Positions 1-64,000 of a DNA stretch of 64,000 nucleotides are shown here, piece after piece. Within the stretch, counting starts at the first letter, position 1; every line of letters starts with the position of its first letter. The stretch is from contig JAPLWH010000006.1 in the NCBI GenBank assembly GCA_026396715.1, forward strand, positions 42,850 to 106,849, given 5' to 3'. The position numbers and the translations under genes were made by a program. A model generated the notes under the pieces. That model saw only the letters and a list, made by a program, of their open reading frames with translations, ran no database searches and was not told the origin of the DNA. The DNA is from Candidatus Kaiserbacteria bacterium. GTDB taxonomy: Bacteria > Patescibacteriota > Minisyncoccia > Phycocordibacterales > Phycocordibacteraceae.

Positions 1-18
1 TATTGCCGAAATTAATAA

Positions 19-597
19 TCAGATGACCTTGAACTCGCGGAAGACGGATGCGAAGCGGGAGATGGTGCGGCGTGCGAGCTCTGCGGAGAGATTGAATGCG
101 GAACCTTCGTGCGCGATCTGATTGCGCACCTTGTGCGCCTCCCACGCATCTTGGAGCGTACTGAAGCGCGACGGGTCGACTGACTTCAGTTTCTCGCCGA
201 TACCAACGCCCGTATACCCTTGCTGCGAGAGCACGTCGTCGAGCATGATGTCTGCCTCGATGATTGCCTCGCGCCACTCGCTCGCGCTCGCTCCCTCGGC
301 AAGCATCTCGATATGCTTCCAGCGCGCATGCACTTCCCTACTTGCTTCCGGCGTAAGCAGGAGCGTGCTGTAAAACTTCTCTTCACGCTCGCGCAAATCA
401 AAGAGACGCACCGTCACATAGATAATGATGAACAGCCCGAGAACGGAGAGTGCGTACCCGATGCCGATAATCCAGAGCCAGAGCTGCGCGAGCCATGCCG
501 AAAGTCCAGAAAGGGTGGTCGAGCCGTAGCAGGCGCCATGGAAGCATTCGTACAAAAGACGGAACCAGTATTCGACATTCATCTGACCTCCGAGCAT
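19..597 (-). CDS. Hypothetical membrane-anchored protein with C-terminal HEPN-like motif (RNQIAH, Rx4H)
   Basis: 192-aa ORF; N-terminal hydrophobic helix (WLAQLWLWIIGIGYALSVLGLFIIIYVTV) followed by all-alpha C-terminal region containing KVRNQIAHEG, matching the HEPN Rx4-6H signature. Confidence 0.4.
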   Translation of the reverse strand: MLGGQMNVEYWFRLLYECFHGACYGSTTLSGLSAWLAQLWLWIIGIGYALSVLGLFIIIYVTVRLFDLREREEKFYSTLLLTPEASREVHARWKHIEMLAEGASASEWREAIIEADIMLDDVLSQQGYTGVGIGEKLKSVDPSRFSTLQDAWEAHKVRNQIAHEGSAFNLSAELARRTISRFASVFREFKVI

Positions 598-639
598 ATG
601 CTTCTAGTATAACCTGACGAAGGTATTTTTTTGAAAAAA

Positions 640-2067
640 CTACTGCGCTACCTGTACTGCGCTACCCGCTGCAAAGAGTATGTGCTCAGCCTGATGCGGC
701 GCCGTGAAGTGCATACCGATCGGCAACACTGTTCCCTCGCGAGCGACCGTACCCATGGGGACGGAAATCGCCGGCATACCAGTCAGGTTCGCGGTTACCG
801 TAAAGATATCTTCGAGATACATCGAGAGCGGGTCGCTCTTCTCGCCAAACTTGAATGCCGGGGAGAGCGTCGTCGGAAATGCGATGACGTCACATGATTC
901 AAATGCCTTGTCATATTCGCGGCGTAGCACCGCGCGGGCGGCATCCGCTTTGCGATAATACGCATCGATATAGCCGGAAGAGAGCACAAAAGTGCCAAGC
1001 AAGATGCGACGACGCGTCTCTTCTCCGAATCCCTCGGTGCGCGAGTCGATGTAATCATCGAGCAGGGTCGTCCCGCGTGCAGCGTGGCCGTAGCGGATGC
1101 CGTCGAGCCGCGCGAGATTCGTAGAAACCTCGGCGGGCATGATGATGTAATACGCCGCAAGCGCATGCGAGCTCGTCGGAAGCTCGATATCGATGAGAGT
1201 ATGGCCGGCCTCGGTAAGCTTGGCGAGTGTCGCATCGAAAGCGGCGAGCACGTCCGCACTCACGCCCTCAGCAAGCAAGTGCCGCGGAACCCCGATGCGA
1301 AGAGACTGCGGAAGTTTGCGCGTCTCATAGAGACCGTCCGAAATGGTGGTGGCATCGAGGATGTCTTTCCCGCGGATAGCTTCGTAGAGGATGCGCGCAT
1401 CTTCGACTGTTTTCGTGAGCGGACCGATCTGGTCGAGCGAAGAGCCCATCGCAATGAGCCCTGAACGAGAAACGGCGCCATAGGTCGGCTTCAAACCGAC
1501 AAGACCGGTCAATGCCGCTGGCTGACGGATGGAACCGCCCGTGTCTGAACCGAGAGCGGCGAGCGCGAGGTGCGCGGCTACCGCAGACGCAGAGCCGCCG
1601 GACGAGCCGCCGGGCACGCGCGAGGTATCAATCGGATTCAGCGTCCTACCGAACGCAGAGTGCTCGGTCGAAGAGCCCATGGCGAATTCATCCATATTGG
1701 TGCGCCCGAGGAAGAGAGCGCCTTGCGCCTTTAGTTTTGAAATAACGGTCGCGTCGTACGTCGCACGGTAGTTCTCGAGCATCTTTGACGCAGCGCTCGC
1801 GACCTTCCCTTCTATTAAAATATTGTCTTTGATCGCGAGCGGGATGCCGCAGAGAAGCGGCGCGTTTTCTCCCTCAGAGTCAATACGTTTTTGTGCAGCG
1901 GCAATCGCTGCATCATCGGCGGCAAAGACTTCCAGATATGCATTGAGTTCCGGATTCTTCTCCTCGATCGCTTTGATACAGGCGTCCCAGAGATCGCGTA
2001 CGGAAACCTCCCGCGCGCGAAGCGCGCGGGCTGCCTCGACTATCGTCAGCTCATTTAGTTTAGCCAT
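640..2067 (-). CDS. gatA: Glutamyl-tRNA(Gln)/Aspartyl-tRNA(Asn) amidotransferase subunit A
   Basis: 475 aa; amidase signature GGSSGGSASAVAA, N-terminal region typical of GatA. Confidence 0.93.
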   Translation of the reverse strand: MAKLNELTIVEAARALRAREVSVRDLWDACIKAIEEKNPELNAYLEVFAADDAAIAAAQKRIDSEGENAPLLCGIPLAIKDNILIEGKVASAASKMLENYRATYDATVISKLKAQGALFLGRTNMDEFAMGSSTEHSAFGRTLNPIDTSRVPGGSSGGSASAVAAHLALAALGSDTGGSIRQPAALTGLVGLKPTYGAVSRSGLIAMGSSLDQIGPLTKTVEDARILYEAIRGKDILDATTISDGLYETRKLPQSLRIGVPRHLLAEGVSADVLAAFDATLAKLTEAGHTLIDIELPTSSHALAAYYIIMPAEVSTNLARLDGIRYGHAARGTTLLDDYIDSRTEGFGEETRRRILLGTFVLSSGYIDAYYRKADAARAVLRREYDKAFESCDVIAFPTTLSPAFKFGEKSDPLSMYLEDIFTVTANLTGMPAISVPMGTVAREGTVLPIGMHFTAPHQAEHILFAAGSAVQVAQ

Positions 2068-2356
2068 GTTGAATGATCTGCTTTACCGACAACGCATCGC
2101 CTTCGCGCGCGGAGAACTGTGCCGCGAGTTTCTCGGTAAAGGCGCCCTGAGCGTGCGGCGCGCCGTCCTCGCGCATGACATTTCGCAATGCCTGCCCGCG
2201 CCGCAAGGCTTCGCCTTGCGGCGCTTCGACCGTCGAAATAGTATCGACGTACGCAAGTATCGCGTCGAATTCGCTCGTGAATTTCTCGAGCTCCGCGTCG
2301 GCGAGCTTGATCCGCGCGAGCGCTGCTAACTTCTTCACCTCCTCAGTCGTTGCCAT
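2060..2356 (-). CDS. gatC: Asp/Glu-tRNA amidotransferase subunit C
   Basis: Internal Met start MATTEEVKKLAALARIKL...; GatC-like ~98 aa; overlaps gatA start by 8 nt; ORF-track upstream extension rejected. Confidence 0.85.
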   Translation of the reverse strand: MATTEEVKKLAALARIKLADAELEKFTSEFDAILAYVDTISTVEAPQGEALRRGQALRNVMREDGAPHAQGAFTEKLAAQFSAREGDALSVKQIIQHG

Positions 2357-2369
2357 ATTTCGCACTCTA

Positions 2370-4385
<2,016 letters not shown>

Positions 4386-4427
4386 TCACTAGAACCCTGC
4401 TGAACCGCCGCGGGCGGCATTCTCGCA

Positions 4428-4922
4428 TTAGTAGCGGGCATTGAGACCGCGCGACACAAATCGTGCGCCGCTCGGCGCCGCCACTATCGCGCACGGAACG
4501 TCATAACCTTGCGAGAAAATATACGTCGATCCGACCGTAGCTACTACCGGCTTGTATACCGTGATGTCGGCACACCGCTTACCCGAGTCAAGCAAGAAGC
4601 GCGTCGTAGTAACCCACAGAGCCGCCGTGTGTGAAAGCGTTACCACCGAAACGGGCGCAGTCGCATCGCACATCATGACCGGCGCTGGCGCGGAAAGATT
4701 TTTATTGAAAGCGAAGGTGTTTAATTTTTGATCAGCATAGAGCGCGCATTCGAGCGCCGCATCAGCAACATAGAACGCATATTGCGATTCGATGGCCGAC
4801 GAAGCAAGCACCTGCTGCTTGTACCCGAGCGAACCGAGCGCAAGACCGAACGTGAGCATGACCGACATGAAAATGACGGCAATGAGGAGCGCAAACCCGC
4901 GTTGTTCTCTTTCTATTGCCAT
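4428..4922 (-). CDS. Pilus-associated minor pilin-like protein (N-terminal hydrophobic segment)
   Basis: 164 aa; N-terminal RGFALLIAVIFMSVMLTFGLALG resembles pseudopilin/PilX-like N-terminus; first gene downstream of three prepilin genes. Confidence 0.45.
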   Translation of the reverse strand: MAIEREQRGFALLIAVIFMSVMLTFGLALGSLGYKQQVLASSAIESQYAFYVADAALECALYADQKLNTFAFNKNLSAPAPVMMCDATAPVSVVTLSHTAALWVTTTRFLLDSGKRCADITVYKPVVATVGSTYIFSQGYDVPCAIVAAPSGARFVSRGLNARY

Positions 4923-5527
4923 GGCATGAGATGGTCATTGACCGTTACCGAATAGGAATTGTTGTGAAAACTCCACGATACGGTGGAGACGATACGTACA
5001 TCATTTGCCGAAACATCGACCGCCTGGATCGTGCGGGTATAGGGAGTCGGTACCGATCCCGCGATGCCGCTCTGCTCAGTGTAGATCCCGTTCGCCAGAT
5101 AGAGCGGCGCGCAGGACGCTCCCGAGCAGGGCTGGAGCGCGAAGCCGCTTCCGGAACCCATGCTCCGCGCCGGGTCAAGCGTGCAAGTCGCCGCGCGGCA
5201 CTGTGTGATAGATCCTGCGCTCGATCCGGTAAGAAAATCAGTCCATGCGGCGGTCGAGACGCCCGTGCCGCCCGCCTGATACGCAAGAAGATACTCATTG
5301 TCACGCATCGCGCGCGCGTACTCAATGCCCTCCTGAGCGAGATACGAAGCGGTCAGTTTCTGACGAGCCAGTTGCGCAGCGACGATCGCGCGACTCGCGG
5401 TAAACAGAGGCCCGGTAACCGCGAGCGTGACGATAGTGATAGCGACCATCGCCTCGATGAGAGTAAATCCGCAGAGCCGTGTTTGCTCCCTGCGCCCGTT
5501 CGCAAAAGAAAAAATAGAACTGCTCAT
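4913..5527 (-). CDS. Type IV prepilin-like protein (minor pilin)
   Basis: Prepilin cleavage/methylation motif CGFTLIEAMVAITIV; start set at internal Met (MSSSIFSF...) because ORF-track start gives an implausibly long leader. Confidence 0.6.
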   Translation of the reverse strand: MSSSIFSFANGRREQTRLCGFTLIEAMVAITIVTLAVTGPLFTASRAIVAAQLARQKLTASYLAQEGIEYARAMRDNEYLLAYQAGGTGVSTAAWTDFLTGSSAGSITQCRAATCTLDPARSMGSGSGFALQPCSGASCAPLYLANGIYTEQSGIAGSVPTPYTRTIQAVDVSANDVRIVSTVSWSFHNNSYSVTVNDHLMPWQ

Positions 5528-5583
5528 TTGTCTCGCTTGCTTGGTAGTGAACCCCGCTGAAGGATGCATGGATTTTTTCATAC

Positions 5584-6105
5584 TCATAGGTCGGAACCGC
5601 GCATGGTTGCTCCGGTCTGGACAGTAAAGGCTTCAGTCTTCCCGGGCCCCGAGGAGACCGTACCGGAAACGATGATGGTAACGCGCGACTGCTGATAGTC
5701 GCCTCGCCTCGCCGAGGGCGTGCCGAAAGAGTAAAACATGAGTGAAGAGATGGTTACCGATGCATCAGTAAGGGCGCGCTGGCTACCGCCCACCGTCTCT
5801 TGTATCGTCGATGCGGAAATGCCGTAGGAGACCGGCACTCCGTTCGCATTCGTGAATGAGAAGCTGCTGGCGCCTCCGGGACAGTCGCCGAGACCGCCGC
5901 AATCGTAGTTCGTGCCGGTACGGATATTGCGCGTCATCGCTTCGAGCGCGAATGAGAGGCTGTTGATGCCGGTCGTGATGCCTTGCGTCTGCCGGTTGGC
6001 GCCGATCATCATGAGATAGGCGCCCGAAGCGAGCAGCATGATAAGCGCGAACATTCCGACCGCGACGATGAGTTCGATGAGCGTATATCCTCGACGCATA
6101 GTCAT
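5584..6105 (-). CDS. Type IV prepilin-like protein (minor pilin)
   Basis: Motif RRGYTLIELIVAVGMFALIM; start at internal Met MTMRRGY; 4-nt overlap with upstream gene stop. Confidence 0.6.
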   Translation of the reverse strand: MTMRRGYTLIELIVAVGMFALIMLLASGAYLMMIGANRQTQGITTGINSLSFALEAMTRNIRTGTNYDCGGLGDCPGGASSFSFTNANGVPVSYGISASTIQETVGGSQRALTDASVTISSLMFYSFGTPSARRGDYQQSRVTIIVSGTVSSGPGKTEAFTVQTGATMRGSDL

Positions 6106-6752
6106 GGGCAGGAAGGCGCTTTCGCAGTTATCTCTCCCGACGCCGCGACTGAGATGAAACGGGTACCGCCTTGAGGCGAAGAGATGGTAAGGCACGCTTT
6201 CGTCCCTTGTATGTTTATGAACGGATCGGGATTCGGGCGCGCAAAGACAATATCGAGCGACGACAGCCCCCCGCCCTGCGCATAGGCGCACGACCAGCCG
6301 CCAAATGAGTAGGCGCAAAAATCGCTCACGATTATGTTATTCCCCAACACATAGTCCATGACTTTTTCTCCCGGATCATACGTGCAGTTGCCGGACTTCG
6401 CGTCGGGAGCACTTGCACCGGCGGCGGGCAGTCCGTGACAGTTCGAAGCGTTCGGGCCGGGAGACGTGTCGGCAAAGAGCGTAAATGACCCGGGTGATAT
6501 CTTCTGAAAATTAAGACCGTACCCTGCGCTCGTTACCCCGTTGACCGCTCGGCCGGCGAGCCCATAGGTTTCGGCTGAACGCAGCGAGAGCGCGATGTCG
6601 TATGCGGTATTCGCGAGGATGATCGTCTTATTGAAAGAACTCTGACTGGAGAGCGTGACCGTCGTTATGGTAACGATGATCGCCAGCACGACCATAAGCT
6701 CGGTCAGCGTGAATCCGGACACTAAGCCGCGACGAAGATGAAAGGATTCCAT
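6102..6752 (-). CDS. Type IV prepilin-like protein (minor pilin/pseudopilin)
   Basis: Motif SGFTLTELMVVLAIIVTI near N-terminus. Confidence 0.65.
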   Translation of the reverse strand: MESFHLRRGLVSGFTLTELMVVLAIIVTITTVTLSSQSSFNKTIILANTAYDIALSLRSAETYGLAGRAVNGVTSAGYGLNFQKISPGSFTLFADTSPGPNASNCHGLPAAGASAPDAKSGNCTYDPGEKVMDYVLGNNIIVSDFCAYSFGGWSCAYAQGGGLSSLDIVFARPNPDPFINIQGTKACLTISSPQGGTRFISVAASGEITAKAPSCP

Positions 6753-7480
6753 TGGGTAAAATAAGCGAGGAGAAAACCGGCGGCCAAAAAAGGCGCGAAC
6801 GGCACCTCAACCCCCATTCTAGAGCCTATGGGCCTCTGCGCCAACATGATTATCCCAACCAGAGATCCTATCCAGAACGAGAAGACAAATCCGGGGAACG
6901 CTGCGGGGCCGACGAGCAGGGCGAGACCGAAAGAAAGTGGAGCGTCCGCGAAGCCCATAGCGCGACCGCCGGATATGAAATGAATGAGTGCAAGACTGGC
7001 CGCAATAAGAAGTGCGGGAAAGAGCGTCGCAGAGAATGCGGCGAGTGATGGCGCGAGCAGGTATCCGGTTACTGCACTGGCCGCTATGAATGCGGCGAGG
7101 AGCCGGGACGGCAATATCTGGTGTGCAAGGTCGTAGAGGACGAGCGCCAGGATGAGAGAGATTGAAAGAAGCATGAATGGAAGCGCCGGGTCGAGACCGA
7201 GCACAGCGTATGCGAGCATGAAGAGGCCCCCCAAGAAAAGTTCGGTAAGGGGCGCAAGAGGCGACAGTCGCGCGCCGCAGCACTGCGCACAGGCGTGCGA
7301 TGCGACATACGAGATGATCGGCACAAGTGCGAAAGGCGAAAGCACCCTGCCGCATGCATCGCAGCGGGAGCGTCCGACAAGGATGCTCTGTCCGGTATTG
7401 AGACGCGCAACGATGACTCCCACGAAGCTCGCGTTGATTGCACCGAGTACGAACAGCACGAGCGCGATCGGGAAAAACAT
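6722..7480 (-). CDS. pilD: Prepilin peptidase (A24 family)
   Basis: 252 aa polytopic membrane protein; N-terminal CxxC...CxxC zinc-binding pairs (CDACGRV, CAQCCGA), multiple TM helices typical of PilD/TadV. Confidence 0.8.
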   Translation of the reverse strand: MFFPIALVLFVLGAINASFVGVIVARLNTGQSILVGRSRCDACGRVLSPFALVPIISYVASHACAQCCGARLSPLAPLTELFLGGLFMLAYAVLGLDPALPFMLLSISLILALVLYDLAHQILPSRLLAAFIAASAVTGYLLAPSLAAFSATLFPALLIAASLALIHFISGGRAMGFADAPLSFGLALLVGPAAFPGFVFSFWIGSLVGIIMLAQRPIGSRMGVEVPFAPFLAAGFLLAYFTQWNPFIFVAA

Positions 7481-7546
7481 GAAAGCATCATAGCAGAAAC
7501 CCGCGGCAAGCCGCGGGTTTCTGCTTCAAAAGAAGTATTCTCTGAA

Positions 7547-8032
7547 CTAGAGCGAGGTTGTGCACGAGCACGAAGTACTAGCCAATGAGGTAATGCCGCA
7601 ATGGCTGCCCTTGCTATCGACACACCAATATGTGGAATTGACGGTTTCCGGCCGCGATACCGCCGCTGCATATTCTGAACCGTTTGAAACGCATAAGGTA
7701 GCGCCGCCAGTGCCTGCGTCGACGAGCGCTGAAGCGATCGCTTTCACAATGGTCCCATCAAGGAAGACGGAACCGGTGCCGGAGGTCGTCGGGCATGACC
7801 CCGGCGTATTTGCCGTGCCGTTGTTGAACGTGCCGTAGGAATTGCTGTTGTCCGAAAGATAGAGCGCCGCCTGAGTGCCGACGGTGTTGAGATTCGCCTT
7901 CACGCCGGCGTCATTCCCTTTCGTGCGTGCCGTATTGAGGGAGGCGAGCACGACCGATGAGAGGATGCCGATGATGGCGATGACGACGAGAAGTTCGATG
8001 AGCGTGAACCCGCGCGAGAAGTTTTTATTCAT
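7547..8032 (-). CDS. pilA: Type IV major pilin (PilA-like) copy 1
   Basis: MNKNFSRGFTLIELLVVIAIIGILSSVVLASLNTAR; Ser/Thr/Gly-rich C-terminus with Cys pairs. Confidence 0.9.
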   Translation of the reverse strand: MNKNFSRGFTLIELLVVIAIIGILSSVVLASLNTARTKGNDAGVKANLNTVGTQAALYLSDNSNSYGTFNNGTANTPGSCPTTSGTGSVFLDGTIVKAIASALVDAGTGGATLCVSNGSEYAAAVSRPETVNSTYWCVDSKGSHCGITSLASTSCSCTTSL

Positions 8033-8038
8033 AGGAGA

Positions 8039-8506
8039 TTAGTTTGAAGCCGGGCAGACCGTAGCTGTACCGAGAGGGGTCGTGCTCTTTGAAGAACCTC
8101 CGGTCGAATCGACGCACCAGCTGCGCGTTTCAGAAGACAGCGGCGACGCGACTGCGTACGCGGTCGCGCTTGAATTACAGACGACAGTGGTGCCGGAACC
8201 GTTTGCGATCTCAGCGGCTTCAATCGCCTTCTTTATGGTCGTATCAGTGGTAAACATGGTGGTAGCAACGGTACAGGAACCAGTTGCGCTGGCATTATTA
8301 CCATAAGAATTATTACCGACGGAACCGCCATAGTAAATCTCTGCCTGGGTCTGGATGGTCGAGAGGTCGGACTGGATAGCGGCGTCATTGCCCTTGGAGC
8401 GAGCCGTGTTGAGAGAGGCGAGCACGACCGCTGAGAGGATACCGATGATGGCGATGACGACGAGAAGTTCGATGAGCGTAAAACCTCGGGAACTATTTTT
8501 GTACAT
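8039..8506 (-). CDS. pilA: Type IV major pilin (PilA-like) copy 2, tandem paralog
   Basis: MYKNSSRGFTLIELLVVIAIIGILSAVVLASLNTAR; ~85% nt identity to copy 1 over 5' ~130 nt. Confidence 0.9.
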   Translation of the reverse strand: MYKNSSRGFTLIELLVVIAIIGILSAVVLASLNTARSKGNDAAIQSDLSTIQTQAEIYYGGSVGNNSYGNNASATGSCTVATTMFTTDTTIKKAIEAAEIANGSGTTVVCNSSATAYAVASPLSSETRSWCVDSTGGSSKSTTPLGTATVCPASN

Positions 8507-8591
8507 AAAATATTGTATACGGTTAATGGATTGATTGTACGCCTAGAAGGGCTCTAATAAAAGCAAGGGTGTGGATAGCCCTCTGCTGCAG

Positions 8592-9797
8592 CTAGATGGA
8601 GCCTGCAAGATTATAAATCGGAAGCAGGATCGCCGCGAGCAATACGCCGACGCCGAGACCGAGGAGCACGACCATGGCCGGCTCGATGAGGCTGACGAGT
8701 GTGTCGACCGAATTCGTCACTTCGCGGTTATAGAATTTGGCGAGCGTCGTGAGTATCTTGCCGAGTTCACCGGTCTCCTCGCCGACTTTCGTCATAGCGA
8801 CCATGATGCCCTGTATCTCCGGATGCTTACCAAGAGAGTCGGAAATAGAGGCGCCTCCTTTTACGTCTGAACCGACCTCGGCGAGGATCGCCGCGTAGAC
8901 GGAATTCCCCACAACCGAACCCGCAATCTCAATCGTCTCGACGACCGAGACGCCCGAAAGGAGCATCGTCGCGAGATTGTCCGCAATGCGAGAAAGATAC
9001 AGCTTCTTATAAAGGTCGCCGATGTAGGGAACACTAAGCTTCACTCCATCTAGTACGAGCCTTCCACGTTCAGTCTGCCCCAACCTCCACAGATAAAAGA
9101 TGCCTGCCGCAAACGCAATGAACAAGAAGATGCCGTACTGCACGAGAAAATTCGAGAAGCCGATGATGATGCGAGTATAGATTGGGATCTCCTGACCTGA
9201 ATCAAGCAAGACGGCGCTAATCTTCGGAATGACGAGCGTGAGCATAAGCGCCATTACGCCGATGAAGACCACGACGACGAAAAGTGGATAGATGAGCGCG
9301 TTCTCGGCCTTACTGACCAAGTCGTAAGAACGATCGAGATAATCGGCAAGATAATTGAATGTTTCTGACAATTTTCCCGACTCTTCTCCCGCCCGAACCA
9401 TATTCACATAGAACACCGTAAAGACTTTCGGATGACGTGAAAGCGCCTTACTGATAGGACTTCCACTCTGAAGGTCGTCTCCCACGACAGAAAGAACGTT
9501 CGCAAGTGTCTTACTCTCGACCTCGGCAGCAAGAAGACGGAAGATTCTGAGGGCGGACACTTGCGCCTCAAAGAGAGTGGCTATCTGGCGTGACAGAATG
9601 ACAACATCTTTGTTGGATACCCTACTTAAAAATGCCAGACCAAGATCAAACAATGCGTGTTTTTCGGTAGATTCGATTACCGAGACAATGAGATTGCGCC
9701 GCTGCAGCGCGGTAACCGCAGTTTCCTGTGACGGAGCCTCGATAGTTCCGTCGCGCTCGTGCCCATCCTGATCGATAGCATGATAGGTAAAAAGCAT
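8592..9797 (-). CDS. pilC: Type IV pilus assembly platform protein PilC (GspF family)
   Basis: 401 aa; two T2SSF repeats, three TM segments. Confidence 0.9.
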   Translation of the reverse strand: MLFTYHAIDQDGHERDGTIEAPSQETAVTALQRRNLIVSVIESTEKHALFDLGLAFLSRVSNKDVVILSRQIATLFEAQVSALRIFRLLAAEVESKTLANVLSVVGDDLQSGSPISKALSRHPKVFTVFYVNMVRAGEESGKLSETFNYLADYLDRSYDLVSKAENALIYPLFVVVVFIGVMALMLTLVIPKISAVLLDSGQEIPIYTRIIIGFSNFLVQYGIFLFIAFAAGIFYLWRLGQTERGRLVLDGVKLSVPYIGDLYKKLYLSRIADNLATMLLSGVSVVETIEIAGSVVGNSVYAAILAEVGSDVKGGASISDSLGKHPEIQGIMVAMTKVGEETGELGKILTTLAKFYNREVTNSVDTLVSLIEPAMVVLLGLGVGVLLAAILLPIYNLAGSI

Positions 9798-9800
9798 ACG

Positions 9801-10862
9801 TTATAGATAGCGCTCGAAAGTCTTCGAATCCAACGAATGCTCATACGCATGCTCGACTGTTATTTCTCCTCGATGCACAAGGTCAGCGAGCGAACGATCC
9901 ATATCGATCATACCCTCCTGCGACGACGTCTGAATTACTGAGCTTATTTCATGCGTCCGCGCGTCGCGAATAAGCGTGCTGACCGCATTATTATTAATAA
10001 GAAGCTCATACGCCGGAATAAGCCCTCCTGAGACGCGCGGAATGAGTCGCTGCGAAAAGATACCGATAAGCGAACCAGCGAGCTGTACGCGCACTTGCGC
10101 CTGCTGCTCAGAGGGGAACATGTCAATGATACGGTCGATGGTCTGTGCGGCATTGTTGGTATGGAGCGTCGAGAGGACGAGGTGTCCGGTCTCGGCAGCG
10201 GTTACCGCTGAAGAAATGGTTTCGTAGTCGCGCATCTCGCCGACCATGATCACGTCCACATCTTCGCGAAACGCACTCTGAAGCGCTGTATGAAAATCGG
10301 ACGTGTCGATATGCACCTCGCGTTGATGGATGAGTGATTTTTTCGGCGTGAAGAGATACTCGACCGGATCCTCGATGGTAAGGATGTGCTCCGCGCGCGT
10401 GTCATTGACCCGATCGATCATCGCGGCGAGCGTCGTCGACTTGCCCTGCCCTACCGGCCCGACGACAAGGAAGAAGCCCTGTTCGCGTTGCGTGAACACT
10501 TCGAGGATTGGCGGGAGATTGAGTTCGGTAAAAGTATGAATGGTGCGTGGGATGAGCCGAAGTGCGAGCGCCGTCGTTCCCTGCACACGATAGCCATTGA
10601 TACGGAATCGTATATCCGCTTTGTGCGCATAAGAAAGGTCGATCGTCTGATTCTCTTGGAACGAACCCCAACGGCTCTCGGGCACGATACTCCGCAACAT
10701 GTCCTCTGTTTCCGTTTCCGTCAGTGCCGGATACTTGGTGAGCGGAATGAGCGCTCCGGAAACACGAATCATCGGCGACCCGCCCGCAAAAAGATGGAGG
10801 TCCGACCCACCCTCTTTGACGACGAGATCGAGCAATTCTGCAAGGTTGGTGTTAATGGTCAT
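9801..10862 (-). CDS. pilT: Twitching motility/retraction ATPase PilT
   Basis: 353 aa; Walker A GPVGQGKSTT, Asp box, His box typical of PilT. Confidence 0.9.
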   Translation of the reverse strand: MTINTNLAELLDLVVKEGGSDLHLFAGGSPMIRVSGALIPLTKYPALTETETEDMLRSIVPESRWGSFQENQTIDLSYAHKADIRFRINGYRVQGTTALALRLIPRTIHTFTELNLPPILEVFTQREQGFFLVVGPVGQGKSTTLAAMIDRVNDTRAEHILTIEDPVEYLFTPKKSLIHQREVHIDTSDFHTALQSAFREDVDVIMVGEMRDYETISSAVTAAETGHLVLSTLHTNNAAQTIDRIIDMFPSEQQAQVRVQLAGSLIGIFSQRLIPRVSGGLIPAYELLINNNAVSTLIRDARTHEISSVIQTSSQEGMIDMDRSLADLVHRGEITVEHAYEHSLDSKTFERYL

Positions 10863-10865
10863 ATA

Positions 10866-11258
10866 TCAATTTGATTTCCCTGCTTCGATAATGCGCATGG
10901 TTTCAGCGAATACTTCAGACGGGATTGCAGATGCCTTTATGATGTAGCCGTCGACCGCGAACTGTTTCGCTTTCTCGATATCGGAATCCTGACCCTGATT
11001 CGAGAGGATGATGATCTTTGAACCCTTTGCGAGCTGCTCCTTCCGTATCGCCTCAAGCGTTCCGAAGCCACCCATGCCAGGCATGATGATGTCGATAAGA
11101 ATTGCCTCCGGCACAAGAGCGCCTTCTTTTCGAAGAGTCACAAGGAGATCCTCGCCGCTCCCGAAGGCACTGACTTCGTGACCGGCATTTTTGAACTTGA
11201 CCGCGTAGAGATCGAGAAGGAATCGGTCATCGTCAACAAGATAGATATGGTAGGCCAT
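10866..11258 (-). CDS. Single-domain response regulator (CheY-like receiver)
   Basis: Start at MAYHIYLVDDD; conserved D..D, phospho-acceptor D in ILIDIIMPGMGG, K in receiver fold. Confidence 0.75.
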   Translation of the reverse strand: MAYHIYLVDDDRFLLDLYAVKFKNAGHEVSAFGSGEDLLVTLRKEGALVPEAILIDIIMPGMGGFGTLEAIRKEQLAKGSKIIILSNQGQDSDIEKAKQFAVDGYIIKASAIPSEVFAETMRIIEAGKSN

Positions 11259-11382
11259 TGTTGGATAGTATACCCCGTTAGGATATAAACCCTCTCTCAT
11301 CTAACCCACTCATTGTGGACAGTACAAAAATACCGGCAACGTATCCAAAAATAGAATATCTTACCGAGTCCGCCCCGCGCTC

Positions 11383-13176
11383 CTATCCAGCTGATTCCTC
11401 TTCATGAAAAAGCTCCCCGCCGAGAGTATCAATCTCCTCAAAAGGGATTTCTCCGGTCAGCGCCTTTACGATGGCATCCTCGCGCATCGTGAGCATGCCG
11501 CCTGCTCGCGCGACAGAGAATATTTTTTCCTCAACCGGATTGGTAAGGATTACCTCCTCAAGCTGCTTATTCATACGCAGCACTTCGAATACGCCGGTGC
11601 GACCGCGAGTGCCATTTGGGCATTCAGCCGTCGCGGTCGCATGATAAAATTCTTTAAACGGCGGCAGCGCGCGGCGATACTCCTCTGGCAGATCGGCAAA
11701 TTCTCGCTCGAGAGACAGCTTGATGCTGTTCGTGACCGGGATAGGCGTACCGCCGGGACAAAGCTTGCGGACTAGACGCTGCCCGATGACCGAGATCAGC
11801 GTCGGGGCGATGAGATACGGATCGACACCCATGTCGATGAGGCGCGGAATCGCCCCGGCGGCAGTATTAGTATGTATCGTGGAAAAAACGAGATGGCCGG
11901 TAAGCGCTGCCTGCACCGCGAGCACCGCGGTCTCTTTGTCGCGGATCTCACCCACCATGATGATATCCGGGTCCTGGCGCAGGATGGAGCGTAATCCGTT
12001 CGCGAACGTATATCCGATCTCAGGCCGCACCTGACTCTGTGACACATCAGCGATCTCGTACTCGACGGGATCCTCGAGCGAAACGACATTCGCTGTCTCA
12101 CGATCAAGCTCTGAAAGCATCGCATAGAGCGTCGTCGACTTACCTGAGCCGGTCGGCCCCGCGATAAGGATGATGCCGTACGGCACTTTCATCATGGCGC
12201 GGATATCGGCAAGATGCGCCTTACTAAACCCTCTCGATTCGAGAGTCGCTATCGCTTCTGACTTATCGAGAATACGCATCACGACCTTCTCGCCGTGTTC
12301 CGTCGGGAAGGTAGAGACGCGGAAATCGATCCGGCGGTTCTCAACCGTCGCCGAGAAACGGCCGTCCTGCGGCTTCCGCCGTTCATCGAGGCGCAATTTT
12401 GCAAGAATCTTGATGCGCGCGACAACAGCCTCATGCACCTTCAATGGCAATTTAAGCGATGTATGAAGATCGCCATCCATGCGGAATCGGACTCGAGTCT
12501 TCGTTGGCGTCGGTTCGATGTGCACGTCGGAAGAATGTCCCTCGATAGCGTACCGCAATATGGTCGAGACGATTTTCGTTACCGGTGCGTCTTCTTTCAA
12601 GGATTCGCTGGGGCCGGCCAAATCAAGCTCCTCTTCTCTATTAAGGGCGAGTGGTCCCTCCTTCGGCACAGAAGCGCCGGGTGCAGCAGACGCGTCGCGT
12701 GCGGGAGAAGTTGCGGTTGTCTCGTACTCGAAAAGAGCAGTACCCACTTCGCCCGAAAGATTCTTATACGCATCGAGCACGCGATCAAAATCATCTTTCG
12801 TAATAAGAAAAATCTTATACGGCATGCCGATCTGGCCCGAGATGAACTGCAACGCATCAAGCGCCTCTATATTATCCGGATCGGTAATGCCAACCTCGAG
12901 CGCACCCTCCGTGACGGCAAGCGGTACGAATCCATAATGACGGGCCGAGTCAATCGGAATGTAGCCGAACGCTTCATGCGATGCGGGAGGGTCGCCGAGA
13001 ATACGTGTCGGGAGGTCGTATGATTTTCCTACTTCCGCGATTGCATCAGAAATCGCCACTCCCTGCGCGGCGAGCGCCTCGGTAAGGGAGCGTTTCTTCG
13101 CCAGATCAGCCTCAACGCTCGCGCGGGCGCTTGCCGAGAGGAGTCCTTTATCGACGAGTAGTCCGAGAAGATTCAT
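11383..13176 (-). CDS. pilB: Type IV pilus assembly ATPase PilB (GspE family)
   Basis: 597 aa; N-terminal T2SSE_N-like domain, Walker A GPTGSGKSTTLYAM, tetracysteine-like motif region. Confidence 0.92.
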   Translation of the reverse strand: MNLLGLLVDKGLLSASARASVEADLAKKRSLTEALAAQGVAISDAIAEVGKSYDLPTRILGDPPASHEAFGYIPIDSARHYGFVPLAVTEGALEVGITDPDNIEALDALQFISGQIGMPYKIFLITKDDFDRVLDAYKNLSGEVGTALFEYETTATSPARDASAAPGASVPKEGPLALNREEELDLAGPSESLKEDAPVTKIVSTILRYAIEGHSSDVHIEPTPTKTRVRFRMDGDLHTSLKLPLKVHEAVVARIKILAKLRLDERRKPQDGRFSATVENRRIDFRVSTFPTEHGEKVVMRILDKSEAIATLESRGFSKAHLADIRAMMKVPYGIILIAGPTGSGKSTTLYAMLSELDRETANVVSLEDPVEYEIADVSQSQVRPEIGYTFANGLRSILRQDPDIIMVGEIRDKETAVLAVQAALTGHLVFSTIHTNTAAGAIPRLIDMGVDPYLIAPTLISVIGQRLVRKLCPGGTPIPVTNSIKLSLEREFADLPEEYRRALPPFKEFYHATATAECPNGTRGRTGVFEVLRMNKQLEEVILTNPVEEKIFSVARAGGMLTMREDAIVKALTGEIPFEEIDTLGGELFHEEESAG

Positions 13177-13304
13177 CCCGTTAGAAGCCGGCCACGATTA
13201 CGCGGCTTGCTCTGTGAGCGCACGACAGATGTATTTCGTATGTGTTCATGCTTCGTCTATTATTCTACTACACAGTGCGTACAGTCTCTAACAGGATTCA
13301 CTAC

Positions 13305-13595
13305 TTATTTTCCACCGATGCCCTGGATCGGGGCGAACGGATCGATACGACCGACTGATTCGGGAGAAATCTGCGTCGTGAGATCGACCAACGAATTAAA
13401 TCGTGCATCCGACAAAATACCGGTATTAAACGAGGTAGGAAGTCTGAGGATGAGTGCTCGGAATCGCACTTGCGCAGGATTCTCTGTCGTATTCGCGGTC
13501 AAAGGTAGCTCGTTCCCGGTATCGGTAAAGAAGTACCAATACGCGCCGGCCGCAAGAATGAGTGCGATAGTGATGAGTGTGATGTTTTGTTTCAT
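13305..13595 (-). CDS. Small membrane protein in pilus operon (possible PilP-like)
   Basis: 96 aa; N-terminal TM (ITLITIALILAAGAYWYFF); position downstream of PilO-like gene. Confidence 0.35.
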   Translation of the reverse strand: MKQNITLITIALILAAGAYWYFFTDTGNELPLTANTTENPAQVRFRALILRLPTSFNTGILSDARFNSLVDLTTQISPESVGRIDPFAPIQGIGGK

Positions 13596-13621
13596 AGGTC
13601 AAAAAATAGGACGTTCGAACG

Positions 13622-14188
13622 TTATCGGAGCCAGAAGAGGCGCAGCTTCATCTGATACGTATAGACACTCGTGTCGGACCCTTTTACGACGATATCCTGA
13701 ACGTCGAGAATACGCTGACTCTTCTCTATTCCAGTCAAGAACGTTTGCAGTGCTGCATACGTACCGACCGCGGAGAGCGAGAGGTCGATCGAACCAACCG
13801 GATTTGCATGTCCGATCGGCACTGCGCCAGACGCGAGAGCGCTTGCCGATTCCGCAGTAATATTCGTCGTAACGTCGATATTCGAAAGAGAGAGGCCTGA
13901 ACGCGACGCAAGCGCCGTAAGATCAAGGATAAGACCGACGTTATCGACCGAATCGGGCAAGAAGACGTTCAACCGAGCAAGACTTGCAGAATCGATAGTA
14001 TTAAGCGCGGACGCGAGTGTGTTCTGTTGTACCGCGTATGAATTCGCCGCAGCGAGCGCCTGATCGTTTGCGATAATAGCAGCTTTAGTCTCGGCTATCG
14101 TACCGGACCAGGCCGGCTGCACATAGGCGAAAAAGATGCCGAGAGCAACGAGGAAGGCGGTAAGCGGTAAGATGCGGTTACTTATCAT
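13622..14188 (-). CDS. PilO-like type IV pilus inner-membrane component
   Basis: 188 aa; single N-terminal TM, coiled-coil then periplasmic domain; operon context between PilN-like and PilB. Confidence 0.5.
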   Translation of the reverse strand: MISNRILPLTAFLVALGIFFAYVQPAWSGTIAETKAAIIANDQALAAANSYAVQQNTLASALNTIDSASLARLNVFLPDSVDNVGLILDLTALASRSGLSLSNIDVTTNITAESASALASGAVPIGHANPVGSIDLSLSAVGTYAALQTFLTGIEKSQRILDVQDIVVKGSDTSVYTYQMKLRLFWLR

Positions 14189-14835
14189 AATGGTGGCATG
14201 GTCGTAGATTCTTCAGGCACACTTGGTGTAAAAGCCTCCGATGAAAAAGCGATGAGTTTTGTATCGAGAGTTGCCGTAAGCGTAAAAGAAACCGAACCGT
14301 CTTTCGAATTTACCGCGATGCCTGAAAAGATAGCGTCCTTTATGCGGCCATCGGCGGCGAATGCAGTAGAAGCGGCAGCGAGCGCATTGAAGCTCTTTGC
14401 AATACCCGAGCCGTCGAGTTTTGCTCCCCCGAGCTCATTGAGTGTGAGATGCATCGAGGTAAAACGGACGGCTGAAGGCAGCAATGTCTCGATGAGCGAG
14501 AAGAAGTGTGAAAATGCGTCATGATTTGCAAGAAGGTCGGTACCTGAATTAAGGCGATCGCGCACCCGAATGAAATTCTCGACGGTTGCCGGATCAATCG
14601 CCGCTTCAGCCTTCATAAGCGCGACGTCCCGGGCGGCCTGACTACTCGCGAGAATGCGACCATAAAAAAATACTCCGATTGCAAGAAGCAACATGACCCC
14701 CAGCATCATGTACCCGAGAGAACCGAAGATGACGGAAAAATCGACGCGGAACCTGCGCGTGACCTCACCCATCGAGTGAGGAACAAATGATGTTGGTATC
14801 GTTGGGGGGAGCATTTCGTTTTTAGTATACGACAC
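14185..14835 (-). CDS. PilN-like type IV pilus inner-membrane component
   Basis: 216 aa; cytoplasmic N-terminus, one TM (YMMLGVMLLLAIGVFFYG), periplasmic remainder; 4-nt overlap with PilO-like. Confidence 0.5.
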   Translation of the reverse strand: MSYTKNEMLPPTIPTSFVPHSMGEVTRRFRVDFSVIFGSLGYMMLGVMLLLAIGVFFYGRILASSQAARDVALMKAEAAIDPATVENFIRVRDRLNSGTDLLANHDAFSHFFSLIETLLPSAVRFTSMHLTLNELGGAKLDGSGIAKSFNALAAASTAFAADGRIKDAIFSGIAVNSKDGSVSFTLTATLDTKLIAFSSEAFTPSVPEESTTMPPL

Positions 14836-14873
14836 TTATGCAAGCCTTGTGCACGGCATCTGTGCAAAACAAA

Positions 14874-15968
14874 CTATAGCTCATCAAGTTTCCGTAACGC
14901 GAGACCGACCGCGACCGCAAACTCGGGACCGATCTCCTCAAGGACCGGACGCATGAACGCCGGAGCTTCAGTTTTCCTAAAAGGATCTGCAACGTGTACA
15001 TCGATCGAGAAAAGGCGTTTCGCATACTCATCAAGCTCCTTCGTAACGCCGCCACCGCCAGTAAAGATGATTGAGGTGATCGATTTCTTGTGTGCTGTCT
15101 CATACTGTATGAGGACACGTCGCACTTCAGAAAAGATGCGCGAAAAGACGATTTCGGGAGCATGGGCGCCACCGTCTCCGAGACCCTCCTTCTTCTTCAG
15201 CTCTTCAGCAGCAGTAATAGAAATGCTGCCGGAAATCGCGATGGCGCGCGTAATATCCTGACTGCCTATAGCGATCGCGTGCGACAGCGCCACGACCCCA
15301 TGCTCGATGACGTAGACTTTTGTGGACGCAGCGCCGACATCAATTACCATGACCGGCTTTACCGGATCATCGACCACGGCACGGATGGTACTGAAGATCT
15401 CAATCTCGTAAAAACTCGCCGAAAGTCCCGCACCCACAACAACATTCTGAAGCATCGTCAGTTCATCATTATGGACTGCGACCAAGAGCACCTCGATACT
15501 CCCCTTCCGGGGTTCCTCTTGCGAATCCTCTGCGCCAAATTGGGCTTGATCCGCCGCAGGTACGACGAACCAGTCGAGCTGCACCTCGCTTATCGGCACA
15601 GGAATATATTTGCGCGCCTCGAGTTCAATGACCGTTTTCTGTTCTTGCGGGTCAGCGCGGTAGGGCAACTCGACGAGCGTGAGCAGCGAGCGAGCGAACG
15701 GTATCGATACGCCGCAGCTTGTCGTCGTTACTTTCGCCTCACGCAAGAGATCTTTGAGAGACTCGATAATCTGCTCGGAGGAAAGATTTGTCGCCTGTCC
15801 GGCATCGGCACCACCATATTGACCGAGCGAAAGCTCGCCGTAGGTCTCAAGAATCGCCTGTCCGTGTTCCTTGCGCAGCTGCACAATCTTTAAGGACGAT
15901 GAGCCGAAGTCGACGCCGAGTACGCTCTGTTCTTTCTTCTTCGAAAAGAATGATTCGAGGAATGACAT
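14874..15968 (-). CDS. pilM: Type IV pilus assembly protein PilM (actin-like ATPase)
   Basis: Start at MSFLESFFSKKKEQSVLGVDFGSSSLKIV; FtsA/actin-like fold motifs (DIGAASTKV); ORF-track N-terminal extension rejected. Confidence 0.8.
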   Translation of the reverse strand: MSFLESFFSKKKEQSVLGVDFGSSSLKIVQLRKEHGQAILETYGELSLGQYGGADAGQATNLSSEQIIESLKDLLREAKVTTTSCGVSIPFARSLLTLVELPYRADPQEQKTVIELEARKYIPVPISEVQLDWFVVPAADQAQFGAEDSQEEPRKGSIEVLLVAVHNDELTMLQNVVVGAGLSASFYEIEIFSTIRAVVDDPVKPVMVIDVGAASTKVYVIEHGVVALSHAIAIGSQDITRAIAISGSISITAAEELKKKEGLGDGGAHAPEIVFSRIFSEVRRVLIQYETAHKKSITSIIFTGGGGVTKELDEYAKRLFSIDVHVADPFRKTEAPAFMRPVLEEIGPEFAVAVGLALRKLDEL

Positions 15969-15982
15969 GCGATAATAGTACC

Positions 15983-16600
15983 ATGATGCCGCTACGGCAC
16001 TGGCTTGATTTCCTCTTTCCTCCTCGCGAGGATGAACGAACGCTGCGAGACATTTCCACCGACGATTTCCTCGCACTCGTAACGCCGCGGCTCGTACCCA
16101 TCACGCGACCAGAAACAGTCAGACTCTTCCCTTTCAATAACGCTTCCGTGCGCGCGGCGGTTCATGAGGCGAAATACCATGGTAGTGAACGCGCTTTTGC
16201 ACTCCTTACCGCTGCACTCAACGACTACCTGTGCGATGCTGATGATGGATTTACGAAACCCATCATCGTGCCGATACCGCTCGGGAAAGGTCGGTACCAG
16301 GAACGCGGATTCAATCAGGCAGAAGAGGTTGCGCGTCGCGTCGCGAACGAGCTCGGCATCGCGGTCGATTCCGCACTTCTCATACGCACGCGTGAGACCG
16401 CTTCACAAGTCTCGCTTCCCCGCTCAAAACGGGAAGAAAACATGCGCGGCGCGTTCAGGGCAACGCGCCGCGCCAATCCCGCGTACCTATATATAGTCAT
16501 CGACGATGTCCTCACCACCGGCGCCACCCTCCAAGCCGCCATCGACGCCTTACGGGAAGCGGGCGCCGAGCACATCCTCCCACTCGCCCTCGCCCATTAA
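15983..16600 (+). CDS. comFC: ComF family competence protein (phosphoribosyltransferase domain, ComFC-like)
   Basis: Start at MMPLRHWLDFLFPPRE; C-terminal PRTase motif YIVIDDVLTTGATL; divergent from pilM with 14 nt between start codons. Confidence 0.75.
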   Translation: MMPLRHWLDFLFPPREDERTLRDISTDDFLALVTPRLVPITRPETVRLFPFNNASVRAAVHEAKYHGSERAFALLTAALNDYLCDADDGFTKPIIVPIPLGKGRYQERGFNQAEEVARRVANELGIAVDSALLIRTRETASQVSLPRSKREENMRGAFRATRRANPAYLYIVIDDVLTTGATLQAAIDALREAGAEHILPLALAH

Positions 16601-16605
16601 GTTTC

Positions 16606-16630
16606 AACCGCCCAGAAATTCTGGGCGGTT
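16606..16630. terminator. Bidirectional hairpin terminator between convergent comFC and hypothetical gene
   Basis: aaccgcccagaa/ttctgggcggtt inverted repeat. Confidence 0.6.
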
Positions 16631-16640
16631 GTCTGCAAGA

Positions 16641-16949
16641 TCAAGAAAAGCAAGTCTGATTATGCGTCATCAATTCCTCAAGTGTGTACCACCCGGCAAA
16701 ACTTAAACACATCTGTATAGCGGAAAGATGGTTACCGGTCTTGCGCTGTTTCCCCGAAAGTTTCGCATATTCTTTCACCCCGTCACAAAGGAAGTGTGCG
16801 TGCGCGAGCCTTTCCTTCTTACTCAATGAGGCAAACGTGCGTTTCGGATCCATCCGAACTTTCGAAATGCCTTCTTTGCGCAGGCGTTCCTCGTACATCT
16901 CAATAAGAGCGGTAATCCTCTCTTTGGGCGTCGACTCCTTTTCGGCCAT
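16641..16949 (-). CDS. Hypothetical protein
   Basis: 102-aa ORF with plausible Lys/Glu-rich sequence; no recognisable motif. Confidence 0.35.
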   Translation of the reverse strand: MAEKESTPKERITALIEMYEERLRKEGISKVRMDPKRTFASLSKKERLAHAHFLCDGVKEYAKLSGKQRKTGNHLSAIQMCLSFAGWYTLEELMTHNQTCFS

Positions 16950-17070
16950 TACGGCCTCCTTTCATAAAAGGGTTTGCGTCTGCCGAGACCCTACCATGCC
17001 CGCGTACACAAACAAAATAGGCGTCCAGAACTCGCTCTCTTTCGCTAAATTTGGTACTGTGGCGGAATAC

Positions 17071-17161
17071 GGAGGGGTCGCATAGAGGCCTAGTGCGGCG
17101 GGTTGCTAACTCGCTATACGAGTAAAATCGTATCGAGGGTTCGAATCCCTCCCCCTCCGCA
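17071..17161 (+). tRNA. tRNA-Ser (anticodon GCU), long variable arm
   Basis: Acceptor GGAGGGG/CCCCTCC, anticodon stem GCGGG/CTCGC with loop TTGCTAA, long variable arm, T-arm GAGGGTTCGAATCCCTC. Confidence 0.8.
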
Positions 17162-17170
17162 AAATAACAA

Positions 17171-17192
17171 GCCGAGAGCATTAGCTCTCGGC
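17171..17192 (+). terminator. Hairpin immediately downstream of tRNA-Ser
   Basis: gccgagagc atta gctctcggc perfect 9-bp stem. Confidence 0.5.
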
Positions 17193-17205
17193 GACTATAT
17201 TTTGC

Positions 17206-17352
17206 GAGAATGGGGAGGGATTCGAAGAGACGGAGCGGGGTACCCGTTCAGCAGAACGGGTCGCGAGTCGCGGACACGACCAAAAGCGAGCGACGGCGAG
17301 CTTTTGAGTTGCGGACGAAAAGCGTACTCGCGGTCCCTCCCTTCTCTTCGAG
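17206..17352. repeat. tRNA-Ser 3'-end derived inverted/direct repeat segment
   Basis: 17213-17227 ggggagggattcgaa is the exact reverse complement of tRNA 17140-17154 ttcgaatccctcccc; tccctccc and ttcgaa pieces recur at 17337-17352. Confidence 0.5.
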
Positions 17353-17404
17353 CAAAAACCGCCACCCCTCAGGGCGGCGGTTTTTGCTCGCATACTAAAG
17401 CTGT

Positions 17405-18037
17405 TTACGCAGGTACCTCCGACGCGATCTGCCGCACTTCTTTCCCTGTCATGCGACCCTCCTTATCTACGCCGTAGATGACGATCGATCCGAACAGCAT
17501 CTCGATATTCTTCACGTCCTCCGGCGCGATGGTCTCGATATACGCCATAAGCGCACGGAGCGAATTGCCGTGCGCGACGACCAATACATTCTTCCCAGCT
17601 ACGAGCAGCGGAAGGATCGCCTTCTGATAGAACGGAATGACGCGTTCATACACCATTTTCAGCGTCTCACCATTCGGGACAGGACAATCCCACTCTCGCC
17701 GCACGCGTTCAAACTCCTCGTCTCCGATAAGTTTCTTCATATCCCATTTATTCTTCCCCGTATAGTCGCCGTAATCGCGCTCATTGAGTTCGCGCGCATG
17801 CTCAACCGGCACGTCGTGCAGTTCAAGCGCCATGAGCATGCACGCCAGTGTCTCAATGGTCCGCACCTGCATCGAAGAAAACGCTGTGTCGATAGAGATG
17901 CCCTGTATCGCATGCCCCATATCCGCTGATTTTTGAAACCCGTACGGCGTGAGCGGCACATTGCGCGTGCCGGTCCACAAACCTTTCTTATTCCATTCCG
18001 ACTCGTGATGCCGAGCGATAAGAAGTTTCCCCGCCAT
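17405..18037 (-). CDS. gpmA: Histidine phosphatase family phosphoglycerate mutase (2,3-BPG-dependent type)
   Basis: Start MAGKLLIARHHESEWN (RHGE motif), ...HGNSLRAL; ORF-track extension rejected. Confidence 0.8.
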   Translation of the reverse strand: MAGKLLIARHHESEWNKKGLWTGTRNVPLTPYGFQKSADMGHAIQGISIDTAFSSMQVRTIETLACMLMALELHDVPVEHARELNERDYGDYTGKNKWDMKKLIGDEEFERVRREWDCPVPNGETLKMVYERVIPFYQKAILPLLVAGKNVLVVAHGNSLRALMAYIETIAPEDVKNIEMLFGSIVIYGVDKEGRMTGKEVRQIASEVPA

Positions 18038-18038
18038 A

Positions 18039-19283
18039 TTATGCAGCCGCCAGACGATCTTCAATCTCAATCAGACGATCATACTTCACGACGCGCTCAG
18101 AATTTGTTGGTGCACCTGCTTTTATGTAGCCGCAGGAAAGACCAGCAGCGAAGTCTGAGATGAATGTATCCATCGTTTCGCCCGAACGGTGCGATGCGAA
18201 TGCTTTCCAGCCCGCGGCCTGTACGGCGCGCACGGCAGCAACACTCTCGCTAATCGTCCCAATCTGATTCGGCTTGATGATGCAGGCATTTGCCGCGCGC
18301 TGCGCGACCGCCATACTGATGCGCTCGACATTGGTTACCGTAAGGTCATCGCCGACAATGCTGAGGGTCCCGCCGAGTTTTCCCGTAAGCGCCGTAAACC
18401 CTTCCCAGTCATCCTCCGCAAGACCATCTTCGATCGAGATGAGCGGATACTTCTCCGCAAGGCCGACATACCACTCGATCATCTGAGCACTGTCGAGCTG
18501 GCGCTCGCCACCAGACCGAAGTACGTACCTCCTTTCTTCATAAAAACTACTCGAAGCGACATCGAGCGCGATTTTCACTTGCTCGGTCGAGTATCCCGCT
18601 TTTCCTATAGCAATGACGAGCAGGCCAAGAGCTTCATCATTCGTCTCGAGCGCGGGTGCGAACCCGCCTTCATCCCCCAACGAAGTGCTGCAACCCTTCT
18701 CTTCAAGAAGAGTCTTCAGTTCCGCCATACACTTCTTCGCAGCTTCAACTTGCTCACGCATACTCTTGAAACCGACGGGCGCGAGCATGCACTCTTGAAT
18801 GTCGATACCCTTCTGCGCATGCTTGCCACCATTGATGATATTGAAGAGTGGCATCGGAAGCGAAAAAGCGGTCCGCCCATCGAGCGAGCCGAGATACTCA
18901 TACAGCTCAATTCCCTGTTCCTGCGCCGCTGCGCGCGCAAAGGCAATCGAGATGCCGAGGATGGCATTGGCACCGAGACGACTCTTGTTCTTCGTACCAT
19001 CGAGCTCGCATAAAAAGGCGTCGAGACTCTGTTGTGTAAACTCTTTGCCGATAATTGCTGCCGCTATCTCTGCATGAATCTGCTCGATTGCCTTAGAAAC
19101 GCCGCGCGGATTTGTCGCGCCCGCACCGTCGCGCAACTCGACCGCCTCATGCGCGCCGACACTCGCTCCTGAAGGAACCGAGGCGACACCCTGTGCATTT
19201 TCAGTCTCAAGTACGACCTCAATCGTCGGTGTACCTCGCGAATCCAGCACCTCCCTACCCATCACTGCTTTTATTTTTATCAT
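18039..19283 (-). CDS. eno: Enolase
   Basis: 414 aa; MIKIKAVMGREVLDSRGTPTIEV..., canonical enolase motifs. Confidence 0.96.
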   Translation of the reverse strand: MIKIKAVMGREVLDSRGTPTIEVVLETENAQGVASVPSGASVGAHEAVELRDGAGATNPRGVSKAIEQIHAEIAAAIIGKEFTQQSLDAFLCELDGTKNKSRLGANAILGISIAFARAAAQEQGIELYEYLGSLDGRTAFSLPMPLFNIINGGKHAQKGIDIQECMLAPVGFKSMREQVEAAKKCMAELKTLLEEKGCSTSLGDEGGFAPALETNDEALGLLVIAIGKAGYSTEQVKIALDVASSSFYEERRYVLRSGGERQLDSAQMIEWYVGLAEKYPLISIEDGLAEDDWEGFTALTGKLGGTLSIVGDDLTVTNVERISMAVAQRAANACIIKPNQIGTISESVAAVRAVQAAGWKAFASHRSGETMDTFISDFAAGLSCGYIKAGAPTNSERVVKYDRLIEIEDRLAAA

Positions 19284-19391
19284 TTTAAATCAATATATGC
19301 ATAACGAATCCCGCCACTATAGCATCTCCGAAGAAACTAGATAAAAAGAAACGCCGACTTTCGCCGGCGGTTCTTTTTATCTAATGCACTA

Positions 19392-19628
19392 TTACATCCC
19401 TGCCCCTTCGGTAGCGCAATACCGACAATCATTCTTGTGAGTGAATACGAGCAGGATCGCCGAAACGCCGACGAGCAGGTAGACGAGTATCTCAACCGCC
19501 GGCCACGAGCCGAGGATGAGGTTCACGATGTTCCAGCTGCCGCCCAAGTACGATCCGAGCGCGATGAGACCCCAATTGAGGCCACCGACGATGACGAGGA
19601 CGAACGCTATGCTGTGCAGTACTTTCAT
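19392..19628 (-). CDS. DUF378-family small membrane protein
   Basis: 78 aa; IAFVLVIVGGLNWGLIALG motif typical of DUF378. Confidence 0.6.
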   Translation of the reverse strand: MKVLHSIAFVLVIVGGLNWGLIALGSYLGGSWNIVNLILGSWPAVEILVYLLVGVSAILLVFTHKNDCRYCATEGAGM

Positions 19629-19746
19629 ACGAGTGAAAAATGATTAAAGCGGTGCTTTGTGGTATCCGCTTCTTATAGTATGACCCTTTCTGAACGGATA
19701 AGGGGCGACCAAACGGCCCCCTGTGCAAAACGCAGAACATCTTACT

Positions 19747-19919
19747 TAGAGCGCTCCCGTCGCTTTTGCGATCTTAAAACCGACCCAAATGCCGACAAGG
19801 CCGCCGATAGCGCCCCAAAACGTGTACGCCATGAGCCCTCCATCCCAAAAAGCGGGCAGATAGCCACCGACGCTCGAACCGATGAACATACCTCCCCAAA
19901 TAAGACTTTTACTGCTCAT
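19747..19919 (-). CDS. Small (57 aa) membrane protein, translationally coupled to ABC ATPase
   Basis: MSSKSLIWGGMFIGSSVGGYLPAFWDGGLMAYTFWGAIGGLVGIWVGFKIAKATGAL; ATG overlaps ABC ATPase TGA stop; below ORF-track size cut-off. Confidence 0.4.
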
Positions 19920-20590
19920 AGCCGAGAATCCGAAACAATCCTTCCGTCATCGAGCTTGATGATGCGTTCAGCAAACTGCGCAAACTCGTCTTCATGCGTC
20001 ACCATGATGATCGTCTGCCCGCCCTCATGCAGCTCCTTAAAGATGTTCATTACGGTCGCGGAAGATTCTTTGTCGAGGTTCGCGGTCGGCTCGTCAGCGA
20101 AGAGCACGCCCGGCAAGTGTGCGATGGCGCGCGAGATGGAGACGCGCTGCTGCTCGCCGCCCGAAAGCTGACTCGGCAGATTATCGAGCCGCTTCCCGAG
20201 ACCGACGCGCTCAAGCGCCGTTGCCGCCTTTGCGTCTGCGGCGGTACGCGAAGCGCCCTGCATGTACAGCGGCAAGGCGACATTCTCAAGCGCCGTAAGC
20301 TCCGGCAGAAGCGCATAATCCTGGAAGACGTAACCGAATTCAGTGAGTCGGAACAGCATCTTCTCATGTTCACTCATCGAGTGTGTCTCTTTGCCATTGA
20401 TGAAAATTTCACCCGACGTCGGTTCATCAAGAAGCGAAATCTGATACAGGAGCGTACTCTTCCCTGCTCCTGAACGACCCATGATTGCGATGAACTCGCC
20501 GCTCTTCGCGGTAAAGTCGATGTCTTTCAACACTCGCGTTTCAAGCGGTCCGTCTTTAAATGTTTTTACGAGATTTTTTACTTCGATCAT
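19916..20590 (-). CDS. ABC transporter ATP-binding protein (MacB/LolD/FtsE-like)
   Basis: Walker A GRSGAGKST, signature LSGGEQQRV, Walker B LFADEPT. Confidence 0.92.
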   Translation of the reverse strand: MIEVKNLVKTFKDGPLETRVLKDIDFTAKSGEFIAIMGRSGAGKSTLLYQISLLDEPTSGEIFINGKETHSMSEHEKMLFRLTEFGYVFQDYALLPELTALENVALPLYMQGASRTAADAKAATALERVGLGKRLDNLPSQLSGGEQQRVSISRAIAHLPGVLFADEPTANLDKESSATVMNIFKELHEGGQTIIMVTHEDEFAQFAERIIKLDDGRIVSDSRL

Positions 20591-20726
20591 ACTAATGTGC
20601 GAATGTGTTCAAAAATCGCTCAGATGCAAGGCGCGAGTGAGGCGCGAACCGAGCCATAGTGAGACCTATGGTAAGGAAGCACCGGAGCGAGCAACGAAGC
20701 AGATGAGGATTTTGGGACATATTCAT

Positions 20727-21983
20727 TTAATTGCGGCCGAGGATAGAGTCAAGGGTATTCCTGCGTACAATCATGCGCGACGGCAAGTACCCCGCGATGA
20801 CCGTCGTAAGTATCAGGAGCCCAATACGCACCATCGTACCGTCAAGCGGCGCAACGAGGATGCCGTCGCTGAACGGGAAATCAATCGGGTGCGCCGCAAG
20901 CGCAGGCACAAAGATGCCGTAGAGCACGAGGAGTCCTATCGCAGAACCGATACTCGCATAGAAGAGCGACTGGAAGACGTACGCGATTTCGATCGCTTCA
21001 CCTGAAATGCCGATGCCCTTTAGGATGCCGATGAACTTCCTGCGCGTGATCGCATTGATGAAGATGACGATAAAGATTGTGATCGCCGCGACGACGAGCC
21101 CGATGGAACTGAAGCCATTTCCGAGCATCGCGAACGTGGTCTTGATATCGGCGACGCCGTTCGGGATGGCGTCGGTAAAGGTCTGAATTTTCGCTTTTTC
21201 ACCAATACCGCTCGCAAGCAGGAGCGCCTTGAAGGCGTCGGGATCCCCTCCGGGAACTAAATGAATGACGATCTGCGCGACATTCTGATCCGTGCGACCC
21301 GTGAGCGAGCGCAGTTCAGCGGCGGGTATGAAAATACTCGCCGCGAGCGGCGCAATCTTGCTTTTCACGACACCCTTCACGATGACCTCGCGCACGGAAC
21401 CGTTTATCGTAAGCCGCACCTTGGTGCCCGGAGCAACATCGGTCAACGGCGTCAGTCCCGGCTGGTTTCCGAAGGCATACTTCGCAAGCAAAAGATTGCC
21501 GACAAGAATCTGATCGTAATCCCCTTCCTCGAGATATGCCCCGTCGATGATGTGCGTCGCAAGTCCCGAGAACGCATTCTCGACTGCAGGATCGATACCG
21601 ATGACCTGTGCACCGGTGGCATTTGGCTTTTCCGTATCATTCGTACGCGTGAGATAGTTTGCTTCGATAGTGCCTCCCGCTTGGTACCGCTCGGTCAGCA
21701 TCGCCACTTGCGGCAAAGTCTTCACAAAAGCAACGACGCTCGGTGTGTCTTCGATATATTTTTTTGTTGTGAGCGCAGAGAGTATGACATCGCCCGTATA
21801 CTGCGTACGATAGCTTTCATTGATACCCTCGATGAGGCCAACCAAGATACCCGTCACAACAACGAGATTAAGAAAAGTGAGGAGCATCACGAAGACGATG
21901 AGCCCTGTCGTCCACAAGCTCGCACGGCGCAGCTGCCGAACGGCGAGATAAAAACCGACGCGGATATTGAGAAGAGAAAACAT
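20727..21983 (-). CDS. ABC transporter permease, FtsX/MacB-like
   Basis: 418 aa; N-terminal TM, large extracytoplasmic domain, C-terminal 3 TM FtsX fold. Confidence 0.85.
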   Translation of the reverse strand: MFSLLNIRVGFYLAVRQLRRASLWTTGLIVFVMLLTFLNLVVVTGILVGLIEGINESYRTQYTGDVILSALTTKKYIEDTPSVVAFVKTLPQVAMLTERYQAGGTIEANYLTRTNDTEKPNATGAQVIGIDPAVENAFSGLATHIIDGAYLEEGDYDQILVGNLLLAKYAFGNQPGLTPLTDVAPGTKVRLTINGSVREVIVKGVVKSKIAPLAASIFIPAAELRSLTGRTDQNVAQIVIHLVPGGDPDAFKALLLASGIGEKAKIQTFTDAIPNGVADIKTTFAMLGNGFSSIGLVVAAITIFIVIFINAITRRKFIGILKGIGISGEAIEIAYVFQSLFYASIGSAIGLLVLYGIFVPALAAHPIDFPFSDGILVAPLDGTMVRIGLLILTTVIAGYLPSRMIVRRNTLDSILGRN

Positions 21984-21986
21984 GCG

Positions 21987-23516
21987 CTAGTGCGCGGGCG
22001 AGAGCAAGATGACCTCCCCTGCCGAAAGCCCTGAGAGGATGTAGGCCTGCCCGAGCGCAGGAGAAGGCCCGACACTGACCGGATGGGAGCTCGCGGTACC
22101 ACGTTCGATAACCGACACGAACGAAGCACCGTCCTGCATGCCGACAGCACCCGATGGAATGACAATTGCGTCGTGCAATACGCCAGTCACAATAGTGACG
22201 TTCGCCGTCATGCCACTTCTGATCATCGAGTCCGCTTTCGTGAATGCGAGCGTCGTCTTGTACGTCGGCACACCGTCCCTTATCGTTTCCGCCGGATCGA
22301 CCGCGATGACGGTTGCGGGAAATGTCACCGCGGCGCCATACGCATCAAGCGTCGTCGTTGCTAGATTCCCGGGAGCGATGTGCGCGATAGCCACCTCAGG
22401 CACATACGTTTCAATTTCAAAAATACCATTGCTCTGCAGCGAGATCTCCGACGTGGTCGGCGCTATGATCTCGCCGACTTTCGCATCCATGCGCGTCACG
22501 ATTCCTGAAAACGGCGCGACAATGCGCGTAGCGACGACTTTCGCCCGCGCCGACCGAACCTCGGCGGCGGCGGCGGCGACCGCTGCCTCTTGCGCCGCGA
22601 TAGCGTCACTTGTCGAACCTGCCTGCTTCAAGGTAAGGGCGCTCTGCGCTGTATCGAGCGCGGCGGCGGCAGTCGTGAGCGCCGTCGCGGACGTATTCAC
22701 ATTCGTACGCGCAGTCGCAAGTGTCGTGCTGTACGAAGCAAGGGTCGCAATGGAGATCGCTTGATCTGGAACACCCTGATTAAGCGCTCGATTTGCATCA
22801 GCGAGCAGCGTCGTTACCTGAGCAACATACTTTTGCGACTGTATTGCCGCCGCGGCAGCCGTATCATTCGAGAGATTAGCGACGATCAGCGCCCATGCAA
22901 CAAGCCCGGTCTCGATGCTCGTGCGATCAGATTCGACGAGATTCTGCAACGCGACATTCGCGACGACAAATGAGAGCTTTGGATTCGTGCGCGGATTCGT
23001 GAAAAAGAGATCGACTCGATTGCGCACCGCATCATCGCTCGCCGTATACACATTCTGTATCGCATTACTGAGCGATGCTTTCGCATTTACTACCGCCAGA
23101 GAAGCGGAAGCGAGTTCTTCAGGTCGCGTACCCGCCACAAGCGCAGCGAGGTTCGCCTCAGCTTGCGCGAGCGCCGCCTGCTTCTGCGCAAGCGTCGCGA
23201 TAAGATCGCCGTTTTCTGTCTCTGCAAGGACCGTACCCGCAAGAACACGCTGTCCTACCTCCGCATACACACCCGCGATGCGCCCATTCGTTGCAAATCC
23301 GAGCGCGACGTCTTGAGCGGCTGTCACCGTACCCGACACGCGTACCTGTTCCACGAAATCACCCTGAGAAACAGTCAGGGTCGCTCCGAGATTCGGTCCG
23401 CGCCCCAGGTAGAAATAACCGACACCCGCAATGATGAGCACTGCGACAAGCGCATAGCGCCATTGCGGAAATAGTAAGCGCTCCAGAAAAGCATCCATTA
23501 CAGCCGAGTGTAGCAT
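21987..23516 (-). CDS. HlyD/MacA-family periplasmic adaptor (membrane fusion protein) with long coiled coil
   Basis: 509 aa; N-terminal TM, biotinyl-lipoyl-like region, very long Ala/Gln-rich coiled coil, beta-barrel C-terminus. Confidence 0.75.
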   Translation of the reverse strand: MLHSAVMDAFLERLLFPQWRYALVAVLIIAGVGYFYLGRGPNLGATLTVSQGDFVEQVRVSGTVTAAQDVALGFATNGRIAGVYAEVGQRVLAGTVLAETENGDLIATLAQKQAALAQAEANLAALVAGTRPEELASASLAVVNAKASLSNAIQNVYTASDDAVRNRVDLFFTNPRTNPKLSFVVANVALQNLVESDRTSIETGLVAWALIVANLSNDTAAAAAIQSQKYVAQVTTLLADANRALNQGVPDQAISIATLASYSTTLATARTNVNTSATALTTAAAALDTAQSALTLKQAGSTSDAIAAQEAAVAAAAAEVRSARAKVVATRIVAPFSGIVTRMDAKVGEIIAPTTSEISLQSNGIFEIETYVPEVAIAHIAPGNLATTTLDAYGAAVTFPATVIAVDPAETIRDGVPTYKTTLAFTKADSMIRSGMTANVTIVTGVLHDAIVIPSGAVGMQDGASFVSVIERGTASSHPVSVGPSPALGQAYILSGLSAGEVILLSPAH

Positions 23517-23624
23517 TTACTACTATGTGTACGCATCGGAACAGAAAAATACCGCGGCGCCTGCAACAGGCGCCGCGGTATTTTCGCTGAGGCGAAACAA
23601 GACTTGTGAGCTATTTCGAGATTA

Positions 23625-25292
<1,668 letters not shown>

Positions 25293-25598
25293 TTAATTCA
25301 AAATGCCGAGGATACCTGACTCCGAAAGGATGTAGTACTCCTGTCCTTCAATCTTCACTTCGTCGTAGCCATATTTGCTGAAAAGCACCGTATCGCCGAC
25401 CTGCACCTGCATCGGCACGCGCTTCCCTTCTTCAAACTTTCCCAGACCGACCGCGACCACTTCGCCCTTTGCCGGGCGCTCCTTATCCACCGTCTCGGGA
25501 ATGATGATGCCCGAGGCAAGCTTTTTCTCGCCCTCCTTCTCAGCCGGCTTTACGACAAGACGATCGCCGAGCGGCGTAATCTGAAATTTCTTTGCCAT
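25293..25598 (-). CDS. groS: Co-chaperonin GroES
   Basis: 101 aa; ITPLGDRLVVKPAEKEGEKKLASGIIIP. Confidence 0.95.
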   Translation of the reverse strand: MAKKFQITPLGDRLVVKPAEKEGEKKLASGIIIPETVDKERPAKGEVVAVGLGKFEEGKRVPMQVQVGDTVLFSKYGYDEVKIEGQEYYILSESGILGILN

Positions 25599-25680
25599 AG
25601 CGTTCTATATATACATGAATAAACGGCCCGTATCGCACAAGTACAGTGAGTATAGAGAAAACTCCCGTTCCCGCAAAGAC

Positions 25681-25709
25681 TTGACAGAAAGTATGACGTA
25701 TGCTATCCT
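25681..25709 (+). promoter_or_regulatory. Near-consensus sigma70-type promoter (TTGACA-17-TATCCT)
   Basis: TTGACA at 25681-25686, 17-nt spacer, TATCCT at 25704-25709; followed by GGAGG and ATG at 25756. Confidence 0.45.
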
Positions 25710-25755
25710 TTAAATCAGAGGTAATTCCTGGGTTCTAACTCAAGGAGGTGCTCTG

Positions 25756-25914
25756 ATGTCTTTCTTAGAAGTCACATTCGCCGCGGTCATCGTTTTAGCG
25801 ATACTCGCACTAGCGTCCAAGACGATGGAATCTTTTCGGGGAATGATTCATCGGAGCAAGTATGACAAAGCGAGATTCCCCTGTGCGAATAAAGACAGGA
25901 GTCTTGTTCACTGA
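25756..25914 (+). CDS. Candidate small membrane protein (52 aa)
   Basis: MSFLEVTFAAVIVLAILALASKTMESFRGMIHRSKYDKARFPCANKDRSLVH; SD caaGGAGGtg 8 nt upstream; own promoter; in groES–secG divergent intergenic. Confidence 0.3.
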   Translation: MSFLEVTFAAVIVLAILALASKTMESFRGMIHRSKYDKARFPCANKDRSLVH

Positions 25915-26040
25915 AAAGCAGTTTAGGTGAATCCACCAACGCGCCGCCAAAGAGAAGTCTTTGGCTGGCGCGTTTATTTTTATACCCGCTCTCCGTGTGC
26001 TTGCGCACCCTTCCCCGACCGTGCTATTCTTCGGACACAG

Positions 26041-26277
26041 ATGGAGGCACTCGTATCGGCACTACCGTACGCAGAAATTGTCCTCGGAATACTCCTCATC
26101 GTCGGCATCGTGCTCCAGCAGCGCGGCGCGACCCTCGGCGGAGCCTTCGGAGGTGATAATTTCGCGTCGACGTTTTACAAGCGCAGAGGCGCCGAGAAAT
26201 TTCTATTCAATGCGACCATCGCTATCGCGGTACTCCTCGTGCTTGCGGCGATAACGAACTTCCTTCTGGTAGGATAA
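26041..26277 (+). CDS. secG: Preprotein translocase subunit SecG
   Basis: Start MEALVSALPYAEIVLGILLIVGIVLQQRGA...GGAFGG; two TM helices; ORF-track extension rejected. Confidence 0.8.
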   Translation: MEALVSALPYAEIVLGILLIVGIVLQQRGATLGGAFGGDNFASTFYKRRGAEKFLFNATIAIAVLLVLAAITNFLLVG

Positions 26278-28001
26278 TGATCGATAGAAATCTTCCTCAG
26301 TGGAGAGAGCGCCTGCAACGTTCTTGGAGCGTTCCTTCATTCGAACGCCTCCAGGAGCGTATCCACGCACTCACCCCCGGCGACCGTGTCCTGTTTTATG
26401 CCCTTTCGATTCTTGTCGGCATTGCTTCTATTCTTGGACTCTATGCCCTCGAACGCTCGCTCCTCGCTGAGGTGCCCGCCTACGGCGGCAGTCTCGCCGA
26501 AGGAGAAGTCGGAAGTCCGCAATTCATAAATCCGCTGCTCGCCATTAGCGATGCTGATCGCGATCTTTCTGCGCTTGTCTATGCGGGACTCATGGGCCTT
26601 TCAGGATCGGGAGAACTCGTGCCGATGCTTGCCGAAAGCTACACACTCTCCACTGATGGAAAGACGTACACGTTCACCCTGCGCGCGAATGCGACATTCT
26701 CTGACGGAACACCCGTTACAGCGGATGACGTGGTTTTCACGGTTGAGAAAGCGCAAAATGCCTCACTCAAGAGTCCGAAATACGCGGACTGGTCTGGAGT
26801 AAACGCGAAAGAGGTCGATCCGCATACCGTACGCTTCACGCTCACCAAGCCCTACGCACCATTCCTCGGACTCACGACACTCGGAATCCTTCCTTCACGT
26901 CTCTGGAAGAACATTTCGAACGAAGAGTTTCCGTTCTCGACTCTTGAGACAAGTCCGGTGGGTGCCGGGCCTTTCAAGGTCGCGAGCATCTCGCGTGATG
27001 CGTCAGGACTCATCAAGAGCGTATCGCTCGTCGAGAATTCACACTACGTACTCGGCCGACCGTACCTCGACGATATTCGCTTCAACTTCTACGCACGAAA
27101 CGATGATCTCACGAGCGCACTCACGAGCGGCACCGAGGAGAGCGCGTATGATGTCTCGACGAAAGGAGCTTTGACCGCCCCGTACGCTCGCGTCTTCGGC
27201 GTCTTCTGGAATCCGGGCGAGAAACAGGTCTTTGCGCGCCTCGAAGTGCGCAAAGCGCTCTCACTCGCTCTTAACCGGCAAGACCTCATCGACACCGTGC
27301 TCGGCGGGTATGCAACGGCAATCATGGGACCGGTGCCGCCCGGTGAAAACGTGACGCAGGTGCCGGTCCCGCAATCGGAAAACCCGACGGCGGCGGCTGC
27401 AGCGGTACTGCAAGCATCCGGATGGATCTATGACGGAACGTCGCATGTCTGGAAAAATGCGGCGGCAAAGCAAACGCTCGACCGTATCACACTGCGTACC
27501 TCAAATGTGCCGGAACTGAAAAATGTCGCGAGCGCAGTGAAGGCAGACTGGGAAAAGCTCGGTATCAGCGTCGACATCGAGCTGTACGAGCCGGGCGACC
27601 TCTCGCAGAACGTCATCCGCCCGCGCAAGTATGAAGCACTCCTCTACGGCATGGTAATCGGCCGCGATCAGGACCTGTATGCGTTCTGGCATTCGCAAGA
27701 GCGCAATGATCCTGGACTCAACATCGCGCTCTATGCGAACAAGACGATTGACGCACTTCTTGAAGGTGCGCGCGGATCCATCAGCCAAGATACGCGCTCA
27801 AAAAATCTGCAGAAGATCGAGGATATCGTCGCGGCAGAATACCCTGCGGCATTCATCTATGCTCCGAACTTCACCTATGCCGTGCCGAACGATCTTAAGG
27901 GCGTCGTCTTGCCGCAGATCATCACTCCCGCAGACCGCTTCGCGACCGCCGCTTCGTGGTACCGGGAAACCGACGCTGTCTGGCCATTTTTCACCAAGTA
28001 A
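26277..28001 (+). CDS. ABC transporter substrate-binding protein, family 5 (peptide/nickel type)
   Basis: 574 aa; N-terminal signal anchor; SBP_bac_5-like core (LAESYTLSTDGKTYTFTLR...). Confidence 0.85.
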   Translation: MIDRNLPQWRERLQRSWSVPSFERLQERIHALTPGDRVLFYALSILVGIASILGLYALERSLLAEVPAYGGSLAEGEVGSPQFINPLLAISDADRDLSALVYAGLMGLSGSGELVPMLAESYTLSTDGKTYTFTLRANATFSDGTPVTADDVVFTVEKAQNASLKSPKYADWSGVNAKEVDPHTVRFTLTKPYAPFLGLTTLGILPSRLWKNISNEEFPFSTLETSPVGAGPFKVASISRDASGLIKSVSLVENSHYVLGRPYLDDIRFNFYARNDDLTSALTSGTEESAYDVSTKGALTAPYARVFGVFWNPGEKQVFARLEVRKALSLALNRQDLIDTVLGGYATAIMGPVPPGENVTQVPVPQSENPTAAAAAVLQASGWIYDGTSHVWKNAAAKQTLDRITLRTSNVPELKNVASAVKADWEKLGISVDIELYEPGDLSQNVIRPRKYEALLYGMVIGRDQDLYAFWHSQERNDPGLNIALYANKTIDALLEGARGSISQDTRSKNLQKIEDIVAAEYPAAFIYAPNFTYAVPNDLKGVVLPQIITPADRFATAASWYRETDAVWPFFTK

Positions 28002-28071
28002 TTCTACGCATCTATTTTCGTACGGGTTTCAGTTTCAATTAACAATCTTACCCGATTAACTACCTATCGTT

Positions 28072-30015
28072 ATGAATCCATCACCATCACCAGCCCCGGC
28101 ACCAGCCCCGACGCCTGCACCCGCTCCGAGACCGGAGCATGAGGCGCAACCGAGTCATGCTCGACCACACAGAAGTTTTGAGCGCGGCGACCGGCCGACC
28201 GGCCGCGGCAGCTCTCGTCCCGGAAGTGGATCACGCCCGGGAGGCGCAACTCGCCGCATCCAGCGCATACTCCGCCGCCCGACGGCCACCTCCTCGCGTG
28301 CCGTCCGCACGGTAGACTACTTCCCCGAAGCTCCGGGCCCGACGACCGTTCGCATCATTCCGCTCGGCGGCGTGGAAGAAGTCGGTCGCAATATGATTGC
28401 GGTCGAAGTCGGCGCAACCGGCGACATCATCGTCTTCGATGCAGGCTTCCAATTCGTCTCTGAAGAATCTTCTCCCGGAGTTGACTACATCCTTCCGAAT
28501 ACCCGGTATCTCGAGAAGAATGCCTCGCGCGTGAAAGGTGTCGTCATCACGCACGGACACCTCGACCACATCGGTGGTATTCCTTTCATTCTTCCCCGCT
28601 TCGGCACACCGCCCATCTACACACAGAAGCTCACCTCCGTCATGATTGCGCGGCGTCAGGAAGAATATCCGGACGTACCGAAATCAGAAATGATCGTCGT
28701 CGAAGTCGGCCAGACCGTCACCATCGGCTCGACCAAAGTGAAGTTCTTCCCGGTTACGCACTCGATTCCCGACTCGATGGGCGCTTCGGTAGAAACGCCG
28801 CAGGGTAACGTCGTGATATCAGGCGACTTGAAGCTCGACCATGATGACGGCATTCCTACCGCTCGCGAGAATAAGACCTGGGGCGATATCGGCAAAGACA
28901 AGAACATCTTCCTCGTCGCCGACTCCACGAACGCCGAGAAGGACGGCTTCTCCATTCCCGAGATACGCGTCATCCAGACGCTCGAAAACATCATCAAGAC
29001 GGTCTCGGGACGCCTCATCATCGGCACTTTCGCTTCGCAGTTCGAGCGCATGATCCACATCATGGAAACCGCCGAGAAGCACAACAAAAAGATCGTCCTT
29101 GTCGGCCGCTCGATAAAGACTAATCTCGAAATCGCCGAAAAAACTGGTCTCTTGAAAGTGCCCAAAAATACCTTCATACCCGAACAGGAGCTCAGTGACT
29201 ATCCGCCCGACAAGATCGTCATCCTCTCGACCGGCGCGCAGGGTGAAGAGTTCGGGGGACTCATGCGCCTTTCGACAAAACAGAACAAGTACATCACGTT
29301 GAACGAGCGCGACACTATCGTGCTCTCCTCGTCGGTCATCCCGGGCAATGAGATCGCCGTGCAGAAACTCAAGGACAACCTCTACCGCCACAACGTGACG
29401 CTCATCCACTACCGATCGAGTGACGTGCACTCGACCGGCCACGGCAATACGGGCGAGCTCGTCTGGATCAATAAGCAGGTGCACCCGGCGTTCTTTATGC
29501 CAGGCTATGGCTACCGCTCTATGACGACCTGTCACGCGAAAGCGGTCGAGCAGTCCGGCTTTCCGCGCGAAAACATCATCATCGCGGATAACGGCACCGT
29601 CATCGACATCGACGACGGCGTACGCATGAACGTGCACAAGCAGAAAGTGCCTTCGACCCCGATGGTCGTCGACGGCTTCACGATCGGTGACATCCAGGAG
29701 GTCGTCATCCGCGACCGCCAGTCGCTCGCAAAAGACGGCATGTTCGTCATCATCGCGAGCGTGAACCTGAAGACCGGAAAACTGCGCAAGTCGCCGGACA
29801 TCATCAGTCGCGGCTTCATCTACCTGCGTGAGTCACAAGACCTCCTGAATGAGGCACGTATCCTCATCAAGAAGACGATCGAAGATTCAACTGGCAATAT
29901 GAACCCTATCGACCTCGACTACGTGAAGAACAATCTGACCGACGTCGTCGCCGGATTCCTCTTCGCGCGCACCAACAAGGCGCCGATGGTCATCCCGGTG
30001 CTAATAGGAATGTAA
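28072..30015 (+). CDS. rnj: Ribonuclease J (metallo-beta-lactamase/beta-CASP) with ~100-aa Pro/Ala/Arg-rich N-terminal extension
   Basis: HxHxDH motif ITHGHLDHIGG, beta-CASP and C-terminal domain; N-terminus PSPAPAPAPTPAPAPRPE...GSGSRPGG low complexity. Confidence 0.9.
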   Translation: MNPSPSPAPAPAPTPAPAPRPEHEAQPSHARPHRSFERGDRPTGRGSSRPGSGSRPGGATRRIQRILRRPTATSSRAVRTVDYFPEAPGPTTVRIIPLGGVEEVGRNMIAVEVGATGDIIVFDAGFQFVSEESSPGVDYILPNTRYLEKNASRVKGVVITHGHLDHIGGIPFILPRFGTPPIYTQKLTSVMIARRQEEYPDVPKSEMIVVEVGQTVTIGSTKVKFFPVTHSIPDSMGASVETPQGNVVISGDLKLDHDDGIPTARENKTWGDIGKDKNIFLVADSTNAEKDGFSIPEIRVIQTLENIIKTVSGRLIIGTFASQFERMIHIMETAEKHNKKIVLVGRSIKTNLEIAEKTGLLKVPKNTFIPEQELSDYPPDKIVILSTGAQGEEFGGLMRLSTKQNKYITLNERDTIVLSSSVIPGNEIAVQKLKDNLYRHNVTLIHYRSSDVHSTGHGNTGELVWINKQVHPAFFMPGYGYRSMTTCHAKAVEQSGFPRENIIIADNGTVIDIDDGVRMNVHKQKVPSTPMVVDGFTIGDIQEVVIRDRQSLAKDGMFVIIASVNLKTGKLRKSPDIISRGFIYLRESQDLLNEARILIKKTIEDSTGNMNPIDLDYVKNNLTDVVAGFLFARTNKAPMVIPVLIGM

Positions 30016-30145
30016 ATCCGCAAAGCCGGATTTCCTCCCTACGCTTGCCTCGGACAAATGCATGCAGACATGCTTTGCCGCTCGGCTCGCTTGGCAGTAA
30101 GCTAAGCTCGACAGACAAAGCGTACCCAGCAAGTAAGGGGAGCGA

Positions 30146-30186
30146 CAGAACGCAGCGAGGTAATCCTCGCTGCGTTCTGCTTTTTG
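30146..30186 (+). terminator. Rho-independent terminator (15-bp perfect stem + T-run)
   Basis: cagaacgcagcgagg taat cctcgctgcgttctg cttttt. Confidence 0.7.
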
Positions 30187-30241
30187 CCCTTCACAAAGCT
30201 CATTCCAGAAGGTTAGATGGCCTCACCCGCACCAGCGCCCC

Positions 30242-30269
30242 TTGACTCTCAAACCAGATGCACTATAAA
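30242..30269 (+). promoter_or_regulatory. Near-consensus sigma70 promoter (TTGACT-16-TATAAA)
   Basis: TTGACT 30242-30247, TATAAA 30264-30269. Confidence 0.5.
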
Positions 30270-30285
30270 TGCATACAGACAGAAA

Positions 30286-30312
30286 ATACATTCTCAATTT
30301 TTGAGAATGTAT
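30286..30312 (+). promoter_or_regulatory. Perfect 12-bp palindrome (operator-like) between promoter and SD
   Basis: atacattctcaa ttt ttgagaatgtat. Confidence 0.6.
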
Positions 30313-30340
30313 CGCTCATTTCACAAAGGAGGATCTATCG

Positions 30341-30559
30341 ATGACTAAAGTAATTCCTGATCTGGAACCACCACCAACATTAACGTTCGCATGCACAGAA
30401 TGCGGACAAAGTTCCGATCGACCGCCTGGATCTGGAAGTATGATTGTTACCTGCAAAAAGCAGGTCGCCGGACCACCAGAGGCACCAGAACAAAATCGAG
30501 AATGTGGCAAAAGAAACGCCCTACAGCGTCTAGCCCCACCACTCCTGAAAACCGCCTGA
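30341..30559 (+). CDS. Small Cys/Pro-rich hypothetical protein (72 aa), possible zinc-ribbon
   Basis: SD aaaGGAGGat 7 nt upstream of ATG; CTEC...C...C; followed by hairpin 30563-30600. Confidence 0.4.
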   Translation: MTKVIPDLEPPPTLTFACTECGQSSDRPPGSGSMIVTCKKQVAGPPEAPEQNRECGKRNALQRLAPPLLKTA

Positions 30560-30605
30560 CCGTTTAACTGGGTGGAGACTTCATGTCTTCCACCCAGTTT
30601 TGCTT

Positions 30606-31412
30606 TTACTCTGCGAGCGAATACATCGTGCCTTTTTTCTGTATTAATTGTTCCCTACGCAACGCCTCCAGAGCTTCGAGTAATTGCACCCGTCGCGAGA
30701 CATCGAAAAGTTTCATAATGCTCGCTTGCGAAGCGACTTCTTTAGAAAGAAGCCGCAAAATGGCGCCACGCGACTCCCGCAAGGACCCAACAAATTTCGA
30801 TTGCTTTGCATACGTTGCGCTCTTCTTATTGAGCGAGATGCCTGAGCGTTTCAAGTGCGCTCCATAATCCATAAGCGCGCTATACCACTCTCGCGACCTC
30901 CCTTTCGGCAGCGCCTCGGCGAGGATTTTTTCTATCTCCACATCCGACACTTTTTTCTTATCTGAAAAAAAATGATGCGTGACTGCCGTGCGGATATTCG
31001 TTTCAATCACAACAACATCTTGATTGTACGCAAATGCCACCACAGCACGCGCAGTGTAGGGACCAACGCCCGGTAATCGCTCCAACTCTGTTGCAGAACT
31101 CACTTTCGTAATGGCAAGTTCTTTTGCGGCGGCGTGCAGCAGCTTCGCGCGACGATTGTAGCCGAGTCCCTGCCAGCTTTTCAGAACTTCAGAGAGCGGC
31201 GCGGCGGCAAGCCGACGCGCCGTCGGAAACTTCTTCAGGAAAGCGTTGTAAAAAGGAATCACTCGCTCCACTTGTGTCTGCTGCAGCATCACTTCCGAAA
31301 CGAGAATGCGGTACACGTCATGATTCTTCCGCCACGGCAAGTCATGCCGCCCCCGCGCGTGATAGTGCCGCCACACGATTATCCTGAACTCTTTCAATAC
31401 CATCGGCACCAT
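30606..31412 (-). CDS. HhH-GPD superfamily DNA glycosylase (MutY/Nth-like, apparently lacking Fe-S cluster Cys)
   Basis: 268 aa; helix-hairpin-helix LPGVGPYTARAV with catalytic D region; C-terminal extra domain. Confidence 0.7.
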   Translation of the reverse strand: MVPMVLKEFRIIVWRHYHARGRHDLPWRKNHDVYRILVSEVMLQQTQVERVIPFYNAFLKKFPTARRLAAAPLSEVLKSWQGLGYNRRAKLLHAAAKELAITKVSSATELERLPGVGPYTARAVVAFAYNQDVVVIETNIRTAVTHHFFSDKKKVSDVEIEKILAEALPKGRSREWYSALMDYGAHLKRSGISLNKKSATYAKQSKFVGSLRESRGAILRLLSKEVASQASIMKLFDVSRRVQLLEALEALRREQLIQKKGTMYSLAE

Positions 31413-31418
31413 CCTACC

Positions 31419-32087
31419 TCATTTCGCTTTCGGCCAACGGAGGGCGGAGGGCGGCCAGAGCTTTGTGAGGGGGTGCGCCAGGCAGTTATGCGGACGCGCG
31501 GAGCACACGTACCGGCCGTAAAGCACGAGGCCGTTATTCACATATTTCCAGTCTTTTTTAGGGATGAGTGCTTCGAGGTCTTTCGATATTTTCTTGAGAT
31601 CATTCTGGTCAGTGAGGTCGAGACGCTTCGCAAAGCGCTTCACGTGCGTATCGGTTGCAATGCCCTCCCAGATGCCGTAGAGGTCGCCGAGAATGACGTG
31701 CGCCGTCTTGTAACCCACTCCTGGAAGCGCGACGAGCTCTGACTCCGTACGCGGCACGGCCCCCTTGTGCCGCGTTTGTATTTCTTTGGCCGCACCGATG
31801 ATCGCTTTCGCTTTATTACGGAAGAATGTCACGGAAGAGATTTCTTTCGTAAAAACTGCCGCATCCGCTTTCGCAAAATCTTTTGGCGTCTTGTATTTCT
31901 TGAAGAGCGTCGCCGTCAGCTTATTTACCGCTTTGTCCGTACACTGCGCCGAAAGGATGACCGCAACGACAAATTGAAATGGTGTCGTGTGCACGAGCTC
32001 GCTTGCTGGCGTCGGATACGCTTTTTTCAGATACGCGACAATCTTCTTTGCTCGAAGTACGCGCTCGGTCTGTTTCGCCGGAGTCAT
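31419..32087 (-). CDS. nth: Endonuclease III (Nth)
   Basis: 222 aa; HhH LPGVGYKTAHVILG, catalytic K/D spacing; partial Fe-S Cys region. Confidence 0.85.
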   Translation of the reverse strand: MTPAKQTERVLRAKKIVAYLKKAYPTPASELVHTTPFQFVVAVILSAQCTDKAVNKLTATLFKKYKTPKDFAKADAAVFTKEISSVTFFRNKAKAIIGAAKEIQTRHKGAVPRTESELVALPGVGYKTAHVILGDLYGIWEGIATDTHVKRFAKRLDLTDQNDLKKISKDLEALIPKKDWKYVNNGLVLYGRYVCSARPHNCLAHPLTKLWPPSALRWPKAK

Positions 32088-32557
32088 TGCGCAAGAGTTT
32101 TTAGGTCCGCGATAACTGACGCCGCATGCGTTTTAGGCTTCACTTTTTCATACACCTTCGCGATCTCCCCTTCTGGATTGATGAGGAAGGAGGTACGGCT
32201 GATACCCATGTATGTTTTCCCCATGAACTTTTTCTCGCCAAAAACGCCATACTGTCCGACGACTTCTTTGTACTCATCGGCAAGCAGTGTAAACGGCAGT
32301 TCATACGCGCTCGCGAATTTCTTATGACTCGCGACGCTGTCGGTCGAAACACCAAGTACGACTACTCCTATCGCAGCAAAATCCTTGAATTGGTCGCGGA
32401 TGGTGCAGGCCTCAATCGTGCACCCCGGCGTATCATCTTTCGGATAGAAATAGAGCAACACCCACTTCCCCTGATAGTCGGAAAGCGTATGCGTCTTCCC
32501 CTCCTGATCAGGAAGCGTAAAGTCAGGTGCGCGCGTACCTATCGTTGGTAGTTCCAT
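32084..32557 (-). CDS. bcp: Peroxiredoxin Bcp (thiol peroxidase, 1-Cys/atypical 2-Cys)
   Basis: 157 aa; peroxidatic Cys motif DDTPGCTIEAC. Confidence 0.92.
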   Translation of the reverse strand: MELPTIGTRAPDFTLPDQEGKTHTLSDYQGKWVLLYFYPKDDTPGCTIEACTIRDQFKDFAAIGVVVLGVSTDSVASHKKFASAYELPFTLLADEYKEVVGQYGVFGEKKFMGKTYMGISRTSFLINPEGEIAKVYEKVKPKTHAASVIADLKTLAQ

Positions 32558-32672
32558 CCCGTTAGAAATAGGACGCGGACATGCGGTGCACGACCACGAA
32601 GTCTATTTGATTAGAATTGATAAAATCGACCTCCCAAAACTTCTGGATTTCGCGTCCGCGATTTCTAACGGG
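32558..32672. repeat. Imperfect inverted repeat (cccgttagaaat ... atttctaacggg) flanking AT-rich 88-nt core
   Basis: 32558-32570 vs 32661-32672 perfect 12-bp arms, GC-rich extensions partly complementary. Confidence 0.5.
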
Positions 32673-32686
32673 ATCCATCAACAAAA

Positions 32687-33862
32687 CTATAACAGCTCCG
32701 GTGTATGCTCCTCATGCGGAAAAGCGAAATTGAAGAAAATGAGAAGGAGTGCGCCAGCAGTAAAGATAGTGAAAAGAAGCACCGTAAGCGGACCGATGGT
32801 CGGTACGAGTGAGATGAGCGAGAGTGCGAGCATACCGATCACACCGTCGCGCCAGAGCACCGTCTCACGGCCGCGGAGACGTCGTGCCAGCACACTACCC
32901 AGCAAGATGCCCGCATAGAGAAAGGCAAACAAAGAGAGTAGTGCATACAAGATGAGGAGCAGAAAAGCGAGACCGATACCGACGAAGGTCAGCGCGAGCA
33001 ATACAATCAGTACCGGCGACGCGACGAGGATTGCAAAACCGAGCAGCATCGTAAGCAGCACGCTTCGTAACCGTTCCGCATGCGCGCGCTCGACGACCGC
33101 CTCCGCAAGCTTCGGGAACAGTCCGGCCAAAAGTCCAGTAAGAATGAGCGCTCCGAAAATACGCGCAAAGAGGAAGAAGCCAATGCTCACGATCGCGAGC
33201 GTGCGCGAGGTGCCAGCATCTGGCAGATACGACGCATTCGTGTACTCAAGACCACCGAGCGTCGTCACGGACGCGGGCAGCGTCGCAAGCTCTGGCGACT
33301 GATAAGAAAACTTTCCATGGATCGTGGTATTTTCCGCAAGCGTAACCCTACCGCTCGCGATAACATCGACATTACCCAAGAAATCTCCGGCGAGCGCGAC
33401 ATTATTGCCGTAAATGGTTACCGGACCCGCTGCACCATTGGACACGGTGGCATTTGCCGCAACAATGAAGACACTTCCTGCAACGCGAGCAGAATCATCC
33501 ACGGATACGCCGAGAGCCAAGAGATCTCCCGCGATCGGTTCCTCGATGAAGATACTCCCGCCGAGTGCCCGAAGATCGCCCATAACCCGCGCGCGCGAAT
33601 TGATTGAGCCAGCGACAAGCAATTCATCACCCTTGACGTTCGCGGCGGTGACAATCGAACCGCCGAGTGCCGAGAAATCGCCCGTGACGGGTGCCGTGAG
33701 TACGACAGATGCACCAGCAACATACGCATTCCCGGGTGACGAACTTGCCGCAAGTAATGAACGTGCGGCACTAAAAGATGCGGGAGCACTTGCTGCAAGA
33801 GCGCTTGCTGGCAAAAGAAGCGAGAGAGAAACAAGAGTAAGGGCTCGCCGCATAGTATCCAT
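32687..33862 (-). CDS. Secreted/membrane protein with bactofilin/DUF4097-like beta-helical repeats and C-terminal polytopic TM domain
   Basis: Start MDTMRRALTLVSLSLLLPASALA (signal peptide); ~8 tandem ~17-aa repeats (..GD..ALGGS..); 5-6 C-terminal TM helices. Confidence 0.6.
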   Translation of the reverse strand: MDTMRRALTLVSLSLLLPASALAASAPASFSAARSLLAASSSPGNAYVAGASVVLTAPVTGDFSALGGSIVTAANVKGDELLVAGSINSRARVMGDLRALGGSIFIEEPIAGDLLALGVSVDDSARVAGSVFIVAANATVSNGAAGPVTIYGNNVALAGDFLGNVDVIASGRVTLAENTTIHGKFSYQSPELATLPASVTTLGGLEYTNASYLPDAGTSRTLAIVSIGFFLFARIFGALILTGLLAGLFPKLAEAVVERAHAERLRSVLLTMLLGFAILVASPVLIVLLALTFVGIGLAFLLLILYALLSLFAFLYAGILLGSVLARRLRGRETVLWRDGVIGMLALSLISLVPTIGPLTVLLFTIFTAGALLLIFFNFAFPHEEHTPELL

Positions 33863-33864
33863 AC

Positions 33865-34317
33865 CTACACAATAAGAGGCGGCGAGCTTTGCGCGCTTCG
33901 AGACAGTGGCTCGATGAAACTCGCGCAAATGAGAATGACGAGCGCGATGAATGCGGACGCGAGGCAGTAGATGCAGAGCGCATTAATGACGAACACCTGT
34001 ATGAGTGTGAAATAGAGCGACGCGATGACACCGATAAGCGAAATGCCCTGCAGTGCGCGGCGCAGGAGCTGATCGAAAACGACAAGCTCGAGCGCCGCAA
34101 GCACGAAGAGGATGCTGTAAAAGATGATGCCGTACTCGGCGATCGGCACACCGAACAAATACGAGTACGGGCTCGCCACGACGATATTGCAGCCCGAGAG
34201 ATTGTTGATATCGCAGATAAGCGGCGCGCCACTTGTCTCATGCTGGGCGATATACGCGGAATCCGCGAGCCCGAGGAAAGAGAGAGCTAAGATGGCAATG
34301 ACGCCAGCGCGTTTCAT
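33865..34317 (-). CDS. Vitamin K epoxide reductase (VKOR) family membrane protein
   Basis: Start MKRAGVIAIL; 4 TM; CxxC redox motif CIYC; loop Cys pair (CDINNLSGC). Confidence 0.75.
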   Translation of the reverse strand: MKRAGVIAILALSFLGLADSAYIAQHETSGAPLICDINNLSGCNIVVASPYSYLFGVPIAEYGIIFYSILFVLAALELVVFDQLLRRALQGISLIGVIASLYFTLIQVFVINALCIYCLASAFIALVILICASFIEPLSRSAQSSPPLIV

Positions 34318-34368
34318 CCCTCTAGGATACGCGCTGTTTCCTCTCTCTGCAAATGCTATGCTTTCGAC

Positions 34369-34719
34369 ATGAAGGAACTGACGCCCGAGGAATATCGCGT
34401 GCTGCGCGAAGGCGGTACTGAAACCCCTTTCTCGGGAACGTATGTCGACCATCACGAAGCGGGCAGCTACGCTTGCAAAGCGTGTGGCGCACCCTTATTC
34501 AATTCAGATGCAAAATTCGACTCCGGCACCGGTTGGCCTTCTTTTACCGATCCGGCTGTCGCAGAAAACGTCGGCACGCGTCACGACAGAGAACGCACCG
34601 AGGTTTTTTGTAAGCACTGTGGTGGCCACCTCGGACACGTCTTCAATGACGGCCCCACGAAGAAAGGTGGTAAACGGTATTGTATAAATTCAGTGTGCCT
34701 GGATTTCAAGAAAGAATAA
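34369..34719 (+). CDS. msrB: Peptide-methionine (R)-S-oxide reductase MsrB
   Basis: 116 aa; CxxC...CxxC zinc site (CKACG, CKHCG), RYCINS active site. Confidence 0.92.
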   Translation: MKELTPEEYRVLREGGTETPFSGTYVDHHEAGSYACKACGAPLFNSDAKFDSGTGWPSFTDPAVAENVGTRHDRERTEVFCKHCGGHLGHVFNDGPTKKGGKRYCINSVCLDFKKE

Positions 34720-34816
34720 TCTTGCTTCGAAAATATATCGTCTACAAGCGACTATCACATAAAGACCGGTCTCGTATTTTGAACGATTTTTACTCTTTAG
34801 AAAACCGAGAGAAAAA

Positions 34817-35296
34817 TCAGATATGGCACACGACTTGACCAGGATGTTTCTCGGCGTAACGTTGGTGATAGTCTTCAGCTTTCCAGAATTCCTTCGCGGG
34901 CTCGACTGAGGTCGCGATTGTTCGCGGAAGATACTGCGGAGCGAGCTCTTTCGCGATATGCTCAGCGATCTCTTTTTGTTCCGGCGAATGGTAGAAAATG
35001 ACCGAGCGGTACTGCTCGCCCACATCCGGGCCCTGCCGACTCATCTGGGTCGGGTCGTGGAGCGTGAAAAACTTCTTGACCAACGTTTCGTACGAAACCT
35101 GTTCAGGATCAAATGAAATCTCAACCGCCTCGGCATGCCCGGTCATACCAGTGCATACATTCTCATACGTCGGCTGTTTAACGTGCCCGCCCGTGTAGCC
35201 GGAGACGACACTAGTAACCCCGGGCACTAAACGAAACGATGCCTCGACACCCCAAAAGCATCCCGCCGCAAACGTCGCCTGACCCAGTTTTTCCAT
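34817..35296 (-). CDS. msrA: Peptide-methionine (S)-S-oxide reductase MsrA
   Basis: 159 aa; active site GCFWG. Confidence 0.92.
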   Translation of the reverse strand: MEKLGQATFAAGCFWGVEASFRLVPGVTSVVSGYTGGHVKQPTYENVCTGMTGHAEAVEISFDPEQVSYETLVKKFFTLHDPTQMSRQGPDVGEQYRSVIFYHSPEQKEIAEHIAKELAPQYLPRTIATSVEPAKEFWKAEDYHQRYAEKHPGQVVCHI

Positions 35297-35354
35297 AGGA
35301 CTATGGTAGCATTACGGAAACCGGCAAGGATTCTGGTAGAATAGAGGGATTGCC

Positions 35355-35972
35355 ATGTCCCCCATCCCCTTCCTTTCCCACCTCATCGGCGGAGCCGTCG
35401 GCAGCTCAATCTACCTGCCGCTCGCAATAATCCTTGGCACGTTCATTCTGGAAGATCCAACTGCGGTCATCGTCGGCATGCTCGCGGCAAACGGCACCAT
35501 CGGCATTCCGATCGCGCTCATTTCGCTGTACGCTGGTATCATTCTTGGCGACGTCGGACTGTACTTCCTCGGCTGGTTCGCAAGTACGCACCCACGTCTG
35601 AAACTTTACGGAAATCATGAGTTGGCCCTCCCGCTTCGTGCCTGGCTCGAAACGCGCTTTGTGCTTACGATTTTCTGGGCGCGCTTTATACCCGGAAGCC
35701 GACTCCCTACCTATGCCGCAAGCGGATTCTTCCGTTCACCGCTTTCGACATTCATACTTACCGCCGTCGTTGCGACCTCAGTCTGGACGACCTTCCTTTT
35801 CTACACCTCGTATTGGTTCGGTAACATTACATCCGGATGGCTTGCGTACGAACGCTGGAGCATTGCGGGAGCATTCCTTCTCGCACTCTTCCTCATCGGT
35901 CGGCATAATCTGCTCGCCTATCAGACGAAGAAGAATGATCTGGGTACCGAAGCCGGTACTCGTGCGCAGTAA
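35355..35972 (+). CDS. DedA/VTT-domain family membrane protein
   Basis: 205 aa; VTT-like motif (F.RFIPGSRLP), multiple TM. Confidence 0.65.
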   Translation: MSPIPFLSHLIGGAVGSSIYLPLAIILGTFILEDPTAVIVGMLAANGTIGIPIALISLYAGIILGDVGLYFLGWFASTHPRLKLYGNHELALPLRAWLETRFVLTIFWARFIPGSRLPTYAASGFFRSPLSTFILTAVVATSVWTTFLFYTSYWFGNITSGWLAYERWSIAGAFLLALFLIGRHNLLAYQTKKNDLGTEAGTRAQ

Positions 35973-36438
35973 GTACAAGGAGAACGAAGTCGAAAAGCGC
36001 GAGTGCATAAAGCAATGATTCCTGTCGCGCAAAGCCGCGATACAGCTCGTACGCACCAAAGAGCAGGAGTGCGAACATGAACAACGGATACGCGATGCGC
36101 TTCCCGGCGAAAATGCCGATGACGAGCATCGTCTTTATCACACCATGAATGACGAGATACAGCGCGATGAAAAAATGAGGACTGACGGCGAATGACTGCG
36201 CGGCATTGAGAATGGCCGTCGCGATGAAGTCGTTCGGCTCTTGCGCGAGCTCGCCGCCTGTCACGAACGTGGCGACTCTTACCACAAACGAAGGTGACAC
36301 CGTCAGCACCAGCACCGCGGCGAGCACTTCGAGCGCGCCATGAATCGCTTTCAGCACGAGCGCGCCATCAAAAAGCCAGAGCAGGTCGCGCTCTATGATT
36401 TTTTTATCTGCCAGCGGCGTCTTGATTTCCATCCTCAA
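35893..36438 (-). CDS. DUF2127-like membrane protein
   Basis: 181 aa; 4 TM; convergent with DedA gene with 80-nt 3' overlap (true ends uncertain). Confidence 0.5.
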   Translation of the reverse strand: MRMEIKTPLADKKIIERDLLWLFDGALVLKAIHGALEVLAAVLVLTVSPSFVVRVATFVTGGELAQEPNDFIATAILNAAQSFAVSPHFFIALYLVIHGVIKTMLVIGIFAGKRIAYPLFMFALLLFGAYELYRGFARQESLLYALALFDFVLLVLTAHEYRLRYPDHSSSSDRRADYADR

Positions 36439-36453
36439 AGCGTATCACGAGTA

Positions 36454-36987
36454 TTATCCTATGCGGCCAGCGAGCACTTCGAGAGCCTTCGTGAGCAGCA
36501 CCTTCGTCGAGTCGTCAGTGATGTTCCCTTCTGCGTCGAACAGTTCGTGCGCCGGGCCGAGATACAGTTCCGGCTGGCCGATGACGTCCGCATCGAGATA
36601 GAGCATGATCTGTCGCAAGTGACTCTGCGCGACCGCGGTGCCGATCTTCCCTCCCGAGACGCCGGCGACGAGGACCGGCTTCCTTGCGAAAGAATTCTGT
36701 CCGTACGGGCGGCTGGCCCAATCGATCGCGTTCTTCAGCACACCGGGGATGGAGCGATTATATTCCGGCGTCGCGATGATAATGCCATCAGCTGCCGCAA
36801 TAGCGTCCTTGAATGCTTGCGCTACCGGGGGAAATGCACTTTCGTCGTCCTGATTAAAGAGCGGCAGCGTGCCGATATCCGCGAGCGCAATTTCCATGCC
36901 CGCTGGTGCGAGCGACTGAAAGGCGCGCACCAGCGCCGTGTTCGACGAACCCTTCCTCAGACTGCCCGAAATCGCGACTATGTTCAT
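36454..36987 (-). CDS. NADPH-dependent FMN reductase family protein
   Basis: Start MNIVAISGSLRKGSSNT; flavodoxin-like fold motifs; ORF-track N-terminal extension rejected. Confidence 0.8.
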   Translation of the reverse strand: MNIVAISGSLRKGSSNTALVRAFQSLAPAGMEIALADIGTLPLFNQDDESAFPPVAQAFKDAIAAADGIIIATPEYNRSIPGVLKNAIDWASRPYGQNSFARKPVLVAGVSGGKIGTAVAQSHLRQIMLYLDADVIGQPELYLGPAHELFDAEGNITDDSTKVLLTKALEVLAGRIG

Positions 36988-37072
36988 GTGTTCAAAATTA
37001 TTTACTAACGGCAGACTAAGATGAGCGTACCCTATCGCACAAGCAGCCTTGGTGGGGATAACGAAACAGCAG

Positions 37073-37774
37073 CTATCGAAGTGTCTCCTTCCAGCGTTTG
37101 TAGAGGGCGGCGGTGGCGCGGAGGTCGCCGGCATTGTAGCGGGCGATGTCGAAGTACTTCCCTTCTTTGTAGAGCGTCGCGACGTCGTCGCCGGTCGTGC
37201 CGCCCGCTTTGGGACTCTCTATACCGAGCGCGCGACAGAAGAGGTGCAGACTCTTGCGGAAGCGCGCGGCGCCGTAGAACGTGAGCTGGTCCATCAGGTC
37301 GATATGCGCGGCGCCACGCTGCATCGAGAGGTAGCGGTTGCTGAGCAGGTCTTTCGTCGGCACGACGCGGTGCACCATCGAGCGGATGGCGAGGAACGGC
37401 GCATCGAAGCCGCGACCATTGAAGGAAACGAACTCCGTGCATACATTCGCGACTTTCCAGAATTGCTCGAGCATCGCTTTTTCATCCATCGCTTCGTATT
37501 TGATGCCGTCTATTTCACTGTTTGCAAGCTCGGTGCCAGGAGCGGAAAAATAGACCGCGCCTTTTTCTTTCTCGGTATCGTACACGCCGATCGCGACGAT
37601 AAAACCAGTAAGCGGCGAGAGCCCCATCCCCTCTTTCAATTCTTTCATCTCATATTCGTATTCTTCTTCGCTCTTCGACGATTCACGCAAATACCACGAC
37701 AGATTGTGCTGCGTCGTCTCATCAAGCGCGTCCCACGCTTCGCCGACTGTCTCGATATCGAATACGAGTGCCAT
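37073..37774 (-). CDS. Predicted 3'-5' exonuclease related to PolB exonuclease domain (RNase H-like)
   Basis: Start MALVFDIETVGE (Exo I DxE), later FNGRGFDAPFL and YNAGD (Exo III-like). Confidence 0.6.
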   Translation of the reverse strand: MALVFDIETVGEAWDALDETTQHNLSWYLRESSKSEEEYEYEMKELKEGMGLSPLTGFIVAIGVYDTEKEKGAVYFSAPGTELANSEIDGIKYEAMDEKAMLEQFWKVANVCTEFVSFNGRGFDAPFLAIRSMVHRVVPTKDLLSNRYLSMQRGAAHIDLMDQLTFYGAARFRKSLHLFCRALGIESPKAGGTTGDDVATLYKEGKYFDIARYNAGDLRATAALYKRWKETLR

Positions 37775-37814
37775 GGGCACAGTATAGCCATTTCCCATAG
37801 CAAAGCGAAGGTAC

Positions 37815-37826
37815 TATAGTTCCCCC
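37815..37826 (+). promoter_or_regulatory. -10 box TATAGT 6 nt upstream of MmeI-like ATG (probable leaderless transcript)
   Basis: gtacTATAGTtcccccATG; no SD sequence. Confidence 0.4.
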
Positions 37827-40604
37827 ATGCTCACTTGGAATGAGATGCGTGATAGGGCGACCAAATTCGCCCGCGCATGGAGAGACGAGACGCGCGAGAT
37901 GGGAGAATACCAGACCTTTTGGAACGAATTCTTCGACATATTCGGCATAAAGCGCCGTTCTGTCGCTATTTATCAACAACAGGTGGAAAAGCTCGGTGGA
38001 GGACGCGGATTCATCGATCTCTTCCAGCCAGGGAAACTTATCGCCGAACATAAGTCCGCTGGGAAAGATCTCGATGAAGCATTCATGCAGGCGATCGAAT
38101 ACTCTGCAGCTCTTCCCGAAGACATACGCCCCCGCTATATCATCATCACTGATTACGCGCACATGCGCCTCTGTGACCTCGAAGGCGAAAACGGAGAGAC
38201 GGAAAAATATGAGTTTCCCCTCTCGGACCTTCCGAAGCATATTCGGCACTTCGCATTCATTCCCGGCTATGAGGTGCGCAAATACCGTGAGCAGGATCCA
38301 GTGAACCGCAAGGCGGTGCGCGTCGTGGTCAATCTGTATCAGACGCTCGCAAAAAGTAATTACCCGCGGGAACATCTTGGGCACTTGCTCGTACGGCTCG
38401 TCTTCTGTTATTTCGCAGACGACGCCGGCATCTTCCCGCCCGGCGAGCCATTCCGCTATTACCTGGCACTCGGGAGCAGTGAAGACGGCAACGATTTCGG
38501 CAGCCGTCTCGATGCCGTCTTTTCAACATTGAACACACCCGAAGAAAGGCGGCAAACAACGCTCGATGAGCGGCTCGCTGAATTACCCTATGTAAATGGC
38601 GGACTCTTCGCCGATTACCTCCCTGTCGTCTTCTTCAACCGCGAGATGCGCCGTGCGGTGCTTGATGCTTGCGAGTTCAATTGGAGCGCAGTTTCCCCGG
38701 AGATTTTCGGCTCAATGTTCCAGTTCGTACTCGAAACCGACTCGGGCGACACTCGCCATGACTTCGGCGCCCACTACACTTCAGAGAAGAACATCCTGAA
38801 AGTCATCGACGGTCTCTTTATGGATGAGCTGCGTACCGAACTCTCCACAGCTGGCAAAAACACGGCAAAGCTGAATGCGCTCTGGGAGAAAATCGCTCGC
38901 ATTACCCTCCTCGACCCAGCCTGCGGTTGTGGCAACTTCCTTGTCGTCGCCTATAGAGAGCTGCGCCGTCTTGAGCTCGAAATATTGAAGCGTCTCCATC
39001 CGCAACACGCTGAGCAAGTAGAAGGAGCGGGTCAAACGGCGCTTCCAATAGACATCCGCCATCTTTCAAAACTTTCTGTCGAGCGGATGTACGGCATCGA
39101 GCTTCTCCACTTCCCCGCAGAAATAGCGAAGCTCTCGCTCTGGCTTACCGACCATCTTGCAAACATAGAGCTGGGCGATTATTTCGGTGTACCATTTGTG
39201 AAGCTTCCCTTGACCGAATCCCCGCACATCAAAGAAGGCAATGCGCTCACGCTCGACTGGGAATCTATAGTCCCGAAAGAAAATCTCTCCTATATCCTCG
39301 GCAATCCGCCCTTTATAGGATCGCGCGTCATGGACGCGAACCAAAAAGCGGACATGCTTGCCGTCTTCGGAAAAATCAGAGAACTCGGCTTTCTTGATTA
39401 TGTAACTGCTTGGTATAAGAAAGCCGCCACGTATATCCAAAATACGCCGATTAAAGTCGGCTTCGTATCAACAAACTCCATCACGCAAGGCGAACAGGTC
39501 GGCATCTTGTGGGAGCAATTGCATGCGCTCAATATTCACATCCATTTCGCGCATCGTACCTTCAAGTGGAGTAACGAGGCACCGGGGAAGGCCGCCGTGT
39601 ATTGCGTCATCATCGGTTTCGCGGCGTTCCCTTCAGAGCGACCTCGACTTTTTGATTACGAAGATGTTCGCGGCGAAGCTCACGAAGTAAGTGTAAAAGA
39701 AATAAATCCCTATCTAGTCGCGGCACCAGAAAATGTCATTGTACGCAACCGCCACAAACCAATTTCAGAGGTACCCGAGATGTCATTCGGCAATATGCCG
39801 CGGGATGCCGGCGCATTTATTTTGAGCGAAGAGGAACGTGCAAATCTTCTTGCGCAGGAACCAGCAGCAGAAAAGTTTGTTCGCGATTATATGGGCGCGC
39901 AAGAATTTTTGCATAGTGAGAAACGCTACTGTCTCTGGCTTGTGGACGCAAAACCCGAAGAGCTTCGCGCACTCCCACTAGTCATGCGCCGTATTGAAAA
40001 CGTTCGCGCATTTCGCGAGTTAAGTGCCGCGGCTTCAACACGCAAAATGGCAGAAACGCCATCTCTCTTCGCGCAACGCACACAACCAAAAAGTGATTAC
40101 GTACTTATTCCGAGTACCTCGTCTGAAAATCGTCGATATGTTCCGATGGGCTTTATGCCCAAGGAAGTAATAGCCAGTAATAGTTGTCACACTATACCAA
40201 GTGCAACTCTCTATCACTTCGGCGTTCTTGAAAGCGAGCTCCATATGACCTGGATGCGTGCTATCTGCGGACGACTTGAAAGTCGCTATCGTTATTCTAA
40301 AGACATTGTCTACAACAATTTCCCGTGGCTGGAAAATCCTTCAACGGAAGTGAAGAAGGCGGTCGAAGATGCGGCACAGGCAATCCTCAATGTGCGTGCT
40401 GCGCACCCCGGCGCAACGCTTGCCGACCTCTACGACCCGCTCACGATGCCCACCGATCTCCTCGCGGCGCACCACGCGCTCGACCGCGCCGTCGACCGCG
40501 CCTACGACATTACCAAGCCCTTCCCATCCGAATCCGCCCGTCTCGAATTTCTATTTGAGAAATACCAAAAACTTCTGCAACGAACGCCTACAAAGAAAAT
40601 CTGA
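37827..40604 (+). CDS. MmeI-family Type IIL/IIG restriction-modification enzyme (endonuclease + N6-adenine methyltransferase + TRD in one polypeptide)
   Basis: 925 aa; N-terminus MLTWNEMRDRATKFARAWRDE...FWNEFFDIFGI matches MmeI nuclease domain; MTase motif I LDPACGCGNFLV, motif IV GNPPFIG; FVSTNSITQGEQV; C-terminal SRYRYS...FPW and LADLYDP motifs. Confidence 0.88.
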   Translation: MLTWNEMRDRATKFARAWRDETREMGEYQTFWNEFFDIFGIKRRSVAIYQQQVEKLGGGRGFIDLFQPGKLIAEHKSAGKDLDEAFMQAIEYSAALPEDIRPRYIIITDYAHMRLCDLEGENGETEKYEFPLSDLPKHIRHFAFIPGYEVRKYREQDPVNRKAVRVVVNLYQTLAKSNYPREHLGHLLVRLVFCYFADDAGIFPPGEPFRYYLALGSSEDGNDFGSRLDAVFSTLNTPEERRQTTLDERLAELPYVNGGLFADYLPVVFFNREMRRAVLDACEFNWSAVSPEIFGSMFQFVLETDSGDTRHDFGAHYTSEKNILKVIDGLFMDELRTELSTAGKNTAKLNALWEKIARITLLDPACGCGNFLVVAYRELRRLELEILKRLHPQHAEQVEGAGQTALPIDIRHLSKLSVERMYGIELLHFPAEIAKLSLWLTDHLANIELGDYFGVPFVKLPLTESPHIKEGNALTLDWESIVPKENLSYILGNPPFIGSRVMDANQKADMLAVFGKIRELGFLDYVTAWYKKAATYIQNTPIKVGFVSTNSITQGEQVGILWEQLHALNIHIHFAHRTFKWSNEAPGKAAVYCVIIGFAAFPSERPRLFDYEDVRGEAHEVSVKEINPYLVAAPENVIVRNRHKPISEVPEMSFGNMPRDAGAFILSEEERANLLAQEPAAEKFVRDYMGAQEFLHSEKRYCLWLVDAKPEELRALPLVMRRIENVRAFRELSAAASTRKMAETPSLFAQRTQPKSDYVLIPSTSSENRRYVPMGFMPKEVIASNSCHTIPSATLYHFGVLESELHMTWMRAICGRLESRYRYSKDIVYNNFPWLENPSTEVKKAVEDAAQAILNVRAAHPGATLADLYDPLTMPTDLLAAHHALDRAVDRAYDITKPFPSESARLEFLFEKYQKLLQRTPTKKI

Positions 40605-40606
40605 TT

Positions 40607-40834
40607 TCAACCGCGAGGCGGAAAATCATCGTTTCCATACGAGTTTCGCCATCCGATTCTGCCATTCTCATTCTGCACGAATAGTTCGGCCTCTTTATTG
40701 ATAGCGACTTCGCGTGCTCGTACAACCGCTTCCGCTTTCGTGTCATATATACCTGCAGCCCGTTCTGCTCCCGCGGAATGTACCTTCCAATCCTCGCCTG
40801 ATGGACTAACCCATACTTGCTTTTGCTTGCTCAT
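40607..40834 (-). CDS. DUF2188-family protein
   Basis: 75 aa; WKV...TKAEA...A..A....EL.V...G.I....SYGNDDFPPRG pattern. Confidence 0.6.
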   Translation of the reverse strand: MSKQKQVWVSPSGEDWKVHSAGAERAAGIYDTKAEAVVRAREVAINKEAELFVQNENGRIGWRNSYGNDDFPPRG

Positions 40835-40920
40835 GTTAATTCTGCATTACTTGATAATAAAACTCTTGTCTCTTCCTTCTTCGGTAACCGAATTGAGTCC
40901 ATTTTATTCCTCAAATATCC

Positions 40921-40973
40921 ACTGTCAATATCCCCGACATATATTTGACAGTAATTCTGACACTGCTACCATA
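40921..40973 (+). promoter_or_regulatory. 8-bp inverted repeat (actgtcaa-N16-ttgacagt) overlapping -35 TTGACA of putative promoter for HTH-Panacea gene
   Basis: IR 40921-40928 / 40945-40952; TTGACA 40945-40950, 16-nt spacer, TACCAT 40967-40972, ATG at 40979. Confidence 0.45.
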
Positions 40974-40978
40974 GACCT

Positions 40979-41761
40979 ATGACCACCGCACTTCTAAAAA
41001 AACTTCGGGAGGAACAAGCATTGTCACAAGATTCAATAGCGAGAGAGCTTGGTATTTCGCGCCCGACATATATCGCGATTGAACAAGGGAAACGCAAGCT
41101 TACCCTCTCTGAAGCGGAGTGTTTGGCACAGATGTTTAGTATCTCACTCGACGAACTTGTCTACGGGAAACGTCGCAAGGTGGATGTCGTCTTATCGAAA
41201 ACACCGGTACCAAAGAAGGTAGCTGCGGAAAATGGTATACGCATCAGCGTCCCAGCCGAGAATAAAGAGAAGTTCAAACAGGTACTGCTCTATATTCTTG
41301 AAAAAATCGGTAGCAAGCCGAATATCGGCATGACCGCCCTCTATAAAATCCTCTATTTCATCGACTTCGACTACTACGAGAAATTCGAAGAACAACTCAT
41401 GGGTGCTGTGTACATCCGCAATCATTATGGTCCGACTCCTGTTGCCTTCACAAAAATCGTGAAAGAAATGGAACGCGAGGGTACTCTTGCAGCAATCGAA
41501 ACAAAGTATTTTCAACATGAACAGAAGAAATTCCTTCCTCGCACGAAGCCAGAATTAAAACAACTTTCTGGTCAAGAAATTGCACATATCGATGAAACGC
41601 TAGCGCGGCTTGGCGACAAGAACGCTCGTGAACTTACCGAGCTGTCTCATCGCGATATCCCATGGATGTGCGTCAAAGATGGCGAGCCGCTTGAATATGA
41701 GTCCGTCTTTTATCGTTCAGATGAGACTTCACAACGTGATTATGGACCGGATCCGTTATGA
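40979..41761 (+). CDS. XRE-family HTH + Panacea (DUF4065) domain protein, antitoxin-like (PanA/SocA-like)
   Basis: N-terminal HTH (LSQDSIARELGISRPTYIAIEQGKRKLTLSEAECLAQMF); central ALYKILYFIDFDYYEKFEEQLMGAVYIRNHYGPTP matches DUF4065. Confidence 0.7.
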   Translation: MTTALLKKLREEQALSQDSIARELGISRPTYIAIEQGKRKLTLSEAECLAQMFSISLDELVYGKRRKVDVVLSKTPVPKKVAAENGIRISVPAENKEKFKQVLLYILEKIGSKPNIGMTALYKILYFIDFDYYEKFEEQLMGAVYIRNHYGPTPVAFTKIVKEMEREGTLAAIETKYFQHEQKKFLPRTKPELKQLSGQEIAHIDETLARLGDKNARELTELSHRDIPWMCVKDGEPLEYESVFYRSDETSQRDYGPDPL

Positions 41762-42125
41762 GGAAACGCTAGGGTTCGCTCATGACATCAAGAAGCTCCT
41801 TAAACGCTTCCGCTCACTCCGAGCAGATATAGAAGTAGCAAAACGCTACGCGTTAGAACCTTTCCATGCCGAGCCGCGCATAGACACGAATGCTATCGAA
41901 GAAATTTCGGGGTCATGTACGGAAGAAGTGCGGGCATGCAAAATAAAAAAATTCACATGCCGGGCAATCAAGGGGCGAGGTGTTATGAGCGGAATCCGCA
42001 TTACCTATGCGTATCACATCCGACAGAAGCGTGTGGTGTTCATCGAGATTTATTTCAAGGGCGACAAAGAGAATGAGGATCGCGCGCGGATTAAAGAATA
42101 TCTCGAGAGTATACTAGACGCATGA
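41742..42125 (+). CDS. RelE/ParE-superfamily (HigB/Gp49-like) toxin candidate
   Basis: 127 aa from MDRIRYEETLGF...; C-terminal GIRITYAYHIRQKRVVFIEIYFKGDKENEDRARIKEY resembles RelE/HigB core; 20-nt overlap with upstream gene, ATGA overlap with downstream. Confidence 0.45.
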   Translation: MDRIRYEETLGFAHDIKKLLKRFRSLRADIEVAKRYALEPFHAEPRIDTNAIEEISGSCTEEVRACKIKKFTCRAIKGRGVMSGIRITYAYHIRQKRVVFIEIYFKGDKENEDRARIKEYLESILDA

Positions 42126-43033
42126 ATGCAAAAGTGATTCGTGCGGCTACAGCACTAATTCTCGCGCTCGCGGCGGGCGCGATGGGATACACGGCGGGCG
42201 GGAGCGGAACGGAAAGTCCGAACATAAGCATCCCCGCTCAAACTATTGCCGCACCAACAGCAGGCACGACACGCGTGATTTACAGCCTCGATCAGAAACA
42301 GAATGATAAAGAACTCATCGCACTCATCAATGCCGCAGAGGACCACATCTACTTCGCGATCTACACCTTTACCCTTCCGACTATCGCCGACGCTCTCGTC
42401 AAAGCAAAAAAGCGCGGCGTCGATGTGAAAGGACTCATGGACTCCGAGCAAAGCGGCAACAGTTACGGCACTCCTATTACTGCAAAACTGCGTGACGCCG
42501 GTATTCCTCTCCTTGTAGAGCGACACGCAAGTGGCAACGGCATCATGCACATAAAACTCCTTGTGACGGAACAGGCGTACGCCTTTGGCAGCTATAACTG
42601 GACCAATTCCGCGACAACTCTCAACGATGAAATCCTCGAAATCGGTACCGACCCGGCACTGCGGCAGACGTACGAAAATATTTTGAAACGACTGTTTGAT
42701 GCCTATAAAGGCAACGCGGCCGCGGGAGCGGCCGCGAGTGTTTCTATCGGGACCATCGACTACACGCAAGCACCCGCGCACGTCGGCCAAAGAGCCTCCG
42801 TGCGCGGCACCCTCGTCAAAGCCTATACCTCCGCAAGTGGTACCGTCTTCCTCGATTTCTGCGAGAATTACAAAAACTGCCCCTTTTCAGGCGTCATCTT
42901 CGCCGACGATGTAAAAAAATTCGGCACCCTTTCTCGCTACAATGGGACCGCCATCACCCTTACCGGCAAAATCTCCTCCTACCAGGGAAAAGCCGAAATC
43001 GTCCTTTCTAATCCGAATCAAATCTCTCTGTGA
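42122..43033 (+). CDS. Secreted phospholipase D (HKD)-family nuclease (Nuc-like) fused to C-terminal OB-fold domain
   Basis: Signal peptide MNAKVIRAATALILALAAGAMG; single HKD-like motif HIKLLVTE...GSYNWT; C-terminal ~100 aa with OB-fold-like pattern (VRGTLVKAY..SGTVFLDF...ITLTGKISSYQGKAEIVL). Confidence 0.65.
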   Translation: MNAKVIRAATALILALAAGAMGYTAGGSGTESPNISIPAQTIAAPTAGTTRVIYSLDQKQNDKELIALINAAEDHIYFAIYTFTLPTIADALVKAKKRGVDVKGLMDSEQSGNSYGTPITAKLRDAGIPLLVERHASGNGIMHIKLLVTEQAYAFGSYNWTNSATTLNDEILEIGTDPALRQTYENILKRLFDAYKGNAAAGAAASVSIGTIDYTQAPAHVGQRASVRGTLVKAYTSASGTVFLDFCENYKNCPFSGVIFADDVKKFGTLSRYNGTAITLTGKISSYQGKAEIVLSNPNQISL

Positions 43034-43095
43034 GCAGATAAATCCGCGCTTATTGCGTACCCTACCCTTTTCATGCTATAGTACCCTCACTTCCA

Positions 43096-43665
43096 GTGGC
43101 TACTGAACGACTTCGCATAAATAACGAGATCCGCGCGCAAGAATTGCGCGTTATTGGTGCCCAAGGGGAGAATTTGGGAGTTCTTTCGCTTGACGCGGCG
43201 CTCGCGGCCGCAAAAACCGCCGGACGCGACCTCATCGAAATCTCACCTTCGGCCCTGCCGCCCGTTGCGAAAATCATGGATTATGGTAAATTCGAATACG
43301 AGCGTAGCAAGAAGGAAAAGGTAGCAAAAGCCAAGGTCAAAGTGTCTGAGACCAAGGAGGTCCAGATCAAGGTGGGCACCGGCGACCACGATATGGGGCT
43401 CAAGGCGAGAAAGGCCGCTGAGTGGCTCGCCGAGGGTCACCGAGTACGTGCCGAGCTCTTCCTCAAAGGCCGCTACAAGGGCATGGGAGAGGAGTTCTTG
43501 AAGGAACGCCTCGTGCGGTTCCTCAAGCTCATCCCGTATGCCTACAAAGTCTCTGAGCCCGTCGCGCGGAGCCCCAAAGGCTTTGCTGGGGTCATCGAAC
43601 GAGACCTCATAGCCCAAGCGAAACGTGAGAAAGAACAGAAACCACAAAATGAAAAACCCAGTTAG
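43096..43665 (+). CDS. infC: Translation initiation factor IF-3
   Basis: INNEIRAQELRVIG...DLIEISPSALPPVAKIMDYGKFEYE. Confidence 0.9.
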   Translation: MATERLRINNEIRAQELRVIGAQGENLGVLSLDAALAAAKTAGRDLIEISPSALPPVAKIMDYGKFEYERSKKEKVAKAKVKVSETKEVQIKVGTGDHDMGLKARKAAEWLAEGHRVRAELFLKGRYKGMGEEFLKERLVRFLKLIPYAYKVSEPVARSPKGFAGVIERDLIAQAKREKEQKPQNEKPS

Positions 43666-43695
43666 AAAGTCTCTCGGATTCGACTTCTAACGGGG
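43658..43695 (+). promoter_or_regulatory. Intercistronic hairpin infC–rpmI carrying CCCaGTTAGAA/TTCTAACGGGG arms
   Basis: cccagttagaaagtc tctcggatt cgacttctaacgggg; overlaps infC stop. Confidence 0.45.
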
Positions 43696-43709
43696 CAAGC
43701 AAACAAAAC

Positions 43710-43904
43710 ATGAAAACAAACAAATCTTACTCAAAACGAATACGAGTTACCCGCAACGGGAAGCTCATGGCGCGCGCAAAAGGCCAGAACCATTTCAATG
43801 CGAAGGCGAGCGGTTCCGAGCGCAACGGCAAGCGCCGTCCAGTCGCGATCAAGCTGACGATGAAGGTCCGCCGCCGTTTCCTTCCGGGCACGGGCGCTAA
43901 GTAA
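43710..43904 (+). CDS. rpmI: 50S ribosomal protein L35
   Basis: 64 aa; MKTNKSYSKRIRVTRNGKL. Confidence 0.9.
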   Translation: MKTNKSYSKRIRVTRNGKLMARAKGQNHFNAKASGSERNGKRRPVAIKLTMKVRRRFLPGTGAK

Positions 43905-43953
43905 TTAATCTTTCTGTAATCATTTTCGTATGACAAGAATCAAAGGAGGAGTA

Positions 43954-44277
43954 ATGGCGCAGAAACGCCGCAAGAACATTCTCGAACGCGCCAAGGGCTA
44001 CCGCGGCATCCGCTCGAAGAAGGAACGCTACGCGCACGAAGCGCTCATGCGCGCTGGCCGCTACGCGTTCGCCCACCGCCGCGACAAAAAGACCGACTTC
44101 CGCCAGGTCTGGATCGTTCGGCTGAACGCCGCTGTCCGCGAGACCGGCCACAAGTCCTACTCCACATTCATCGCGAAGCTCAAGAAGTCCGGTTTTGCCC
44201 TCGACCGCAAGGTCCTCGCTCAATTCGCCTCCGACCATCCGGAAATTTTCGCCCGCATCAGCAAGCAAGTCGTCTAA
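43954..44277 (+). CDS. rplT: 50S ribosomal protein L20
   Basis: Start MAQKRRKNILERAKGYRG preceded by aaaGGAGGag SD; ORF-track upstream start lacks SD. Confidence 0.88.
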   Translation: MAQKRRKNILERAKGYRGIRSKKERYAHEALMRAGRYAFAHRRDKKTDFRQVWIVRLNAAVRETGHKSYSTFIAKLKKSGFALDRKVLAQFASDHPEIFARISKQVV

Positions 44278-44283
44278 GTAACC

Positions 44284-44316
44284 AAAAAACCGCCCCGGAA
44301 GGGGCGGTTTTTCGTT
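44284..44316. terminator. Bidirectional rho-independent terminator
   Basis: aaaaaaccgcccc ggaa ggggcggttttt. Confidence 0.75.
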
Positions 44317-44323
44317 TCGGAGT

Positions 44324-44545
44324 CTATTCGCCGCAGTAGGAAAATCGCGGCACTCGTTTACCATTAAACTCAACCTCTTCAAGAAACATCGCGAGCGGTC
44401 TGACCCAGAGCTTTGACATCTCATTTTCGTAGAGCGCTTCGTACACGACCATGTCTTCCAGCGTCTCGCTGTGCTTCGCCGCGCCAAGTACCCGGTACTT
44501 CTTTCCACTTTTATAGTGTTCGTACACGCCGAGTTTTAACTTCAT
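44324..44545 (-). CDS. DUF1653-family protein
   Basis: 73 aa; YEHYKSGKKYRVLG...VVYEALY...WVRPLAMFLE pattern. Confidence 0.55.
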   Translation of the reverse strand: MKLKLGVYEHYKSGKKYRVLGAAKHSETLEDMVVYEALYENEMSKLWVRPLAMFLEEVEFNGKRVPRFSYCGE

Positions 44546-44557
44546 AACCTGACTATA

Positions 44558-44989
44558 TCACTGCAATTTATCTTTATAGAGCTCAAGAAACTTCGGGTAT
44601 TGGGAGTGCAGCGGTGCCGGGAGCGCATCGAGCCTGAACCATCCAATCTCATCAAGCTTGTGCGGCTCGCCATTTTTTACCTTCGACGGGTCTATGAGCA
44701 CTTTGAAATCTAAAGCAATCCAGTGAGTCTTTTTCCCATCATGTTCACGATGTACATCGCGGAAACCGAGAAATTCGTGGGCGAGCACCCCTGTGGAATA
44801 TTCCTCGGCAATTTCCTTGCAAAGAGTGTTTTCCACAGTATCGCCAAACTCTAATCCTCCCCCGCCAGGGTCCCAGGTCCCCTGTTCATCGCGGCACGCA
44901 AGACCTCGTTTACTCAAAAGAAAATTCCCTTTGCCATCGTGACAGGTAAATACAATAGTTACTCCCGTAAAATCTTCTCCTTTCTTCAT
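44558..44989 (-). CDS. NUDIX hydrolase
   Basis: Nudix box GGGLEFGDTVENTLCKEIAEEYS. Confidence 0.8.
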   Translation of the reverse strand: MKKGEDFTGVTIVFTCHDGKGNFLLSKRGLACRDEQGTWDPGGGGLEFGDTVENTLCKEIAEEYSTGVLAHEFLGFRDVHREHDGKKTHWIALDFKVLIDPSKVKNGEPHKLDEIGWFRLDALPAPLHSQYPKFLELYKDKLQ

Positions 44990-45029
44990 GGGTAAACTAT
45001 ATCAGAATGAGTGTCTTTCACAGCAACAT

Positions 45030-46052
45030 TCATTCGGGCAATAGGTCTTTTATTTTATCGGAGTACAGAGTATAGGCGCGGACGAATGAATCGTCGACAT
45101 GTGCATAGAGGATGCCCGTACCCGGACCAGTCTCCACGAACTGGCTCGCGAACGTAATCGTCTTTGCTTGGCTATCGCGAATAAAAGGCTCGGGCGATAC
45201 CCAGTCTATTTCCCCGCGTTCGTAGTCGTAGATGAAAAGCCCGACGGAGAACATACCGTATTTGATTTTATCGCCAAGCTTCTGATTCGCTTCGCGACCA
45301 TTCATGATACCGAGCAGTTTTCCTTCGCCAACATCAATAGATGATTTCGGCAAAAGAGGCCCCGGAGACGCGTGCCCTGCGATCCAAGGAATATCGTGCT
45401 CGGCGGGATGGAAAACAGTATTCCCATACTTCCATGGCCCACCCATATCTTCTGCTATCGCTACACGCACGGTTGAATGCCTACCTTTTGGCTCACGATC
45501 TCGCGACTCGATGAGGTTATAGCGAACGCCCTTTGCATTGGTCGGCGCGATCGAAACCTCTTTCGCGTTCGCATTCATCGTTTCATTCTGCAAGAGGACA
45601 GGCTCTGTCATTTCGAGAGAATGCAGATCTTTCCCGACCGCGTGACCGAGATGTATCCGGATTTTGTCTTTCGATTCTGGCGGCTTAATGGGAATAGTGA
45701 AATAGACATGAGTGAGTTCGGTCTTTTCATCAATCCAAATATCAGGATCCTCGAGACCGATGCACTCCCACCCTTCCGGAGTGAGTTTCCTAAGTATTTC
45801 TTTCTCATTTTTAATCTCGAGCCGGTCGCCGACCGTAAAATGGTCGAGAGAGTCTCTGGAGACAGTGTAGAGCTGACTCCGGTCGACATACCCCTTTATC
45901 TCAACATCGCCTTCTCGACTCGTGATGCAGCGGATGACTCCCTCGCGGTAGTTTGAACGCGGATCAAGACTGATAGCCATCACATGACTGAAACGGGCAT
46001 CGGTTTCAACCGCCTTACCCGGATGTTCGAAATATGCTTTTTGTTTTTCCAT
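45030..46052 (-). CDS. Hypothetical protein, possibly beta-propeller glycosidase-like (GH130/DUF377-like)
   Basis: Start at internal MEKQKAYFEHPG (upstream 94 codons would overlap MBL gene); MAISLDPR motif; weak family assignment. Confidence 0.35.
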   Translation of the reverse strand: MEKQKAYFEHPGKAVETDARFSHVMAISLDPRSNYREGVIRCITSREGDVEIKGYVDRSQLYTVSRDSLDHFTVGDRLEIKNEKEILRKLTPEGWECIGLEDPDIWIDEKTELTHVYFTIPIKPPESKDKIRIHLGHAVGKDLHSLEMTEPVLLQNETMNANAKEVSIAPTNAKGVRYNLIESRDREPKGRHSTVRVAIAEDMGGPWKYGNTVFHPAEHDIPWIAGHASPGPLLPKSSIDVGEGKLLGIMNGREANQKLGDKIKYGMFSVGLFIYDYERGEIDWVSPEPFIRDSQAKTITFASQFVETGPGTGILYAHVDDSFVRAYTLYSDKIKDLLPE

Positions 46053-46074
46053 AGTTATGACAAATGAATTCGAA

Positions 46075-47466
46075 TCAAATCTTCTTGACCGAATCCTTCG
46101 TAATCTCCCACGTCTGACCGAGTTCGGGGGCGACGGCGCGAGCGCCGAGGTAATCGTGGATGCGCTGCGCAAGGAAGCGCTCGGCTGCGGGCTCGCCGAT
46201 GGCAGTAAAGATGACTTTCGGGCGTTTCTCGGCAAGGGCGGCTTCAGCAAATGCGAGGAGCCCATCGCGATCGGCATGCGCCGACCAGCCCTCCAAGTTT
46301 TCGACCGTCGCTTTAATTCGCACCTCTGCACCATTGAGACGCACGCTCGATGCGCCCTCCATCATCCGCCGCCCCGGTGAGCCTGGCGCCTGGTACCCGA
46401 CGATAATGAGCGTACTGGAGGGGTCGGGCAGGTACCGCGCCTCCCAACGGCCGATGCGGCCGCCATGGCTCATGCCGGCTCCAGCGATGATGATCTTCGG
46501 ACCGGACACCTTTTCGATCGCTTCTGATTCTCCGCGTGAAAGCGTGTTTTTGAGGAAGGGAAACTCAAAGACACTTCCCTCTCGCTTTATTTCATCCTCA
46601 GTTTCCGACTTGAAGTACGTCGGTCCCCATTTCTCATAAATCGCCGTCACTTTAATTGCGAGCGGTGAATCGAGAAACACGGGAATTTTTGGAAGCTCGC
46701 CTGCATCAAAAAAATTAGAAAGTTCATAGAGCATGAGCTGTGTACGCTCAAGCGAAAATGCCGGAATGAGGATGGTGCCGCCTTTGGTTATCGCGCGCTT
46801 GAGCGTGTCGCGCAGCGCCTGCACGCGCTCGGCTGCAGGAGGATGAAGGCGATCACCATAGACGCTCTCCATGACGAGCGCGTCCGCATCCGGTATCGGC
46901 TCCCAGTTTGGCAATAACGGCGAGGGCGAATTGCCAATGTCGCCCGTGAGTGCGACCGTAACGCCTTCGTCGTCAGTAATGCGCACGCTCGCCGAGCCGA
47001 GGATGTGCCCGGTATTGCGCAGGTATACGGAAAGCCCCGGCGCAACCTCTCTTTCCGTATGATACTCAAGCGTTTCAACGAGCGAGAATGTCTTATCGAC
47101 GTCCTGCTCCTCGTAGAGCGGCCGCGCGCCGCGGCGCTTTGCTTCTTCTCCAAGGATGCCGACCGAGTCCCGCAAGATGAGTTCCGCGAGGTTCTTCGTC
47201 GGCAGCGTCATGTATATCTTCCCGCGGAAGCCATCCCGCACGAGCTTCGGGATGCGGCCGACATGGTCGAGATGCGCATGCGTGAGAATGAGTGCATCGA
47301 TCGTTGTCACATCGTATGGAAATGGTCCATAGATATGAGCCTCGACGAAGTCGCCACCTTGCTCGATGCCGCAGTCGACGAGCACTTTTCCGCGAGCGCC
47401 TTCGATCAAGAAATTGGAGCCGGTTACCTTCCCCGCTCCGCCGTAGAAACTAAGTCGCAATGCCAT
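46075..47466 (-). CDS. Metallo-beta-lactamase fold RNA-metabolising hydrolase (beta-CASP family)
   Basis: 463 aa; HxHxDH ILTHAHLDHVGRIP; beta-CASP motifs; KH-less. Confidence 0.8.
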   Translation of the reverse strand: MALRLSFYGGAGKVTGSNFLIEGARGKVLVDCGIEQGGDFVEAHIYGPFPYDVTTIDALILTHAHLDHVGRIPKLVRDGFRGKIYMTLPTKNLAELILRDSVGILGEEAKRRGARPLYEEQDVDKTFSLVETLEYHTEREVAPGLSVYLRNTGHILGSASVRITDDEGVTVALTGDIGNSPSPLLPNWEPIPDADALVMESVYGDRLHPPAAERVQALRDTLKRAITKGGTILIPAFSLERTQLMLYELSNFFDAGELPKIPVFLDSPLAIKVTAIYEKWGPTYFKSETEDEIKREGSVFEFPFLKNTLSRGESEAIEKVSGPKIIIAGAGMSHGGRIGRWEARYLPDPSSTLIIVGYQAPGSPGRRMMEGASSVRLNGAEVRIKATVENLEGWSAHADRDGLLAFAEAALAEKRPKVIFTAIGEPAAERFLAQRIHDYLGARAVAPELGQTWEITKDSVKKI

Positions 47467-47484
47467 GGGTAAAATGTACCACGG

Positions 47485-47527
47485 CCACGGAAAAACCCGT
47501 CACGCATTGTGACGGGTTTTTCCGTGG
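47485..47527. terminator. Perfect 19-bp stem hairpin flanked by A-run and T-run (bidirectional terminator)
   Basis: ccacggaaaaacccgtcac gcatt gtgacgggtttttccgtgg. Confidence 0.7.
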
Positions 47528-47716
47528 AGCCATTCCCTAATAGCAACTTAATTGTGCCAGGTGGGTGCCTGAACGGCGGCTCTCGGATTTCCTTACGGAA
47601 TTCACCAGGCCGCCTAAATGCTAAGCTCCCGAGAATACGGCAAGTTGCGTTTTTAAGAACAGCTCCACAGACAAGTATACCCCCCATCGCGCCCAAGGTC
47701 TGTGGAAAACTCGAAA

Positions 47717-48322
47717 TTACCCAAGGATACCCTTCATATCTACGTCATACAGTGTCGCTTCGTGCGGCACGCGATAACTGATGATTTCTCCAGGCGCGAA
47801 CCAAAGCGGAATCTCCATCAAGGCCTCCGGAACCGTTCCCGACGCGTGAATAAGGTTACGAATCGCGCGGCGGTCCGTATCCGCCACCTGATACGAATCG
47901 AGGACGAAATCGCCGCGGATCGTGCCGATGCCGGCGCTGCGCGGCTCCGTCCCGCCCGTAACCTTCCGTACCGACTCGACCGCATGAGCGCCCTCCCACA
48001 CCATTGCGATGACCGGGCCGCTCGTCATATAAGTCTTCAGATTCTTGACGACTGCCTCTGCTACCTCGAACGGGTCGCTCGACGGCGGCGTCTCCCCTTT
48101 GCTCACATAGCTCGCAATCGCTTTCTCGCCGACGGTTTTCTTCCAGTTCGGATCAAGGAGATAGTGCTTCTCGATCAACTCCTCCGTCGGGACGAGCATC
48201 TTGAGCGCGACGAGCTTGAGACCCATGCGCTCGTACCGCTTCATGATTTCGCCAATGAGCGCGCGCTGGATGCCGTCCGGCTTCACGATAACGAGCGTTC
48301 GTTCTGTTTTCGGGTGTGCCAT
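47717..48322 (-). CDS. ndk: Nucleoside diphosphate kinase (long form)
   Basis: TLVIVKPDGIQRALIGEI; catalytic His region HASG. Confidence 0.88.
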   Translation of the reverse strand: MAHPKTERTLVIVKPDGIQRALIGEIMKRYERMGLKLVALKMLVPTEELIEKHYLLDPNWKKTVGEKAIASYVSKGETPPSSDPFEVAEAVVKNLKTYMTSGPVIAMVWEGAHAVESVRKVTGGTEPRSAGIGTIRGDFVLDSYQVADTDRRAIRNLIHASGTVPEALMEIPLWFAPGEIISYRVPHEATLYDVDMKGILG

Positions 48323-48391
48323 GGTTTAAAAATTAAAACGCCGCGGCGTTGCTCTTCATAATACAATGAATCATCCTCATGCGAATCTGTT

Positions 48392-48937
48392 GTGTTACAT
48401 CCGCAACGTCGTACAATGAGTCCCATGGACATAGCCGCTCATGGTCTCTATGGAGGAGCCGGATTCGTTACTAAATCGAAAAAATCATTCTGGCTCGCTT
48501 TCTGGTGGGGCATCTTCCCCGACCTCATAGCCTTCGGTTTATTTTTCCCGGTCTTCCTCTATACGTACGGGCTTGATCGGCAGCAGATCATGCGAGTGGA
48601 GCCGCCGACATTGGACATCATCCCTCAGTACGTCCACACGATTTATAACTATTCGCACAGTCTCATCATCTTCGCACTCGTATTTGGACTCGTATGGATA
48701 CTCTTTAAGCGCCCAGTCTATGAGATGCTCGCGTGGGGCCTGCATATCCTCATGGATATCCCGTCGCACAGCGATGCATTCTTTCCGACACCCTTCCTCT
48801 ACCCTCTTTCTTCATTCCACATCAACGGCATCGCATGGGGCACCCCCTGGTTCTTCTTCAGTTATTGGGGAATCGTCCTCTGCATCTATGCGGCCATATT
48901 CCTCCGGCGACGCGCACGCGCCACTCTCCGCACCTGA
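48392..48937 (+). CDS. Membrane-bound metal-dependent hydrolase-like protein (YdjM/DUF457-like)
   Basis: 181 aa; MDIAAHGLYGG start region, His-rich motifs (HSDAF), 4-5 TM. Confidence 0.45.
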   Translation: MLHPQRRTMSPMDIAAHGLYGGAGFVTKSKKSFWLAFWWGIFPDLIAFGLFFPVFLYTYGLDRQQIMRVEPPTLDIIPQYVHTIYNYSHSLIIFALVFGLVWILFKRPVYEMLAWGLHILMDIPSHSDAFFPTPFLYPLSSFHINGIAWGTPWFFFSYWGIVLCIYAAIFLRRRARATLRT

Positions 48938-48951
48938 ACCGCGCTTTCAAT

Positions 48952-49719
48952 CTATAGCTTCGTCACAACAAGCGGACCGTTCTTTTCTATCAAAATAGTG
49001 TGCTCGAAGTGCGCAGAAAGGGAGCCGTCTTTTGTCCGATATGTGTAGCCATCGGGCGCGAGAGTAACCGCTGCTTTGCCTGCAGTTGAAATAGGCTCGA
49101 GAGCGAGCACCATTCCCTCCAAGAGTACCGGACCTTCTCCCGGGCGACCGAAGTTCGGAATGAACGGCTCTTCGTGCACCATGTCCCCCACCCCGTGCCC
49201 GCCGAGCTCTTTAACCACCTTGAAGCCCGCACGCTCAATCTCTTTCTGAATAGCGTATGAAATATCGCCCATGTGATTTCCAAGAACCGCTTGCGCGATA
49301 CCCTCCGTGAGCGCTTGCTCGGTCGCAATGAGGAGCCTCTCCGTCTCCTCGCTCACAACGCCGACCGGCACTGTGATAGCCGCGTCGACGATGATGCCCT
49401 TGTGCGTCAGCCCGAGATCGAGCCCGACGATATCGCCTTCTTTCAACGTCTTTATCGACTCATTCGGAATGCCGTGCACGACCTCGCTGTTTATCGAAAC
49501 GCACAACGTCGCCGGGTACGGACGTTGCGCCCCTTCAGGTGTGTATCCGAGGAAACACGGCTCATCGCCACCATCACGGATCATCTGCTCCGCAGAATCA
49601 TCGAGCTCTTCTGTCGTCACGCCGGGCGCAACTTTTGCACGCAGCATCTTAAGCACGGCAGCGAGACGCTTCCCCGCTTCGATGAGATTCGCGCGCTCAG
49701 TGTCATTCGCAATAGTCAT
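48952..49719 (-). CDS. map: Methionine aminopeptidase type I
   Basis: 255 aa; metal ligands D..D..H..E..E pattern; HGIP motif. Confidence 0.95.
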   Translation of the reverse strand: MTIANDTERANLIEAGKRLAAVLKMLRAKVAPGVTTEELDDSAEQMIRDGGDEPCFLGYTPEGAQRPYPATLCVSINSEVVHGIPNESIKTLKEGDIVGLDLGLTHKGIIVDAAITVPVGVVSEETERLLIATEQALTEGIAQAVLGNHMGDISYAIQKEIERAGFKVVKELGGHGVGDMVHEEPFIPNFGRPGEGPVLLEGMVLALEPISTAGKAAVTLAPDGYTYRTKDGSLSAHFEHTILIEKNGPLVVTKL

Positions 49720-50288
49720 CAGATTTTTAAGATACTTCGCACTTCTGCCGCGATGATTCCCGGCGGACGATGCCCGTCGATATCCGTAAGGAGACCCTGG
49801 TCGCGAAGATAGCTGATTGCACCATCGGTACTCTCGTAATAGGCTTTGAGCCGCGTTGCGACCGCATCAGGATGATCGTCGGGACGTGACCCATTCTCGC
49901 GTCGCAGGGCTATGCGCCCATGCACCTCCTCGTCTGGAACAACAAGGTGAAAGATGCGGAACGGCCGACCGAGCCACCTGAGCGAGTCAGCGACAACCTC
50001 AGCCTCTGTTGGCGTACGACTCGTACCATCAAAAATAACGGTCCCGTCGTCGGGAATCGCGAAAAGAGTCTTCAGATATGAATACACCGCAATCCAGCTC
50101 GGCGCGAGATCGCCGTTATCCATAGTCTCTTTGAGCTTATGCCCCGCGGCAGTACCGGCCGCGATAATCTCACGCATAACACCGCTTGTACCGACCACGG
50201 GCCAGCCCGTCACGTCAGCGAGCAGTTTCGCCTGTGTCCCCTTCCCGCTCCCGGGCTTCCCGATAAAAAATACGATTGGCTTTTCCAT
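49719..50288 (-). CDS. adk: Adenylate kinase (short, lid-less)
   Basis: P-loop GKPGSGKGTQA. Confidence 0.85.
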   Translation of the reverse strand: MEKPIVFFIGKPGSGKGTQAKLLADVTGWPVVGTSGVMREIIAAGTAAGHKLKETMDNGDLAPSWIAVYSYLKTLFAIPDDGTVIFDGTSRTPTEAEVVADSLRWLGRPFRIFHLVVPDEEVHGRIALRRENGSRPDDHPDAVATRLKAYYESTDGAISYLRDQGLLTDIDGHRPPGIIAAEVRSILKI

Positions 50289-50317
50289 CCGCTTACTCTA
50301 GCACTTTCACTTTAAAA

Positions 50318-51613
50318 TTAATATTCGCGGAGCGAGACTTGGGCATCGATTTTGTGGGCGAGGTCGAGCGCGACCTGGACGGCGATGAGGAGTGCGGTGC
50401 CGCCGAGCACGATCGTCGTGACACCCGTGATTCCCTGAATAATCGAAGGAGATATCGCAAGAAGACCGAGGAAACACGCGCCAGGGAGCGTGATGCGATT
50501 TACCACATTGCTGACGTATTCCTCTGTCTCGCGACCTGGACGGACGCCAGGGACAAATGCGCCGGTCTTCTGGAGATTCTCCGCGACGCGATGCGGCTCG
50601 AACGTGACGGCGGTGTAGAAATACGTAAAGAGCACCACGAGGACGAAGTACGCAGCACCATACTTCCATGGATCAGAGAGGAATGCGGTGTACCAGAGCG
50701 CGGCGCTTGAAGCGAATGAGACATGCAATGCTCCAAGCATCGAGAGCGCCATCTGCGGCAAAAGAAGAAGCGAAAGTGCGAAAATGATTGGAATAACGCC
50801 AGCCTGCAAGAGACGGATCGGGAGATAAGTTGCGGCACCCTGCGACATCGCCGCACCACGCATCGCGCGCGCATAGGCAATCGGAATCGAGCGCTCTGCG
50901 TCGGAAACGACAACGACCGCGTAGATCATGAGGAGTGCAAGAAGCGTAAAGGCGAGGTACGCGGGAATATTTGCTGCAGTTGCGGCGAAGAGTGCCTGCG
51001 AGATGCTCGAAGGCACGCGTGCAAGGATACCCGCAAGAATGATGAGCGAGATGCCGTTACCGATGCCGAATTCAGTCACGAGCTCGCCGAGCCACATGAG
51101 CAGCATTGAGCCAGCAGCGATGAGTGCAATATTCGCGACAAGCGCTACCGTGCCCAAGTGCGCGATGACACCCTGCCCTTCAAGCAAAAACAAGAAGCCG
51201 ATGCCCTGCAAAATAGCGATAGGAATCGTGAGTAAGCGACTCCAGCCGATGAACTTCGCGCGGCCCGCCTCACCCTCTTCAAAGTACGCCTGCTTCACTT
51301 GCGGGAAGATGATGGTGCCGAGCTGCATGATGATCGATGCCGTAATGTACGGACCGACGCCGAGCATCACCACAGAGAGATGCGCGAGCCCGCCGCCCGA
51401 GAAAATATTCAAAAGTCCGAAGAACTGATTGTTTGCAAAGAAAGATGCGAGTGCGCCCTTATCGATGCCCGGGATAGGTATCGACGCAAGTAAACGAAAC
51501 AGTCCGAGTGCGCCAACGAGGAAGAAAATACGAAAACGTATTTCAGAATCCCCGAACGCGAGCTTCAGCTTGTGTAGGAAAGAATTAAGCATGGATTGTA
51601 CCGCCGGCCGCAA
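50318..51613 (-). CDS. secY: Preprotein translocase subunit SecY
   Basis: 431 aa, 10 TM, conserved SecY motifs. Confidence 0.95.
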   Translation of the reverse strand: MRPAVQSMLNSFLHKLKLAFGDSEIRFRIFFLVGALGLFRLLASIPIPGIDKGALASFFANNQFFGLLNIFSGGGLAHLSVVMLGVGPYITASIIMQLGTIIFPQVKQAYFEEGEAGRAKFIGWSRLLTIPIAILQGIGFLFLLEGQGVIAHLGTVALVANIALIAAGSMLLMWLGELVTEFGIGNGISLIILAGILARVPSSISQALFAATAANIPAYLAFTLLALLMIYAVVVVSDAERSIPIAYARAMRGAAMSQGAATYLPIRLLQAGVIPIIFALSLLLLPQMALSMLGALHVSFASSAALWYTAFLSDPWKYGAAYFVLVVLFTYFYTAVTFEPHRVAENLQKTGAFVPGVRPGRETEEYVSNVVNRITLPGACFLGLLAISPSIIQGITGVTTIVLGGTALLIAVQVALDLAHKIDAQVSLREY

Positions 51614-52037
51614 GAATCGCGGCGCGCGCGACGCCGGAAAGCGTACAACCCTTCACAACAAGCGCTTTCGTTACGGCGCCGGCGCCCAAAATCTTTACGA
51701 CTGGAGCGCGGCCCTTTGCGCGGCGCACGAGATCGCGTGCAAGAAGCGATGCTGGAGACACCGTCTCCCCTGCCTTGTACACCGCCTCGATTGCAGAAAG
51801 ATTCACTGCGGAAACAGGGATGCGATTCGTGCGGACAGTGCGCGCGCGATTCTTACCGTGACCACGGAGTTTCGGCAACTTCTTGATGAGATCGCGAGAC
51901 TCTGGACGGATCTTGTGTCCGGCGCGGGCCGTCTGGCCCTTACCGCCACGACCGGAAGTCTTACCGCGCTTGCCACCGCGACCGACGGGCGGATTCTTCT
52001 TGTTCTTGGTGCGAGGAGAAAAGGTGTGAAGTTGCAT
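51585..52037 (-). CDS. rplO: 50S ribosomal protein L15
   Basis: Start MQLHTFSPRTKNKKNPPVGRGGKRGKTSGRG; upstream extension rejected. Confidence 0.9.
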   Translation of the reverse strand: MQLHTFSPRTKNKKNPPVGRGGKRGKTSGRGGKGQTARAGHKIRPESRDLIKKLPKLRGHGKNRARTVRTNRIPVSAVNLSAIEAVYKAGETVSPASLLARDLVRRAKGRAPVVKILGAGAVTKALVVKGCTLSGVARAAILAAGGTIHA

Positions 52038-52047
52038 ATATAAAAGA

Positions 52048-52683
52048 TTATGCGGTACGGCTTGTCGTGAGCGAAGTCGAACGAAGCTTCTTGAGCGCTG
52101 CGACCGTCGCACGAGCGATGGTGAGCTTGTTCTTGGAACGAGTGTGAATCTTCGTCACAACGTCCGTCACGCCGGCGAGGTCGAGCACGGTACGCACTGC
52201 CGAACCAGCAACGAGACCGCGACCCTTCGAAGGGATGATCTCGATCGTGGACGACGCGTACTTCGTCGAAACCTGGTGCGGGATCGAGCCGGAAGCCGTG
52301 CGCGGGACGATGAAGAGATGCTTCTTCGCATCGCGGGTCGCCTTGTCGATCGCGAGCGCCGTGTCGATACCCTTACCGAGACCGACGCCGACACGACCCT
52401 TGCGGTCGCCGATGACGATCACGAGACTGAAATTGAAACGACGTCCGCCGGCCATAACGCGGGCCACGCGACGCGCATCGATCGTAACCTGCTCGAACTC
52501 GCCGCGTTCGCGCGGTGGGCGGGCGCGACCACCAGCACGCGGAGCGCGTCCGCGCATTGGACCGCGACCGCCCGTACGCGGAGCAGCGATAACAGCCGCA
52601 GCTGCGACCGGAGCCGCCTCGACAACAACCGCCGGTGCGCCTTCAACTTCCTGTATGATCTCTGGTTCCATCGGAGTAGTCAT
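52048..52683 (-). CDS. rpsE: 30S ribosomal protein S5 with Ala/Pro/Arg-rich N-terminal extension
   Basis: S5 core FEQVTIDARRVARVMAGGRRFNFSLVIVIGD... Confidence 0.9.
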   Translation of the reverse strand: MTTPMEPEIIQEVEGAPAVVVEAAPVAAAAVIAAPRTGGRGPMRGRAPRAGGRARPPRERGEFEQVTIDARRVARVMAGGRRFNFSLVIVIGDRKGRVGVGLGKGIDTALAIDKATRDAKKHLFIVPRTASGSIPHQVSTKYASSTIEIIPSKGRGLVAGSAVRTVLDLAGVTDVVTKIHTRSKNKLTIARATVAALKKLRSTSLTTSRTA

Positions 52684-52688
52684 GAGTA

Positions 52689-53039
52689 TTAAAATGCGAG
52701 GCCGCCGGCGCGCGCAGCATCGGCAAGCGTCTTTACCTGCCCGCCGTAACGATAGCCGCCGCGATCGAAGACGATCGTCGCGATGCCGGCTACTTTCGCC
52801 TTCTTTGCGATTGCTTCGCCGACCGATGCGGCCTGAATCGACTGGGAGCCCTTGAACTCGCGACCGTGGGATGCGGCAAGCGTCTTCCCTACCGTATCGT
52901 CGATGAGCTGTGCCGAGACAAATCGGTTGCTACGAAAAACTGCGAGGCGCGGACGCTCCGCCGTACCTTTGACCAGCGCGCGGATACGCGCGTGACGACG
53001 CTTACGGAGCTGACTATTTGTTGTAGGTGTTTGTTTCAT
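52689..53039 (-). CDS. rplR: 50S ribosomal protein L18
   Basis: 116 aa; RPRLAVFRSNRFVSAQLIDD. Confidence 0.9.
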   Translation of the reverse strand: MKQTPTTNSQLRKRRHARIRALVKGTAERPRLAVFRSNRFVSAQLIDDTVGKTLAASHGREFKGSQSIQAASVGEAIAKKAKVAGIATIVFDRGGYRYGGQVKTLADAARAGGLAF

Positions 53040-53059
53040 AAAATATATACAGCGCTGCG

Positions 53060-53593
53060 TTAGACAGCCTTCTTGCCCTGCTTACGACGGATGACTTCGT
53101 CGTCATACCGGATACCCTTTCCGAGATACGGCTCCGGCGGCTTCACGCGGCGAACGTTCGCGGCGAACTGTCCGACCGACTCCTTGTTCGAGCTCTCGAG
53201 CTTGATGGTATTCTTTTCTACCGTCGCAGTCACCTCTTCAGGAACCTTAAGTGTGACCGTGTGTGAGAAACCGACCGTAAGGACGAGATCGCTTCCTTTG
53301 AGCTCGACGCGGTACCCGACACCTTCGAGGATGAGCTTCTTCATGAAGCGAGTCTCGACGCCAGCAACCATATTTTTCACGTGTGATGCAAACGTTCCGA
53401 CAAGCACCCGACCGAGGCGAGAACGATCCTTCGAGGTGACGAGAACGCCGCCCGTAGCGTCGACCGCAATATCGATTGAAGGGTGCACGCGCTTGGTCAG
53501 CGTACCTTTCGTACCCTTAACCGTCAGCGTACCTCCCGCTACCGAGACGTCGGACTTTCCTATCGCTATTGATTTTTTTGCAAGTCGGCTCAT
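53060..53593 (-). CDS. rplF: 50S ribosomal protein L6
   Basis: 177 aa; MSRLAKKSIAIGKSDVSV. Confidence 0.9.
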   Translation of the reverse strand: MSRLAKKSIAIGKSDVSVAGGTLTVKGTKGTLTKRVHPSIDIAVDATGGVLVTSKDRSRLGRVLVGTFASHVKNMVAGVETRFMKKLILEGVGYRVELKGSDLVLTVGFSHTVTLKVPEEVTATVEKNTIKLESSNKESVGQFAANVRRVKPPEPYLGKGIRYDDEVIRRKQGKKAV

Positions 53594-53598
53594 ATAAA

Positions 53599-54003
53599 TT
53601 ACCAGATTTCGAAAAGCTCTTCGCCGCCGAAACGATTCTTGCGCGCCTCGGCATCAGAAATGATACCAACCGACGAAGAGATGATGCGTGCGCCCGTACC
53701 GCCCTTTACCCGGTGTGCGGCAGTAAAGGGAGCGTAGAGACGACGACCCGGCTTTGAGATGCGCTTCACGCCGCGCAAACGAGCGTGACCGTGTTCATCG
53801 AGCGCGAGTGTCGCCGTAAAACTACGCTTCACTTCCTCCCCTTCCTTTATCTTTGTCTCGACGTGGGCGAGGAAACCGAGCTCGCGGAGCTTCTTCGCAA
53901 TAGCGACGAGGTGCGACGAGTACGGTACGACAACCTCACTCTTGCCGACGAGTGCGGCATTCTGGAGACGGATTATGAAATCGCCGACGCGGTCAGTTAC
54001 CAT
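53599..54003 (-). CDS. rpsH: 30S ribosomal protein S8
   Basis: 134 aa; DFIIRLQNA motif. Confidence 0.9.
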
Positions 54004-54266
54004 GATGCTTTCTTTACGCCCGGAATCTTGCCTTCGCGAGCAAGCTCGCGGAACTGGATGCGGGAGAGGCCGAAGACCTGCATGTAGCCGCGGGAACGAC
54101 CAGTGATCGCACAGCGGCTCTTCAGCCGTACTGGCGAGGAGTTTCTTGGGAGCTTCTGAAGGCCTTCGGAATCGCCAGCCAACTTCAAAGCAGCACGCTG
54201 TATTGCGTACTTCTTTACGAGTTTCGCCTTTTTGGCGTATCGCGCAAGCTGGGATTTCTTTGCCAT
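53997..54266 (-). CDS. rpsN: 30S ribosomal protein S14
   Basis: 89 aa; [15 protein letters not shown]. Confidence 0.88.
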
Positions 54267-54291
54267 AAGTTTTTAAGTAATCTTGCTTCCT

Positions 54292-54343
54292 GCGCTCGCT
54301 CGGGGAAGAGAAGTAGAACCTTCTCTTCCCCTCGCTCGCTGGG
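54292..54343. repeat. Intergenic repeat element copy A: GCGCTCGCTCGG – 12-bp hairpin – TCGCTCGCTGGG
   Basis: ggggaagagaag tagaac cttctcttcccc flanked by direct CGCTCGCT(C/G)GG repeats. Confidence 0.55.
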
Positions 54344-54383
54344 AAGTAAAAAATAAAGCTCCGAAGAGCGTGCTGTTAAGATA

Positions 54384-54944
54384 TCAGCGTTTTACGCCTG
54401 AGTCAACGATAAGCGGCATGCCGAGGTGACGGAAGAACGCTTCTGCCTCTTCCGGCGACTTGGCCGTGGTAACGATCGTGATAGCAAATCCGAAGACATC
54501 CTTGAGATCCTCATCGCTCGTCTCTGGGAATATCGTGTTTTCCTTGATACCGATGGTGAAATTGCCCATATCGTCGATTGCCGACGCTTTGAGGCCGCGG
54601 AAGTCGCGGGTGCGAGGAAGTGCGATGTGGATGAGCTTATCGAGGAAGTCGTACATGCGTGCACCGCGGAGCGTTACTTGGAGACCGACCGTATCGCCTT
54701 CGCGCACCTTGAACGATGCAATCGAAAGACGAGCGGCGCGCGGCGCTGCCTTCTGTCCGGTGATCTTCGCGAGACGATCCTGGATGATCTCGAGCTGCTT
54801 CTTGTCGCGCTTCTTGCCGACGCCCGAGGAGACGACGATCTTCTGTATGCGCGGACCCTGCATCGTGCTTGTGTAGCCGAACGTCTCCGCAAGAGCGAGG
54901 TAGGAAGTCTGTTGGCGCTGTTTGGTAATGGAAGACATATGCAA
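54384..54944 (-). CDS. rplE: 50S ribosomal protein L5
   Basis: 186 aa; L5 core IVVSSGVGKK... Confidence 0.9.
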   Translation of the reverse strand: MHMSSITKQRQQTSYLALAETFGYTSTMQGPRIQKIVVSSGVGKKRDKKQLEIIQDRLAKITGQKAAPRAARLSIASFKVREGDTVGLQVTLRGARMYDFLDKLIHIALPRTRDFRGLKASAIDDMGNFTIGIKENTIFPETSDEDLKDVFGFAITIVTTAKSPEEAEAFFRHLGMPLIVDSGVKR

Positions 54945-55181
54945 TTATTTCTTTACGCCTTTGGCTGATTCGACACGCATAACGTTTGAGGCATTGATCG
55001 GGCGCGGGCGCTCGACGATGCGACCGATCTCTCCTGCCCGACCCTTCTGGTGGCGCTTGAAGAGCGCAACCCCTTCGACAACGACCTTGTTCTCTTTCGG
55101 CAATGCGCGAGCAATGACGCCGGACTTACCCTTGTCCTTGCCTGCGATTACTTTTACCTTATCTCCTTTTTTTACATGCAT
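54945..55181 (-). CDS. rplX: 50S ribosomal protein L24
   Basis: Start [21 protein letters not shown]; upstream extension rejected. Confidence 0.88.
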
Positions 55182-55191
55182 ACCAGAAAAA

Positions 55192-55569
55192 TTAAACGAC
55201 TTCAGGTGCGAGCGACACGATAGAGTGCCAGCCGAGCTCGGAAAGCTCGCGTGGTACTGGACCGAAGATTCGGTTCCCTTTTGGACCCATCTCCTTACCC
55301 TGCTTCTCGATGAGCACGACCGCATTCTCATCGAAGCGGATGTACGAGCCGTCCTTGCGACCAAAGGGCTTTACCTGGCGTACGACGACCGCACGGAAGA
55401 TATCCTTCTTCTTGACCGCCTTGCGCGGCTCAGCCGTCTGTATCGAGACAACGACGACGTCGCCGATCTCCGCGTAACGGCGCTTGGATCCGCCGAGCAC
55501 TTTGAAAACGCGGGCGATCTTTCCGCCTGAATTGTCTGCGACCATGACGATGGATTGAGGCTGCAACAT
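55192..55569 (-). CDS. rplN: 50S ribosomal protein L14
   Basis: [17 protein letters not shown]. Confidence 0.9.
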
Positions 55570-55570
55570 A

Positions 55571-55846
55571 TTAGTTGGTGTCGTTCTCTACGGAGATCGT
55601 CTTCGTAGGATCGATAGCGAAATGCTTCAGTTTCGAGATCGGGCGCGTCGCCACGATAGTGACCGTATCCCCCACCTTGACCGTATTGCCTGGGTCGTGC
55701 GCGAGGAACTTCTTCGAGCGAACGAAGTATTTCTTGTACTTCGCATTCTTCACGTAGCGGTCGACCTTGACCGTAGCCGTGTCTTTCATGGCCGTCTTTA
55801 CGACGACACCGACGAATGCTTGAGGGCGGATGATTTTTTGTTCCAT
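55571..55846 (-). CDS. rpsQ: 30S ribosomal protein S17
   Basis: Start MEQKIIRPQAFVGVVVKTAMKDTATV. Confidence 0.88.
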   Translation of the reverse strand: MEQKIIRPQAFVGVVVKTAMKDTATVKVDRYVKNAKYKKYFVRSKKFLAHDPGNTVKVGDTVTIVATRPISKLKHFAIDPTKTISVENDTN

Positions 55847-55850
55847 AAAA

Positions 55851-56051
55851 TTATGCAGTCGTGAGGACACGAGCGTGCTGCTCGGTAAGCGCGCGGGCAA
55901 TCTTCGCACGGAGCTTCTTCGGAGCGTTCGAATCCTTGGCGCGGGCGCCGGCAGCAGAAAAGCGAACCGTGCGGAGTTCGGCGCGCGTATCGGCGAGGAG
56001 CTTCAAAAGCTCCTGGTCAGTCTTGGTCTTCATAGTATCTTTTTTTGTCAT
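55851..56051 (-). CDS. rpmC: 50S ribosomal protein L29
   Basis: 66 aa; TDQELLKLLADTRAELRTVRF. Confidence 0.88.
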   Translation of the reverse strand: MTKKDTMKTKTDQELLKLLADTRAELRTVRFSAAGARAKDSNAPKKLRAKIARALTEQHARVLTTA

Positions 56052-56072
56052 AGAAATAGGAAAAAAGCAATA

Positions 56073-56495
56073 TTAGCGGCGCGCGATGATAGACGTCGTG
56101 ACTGGAAGCTTCATGCCCGCCTGACGCAAATGCGCGCGCGCAATGTCCTCAGGAACGCCATCGAGCTCGAAAAGAACGCGACCTGGACGCACTTCAAAGA
56201 CGTAGTGTTTCGGATCGCCCTTACCGCTACCCATGCCCACTTCTGCCGGCTTGGCGGTCACCGGACGGTCCGGGAAAATACGAATCCACATCTTGCCAGT
56301 CTTCGAAATCGCGCGGGCGAGCACTTTGCGCGCCGACTCGATCTGATTGCTCGTGACACGCGCATTCGAGAGCGCCTTGAGCGCAAACGAACCGAACGCG
56401 ATAGTCGTACCGCGCGTCTCCGGGCGCGACAAGCGCTTCTCGCTCTTGCGCTGCGTCTGCCACTTGCGATGTTTTACTTTTTTAGGAAACAACAT
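56073..56495 (-). CDS. rplP: 50S ribosomal protein L16
   Basis: Start MLFPKKVKHRKWQTQRK. Confidence 0.9.
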   Translation of the reverse strand: MLFPKKVKHRKWQTQRKSEKRLSRPETRGTTIAFGSFALKALSNARVTSNQIESARKVLARAISKTGKMWIRIFPDRPVTAKPAEVGMGSGKGDPKHYVFEVRPGRVLFELDGVPEDIARAHLRQAGMKLPVTTSIIARR

Positions 56496-56505
56496 AGCAA
56501 AATGA

Positions 56506-57222
56506 TTATGCAGCGTGTGCTGGCACCGTATCCGGCATACGTACCGGCGCCTTCTTGTCCTGGTACACATTGCCACGGTAGATCCACACCTTGATGCCGA
56601 TGACGCCGTACGGCAGGTACGCCTGCTCGTGCGCGAAATCGATATCAGCACGGAAAGTCTGAAGCGGGATGCGTCCCTTCTTCAACTCCTCCTTGCGACT
56701 CATTTCGGCGCCGCCGAGGCGGCCCGAGATCGCGATGCGTACGCCTTCGACCTCGCGTACCGCAATGACCTTCTCGACTGTCTGCTTGAGCACGCGACGG
56801 AACGGCATGCGCTTCTCGAGCCCTTCCGCAATCATGTAGGCGACGACGGCAGCATCCGTCTCCGGCTGGCGCACTTCGTTTATGTCGAACTTGACCTGCT
56901 TGCCAGCAGCGAGTGCGTGTCCGGAAGTCTTCCGAACGAGGTCAGTAAGTTCCTTGCGCAGCTTGACTGCGTTCTCGCCGGAGCGGCCGATTACGAGACC
57001 TGGGCGCGCCGTCGAGAGGATGATGCGCAGCTCGTTCGCTGAACGTTCAATCTCGATACCGCTCGTATAGGTTCCGCGCAGCTTTTTCGTAAGGAAACGG
57101 CGGATCGTCTCGTCTACCTTGATGTTCTCGCGGTAGGTCTTCTTGTCGGCGGCGAACCAACGACTCTTCCAGTCCCGGATGATGCCGAGACGATGTGCGA
57201 AAGGATGTACGATGTGTGTCAT
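56506..57222 (-). CDS. rpsC: 30S ribosomal protein S3
   Basis: 238 aa; KH domain, GRSGENAVKLRKEL. Confidence 0.92.
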   Translation of the reverse strand: MTHIVHPFAHRLGIIRDWKSRWFAADKKTYRENIKVDETIRRFLTKKLRGTYTSGIEIERSANELRIILSTARPGLVIGRSGENAVKLRKELTDLVRKTSGHALAAGKQVKFDINEVRQPETDAAVVAYMIAEGLEKRMPFRRVLKQTVEKVIAVREVEGVRIAISGRLGGAEMSRKEELKKGRIPLQTFRADIDFAHEQAYLPYGVIGIKVWIYRGNVYQDKKAPVRMPDTVPAHAA

Positions 57223-57227
57223 AGCAT

Positions 57228-57647
57228 TTATTTCGAAGCTGGTGCTGCCCCAAGAGTCAGCTTAACCGCGCTCTTTCTGCGGCGAATAAGCGACGCGCGT
57301 CCGAAGGCGCGCGGCATGTACTTCTTCAAGATGCCGGCGCTCTCAACGATGATCGACTGCACGCGGAGCGTGTCGACATCTTCGCCTGATACCTTCGCAT
57401 TCGCGATGGCGCTCTGGAGGAGCTTCATGATTGGTTCCGCAGCGCGCTTCGGGAGGAACTCGAGTGCGACGAGCGCGTCCTGTACCTTCTTGCCTTTTAT
57501 GAGCTCAGTCACGAGACGGACCTTGCGCGGCGTCTGATTATGACTCTTGAGGGTTGCGTAGGCCACCCCATTAGATATGGCAACGGCACTTGCCTTGCTC
57601 ATGCGGGAGTCCGCTGCTTTCTTTGTTGTAAGTTTGGTTGTGGACAT
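57228..57647 (-). CDS. rplV: 50S ribosomal protein L22
   Basis: 139 aa; L22 core with N-terminal extension. Confidence 0.88.
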   Translation of the reverse strand: MSTTKLTTKKAADSRMSKASAVAISNGVAYATLKSHNQTPRKVRLVTELIKGKKVQDALVALEFLPKRAAEPIMKLLQSAIANAKVSGEDVDTLRVQSIIVESAGILKKYMPRAFGRASLIRRRKSAVKLTLGAAPASK

Positions 57648-57670
57648 AAAAATCTAACGGGGCGCGTATC

Positions 57671-58024
57671 TTATTTCTTTGCAGAAGGAGCTGCGGCAGC
57701 GGGAGCCTTCGCGGCCTTAGCGGAAGCAATCTCAGCCTCCTGCTTCTTGGTCTCCATCTCCTTCTGCATCTTGCCTCCGTGACGGAGGAACTTCTTGGTC
57801 GGCGAGAATTCACCGAGGCGATGCCCTACCATATCCTCAGAGACGAGGACCGGGAGGTGCTGCTTGCCATTGTGAACACCCAAGGTAAAACCAATCATTT
57901 CGGGGCTAATCTGGCTGCGGCGCGCCCACGTGTTTATCACTCCGGAGGTAGCCGGTTTTGCATTCATGACCTTCTTCAGGAGTTTGATGTCCACGAAGGG
58001 TCCTTTTTTGAGTGAGCGTGCCAT
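57671..58024 (-). CDS. rpsS: 30S ribosomal protein S19 with Lys/Ala-rich C-terminal tail
   Basis: Start [19 protein letters not shown]; ...[10 protein letters not shown]. Confidence 0.9.
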
Positions 58025-58060
58025 AAGCAATGAAAAGCCCGCTATGCGGGATAGCTGAAA
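58025..58060 (-). promoter_or_regulatory. Short hairpin + U-run immediately upstream of rpsS start (leader attenuator-like)
   Basis: minus strand: agctatCCCGCatagcGGGCttttcattgcttATG. Confidence 0.35.
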
Positions 58061-58135
58061 GATACAGGAAGCAGTCTGCAGAGTCAACAGTACCGCTCCA
58101 AATGACCCTCATAAATACTAGTCCGTTTCAGAACG

Positions 58136-58163
58136 TTGACATATCGTGTATGCATAGTATAGA
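58136..58163 (+). promoter_or_regulatory. Plus-strand sigma70-like promoter TTGACA-16-TATAGA antisense to S10 operon
   Basis: TTGACA 58136-58141; TATAGA 58158-58163; terminator 58229-58264 about 70-100 nt downstream. Confidence 0.4.
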
Positions 58164-58228
58164 AATTACACGGCCATTTACCGCACCATTCACGCCGTTT
58201 CATGACTTCTCCATACTCCACAAGACAA

Positions 58229-58264
58229 AGAAAAACCCCGCACTTTCGTGCGGGGTTTTTCTTT
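58229..58264. terminator. Bidirectional terminator between rplB and rpsS
   Basis: aaaaaccccgcac tttc gtgcggggttttt. Confidence 0.7.
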
Positions 58265-58272
58265 ATATTCGC

Positions 58273-59121
58273 TTAGCCCTTTCTCTTCTTCCCTACCTTT
58301 CTGCGCGTCACGATAAACATGTTTGAGTATTTCTTCGGCGTGCGAGTCTTCTGACCCTTACCAGTAGGCTTGCCCCACTTACTCTTTGCGCGGCGCAAAC
58401 CGCGACCCTGCTTGCCTTCGCCACCTCCGTGCGGATGGTCAACCGGGTTCATCGCCGTACCACGAACGGTCGGACGGATACCCATCCAGCGACTGCGACC
58501 TGCCTTACCGATAACGACAAGATTGGACTCCTCGTTACCAACCATACCGATGGAAGCCCACGCAAGGTCGGACACTTTGCGGATTTCGGTCGACGGAAGC
58601 TTTACCTGCGCATAGCCTGCATCGTGCGCAACGACTTCAGCGAAGTTACCTGCGGAGCGGACGAGGACAGCGCCAGCGCCTGGGGAGAGCTCGATATTGT
58701 ACACAAAAGTACCGACTGGAATCGCGCCGAGAGGAAGGCGGTTAGCTGGCGTCAGCGGCGCATTCTCGGCGACGATGAACGAATCGCCGACGTTCACACC
58801 CTTCGGCAAGATGACGTAGCGGCGCTCGCCGTCGCGATAGAGCGCGAGCCCGATAAATGCGGTGCGGAACGGATCGTATTCGACAGTCTCGATCTTCGCT
58901 GGGATGTTCTTCTTATCGTACTTGAAATCCACCGCGCGGAGACGGCGCTTGTGGCCGCCGCCCTGGTGACGCGTCGTGATGCGACCGAACGCATTGCGTC
59001 CGCCCTGGCTCGACTTCTTCTTCAAGAGCGGCTTGTGCGGCGCGTGACCCGACAACAGCTCCTTGTACGGAAGCGTGGTCATGAAACGACGACTCTTGGA
59101 TGTAGGCTTGTACGTTTTCAT
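58273..59121 (-). CDS. rplB: 50S ribosomal protein L2
   Basis: 282 aa; HPHGGGEG motif. Confidence 0.95.
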   Translation of the reverse strand: MKTYKPTSKSRRFMTTLPYKELLSGHAPHKPLLKKKSSQGGRNAFGRITTRHQGGGHKRRLRAVDFKYDKKNIPAKIETVEYDPFRTAFIGLALYRDGERRYVILPKGVNVGDSFIVAENAPLTPANRLPLGAIPVGTFVYNIELSPGAGAVLVRSAGNFAEVVAHDAGYAQVKLPSTEIRKVSDLAWASIGMVGNEESNLVVIGKAGRSRWMGIRPTVRGTAMNPVDHPHGGGEGKQGRGLRRAKSKWGKPTGKGQKTRTPKKYSNMFIVTRRKVGKKRKG

Positions 59122-59130
59122 ACGGAATAA

Positions 59131-59496
59131 TTAAGCAAATTGCATGGTATCGCCGGCGTTGAGATACACGTAGGCCTTGCGACGATCCGAGCGCATGCCC
59201 ATGCCGCGCTTCGTACGCATCGTCTTCGGCTTTCCCTGCAGATTCAGGGTACGGATCTTCCTTGGTGCTACGTTGTAGATCTCTTTGATCGCGCTCGCAA
59301 TCTCGGCCTTCGTCGCGCGCAACGCTACATCAAAGACGTACACGCTCTTCTCGGTCCCGACGAGCGCCTTCTCAGAGAACCACGGCGCGCGAATGATATC
59401 GTGCGCGGCGCCATGTGCCGTCGCCGTCGTGCGGGCGCGACGGACCTGAGAGACTTTCTCCTTCTTTTCTTTCTTTTTGTTGCCGAAAATAGCCAT
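59131..59496 (-). CDS. rplW: 50S ribosomal protein L23 (Lys-rich N-terminal extension)
   Basis: 121 aa; L23 core. Confidence 0.88.
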   Translation of the reverse strand: MAIFGNKKKEKKEKVSQVRRARTTATAHGAAHDIIRAPWFSEKALVGTEKSVYVFDVALRATKAEIASAIKEIYNVAPRKIRTLNLQGKPKTMRTKRGMGMRSDRRKAYVYLNAGDTMQFA

Positions 59497-59501
59497 AGTA
59501 T

Positions 59502-60272
59502 TTATTTAGATTTCGCCTGCCCTGAGCCTGCTCGCGGTGAGCTTGTCGAACCCGTCGAACGGACGCGGGCACTGAGCGCCTTGAACGCCGCCTCCGGCTT
59601 CTCAATGATGAGATACTTGTGCGCGAGTACGTCGACCGGATTAATGTTGCGCAGCTCTTCCGTCATGATATTCCCGAAATTCTTGAAGCTCTTAATCGCC
59701 GCCGCGTCGTAGGCGGAAAGTGCGACGAGCGCGGCATTCTTCTTCTTTGCGACGAGCTTCTCGGCCTTTGCCCCCTTTGCGAGCGCGATGATAGATGCTT
59801 TTGCGAGCGACGTCTTCGGCGCTGCGAAAGAGAAGGTGTCAACCAAGATGATCTCGCCGTCCTTTGCCTTCTTCGAGAGGACCGAGAGGAGAGCACCGAT
59901 GCGCATCTTGCGGTTGATCTTCTCACTGTAGTCGCGCTCGGAGCGCGGACCGAAGGTCACGCCGCCGTGGCGCCAGATCGGAGAACGGTTGGAGCTGTGA
60001 CGCGCCTGGCCAGTACCCTTCTGCTTCCATGGCTTCTTGCCGCCGCCCGACACTTCGGCACGGTCTTTCGTATTGGCGCGGTTCTGACGTGCATTTGCTT
60101 GCATCGCGGTCGTAACCTGGTGCACAAGGTCACTCCTCCATGGTGCGCCGAAGATATCTTCGGGAAGCGTCATCATCGAAACCTCTTTTCCTTCCATAGA
60201 GAAGACTGGCACCTCGATTGGTACGTAAGCAACTTTCTTTTTCATGATCTTTGCAGTAGTCATAGTATTCAA
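59502..60272 (-). CDS. rplD: 50S ribosomal protein L4 with C-terminal extension
   Basis: 256 aa; GGGKKPWKQKGTGQAR motif. Confidence 0.9.
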   Translation of the reverse strand: MNTMTTAKIMKKKVAYVPIEVPVFSMEGKEVSMMTLPEDIFGAPWRSDLVHQVTTAMQANARQNRANTKDRAEVSGGGKKPWKQKGTGQARHSSNRSPIWRHGGVTFGPRSERDYSEKINRKMRIGALLSVLSKKAKDGEIILVDTFSFAAPKTSLAKASIIALAKGAKAEKLVAKKKNAALVALSAYDAAAIKSFKNFGNIMTEELRNINPVDVLAHKYLIIEKPEAAFKALSARVRSTGSTSSPRAGSGQAKSK

Positions 60273-60273
60273 A

Positions 60274-60888
60274 TTATGCGGAGACTACTTCAAGAAGCGT
60301 ACCGCGGCGACCAGGCACCGCACCACTGACGATGATCCTCCCTGCGGCAACATCGACCACGAGTACCTTGAGGTTCGTGACGGTTATGCGATCCGTACCC
60401 ATACGGCCGGCCATGCGCATACCTTTTGCGACGCGACCGCCCGCGCGACCGCCGCCGCCGCCAATCGATCCCGGAGAGCGCTCCGTGTGCTTCTGACCGT
60501 GCGTGCGCGGGCCGCCATGGAAGCCATGGCGCTTCACCACACCAGCGAAGCCCTTACCTTTCGAGAGGCCCGAAACCTGCACCGTGTCGCCAACCGAGAA
60601 GACCGACGCGTCAATCGTTGCACCGACCTCGGCAGCAGTATCGGTGCGGAACTCGCGGATAGCCTTGTAACCCTTACCTTTCGTGTGTCCGAGTACCGGC
60701 TTGCTGATGTTCTTCGTCCTGCGTACGCCCTGTCCGACCTGCACCGCCGCATAGCCGTCCTTGCCCGCAGCCGTCTTTATCTGAGTGACGGTAACCGGGT
60801 CAGCCACGAGGATAGTTCCCGCGCGCGCAACGCCGTCTTCCCCGAAGATACGGGTCATACCTTCTTTTGTAGCGAGGATGAATTTCAT
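60274..60888 (-). CDS. rplC: 50S ribosomal protein L3
   Basis: Start MKFILATKEGMTRIF; upstream extension rejected. Confidence 0.9.
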   Translation of the reverse strand: MKFILATKEGMTRIFGEDGVARAGTILVADPVTVTQIKTAAGKDGYAAVQVGQGVRRTKNISKPVLGHTKGKGYKAIREFRTDTAAEVGATIDASVFSVGDTVQVSGLSKGKGFAGVVKRHGFHGGPRTHGQKHTERSPGSIGGGGGRAGGRVAKGMRMAGRMGTDRITVTNLKVLVVDVAAGRIIVSGAVPGRRGTLLEVVSA

Positions 60889-61027
60889 TTTTTTAAAAGC
60901 AAATCGCGCAACAGCAAATCGCGTTGCGCGAGATGCCATAGGTCCTCCGTGAGATGCCGCGAAGTGGCTATCTCTCTAGGGTACGTAGCTTTAAGGGCAC
61001 TCTACACGAGCCGTCCAAAAGATGCAA

Positions 61028-61065
61028 GAAAAGCGAAACCGCCCCGTAAGGGGCGGTTTCGCTTT
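61028..61065. terminator. Perfect 17-bp hairpin between rpsJ and rplC with A/T-run flanks
   Basis: aaaagcgaaaccgcccc gtaa ggggcggtttcgctttt. Confidence 0.7.
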
Positions 61066-61104
61066 TCTTGGCAGTCTTTGTTAAAGCCTTCGACTTCGCT
61101 CAGG

Positions 61105-61512
61105 CTAAACCATCTTTACGTCAATCGTCACGCCGGAAGGGAGATTGAGGTTCGTGAGGGCCTCGATTACCTTCGGCGAGGGATTCAAGATGTCGACGAG
61201 GCGCTTATGAATGCGCATTTCGAACTGCTCGCGTGCATCTTTGTAGACGAACGTCGAGCGGTTCACTGTCCAGCGCTTGATCTCGGTAGGAAGCGGAACC
61301 GGACCGACGACGGTCGCATCGAAGCGAGCGGCGGTGTCCATGATCTGCTTCACGGAGAGATCGAGAATTTTGTGCTCATAGGCGCGGATGCGGATGCGGA
61401 GTTTGTGTTCCGTTGGAACGGCCGCGGTCGCTTTCTTCGTGACGCGCTTGCCCTCCGTAGCTTTAGCGGAGGAGGGTTTCGCTTTCGGTTTTGCTGCTGT
61501 CGCTGGTGCCAT
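61105..61512 (-). CDS. rpsJ: 30S ribosomal protein S10 with Ala/Lys-rich N-terminal extension
   Basis: S10 core KLRIRIRAYEHKILD. Confidence 0.9.
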   Translation of the reverse strand: MAPATAAKPKAKPSSAKATEGKRVTKKATAAVPTEHKLRIRIRAYEHKILDLSVKQIMDTAARFDATVVGPVPLPTEIKRWTVNRSTFVYKDAREQFEMRIHKRLVDILNPSPKVIEALTNLNLPSGVTIDVKMV

Positions 61513-61538
61513 ATGAGTAGGGATTCTCGGATGAGAGC

Positions 61539-62738
61539 TTACGCCGTAATCTTTGTTACGACGCCAGCGCCCACCGTCTTGCCGCCTTCGCGGATAGCGA
61601 AGCGCTGCTGTTCCTCAAGCGCGACCGGAGCAACGAGCTTTACCATGAAGGTAACCGTGTCTCCCGGCATGACCATCTCCTTACCCTCCGCGAGCGTTAC
61701 CTCGCCCGTCACGTCCGTCGTGCGGATGTAGAACTGCGGCTTGTATCCGGAAAAGAATGGCGTGTGACGGCCTCCTTCGTCCTTGGAGAGGATGTAGACC
61801 TCGGCGTTGAAGTCCGTATGCGGCGTGACCGATCCGCTCTTCGCGAGGACCTGTCCGCGGTGCACATCTTCCTTCTTCGTACCGCGGAGCAAGATGCCGG
61901 CATTGTCGCCCGCCATACCCTCAGTAAGCTGCTTGTTAAACATTTCGATGCCGGTAACGGTCGTCTTCGCCGTCGGCTTGATACCGACGATTTCGACTTC
62001 CTCGCCAACCTTCACGACACCGCGCTCGATACGGCCGGTAACGACGGTACCGCGACCTTCGATCGAGAAGATGTCTTCGATCGGCATGAGGAACGGCTTG
62101 TTGACCTCGCGCTCTGGCTGGTCGAAGTACGTGTCCATCGTGTCGATGAGGCTCTTGACCTTCTGTGCCCATTCGTCGCTGACTTCCTTCGACTCAAGCG
62201 CCTTGAGGCCCGAACCGCGGATAATCGGCGTCGATGCACCGTCGTAGCCCTGCTTCGTGAGAAGCTCGCGGATTTCCTCTTCGACGAGGTCGATGAGGTC
62301 TGCCTCGGCTACCATGTCCACCTTGTTCAAGAAGACGATGAGCTTCTTAAGACCCACCTGCTTCGCAAGGAGGATGTGCTCGCGCGTCTGCGGCATCACG
62401 CCGTCAGTCGCAGCAACCACGAGGACTGCACCGTCCATTTGGGCGGCACCCGTGATCATGTTCTTGATGTAGTCAGCGTGTCCTGGCGCATCGATGTGCG
62501 CGTAGTGACGCTTTGGGGACTCGTACTCCGAGTGGTGGAGCGCGATAGTGATACCACGCGCCTTCTCTTCCGGTGCGCTGTCAATTTTGTCGACGCCTTC
62601 GACGCGAGCTGAGTAGCCCTCGCCAGTGAGCATCGAGAGCACATGCAGGATACCTGCGGTGAGCGTCGTCTTTCCATGGTCCACGTGGCCGATGGTGCCG
62701 ACATTCATGTGCGGCTTGCTGCGGTTAAATTCTGCCAT
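61539..62738 (-). CDS. tuf: Elongation factor Tu
   Basis: 399 aa; [15 protein letters not shown], NKxD. Confidence 0.97.
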
Positions 62739-62794
62739 AATTATCGAATTACGTTAGTAAATCACGAATAAAGAGGATTCTTACGAACCTCTTC

Positions 62795-62856
62795 CTGTCA
62801 TCGCTCGCTCGGAAAAGATAATGAGGACATTCTCTTTTCACTTGCTCGCTCGACAG
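62795..62856. repeat. Intergenic repeat element copy B: TCGCTCGCTCGG – imperfect hairpin – TGCTCGCTCGACAG
   Basis: gaaaagataatg agga cattctcttttc with flanking CTCGCTCG direct repeats and ctgtca/cgacag outer inverted ends. Confidence 0.5.
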
Positions 62857-62994
62857 TAATCCGACGCGAGTCGGAACAAACTCTACAGCTTGCCGACTCA
62901 CAAAAAGCAGACAAGCCAAAGAGCGACGCCAAGATGCGTTAAAGGCACTATACGAGAAGCGTCTGTGGAATGCAACCTGCAGCGGGGACAAGGG

Positions 62995-63040
62995 AAAGAA
63001 AACCGCCGCAGCCAGGAGGCTGCGGCGGTTTTCTTTTGTG
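62995..63040. terminator. Bidirectional terminator in fusA–tuf intergenic region
   Basis: gaaaaccgccgcagcc agga ggctgcggcggttttctttt. Confidence 0.75.
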
Positions 63041-63077
63041 AAAAGTTATTTGCGAGACGCGATGATGTCGGCGGCGA

Positions 63078-63116
63078 CCCCATTAGAAACGCTCGCCGAC
63101 TCACGTTCTAACGGGG
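63078..63116. repeat. Hairpin with CCCaTTAGAA / TTCTAACGGGG arms immediately downstream of fusA stop
   Basis: cccattagaaacg ctcgccgactca cgttctaacgggg. Confidence 0.45.
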
Positions 63117-63140
63117 CGTGCGTTGTTCGGTGTAGTTATC

Positions 63141-64000
63141 TTATTTGCGGCTTGCAATAATATCTGCTGCCACATTATTAGGAACTGTATCGTAATGGTC
63201 GAATTCCATCGTCATCGAACCGCGACCTTCAGTCATCGAGCGGAGTGTCGTGGTGTAGCCGAACATCTCGGAGAGCGGCACTTTGGCATTCACGACCTTG
63301 TTCATGCCGCGTTCCTCCATACCCTCAATCTGCGCACGCTTGCCCGAAAGATTTCCGGTAATGTCGCCCATGAATTTGTCCGGCACGACAACTTCGATAC
63401 GCATGACCGGTTCGAGGATGACCGGCTTCGCCCTCTGCGCCGCTTCCTTGAACGCCATCGATGCGGCGATCTTGAATGCTATTTCGGAGGAGTCCACGTC
63501 GTGGAACGATCCGTCGTAGAGGTCGATCGAGACATCGACCATCGGGAAGCCCGCGAGGAAACCGCGTGACATCGATTCGCGCATACCCTTCTCCACTGCT
63601 GGGATGTATTCCTGAGGGATCGCGCCGCCTTTGATGCTGTTGATGAATTCGAAGTGGTCCTCACGCGTAATGTTCTTGGAGATCTTAGCGCCCTCCTCGA
63701 TCGGCTCCATCTTCTTCATCTTGATCTTCACGTGGCCGTACTGACCGCGACCGCCGGTCTGCTTAATGTACTTCCCTTCTGCTTCAGCAGAACCAAGAAT
63801 CGTCTCGCGATACGCCACCTGCGGCTTCCCTACGTCTGCAACGACATTGAACTCGCGCTTCATACGGTCGACGAGAATTTCAAGATGCAGTTCACCCATG
63901 CCGGAAATAATAGTCTCGCCCGTCTCTTCGTCAGTCTTGATGCGGAAGGTTGGGTCTTCGTCCGCGAGCTTTCTGAGCGCGACGCCCATTTTCTCCTGGT
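63141..64000 (-). CDS. fusA: Elongation factor G (C-terminal part; gene continues beyond window)
   Basis: EF-G domains IV–V sequence ([11 protein letters not shown]...), ORF open at window edge. Confidence 0.93.

Follow-up and report, generated by a model that had tools for sequence, protein, structure and literature searches.

A predicted MmeI-family Type IIL restriction-modification enzyme with a probable leaderless start in a Candidatus Kaiserbacteria genome

A metagenome-assembled genome of Candidatus Kaiserbacteria (Patescibacteria/CPR) contains, within a 64,000-nucleotide stretch of contig JAPLWH010000006.1 (hereafter the window), a gene for a 925-aa protein that we consider, with high confidence, to be a functional-looking single-polypeptide Type IIL restriction-modification (RM) enzyme with the predicted site AAC(R)AC and, most likely, its own leaderless promoter; taken as a whole, this is the best explanation of the locus. 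Judged by sequence, the protein is a bona fide member of the MmeI family, to which it is an ordinary addition that leaves the current understanding of these enzymes unchanged. By analogy with MmeI, the target recognition domain (TRD) and the gamma-class methyltransferase domain would bind an asymmetric 6-bp site, from which the penultimate adenine would be flipped out and converted to m6A on one strand only, protecting the host. Unmodified DNA would be cut by the N-terminal PD-ExK domain, acting via the helical arm, at a distance that we infer to be about 20/18 nt downstream of the site; cleavage is expected, from the behavior of the family, to require AdoMet and two sites.

Integrity and domain architecture of the gene

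The enzyme is encoded by an uninterrupted open reading frame at 37827-40604 of the plus strand, with an ATG start and 925 codons followed by a stop, in agreement with the protein length given in the original prediction. That prediction placed the feature at 37803-40604; its end stands, whereas coding begins at 37827 and position 37803 belongs to the promoter region. A search across 37827-40604 for a frameshift or an internal stop, the kind of defect that had been named as grounds for doubt, found neither, and homopolymers of at least seven nucleotides, sought in the gene as possible phase-variable repeats, are absent from it. An exact-sequence database look-up of the 925-aa protein returned no record. 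Short-read assemblies of the same strain break off within the gene.

All five Pfam domains of MmeI were matched in the canonical order and above the gathering score (E 3e-19 to 1e-90), namely the PD-ExK nuclease domain MmeI_N (aa 10-176, 37854..38354), the helical spacer or "arm" domain MmeI_hel (aa 183-261, 38373..38609), the gamma-class N6-adenine methyltransferase domain MmeI_Mtase (aa 340-609, 38844..39653), MmeI_TRD (aa 635-835, 39729..40331) and the C-terminal helical domain MmeI_C (aa 843-917, 40353..40577), all on the plus strand. The same five-domain order is found in MmeI of Methylophilus methylotrophus (PDB 5HR4; TCCRAC 20/18), the Type IIL prototype, the solved chain of which comprises 919 aa compared to 925 aa here. 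Residues 2-924 of the enzyme align with residues 3-910 of the 5HR4 chain with short indels only (917 bits, 48% identity over the full length), and the PADLOC model REase_MTase_IIG matches the full length of the protein with 1146 bits. Together, the domain matches, the alignment and the PADLOC score bear out the assignment to the MmeI family, along with the N-terminal nuclease domain and the C-terminal TRD that had been proposed from the letters alone.

The residues expected of an active enzyme are in place in both catalytic domains, and no difference from MmeI is seen in the PD-ExK triad, in motif I, in NPPF or in the adenine box. On the plus strand, the nuclease triad D64 (38016-38018), E74 (38046-38048) and K76 (38052-38054) corresponds to D70, E80 and K82 of MmeI, mutation of which abolishes cleavage (PMC4833311); homologs were selected by Morgan et al. 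by PD-(D/E)xK residues aligned with this MmeI triad. In the alignment with 5HR4, E24 is conserved as the counterpart of MmeI E25, whereas E51 of MmeI is replaced by Q50, and a Gln at this position is also present in two characterised active enzymes. In the methyltransferase domain, motif I (LDPACGCGNFL, aa 362-372, 38910-38942, plus strand) precedes motif IV (NPPF, aa 493-496, 39303-39314, plus strand), which is the gamma-class order, and the adenine-box residues are intact. Both stretches on which the gamma-class assignment originally relied were located, LDPACGCGNFLV at aa 362-373 and GNPPFIG at aa 492-498. W581 (W570 of MmeI) lies within the MmeI_Mtase match and H316 (H314) is conserved just N-terminal of it; NPPF, H314 and W570 have been reported to be invariant across the MmeI family, and among 120 homologs, NPPF, H316, W581 and the nuclease triad are nearly invariant. 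The scaffold of the TRD is retained as well, with T764 and L817 corresponding to the position-5 contacts T752 and L805 of MmeI, and the end of the domain, NNFPWLE, aligning with NTFPWIQ of MmeI (an FP(W/F)P-like motif). As had been predicted, no companion methyltransferase gene was detected near the enzyme: Pfam scans of 30 of the larger open reading frames between approximately 26.3 and 51.6 kb revealed none.

Specificity residues and the predicted recognition site

The suggestion that the TRD could be used to predict the recognition sequence proved workable, and the published specificity positions, when mapped as had been proposed, yielded residue assignments for positions 1 to 6, namely A735/A749/Q750 (position 1), F654/M657 (position 2), S763/N785 (position 3), S786/R822 (position 4), T764/L817 (position 5) and E818/R820 (position 6). 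By the residue-to-base code, A735 together with Q750 would specify A at position 1; M657, equivalent to the K645M change in MmeI, A at position 2; the pair S763/N785, equivalent to S761/N783 of NmeAIII, C at position 3; R822, a purine at position 4; and E818/R820, C at position 6. Compared to MmeI, the residues of position 5 (T/L) and position 6 (E/R) as well as R810 are identical, whereas those of position 1 (F737A, Y738Q), position 2 (Y642F, K645M), position 3 (E751S) and position 4 (A774S) differ, so that AACRAC is predicted instead of TCCRAC. The site is thus probably 5'-AAC(R, possibly G)AC-3', with both R and G retained at position 4 because Ser at the position of MmeI A774 lacks an inspected characterised example. 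The minor-groove triplet K487/S488/K489 of MmeI is replaced by S/R/V, and the reading of positions 2-4 may therefore deviate slightly. The 7-aa insertion and the 4-aa deletion that are typical of 7-bp enzymes are both absent from the aligned TRD. Methylation is predicted at the penultimate A of this site.

Out of the 21 characterised enzymes (PMC2731914), MmeI and CstMI were aligned directly, and NmeAIII was compared by its published site and residues. CstMI from Corynebacterium striatum (AAGGAG 20/18; sequence taken from plasmid pTP10) is only about 37% identical to the enzyme overall but shares its architecture and the residues of position 1 (A723/Q738) and position 2 (F642/M645). The residues of CstMI (A..Q / F-M / K-D / L-R / K-D) are exactly as the code predicts, which confirms the reading of A..Q with F/M as "AA"; at positions 3, 4 and 6, CstMI carries K/D, L/R and K/D, specifying G in each case, compared to S/N, S/R and E/R here. 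NmeAIII of Neisseria meningitidis (GCCGAG 21/19) has in common with the enzyme the Ser/Asn pair specifying C at position 3 but differs at positions 1, 2, 4 (L784) and 6 (K816/D818). A homolog from plasmid pRadio4 of D. radiophilus was considered as a stand-in for DrdIV (TACGAC) but dropped as a calibrator, since K774/S810 in this protein would specify C rather than G at position 4.

Four uncharacterised metagenomic homologs from CPR/Patescibacteria (P0001, P0002, P0105 and P0110) carry the same 13-residue signature AAQ/FM/SN/SR/TL/ER as the enzyme, with which P0001 and P0002 share 85-86% identity. Other equally close homologs, such as P0003 to P0008, combine other residues, so that other sites are predicted for them. 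As read from these predicted proteins, close relatives shuffle their specificity residues combinatorially. The window is not depleted of AACRAC (48 occurrences, with 51 expected under a maximal-order Markov model), and the two component hexamers rank at approximately 1400-1550 of 4096 by z-score. Should the enzyme prove active, the MmeI toolbox would gain a further natural specificity, predicted as AACRAC. Nature would also have provided an independent check of the published residue-to-base code at two positions, 1 and 2, that proved hard to engineer in MmeI itself.

Start codon, putative promoter and probable leaderless transcript

Between the preceding stop and 37827 there is no other start codon, which leaves no in-frame start farther upstream. 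In alignments, the N-terminus matches MmeI from its residue 3 and also the MLTWNE with which several homologs begin; the match of residues 2-6 to MmeI and to other homologs indicates that 37827 is the conserved start. The ATG is preceded by TATAGT and the 6-nt stretch TCCCCC, and no Shine-Dalgarno (SD) sequence was found within 14 nt upstream; the sole SD-like word, AAGG, lies 15 nt upstream, too far to serve. A putative promoter on the plus strand (37792..37820) consists of the -35-like element TTCCCA (37792-37797), a 17-nt spacer and the -10 element TATAGT (37815-37820), from which transcription would yield an mRNA beginning at or beside the A of the ATG.

The arrangement that the original prediction had pointed out, TATAGT located 6 nt before an ATG that lacks an SD, is therefore present, and its geometry recurs both across the window and in homologous loci. 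Across the window, 12 instances of TANNNT-N6-ATG opening a reading frame were counted where the background mean is 2.2, an approximately five-fold enrichment (Poisson P = 4e-6; 1e-4 when corrected for 31 spacings), and SD-like 4-mers precede only 13 of 76 candidate genes, with no enrichment. TATAGT-N6-ATG is identical in four related loci (L001, L002, L003 and L044), the spacing is N7 in two others (L035/L036), and TAAACT-N6 is found in L043; some non-CPR homologs (e.g. L006 and L007) have GGAGG-type sites instead. In homologs with 76-86% protein identity, the hexamer and its spacing are kept despite differences in the sequence farther upstream or in the neighboring gene. From this geometry, its enrichment and its conservation, the mRNA is predicted to be probably leaderless.

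The alternative is a leadered mRNA whose transcription starts farther upstream, within the divergent exonuclease gene. Translation would then begin either at 37827, unaided by an SD, or at one of the internal codons Met7 and Met25, and the TATAGT would be fortuitous. This is compatible with the modest score of the sigma-70 promoter scan (9/12 with a weak -35 element), given that matches of equal quality are as frequent in shuffled sequence, and with the further in-frame ATGs at codons 7 and 25. However, a fortuitous hexamer accounts poorly for an enrichment at this exact spacing and for conservation through changing upstream sequence, and the alignment of residues 2-6 favors 37827, so that we regard a leadered transcript as rather unlikely. 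The leaderless arrangement also appears to be common in the Candidatus Kaiserbacteria genome studied; within the literature searched, no paper dealt with leaderless translation in Saccharibacteria, Patescibacteria or CPR. The signal is relevant mostly to the annotation of gene starts in such genomes.

Linked genes and alternative readings of the locus

On the minus strand, a gene for a PolB-like 3'-5' exonuclease starts back-to-back with the MmeI-family gene, and its start and divergent leaderless-type promoter (37772..37786) consist of TATACT (37781-37786) and, after 6 nt, an ATG at 37774. Downstream of the enzyme, on the plus strand, lie an antitoxin-like gene of the HTH_3 + SocA/Panacea type (40979-41761) and an overlapping open reading frame for a 127-aa protein (41742-42125), for which searches of Pfam, PADLOC and PDB sequences gave no match. 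This pair (40979..42125) is syntenic with an MmeI homolog in five other loci and, by its predicted products, is like a toxin-antitoxin pair, linked to the enzyme but outside it. A more ambitious reading is that of a mobile three-gene unit led by the RM enzyme, with the HTH-Panacea gene and a partner of about 110-127 aa and no detectable family acting as a controller or as an addiction or abortive-infection back-up, combined with back-to-back leaderless promoters and an undescribed Type II specificity AACRAC; we consider this combination improbable.

It is still less probable that the MmeI relative is a methyltransferase only, or a crippled enzyme, that is, an orphan or decaying RM gene without restriction. 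Such a case would fit the public annotation of homologs in NCBI as "DNA methyltransferase" or "class I SAM-dependent DNA methyltransferase", the natural disruption of three native genes in the study by Morgan et al., and the YeeA-type MmeI-like proteins, which lack the PD-ExK motif and have no endonuclease activity. The known silent cases, however, had frameshifts or stops, whereas the gene described here is full length and free of both; MmeI_N is matched with 127 bits, E24 is conserved, and the triad is kept in 120 of 120 homologs, a pattern that points to purifying selection on the nuclease.

Membership in BREX, DISARM or MADS, with the protein acting as a methyltransferase/specificity subunit (PglX or DrmMI) and a PLD-domain gene 1.5 kb downstream supplying a DrmC-like partner (weak matches, E 4e-11), was rejected as extremely improbable: although PADLOC and NCBIfam give weak matches to mad2, to PglX and, over part of the protein, to DrmMI (E 1e-36), the NCBIfam models for PglX (BREX MTaseX) and MADS reach about 15 bits where the cut-offs lie at 500-900 bits, DrmMI scores 124 bits while the IIG/MmeI model scores 1146 bits, the scanned neighbors include no DrmA/DrmB, BrxA/B/C/L/Z, helicase or DUF1998 gene, the PLD-domain gene is missing from the homologous loci, and the enzyme brings a nuclease of its own. 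The MmeI-family gene sits within a small defence islet, and by its genes, the small-genome Candidatus Kaiserbacteria carries there a complete one-protein RM system.

Family membership and catalytic residues

The ORF at 37827-40604 (+) reads without interruption from ATG 37827 to the stop codon at 40602-40604 and encodes the 925-aa protein of the original prediction, whose observation and interpretation are supported by the present analysis; of the span it assigned, 37803-40604, the end holds, and the start at 37803 falls in the promoter region. ATG 37827 is the earliest start possible after the upstream in-frame stop, so there is no longer version of the protein. Both motifs quoted earlier are located in it, LDPACGCGNFLV at residues 362-373 and GNPPFIG at residues 492-498. 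A Pfam search of this query returned five MmeI-specific domains in canonical order, namely MmeI_N (aa 10-176, E 1e-36), MmeI_hel (aa 183-261, E 3e-19), MmeI_Mtase (aa 340-609, E 1e-90), MmeI_TRD (aa 635-835, E 7e-79) and MmeI_C (aa 843-917, E 2e-28). The only match with a solved structure is MmeI itself (chain 5HR4; 917 bits, 48% identity), aligned over query residues 2-924 and MmeI residues 3-910, and the PADLOC Type IIG/MmeI-like model matches the full length with 1146 bits. The proposed family identity is thereby confirmed: the query displays all sequence-testable defining features of the MmeI/Type IIL family and is a further member of this already known group of enzymes. The BREX PglX and MADS models, whose cut-offs are 500-900 bits, reached about 15 bits and were rejected.

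The functional residues of MmeI, as defined in PMC4833311 and PMC2731913, were mapped onto the query. D70/E80/K82, the nuclease triad of MmeI, align with D64/E74/K76, E25 with E24 (read from the 5HR4 alignment) and the adenine-box residues H314/F484/W570 with H316/F496/W581; motif I and NPPF are identical in the two proteins. MmeI E51 differs, being replaced by Q50; Gln at this position is also present in two characterised active enzymes (PMC2731913). All 120 aligned homologs keep the triad, and the remaining catalytic residues hardly vary; because of this conservation, from which we infer activity, the enzyme looks fully functional.

Predicted recognition site and its variation among homologs

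The target recognition domain (TRD) proved readable for site prediction, as had been anticipated, using the residue pairs assigned to each base by Morgan & Luyten (PMC2731914) and Callahan et al. (PMC4833311). At position 6, E818/R820 is the same pair as in MmeI (E806/R808; site TCCRAC) and predicts C, and at position 5 the conserved contacts T764/L817 predict the methylated A. At position 4, R822 (MmeI R810) indicates a purine, and the small side chain of S786, in the position of A774, favours R, with G only as the alternative. S763/N785 matches the NmeAIII pair S761/N783 and predicts C at position 3; F654/M657 predicts A at position 2, in line with the C to A switch of the MmeI K645M mutant; and A735 with Q750 (position of Y738), a pattern reported for A-reading enzymes, predicts A at position 1. 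The code at positions 1 and 2 was checked with the CstMI gene of plasmid pTP10, the product of which recognizes AAGGAG (Table 1, PMC2731913): its aligned residues, A..Q / F-M / K-D / L-R / K-D, are exactly those that the code predicts for this site. The query TRD differs from that of MmeI by one 1-aa insertion only, and the alignment reveals none of the indels that mark 7-bp enzymes.

The predicted site is thus 5'-AAC(R)AC-3' or, alternatively, AACGAC, which provides a concrete, testable prediction; by analogy with MmeI, methylation (m6A) is expected at the penultimate A and cleavage about 20/18 nt downstream. Predicted sites are not avoided in the 64-kb window (48 observed vs 51 expected), so the host, if the enzyme is active, must rely on methylation.

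The homologs P0001-P0120, with overall identities of 53-86%, combine the 13 specificity residues in many ways, with AAQ, RGE, SHV, ARQ and AFY at position 1, FM, YK and IK at position 2, SN, EN, RD and KD at position 3, and ER and KD at position 6; the exact signature of the query recurs in P0001, P0002, P0105 and P0110. This variation is the rapid modular specificity change already described for the MmeI family, and through it uncultured CPR (Patescibacteria) bacteria offer a natural showcase of the MmeI recognition code. Throughout this set, combinatorial recombination affects the TRD specificity residues and leaves the catalytic ones almost unchanged. A plasmid-borne homolog from Deinococcus radiophilus (pRadio4, 301-3120) shares the MLTWNEIR start of the query; its residues K774/S810, which predict C at position 4, apparently set it apart from DrdIV (TACGAC). 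The 3' end of this homolog is overlapped by a TIR-domain gene.

Leaderless-type gene starts

The TATAGT box (37815-37820) is separated from ATG 37827 by TCCCCC, that is, by the 6 nt originally described, and the nearest Shine-Dalgarno (SD)-like word, AAGG, ends 15 nt upstream of the ATG, which agrees with the reported lack of an SD. A start-agnostic scan of the window counted TANNNT at spacings of 0-30 nt before any ATG opening, near its 5' end, an ORF of 80 or more codons. Spacing 6 gave 12 matches, whereas control spacings averaged 2.2 and never exceeded 6 (Poisson probability 4e-6; 1e-4 corrected for 31 spacings). These starts include the restriction-modification (RM) gene, the divergent exonuclease gene (TATACT, ATG 37774, -), the HTH-Panacea gene (TTGACA-16-TGCTACCAT-N6-ATG, ATG 40979, +), the PLD gene (TATACT, ATG 42122, +) and ATG 4367(-), 7480(-), 11258(-), 35296(-), 36432(-), 44989(-), 47466(-) and 50288(-), and an extended TGn often accompanies the hexamer. 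SD-like 4-mers precede 13/76 candidate genes in the window and are not enriched (chance about 28% by rough estimate).

Among loci carrying MmeI homologs, TATAGT-N6-ATG is kept base for base in L001, L002, L003 and L044; L035 and L036 have TATAGT-N7, L043 has TAAACT-N6, and L042 (TACTAT-N8) fits more poorly. Some homologs of other phyla, e.g. L006 and L007, have GGAGG-like sites instead. The -35 element of the RM promoter is weak, and a consensus scan alone is not significant. Judged from sequence, the RM gene is best read as giving a leaderless transcript, and quite probably does so; the spacing-6 excess suggests common, even widespread, leaderless gene starts in this CPR genome.

The divergent region 37775-37826 (52 bp) holds back-to-back leaderless-type promoters, TATACT (-) and TATAGT (+). 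A block of about 45 bp from it is nearly identical in L001 and L002 (2945-3000 in both), L003 and L044. Where the window has the exonuclease, the divergent neighbour in L001 and L002 starts with a different protein, argS-like by eye, so the neighbour's -10 box seems to travel with the RM cassette.

Genomic neighbourhood and candidate defence cassette

The RM gene is flanked by housekeeping-type genes, encoding RNase J, two HhH-GPD glycosylases, AhpC, VKOR, MsrB, MsrA, FMN reductase and a PolB-like exonuclease upstream, and IF3, a NUDIX protein, a beta-CASP nuclease, Map, Adk and SecY downstream; in keeping with the claim that no separate methyltransferase is present, none is found among these genes. 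Directly downstream, in convergent orientation to the RM gene and with the two stop codons 3 nt apart, lies a 75-aa DUF2188 gene (40607-40834, -), which matches the PADLOC defence candidate PDC-S16 (E 9e-27). It is followed by a gene for an HTH_3 and SocA/Panacea antitoxin-like protein (40979-41761, +), an overlapping 127-aa ORF (41742-42125, +) for which Pfam, PADLOC and the PDB gave no match, and a PLD-domain gene (42122-43033, +; PLDc_2 E 2.5e-22, weak DrmC/DpdK-like matches). At 40901-40972, the promoter-like sites of the DUF2188 and HTH-Panacea genes form an inverted TTGACA pair, which could be their shared operator. The GC content of 37827-43033 is 50.5% vs 54.9% for the window.

The HTH-Panacea gene and a small partner also follow the MmeI homolog in L001, L002, L035, L036 and L044, with different outer flanks, and in another relative HigB and an M78 peptidase adjoin a serine recombinase. 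The RM gene and the HTH-Panacea pair thus look like a conserved mobile defence cassette, in which the HTH-Panacea gene and the 127-aa ORF probably form a toxin-antitoxin pair that moves together with the RM gene. Since Morgan et al. saw no conserved neighbour of characterised MmeI-type enzymes, this linkage may be clade-specific. The PLD gene is missing from the homologous loci and is therefore likely to be a nuclease or defence gene in its own right.

Many homologs of the query come from Patescibacteria. GroEL (23625-25256, -) has a 100% identical counterpart among the annotated proteins of a Candidatus Kaiserbacteria MAG; although GroEL of this MAG is on record, an exact-sequence look-up of the 925-aa protein gave no match. 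Independent Logan short-read assemblies of the same strain (L039-L041) are interrupted within the RM gene near codon 217, which may reflect strain heterogeneity in the gene. L001 and L002 (labelled Saccharibacteria) and L003 (labelled Poribacteria) carry homologs with 77-82% protein identity and a nearly identical promoter block, a pattern suggestive of recent horizontal transfer or else of questionable taxonomy of the bins; L003 originates from a 0.1-um groundwater filtrate.

Elsewhere in the window, the 9-mer TCTAACGGG occurs in 6 exact copies (13177, 32558, 32664, 43686, 57653, 63107) vs about 0.5 expected, with near-copies at 11274, 13287, 43658, 57567 and 63079. Inverted pairs CCCNTTAGA...TCTAACGGG, spaced by 28 nt or roughly 100 nt, are frequent and intergenic, and two copies of TCTAACGGG directly adjoin a start codon.

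Follow-up and report, generated by a model that had tools for sequence, protein, structure and literature searches.

The open reading frame at nucleotides 42122–43033 (+ strand) of a Kaiserbacteria contig encodes a 303-amino-acid protein that combines a phospholipase D (PLD)-type domain with a C-terminal OB fold. Its start codon overlaps the stop codon of a toxin candidate (ATGA), in a row that also holds an antitoxin and a restriction–modification (RM) enzyme. Is this gene, here called PLD–OB, a component of a toxin–antitoxin (TA) or RM defence locus, or does it serve the cell in another capacity? We followed its domains, its neighbourhood in related genomes and its coding sequence, starting from the 64,000-nucleotide stretch of DNA in which it lies (the window).

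A single-HKD PLD domain joined to an OB fold

The NCBI protein that is 100% identical to the product is named ‘phospholipase D-like domain-containing protein [Candidatus Kaiserbacteria bacterium]’. Homologues number at least 757; the top 120 are full-length, share 72–86% identity and come only from Kaiserbacteria, Paceibacterota and other Patescibacteria metagenome bins. A scan of species-representative genomes, one per species, gave at least 556 related loci, and the window itself contains no paralogue of either the PLD or the OB domain.

The N terminus, MxxKxIRA, is conserved among the homologues, which indicates that the start at 42122 is correct. Residues 1–23 (MNAKVIRAATALILALAAGAMGY; 42122–42190, +) are a predicted export signal or signal-anchor: across the 120 homologues, an n-region with a net charge of +2 precedes an Ala/Leu-rich uncharged run with a median length of 20 amino acids, a pattern that fits a Sec signal or a signal-anchor. 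A lipoprotein signal is ruled out by the absence of the lipobox Cys, and a prepilin signal by the absence of the G/hydrophobic-E pattern. Residues 24–50 are Gly/Ser-rich and variable, apart from a conserved IPAQTVSAP motif within them.

The PLD domain spans residues 65–191 (42314–42694, +) and matches Pfam PLDc_2 (PF13091) with E=2.5e-22 and 79.6 bits against a cut-off of 27. Its active-site signature, H143xK145(x)4E150(x)5G156S157xN159 (42548–42598, +), occurs once, as the first-pass annotation had proposed from the letters; the alignment of 120 homologues shows no variation at H, K, G, S or N, nor at the downstream residues N168-D-E170, of which E170 is counted among the catalytic residues. 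The same annotation had read Glu in place of Asp at the fourth motif position as typical of Nuc-like endonucleases, a reading that did not hold. Nuc and NucT both carry D there, and 91 of the 120 homologues have E and the other 29 have D; we dropped the substitution as a diagnostic because the two residues alternate among close homologues. The spacer that follows is x5 in 120 of 120 homologues, one residue shorter than in HxK(x)4D(x)6GSxN, the x6 form of Nuc and NucT.

Sequence matches in the PDB are led by Nuc (1byr, 6.8e-12) and NucT (6ehi, 3.6e-07), and MitoPLD/Zucchini is also among the nearest. The AlphaFold2 (AF2) model superimposes on Nuc 1byr with a TM score of 0.77 (Foldseek, E=8.6e-09). 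The full-length monomer model has a moderate pLDDT of 70, with low confidence at the active-site loops, as expected when the dimer partner is missing. The profile search that had been suggested for PLDc_2 and Nuc families also placed NucT as the nearest named model, followed by DrmC, DpdK and cardiolipin synthase, each far under its equivalog cut-off. Given that the NCBIfam NucT scores lie far below their cut-offs (53.3 bits against 351 for NF010493), the protein is a relative of NucT and not its orthologue or equivalog. Identity with DrmC of DISARM was rejected on a score of 31.5 bits against 133 and on the absence of DrmA, DrmB and methyltransferase partner genes from the neighbourhood; identity with DpdK of Dpd was rejected likewise (24.8 bits against 100, with no dpd cluster nearby). 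Both names also appear as weak PADLOC matches of the protein. Cardiolipin synthase or another two-HKD phospholipase was set aside on the single motif and on a TIGR04265 score of 21 bits against 290.

Residues 206–303 (42737–43030, +; pI 9.0) fold into a five-stranded closed β-barrel with a helix between strands 3 and 4, so that the OB-fold domain read from the sequence at first pass is confirmed, even though its own Pfam score is sub-threshold (tRNA_anti_2, 16.3 bits against 27). The N-terminal OB of XseA is a further sub-threshold match, and four relatives (P0244, P0256, P0317 and P0359) pass PF01336 on the equivalent stretches. Exactly two cysteines, both in this domain (C-x5-C), are present in 115 of the 120 homologues. 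The pair, C247-x5-C253, is invariant within the domain and is the basis for a predicted disulfide, which would probably stabilize the OB domain outside the cell.

A search with the OB domain recovered 1,373 relatives among 1.8 billion cluster representatives. Many are proteins of 120–180 amino acids in which a linker connects a hydrophobic N-terminal anchor to a single OB domain, and others are tandem OB arrays. Together with the N-terminal features and the confinement of both cysteines to the OB domain, the anchored stand-alone relatives speak for the predicted export of PLD–OB. Among ten sampled relatives, four combine a two-HKD PLD region with OB repeats, two to four in number, that score above the PF01336 threshold, and a fifth (P0286) is an anchor–OB–staphylococcal-nuclease fusion. 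From the PLD side, closely related domains in Omnitrophota and Planctomycetia bins bear a different DNA-binding tail, an Ada-like zinc module. The pI of 9.0, the conserved aromatic and basic residues and the fusion partners suggest that the OB domain binds nucleic acid. That nucleic acid is also the substrate is argued most strongly, at the level of sequence, by the repeated joining of these domains to nucleases and DNA-binding modules.

These fusions bear on the possibility that the protein is a lipid phosphodiesterase, a hydrolase or transferase of the cardiolipin or phospholipid type that would remodel or harvest host lipids while its barrel binds a ligand other than nucleic acid. MitoPLD, a single-HKD relative, was first described as a lipid hydrolase, and CPR bacteria lack fatty-acid synthesis; MitoPLD/Zucchini stands among the best PDB matches, and the weak cardiolipin-synthase matches point the same way. 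However, the protein has one HKD motif instead of two, its cardiolipin-synthase score falls far short of the cut-off, it is fused to an OB domain of the nucleic-acid type with relatives joined to SNase nucleases, and Zucchini is itself a nuclease. We consider this reading very unlikely.

An inserted islet beside a core gene

Neighbouring genes were examined in 80 loci, fetched from the at least 556 that are related. About 40 of the 80 are syntenic orthologues with 44–86% identity, and they share a fixed gene order: mutY–nth–(prx)–membrane protein–(msrB/msrA or DedA/DUF2127/FMN reductase)–exonuclease (− strand)–PLD–infC–rpmI–rplT–…–MBL-fold hydrolase gene. PLD–OB is a core, vertically inherited gene of Kaiserbacteria. 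Its ancestral divergent neighbour, a PolB-exo-like 3′–5′ exonuclease (DNA_pol_B_exo2 in Pfam), is retained in the window at 37073–37774 (−). In at least 12 relatives the exonuclease and PLD genes are divergent, with about 20 bp between the two start codons (CAT-nnGCACAGTATACTnGAnGn-ATG).

In the window this spacer is split. Its left half ends in …GGGCACAGTATA at 37786 and its right half starts at 42108 with AGTATACTAGACGC-ATG; between them lies a defence islet of 4,327 bp, counting one repeat copy (37787–42113), delimited by reconstruction of the empty site and by GC content. Excising 37787–42113 recreates the empty site of three relatives (L001, L002 and L017). In L002, the closest relative without the island, the flanking genes are 97–100% identical and PLD lies directly beside the divergent exonuclease gene. 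The GC content of the islet is 0.50 (0.46 for its DUF2188 and TA part), against 0.55 for the window, and its borders are marked by 6-bp direct repeats, AGTATA, at 37781–37786 and 42108–42113, either a target duplication or microhomology.

Four genes make up the islet: an MmeI-family type IIL RM enzyme (37827–40604, +; five of five MmeI domains in Pfam); a small DUF2188 protein (40607–40834, −; Pfam), which matches the PADLOC candidate PDC-S16; an antitoxin with HTH_3 and SocA/Panacea (DUF4065) domains (40979–41761, +), identified by Pfam and a promoter scan; and the toxin candidate of 127 amino acids (41742–42125, +), which belongs to no Pfam family. By reading, the island region holds no open reading frames beyond the MmeI enzyme, DUF2188 and the TA pair, and the junctions show just the 6-bp repeat. 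A near-identical strain from an independent sequencing run (L083) has an identical junction, so the islet is real and not an assembly artefact. On this sequence comparison, it is a recent insertion into the roughly 20-bp spacer upstream of the PLD gene.

The end of the toxin gene records the same event. Its 356 homologues, which span many CPR lineages and a few other phyla, typically have 123–126 amino acids and end 2–4 residues past a conserved EYL. The toxin of the window ends EYL-E-SILDA, and the codons AGT ATA CTA GAC GCA TGA, which specify S-I-L-D-A-stop, are the former 5′ spacer of PLD, with the right-hand repeat encoding S-I. As this tail is derived from the spacer, the toxin frame evidently crosses the junction and stops by chance at a TGA that overlaps the ATG of PLD. 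The ATGA overlap reported in the first-pass annotation is therefore present, although its meaning as coupling is lost: it reads as a by-product, a junction artefact of the 4.3-kb insertion.

Upstream of the start codon, PLD keeps a −10-like box from the ancestral spacer (TATACT, 42110–42115, +), 6 nt before the ATG. Of 28 orthologous loci, 24 have a TAnnnT hexamer at −12/−13, 6–7 nt from the start, irrespective of the upstream gene; in the divergent arrangement it falls within the palindrome AGTATACT and could thus serve both the exonuclease and the PLD gene. Within the islet, 6 nt separate a TATAGT from the ATG of the MmeI gene, and the promoter scan placed a promoter-like site, TTGACA-16-TACCAT, before the antitoxin gene, ending at 40972, also 6 nt from the ATG. 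Such −10-like boxes 6 nt from an ATG suggest leaderless transcription. With a conserved box of its own, PLD need not be co-operonic with the TA pair or dependent on its promoter. Read-through into PLD is still possible, as there is no terminator between toxin and PLD.

The upstream pair, an HTH and Panacea antitoxin followed by a small toxin, resembles a bona fide member of the PanAT systems (PMC8832971), and the same pair is found in other CPR genomes; PLD–OB lies outside that system. In Azambacteria, the TA pair, with the antitoxin overlapping the toxin, adjoins recG without PLD, which marks it as an autonomous mobile two-gene module. Homologues of MmeI, DUF2188, the Panacea antitoxin and the 127-amino-acid toxin are present in 0 of the 80 fetched loci, and among the loci compared PLD–TA adjacency is found only in this strain and in L083.

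These observations decide the question of affiliation. The nuclease could be imagined as a functional third gene of a TA/RM defence locus, co-transcribed with the toxin and translationally coupled to it; the ATGA overlap, the missing terminator between the two genes, the weak DrmC and DpdK matches in PADLOC and the same arrangement in L083 all fit that picture. Against it stand the 0 of 80 loci with any such link, an island bounded by a 6-bp repeat inside an ancestral spacer, the spacer-derived toxin tail, the TA pair beside recG in Azambacteria, the −10 box that PLD keeps as its own, a DrmC score far below the cut-off and the predicted export of the protein, which is not expected of a defence nuclease. 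We give this scenario almost no credence. Since the islet was inserted into an old spacer and the overlap was made from that spacer, the coupling to the TA pair is incidental. The earlier view of a meaningful coupling to the TA pair or the RM enzyme is contradicted by the 80 loci, about 40 of them syntenic: the suggested check of homologues for linked DUF4065 genes came out negative in all 80. A 4-bp overlap of start and stop codons, usually read as operon coupling, can come purely from the insertion of an islet into a short promoter spacer.

Proposed role at the cell surface

The nearest characterized systems are Nuc (plasmid pKM101, Salmonella; 1byr) and NucT (Helicobacter pylori; 6ehi), which share with PLD–OB the single HKD motif and the same α/β fold and have an N-terminal export signal of the kind predicted for it. 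Identity to them is only about 28%. PLD–OB adds a linker of about 45 residues after the signal, which contains IPAQTVSAP, the Ala-rich interdomain linker and the OB domain of about 100 amino acids, and its host is probably a monoderm, so that the protein would be surface-exposed rather than periplasmic. An OB region on a secreted or envelope-bound nuclease also occurs in Bacillus subtilis YhcR, Shewanella ExeM and Vibrio Xds, and the OB domain of PLD–OB is of the same tRNA_anti-codon type as in OB-bearing extracellular nucleases. The catalytic domains of those enzymes are SNase, 5′-nucleotidase or EEP domains, whereas PLD–OB has a PLD domain, is much smaller and carries a single OB domain. Close fold matches are also found in Zucchini/MitoPLD (PLD6) and PLD3/PLD4, PLD-family nucleases of single-stranded RNA or DNA; these are eukaryotic, reside at the mitochondrial outer membrane or in the lysosome and lack an OB domain, and PLD3 and PLD4 have two HKD motifs. 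PLD–OB is an uncharacterized architectural variant of known exported PLD nucleases.

Single-HKD members of the PLD family act as homodimers, and CPR bacteria (Patescibacteria) lack nucleotide synthesis. We favour, with moderate confidence, the hypothesis that PLD–OB is an exported nuclease of the Nuc/NucT type whose OB domain grips the substrate and which scavenges nucleic acid at the cell surface. The protein would probably be exported and then held at the membrane by a tether or associated with the wall. By analogy with the family, two H-x-K motifs would come together in a homodimer as a single active site, which would cleave the backbone of DNA, RNA or both endonucleolytically, through a phospho-histidine and independently of metal, while the basic OB domain would hold the DNA or RNA. 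Most likely, it would degrade nucleic acid from the environment or a host at the surface so that nucleotides and phosphate can be salvaged, a fitting role in Kaiserbacteria because, as CPR bacteria, they do not synthesize nucleotides; preparing DNA for uptake may be a further task of the protein. The nutritional nuclease of the first-pass annotation is accordingly kept as the best reading of a Nuc/NucT-like PLD domain, an export-type N terminus and an OB domain, with its role worded conditionally.

Published work on related proteins and organisms is consistent with such a role. NucT prefers single-stranded DNA and has been implicated in purine salvage, with external DNA as the proposed source (PMC5714352), and the nuclease activity of ExeM needs its OB region (PMC6085458). 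For Patescibacteria, nucleobase salvage has been put forward as the purpose of their secreted nucleases, in a survey that reported SNc-type nucleases and in which PLD lay outside the domains screened (PMC11495043). Southlakia, the only CPR bacterium amenable to genetics, can grow without comEC (PMC10633639); taking up long DNA therefore need not be the nutritional route, which makes extracellular digestion more attractive. Salvage from the products of a nuclease would in turn call for transporters and nucleotidases.

DNA-uptake processing is a close rival of the scavenging hypothesis. It would make PLD–OB an entry nuclease of the competence type, tethered to the cell surface, which binds incoming DNA by its OB domain and nicks or degrades one strand so that single-stranded DNA enters through ComEC; EndA and NucA would be its functional analogues, and its main purpose would be uptake or transformation rather than bulk digestion. 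NucT, a close structural relative, prefers single-stranded DNA and is linked to natural transformation, ComEC, ComFC, DprA and type IV pili are conserved in CPR bacteria, and an N-terminal anchor combined with an OB domain suits a surface DNA handler. However, the transformation phenotype of nucT is mild, and synteny with com or pil genes is absent from about 40 genomes, in which the neighbours are the exonuclease gene, DedA, msrAB and infC. At the level of sequence, entry and scavenging are not separated, and we regard the former as unlikely though worth keeping in view.

A secreted nuclease could also act as a weapon or a means of escape that degrades the DNA of hosts or competitors or the extracellular DNA (eDNA) of biofilms. 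ExeM and Xds, extracellular nucleases with OB regions, do act on biofilm eDNA and NETs, and Kaiserbacteria are presumed to be episymbionts. Yet the gene context of PLD–OB is free of toxin-delivery and immunity genes, and PLD–OB belongs to the core genes, strictly in single copy and with housekeeping genes as its syntenic neighbours; this role is improbable in our view.

A hairpin in the linker-coding sequence

The most surprising item of the analysis lies in the DNA of the interdomain linker. The two domains are joined by an invariant linker, GN-AAA-x-AAA (residues 197–205), and the stretch that encodes its AAAGAAA (42715–42736, +) forms a perfect, all-GC hairpin of 9 bp, CGCGGCCGC-GGGA-GCGGCCGCG, with a folding z score of −3.7. 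The pattern GCGGCCGC-N(2-8)-GCGGCCGC recurs at this exact position of the PLD gene in at least 29 loci, and its sole other match in those loci lies outside the PLD gene, in L030. Across the orthologues, the codons for Ala200, Ala203 and Ala204 have an entropy of 0–0.4 bits, that is, their synonymous sites are frozen, whereas other invariant four-fold-degenerate codons mostly show about 1.0–2.3 bits, with 4 of 40 outside the linker at 0.48–0.80.

When 35 orthologues are aligned, 99.4% of the alignment cells in the stem are paired. Two-sided changes occur in four of the nine pairs and one-sided changes in none, values that 0 of 500 shuffles reach. Some of the compensation is silent, as in L026 and L030, where C-G became G-C, and some alters the protein: C-G became U-A in L011 (Ala to Val) and G-C became A-U in L013 (Ala to Thr). 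A further compensatory change flips the outer stem pair in L028. An 8-bp stem is retained in L016, where the linker is shorter, and L036 (55% identity) has an unrelated stem of 11–12 bp at the equivalent position. Distant orthologues of low GC content have no hairpin. Judged by these substitution patterns, the linker hairpin is under selection.

We tentatively propose, at somewhat below even confidence, that the hairpin functions in cis as an RNA structure within the coding sequence, kept by compensatory changes even where they alter amino acids. It could act as a translation-coupled attenuator, as a ribosome pause between the domains or as an element of RNase action, stability or processing. 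Several other explanations were considered. An intrinsic terminator is not favoured: GUUUCUAU starts 4 nt past the stem, and this tract is missing in L036. A frameshift stimulator would call for a conserved slippery heptamer upstream of the hairpin, which is absent. The fossil terminator of a PLD-only ancestor was rejected because no hairpin follows the stop codons of PLD-only relatives (Doudnabacteria and others), a weak test given their low GC content. Nor does GCGGCCGC behave as an uptake- or restriction-related motif, with 5 occurrences in the window against 4.2 expected. The hairpin region matches no Rfam family.

If this proposal is true, the RNA dictates the ‘AAAxAAA’ linker peptide and not the reverse, and the hairpin, together with the leaderless promoter geometry, would constitute a gene-specific regulatory device across Kaiserbacteria. 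The coding-region hairpin would then offer a small, tractable example of selection on RNA structure overriding protein sequence.

How CPR bacteria obtain their nucleotides is an open question, and surveys of secreted nucleases of the kind cited above (PMC11495043) searched for SNase, NUC, HNH and endonuclease types only. Conserved across hundreds of species of Kaiserbacteria, a PLD-type nuclease that would work at the surface and grip its substrate through an OB domain is a concrete, testable candidate for the step with which nucleic-acid scavenging begins in this lineage.

A defence islet between the exonuclease and PLD genes

The spacer between the PLD gene (42122-43033, + strand) and its ancestral divergent neighbour, a PolB-exo-like exonuclease gene (37073-37774, - strand), is occupied by a 4,327-bp defence islet (37787-42113) that encodes an MmeI-type IIL RM enzyme, a DUF2188 protein, an HTH-Panacea antitoxin and a toxin. 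A 6-bp direct repeat, AGTATA, lies on both sides of the islet, and a reading of its ORFs, rather than a dedicated search, revealed no integrase or transposase ORF. Through the insertion, the exonuclease ORF gains 8 islet-encoded codons (ATG at 37798 versus the conserved start at 37774).

The 127-amino-acid toxin (41742-42125; homologues P0121-P0240), whose start is overlapped by the stop of its HTH+Panacea antitoxin partner, is one of at least 356 related proteins, which come from numerous CPR lineages and also from a few further phyla. No Pfam model covers this family, and JGI labels some of its members as RelE-like. The invariant residues of the family include C66, K67, C73, S83-G-I-R86 and Y104-F-K106. 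Encoded between the RM gene and the toxin-antitoxin pair, the DUF2188 protein (75 amino acids; 40607-40834, - strand) is matched over its full length by the PADLOC phage-defence candidate PDC-S16 (E = 9e-27), and its gene and that of the antitoxin diverge from a common promoter-like region (40901-40972).

On the other side of the PLD gene, the spacer that precedes infC differs in content among related loci from other genomes, with inserts at L011:6943-7332, L014:7380-7763, L037:6836-7381 and L003:6986-7477, and also in L005, L006 and L044. Two genomes carry MazF/PemK-like toxins here, one has a methylpurine DNA glycosylase, and four encode an unannotated protein of 163-184 amino acids. The PLD gene thus seems to be bordered on each side by a hotspot for small insertions.

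Conserved and variable parts of the PLD protein

The motif I-P-A-Q-T-V-S-A-P (residues 37-45; 42230-42256), which follows the signal region and precedes the PLD domain, is nearly invariant, yet no structure is predicted for it (pLDDT <50). It may be a processing site, serve in wall attachment or form a dimer contact. The AAAxAAA interdomain linker is encoded by a 9-bp all-GC hairpin (42715-42736) that occurs at the same position in the L001-L036 orthologues and has no Rfam match. Synonymous sites within it are frozen, and the stem is kept by compensatory changes, some of which alter amino acids (L011 and L013); L036 has a stem of other sequence at the same place.

Relatives of the C-terminal OB domain (query region 42728-43030; P0241-P0389) make up an extensive family of modules that are exported or anchored and bear the signature FC-x2-Y-x2-CPF...SYQG-AEI. 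They occur as single-domain proteins of 120-180 amino acids, as tandem arrays and as fusions to PLD, SNase or DUF6882; no Pfam model reaches threshold for the single modules. Related PLD domains are also found in Omnitrophota and Planctomycetia bins (L072 and L076, where the PLD ORF ends at 6382 and at 6702, respectively), and in these proteins the OB domain is replaced by a C-terminal extension of about 84 amino acids with a Cys-rich, Ada-like zinc DNA-binding signature.

Promoter spacing and possible leaderless transcription

The exonuclease-PLD spacer of about 20 bp contains the palindrome AGTATACT (L001:5975-6000 and equivalents; 37781-37786 and 42108-42115 in the window), which places a TATACT box 6-7 nt from the start codon of each divergent gene. 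Many genes in other CPR loci have the same -10-to-ATG distance, as do the MmeI gene, whose TATAGT ends at 37820, and the antitoxin gene, whose TACCAT ends at 40972; this recurring spacing suggests that leaderless transcription is widespread.
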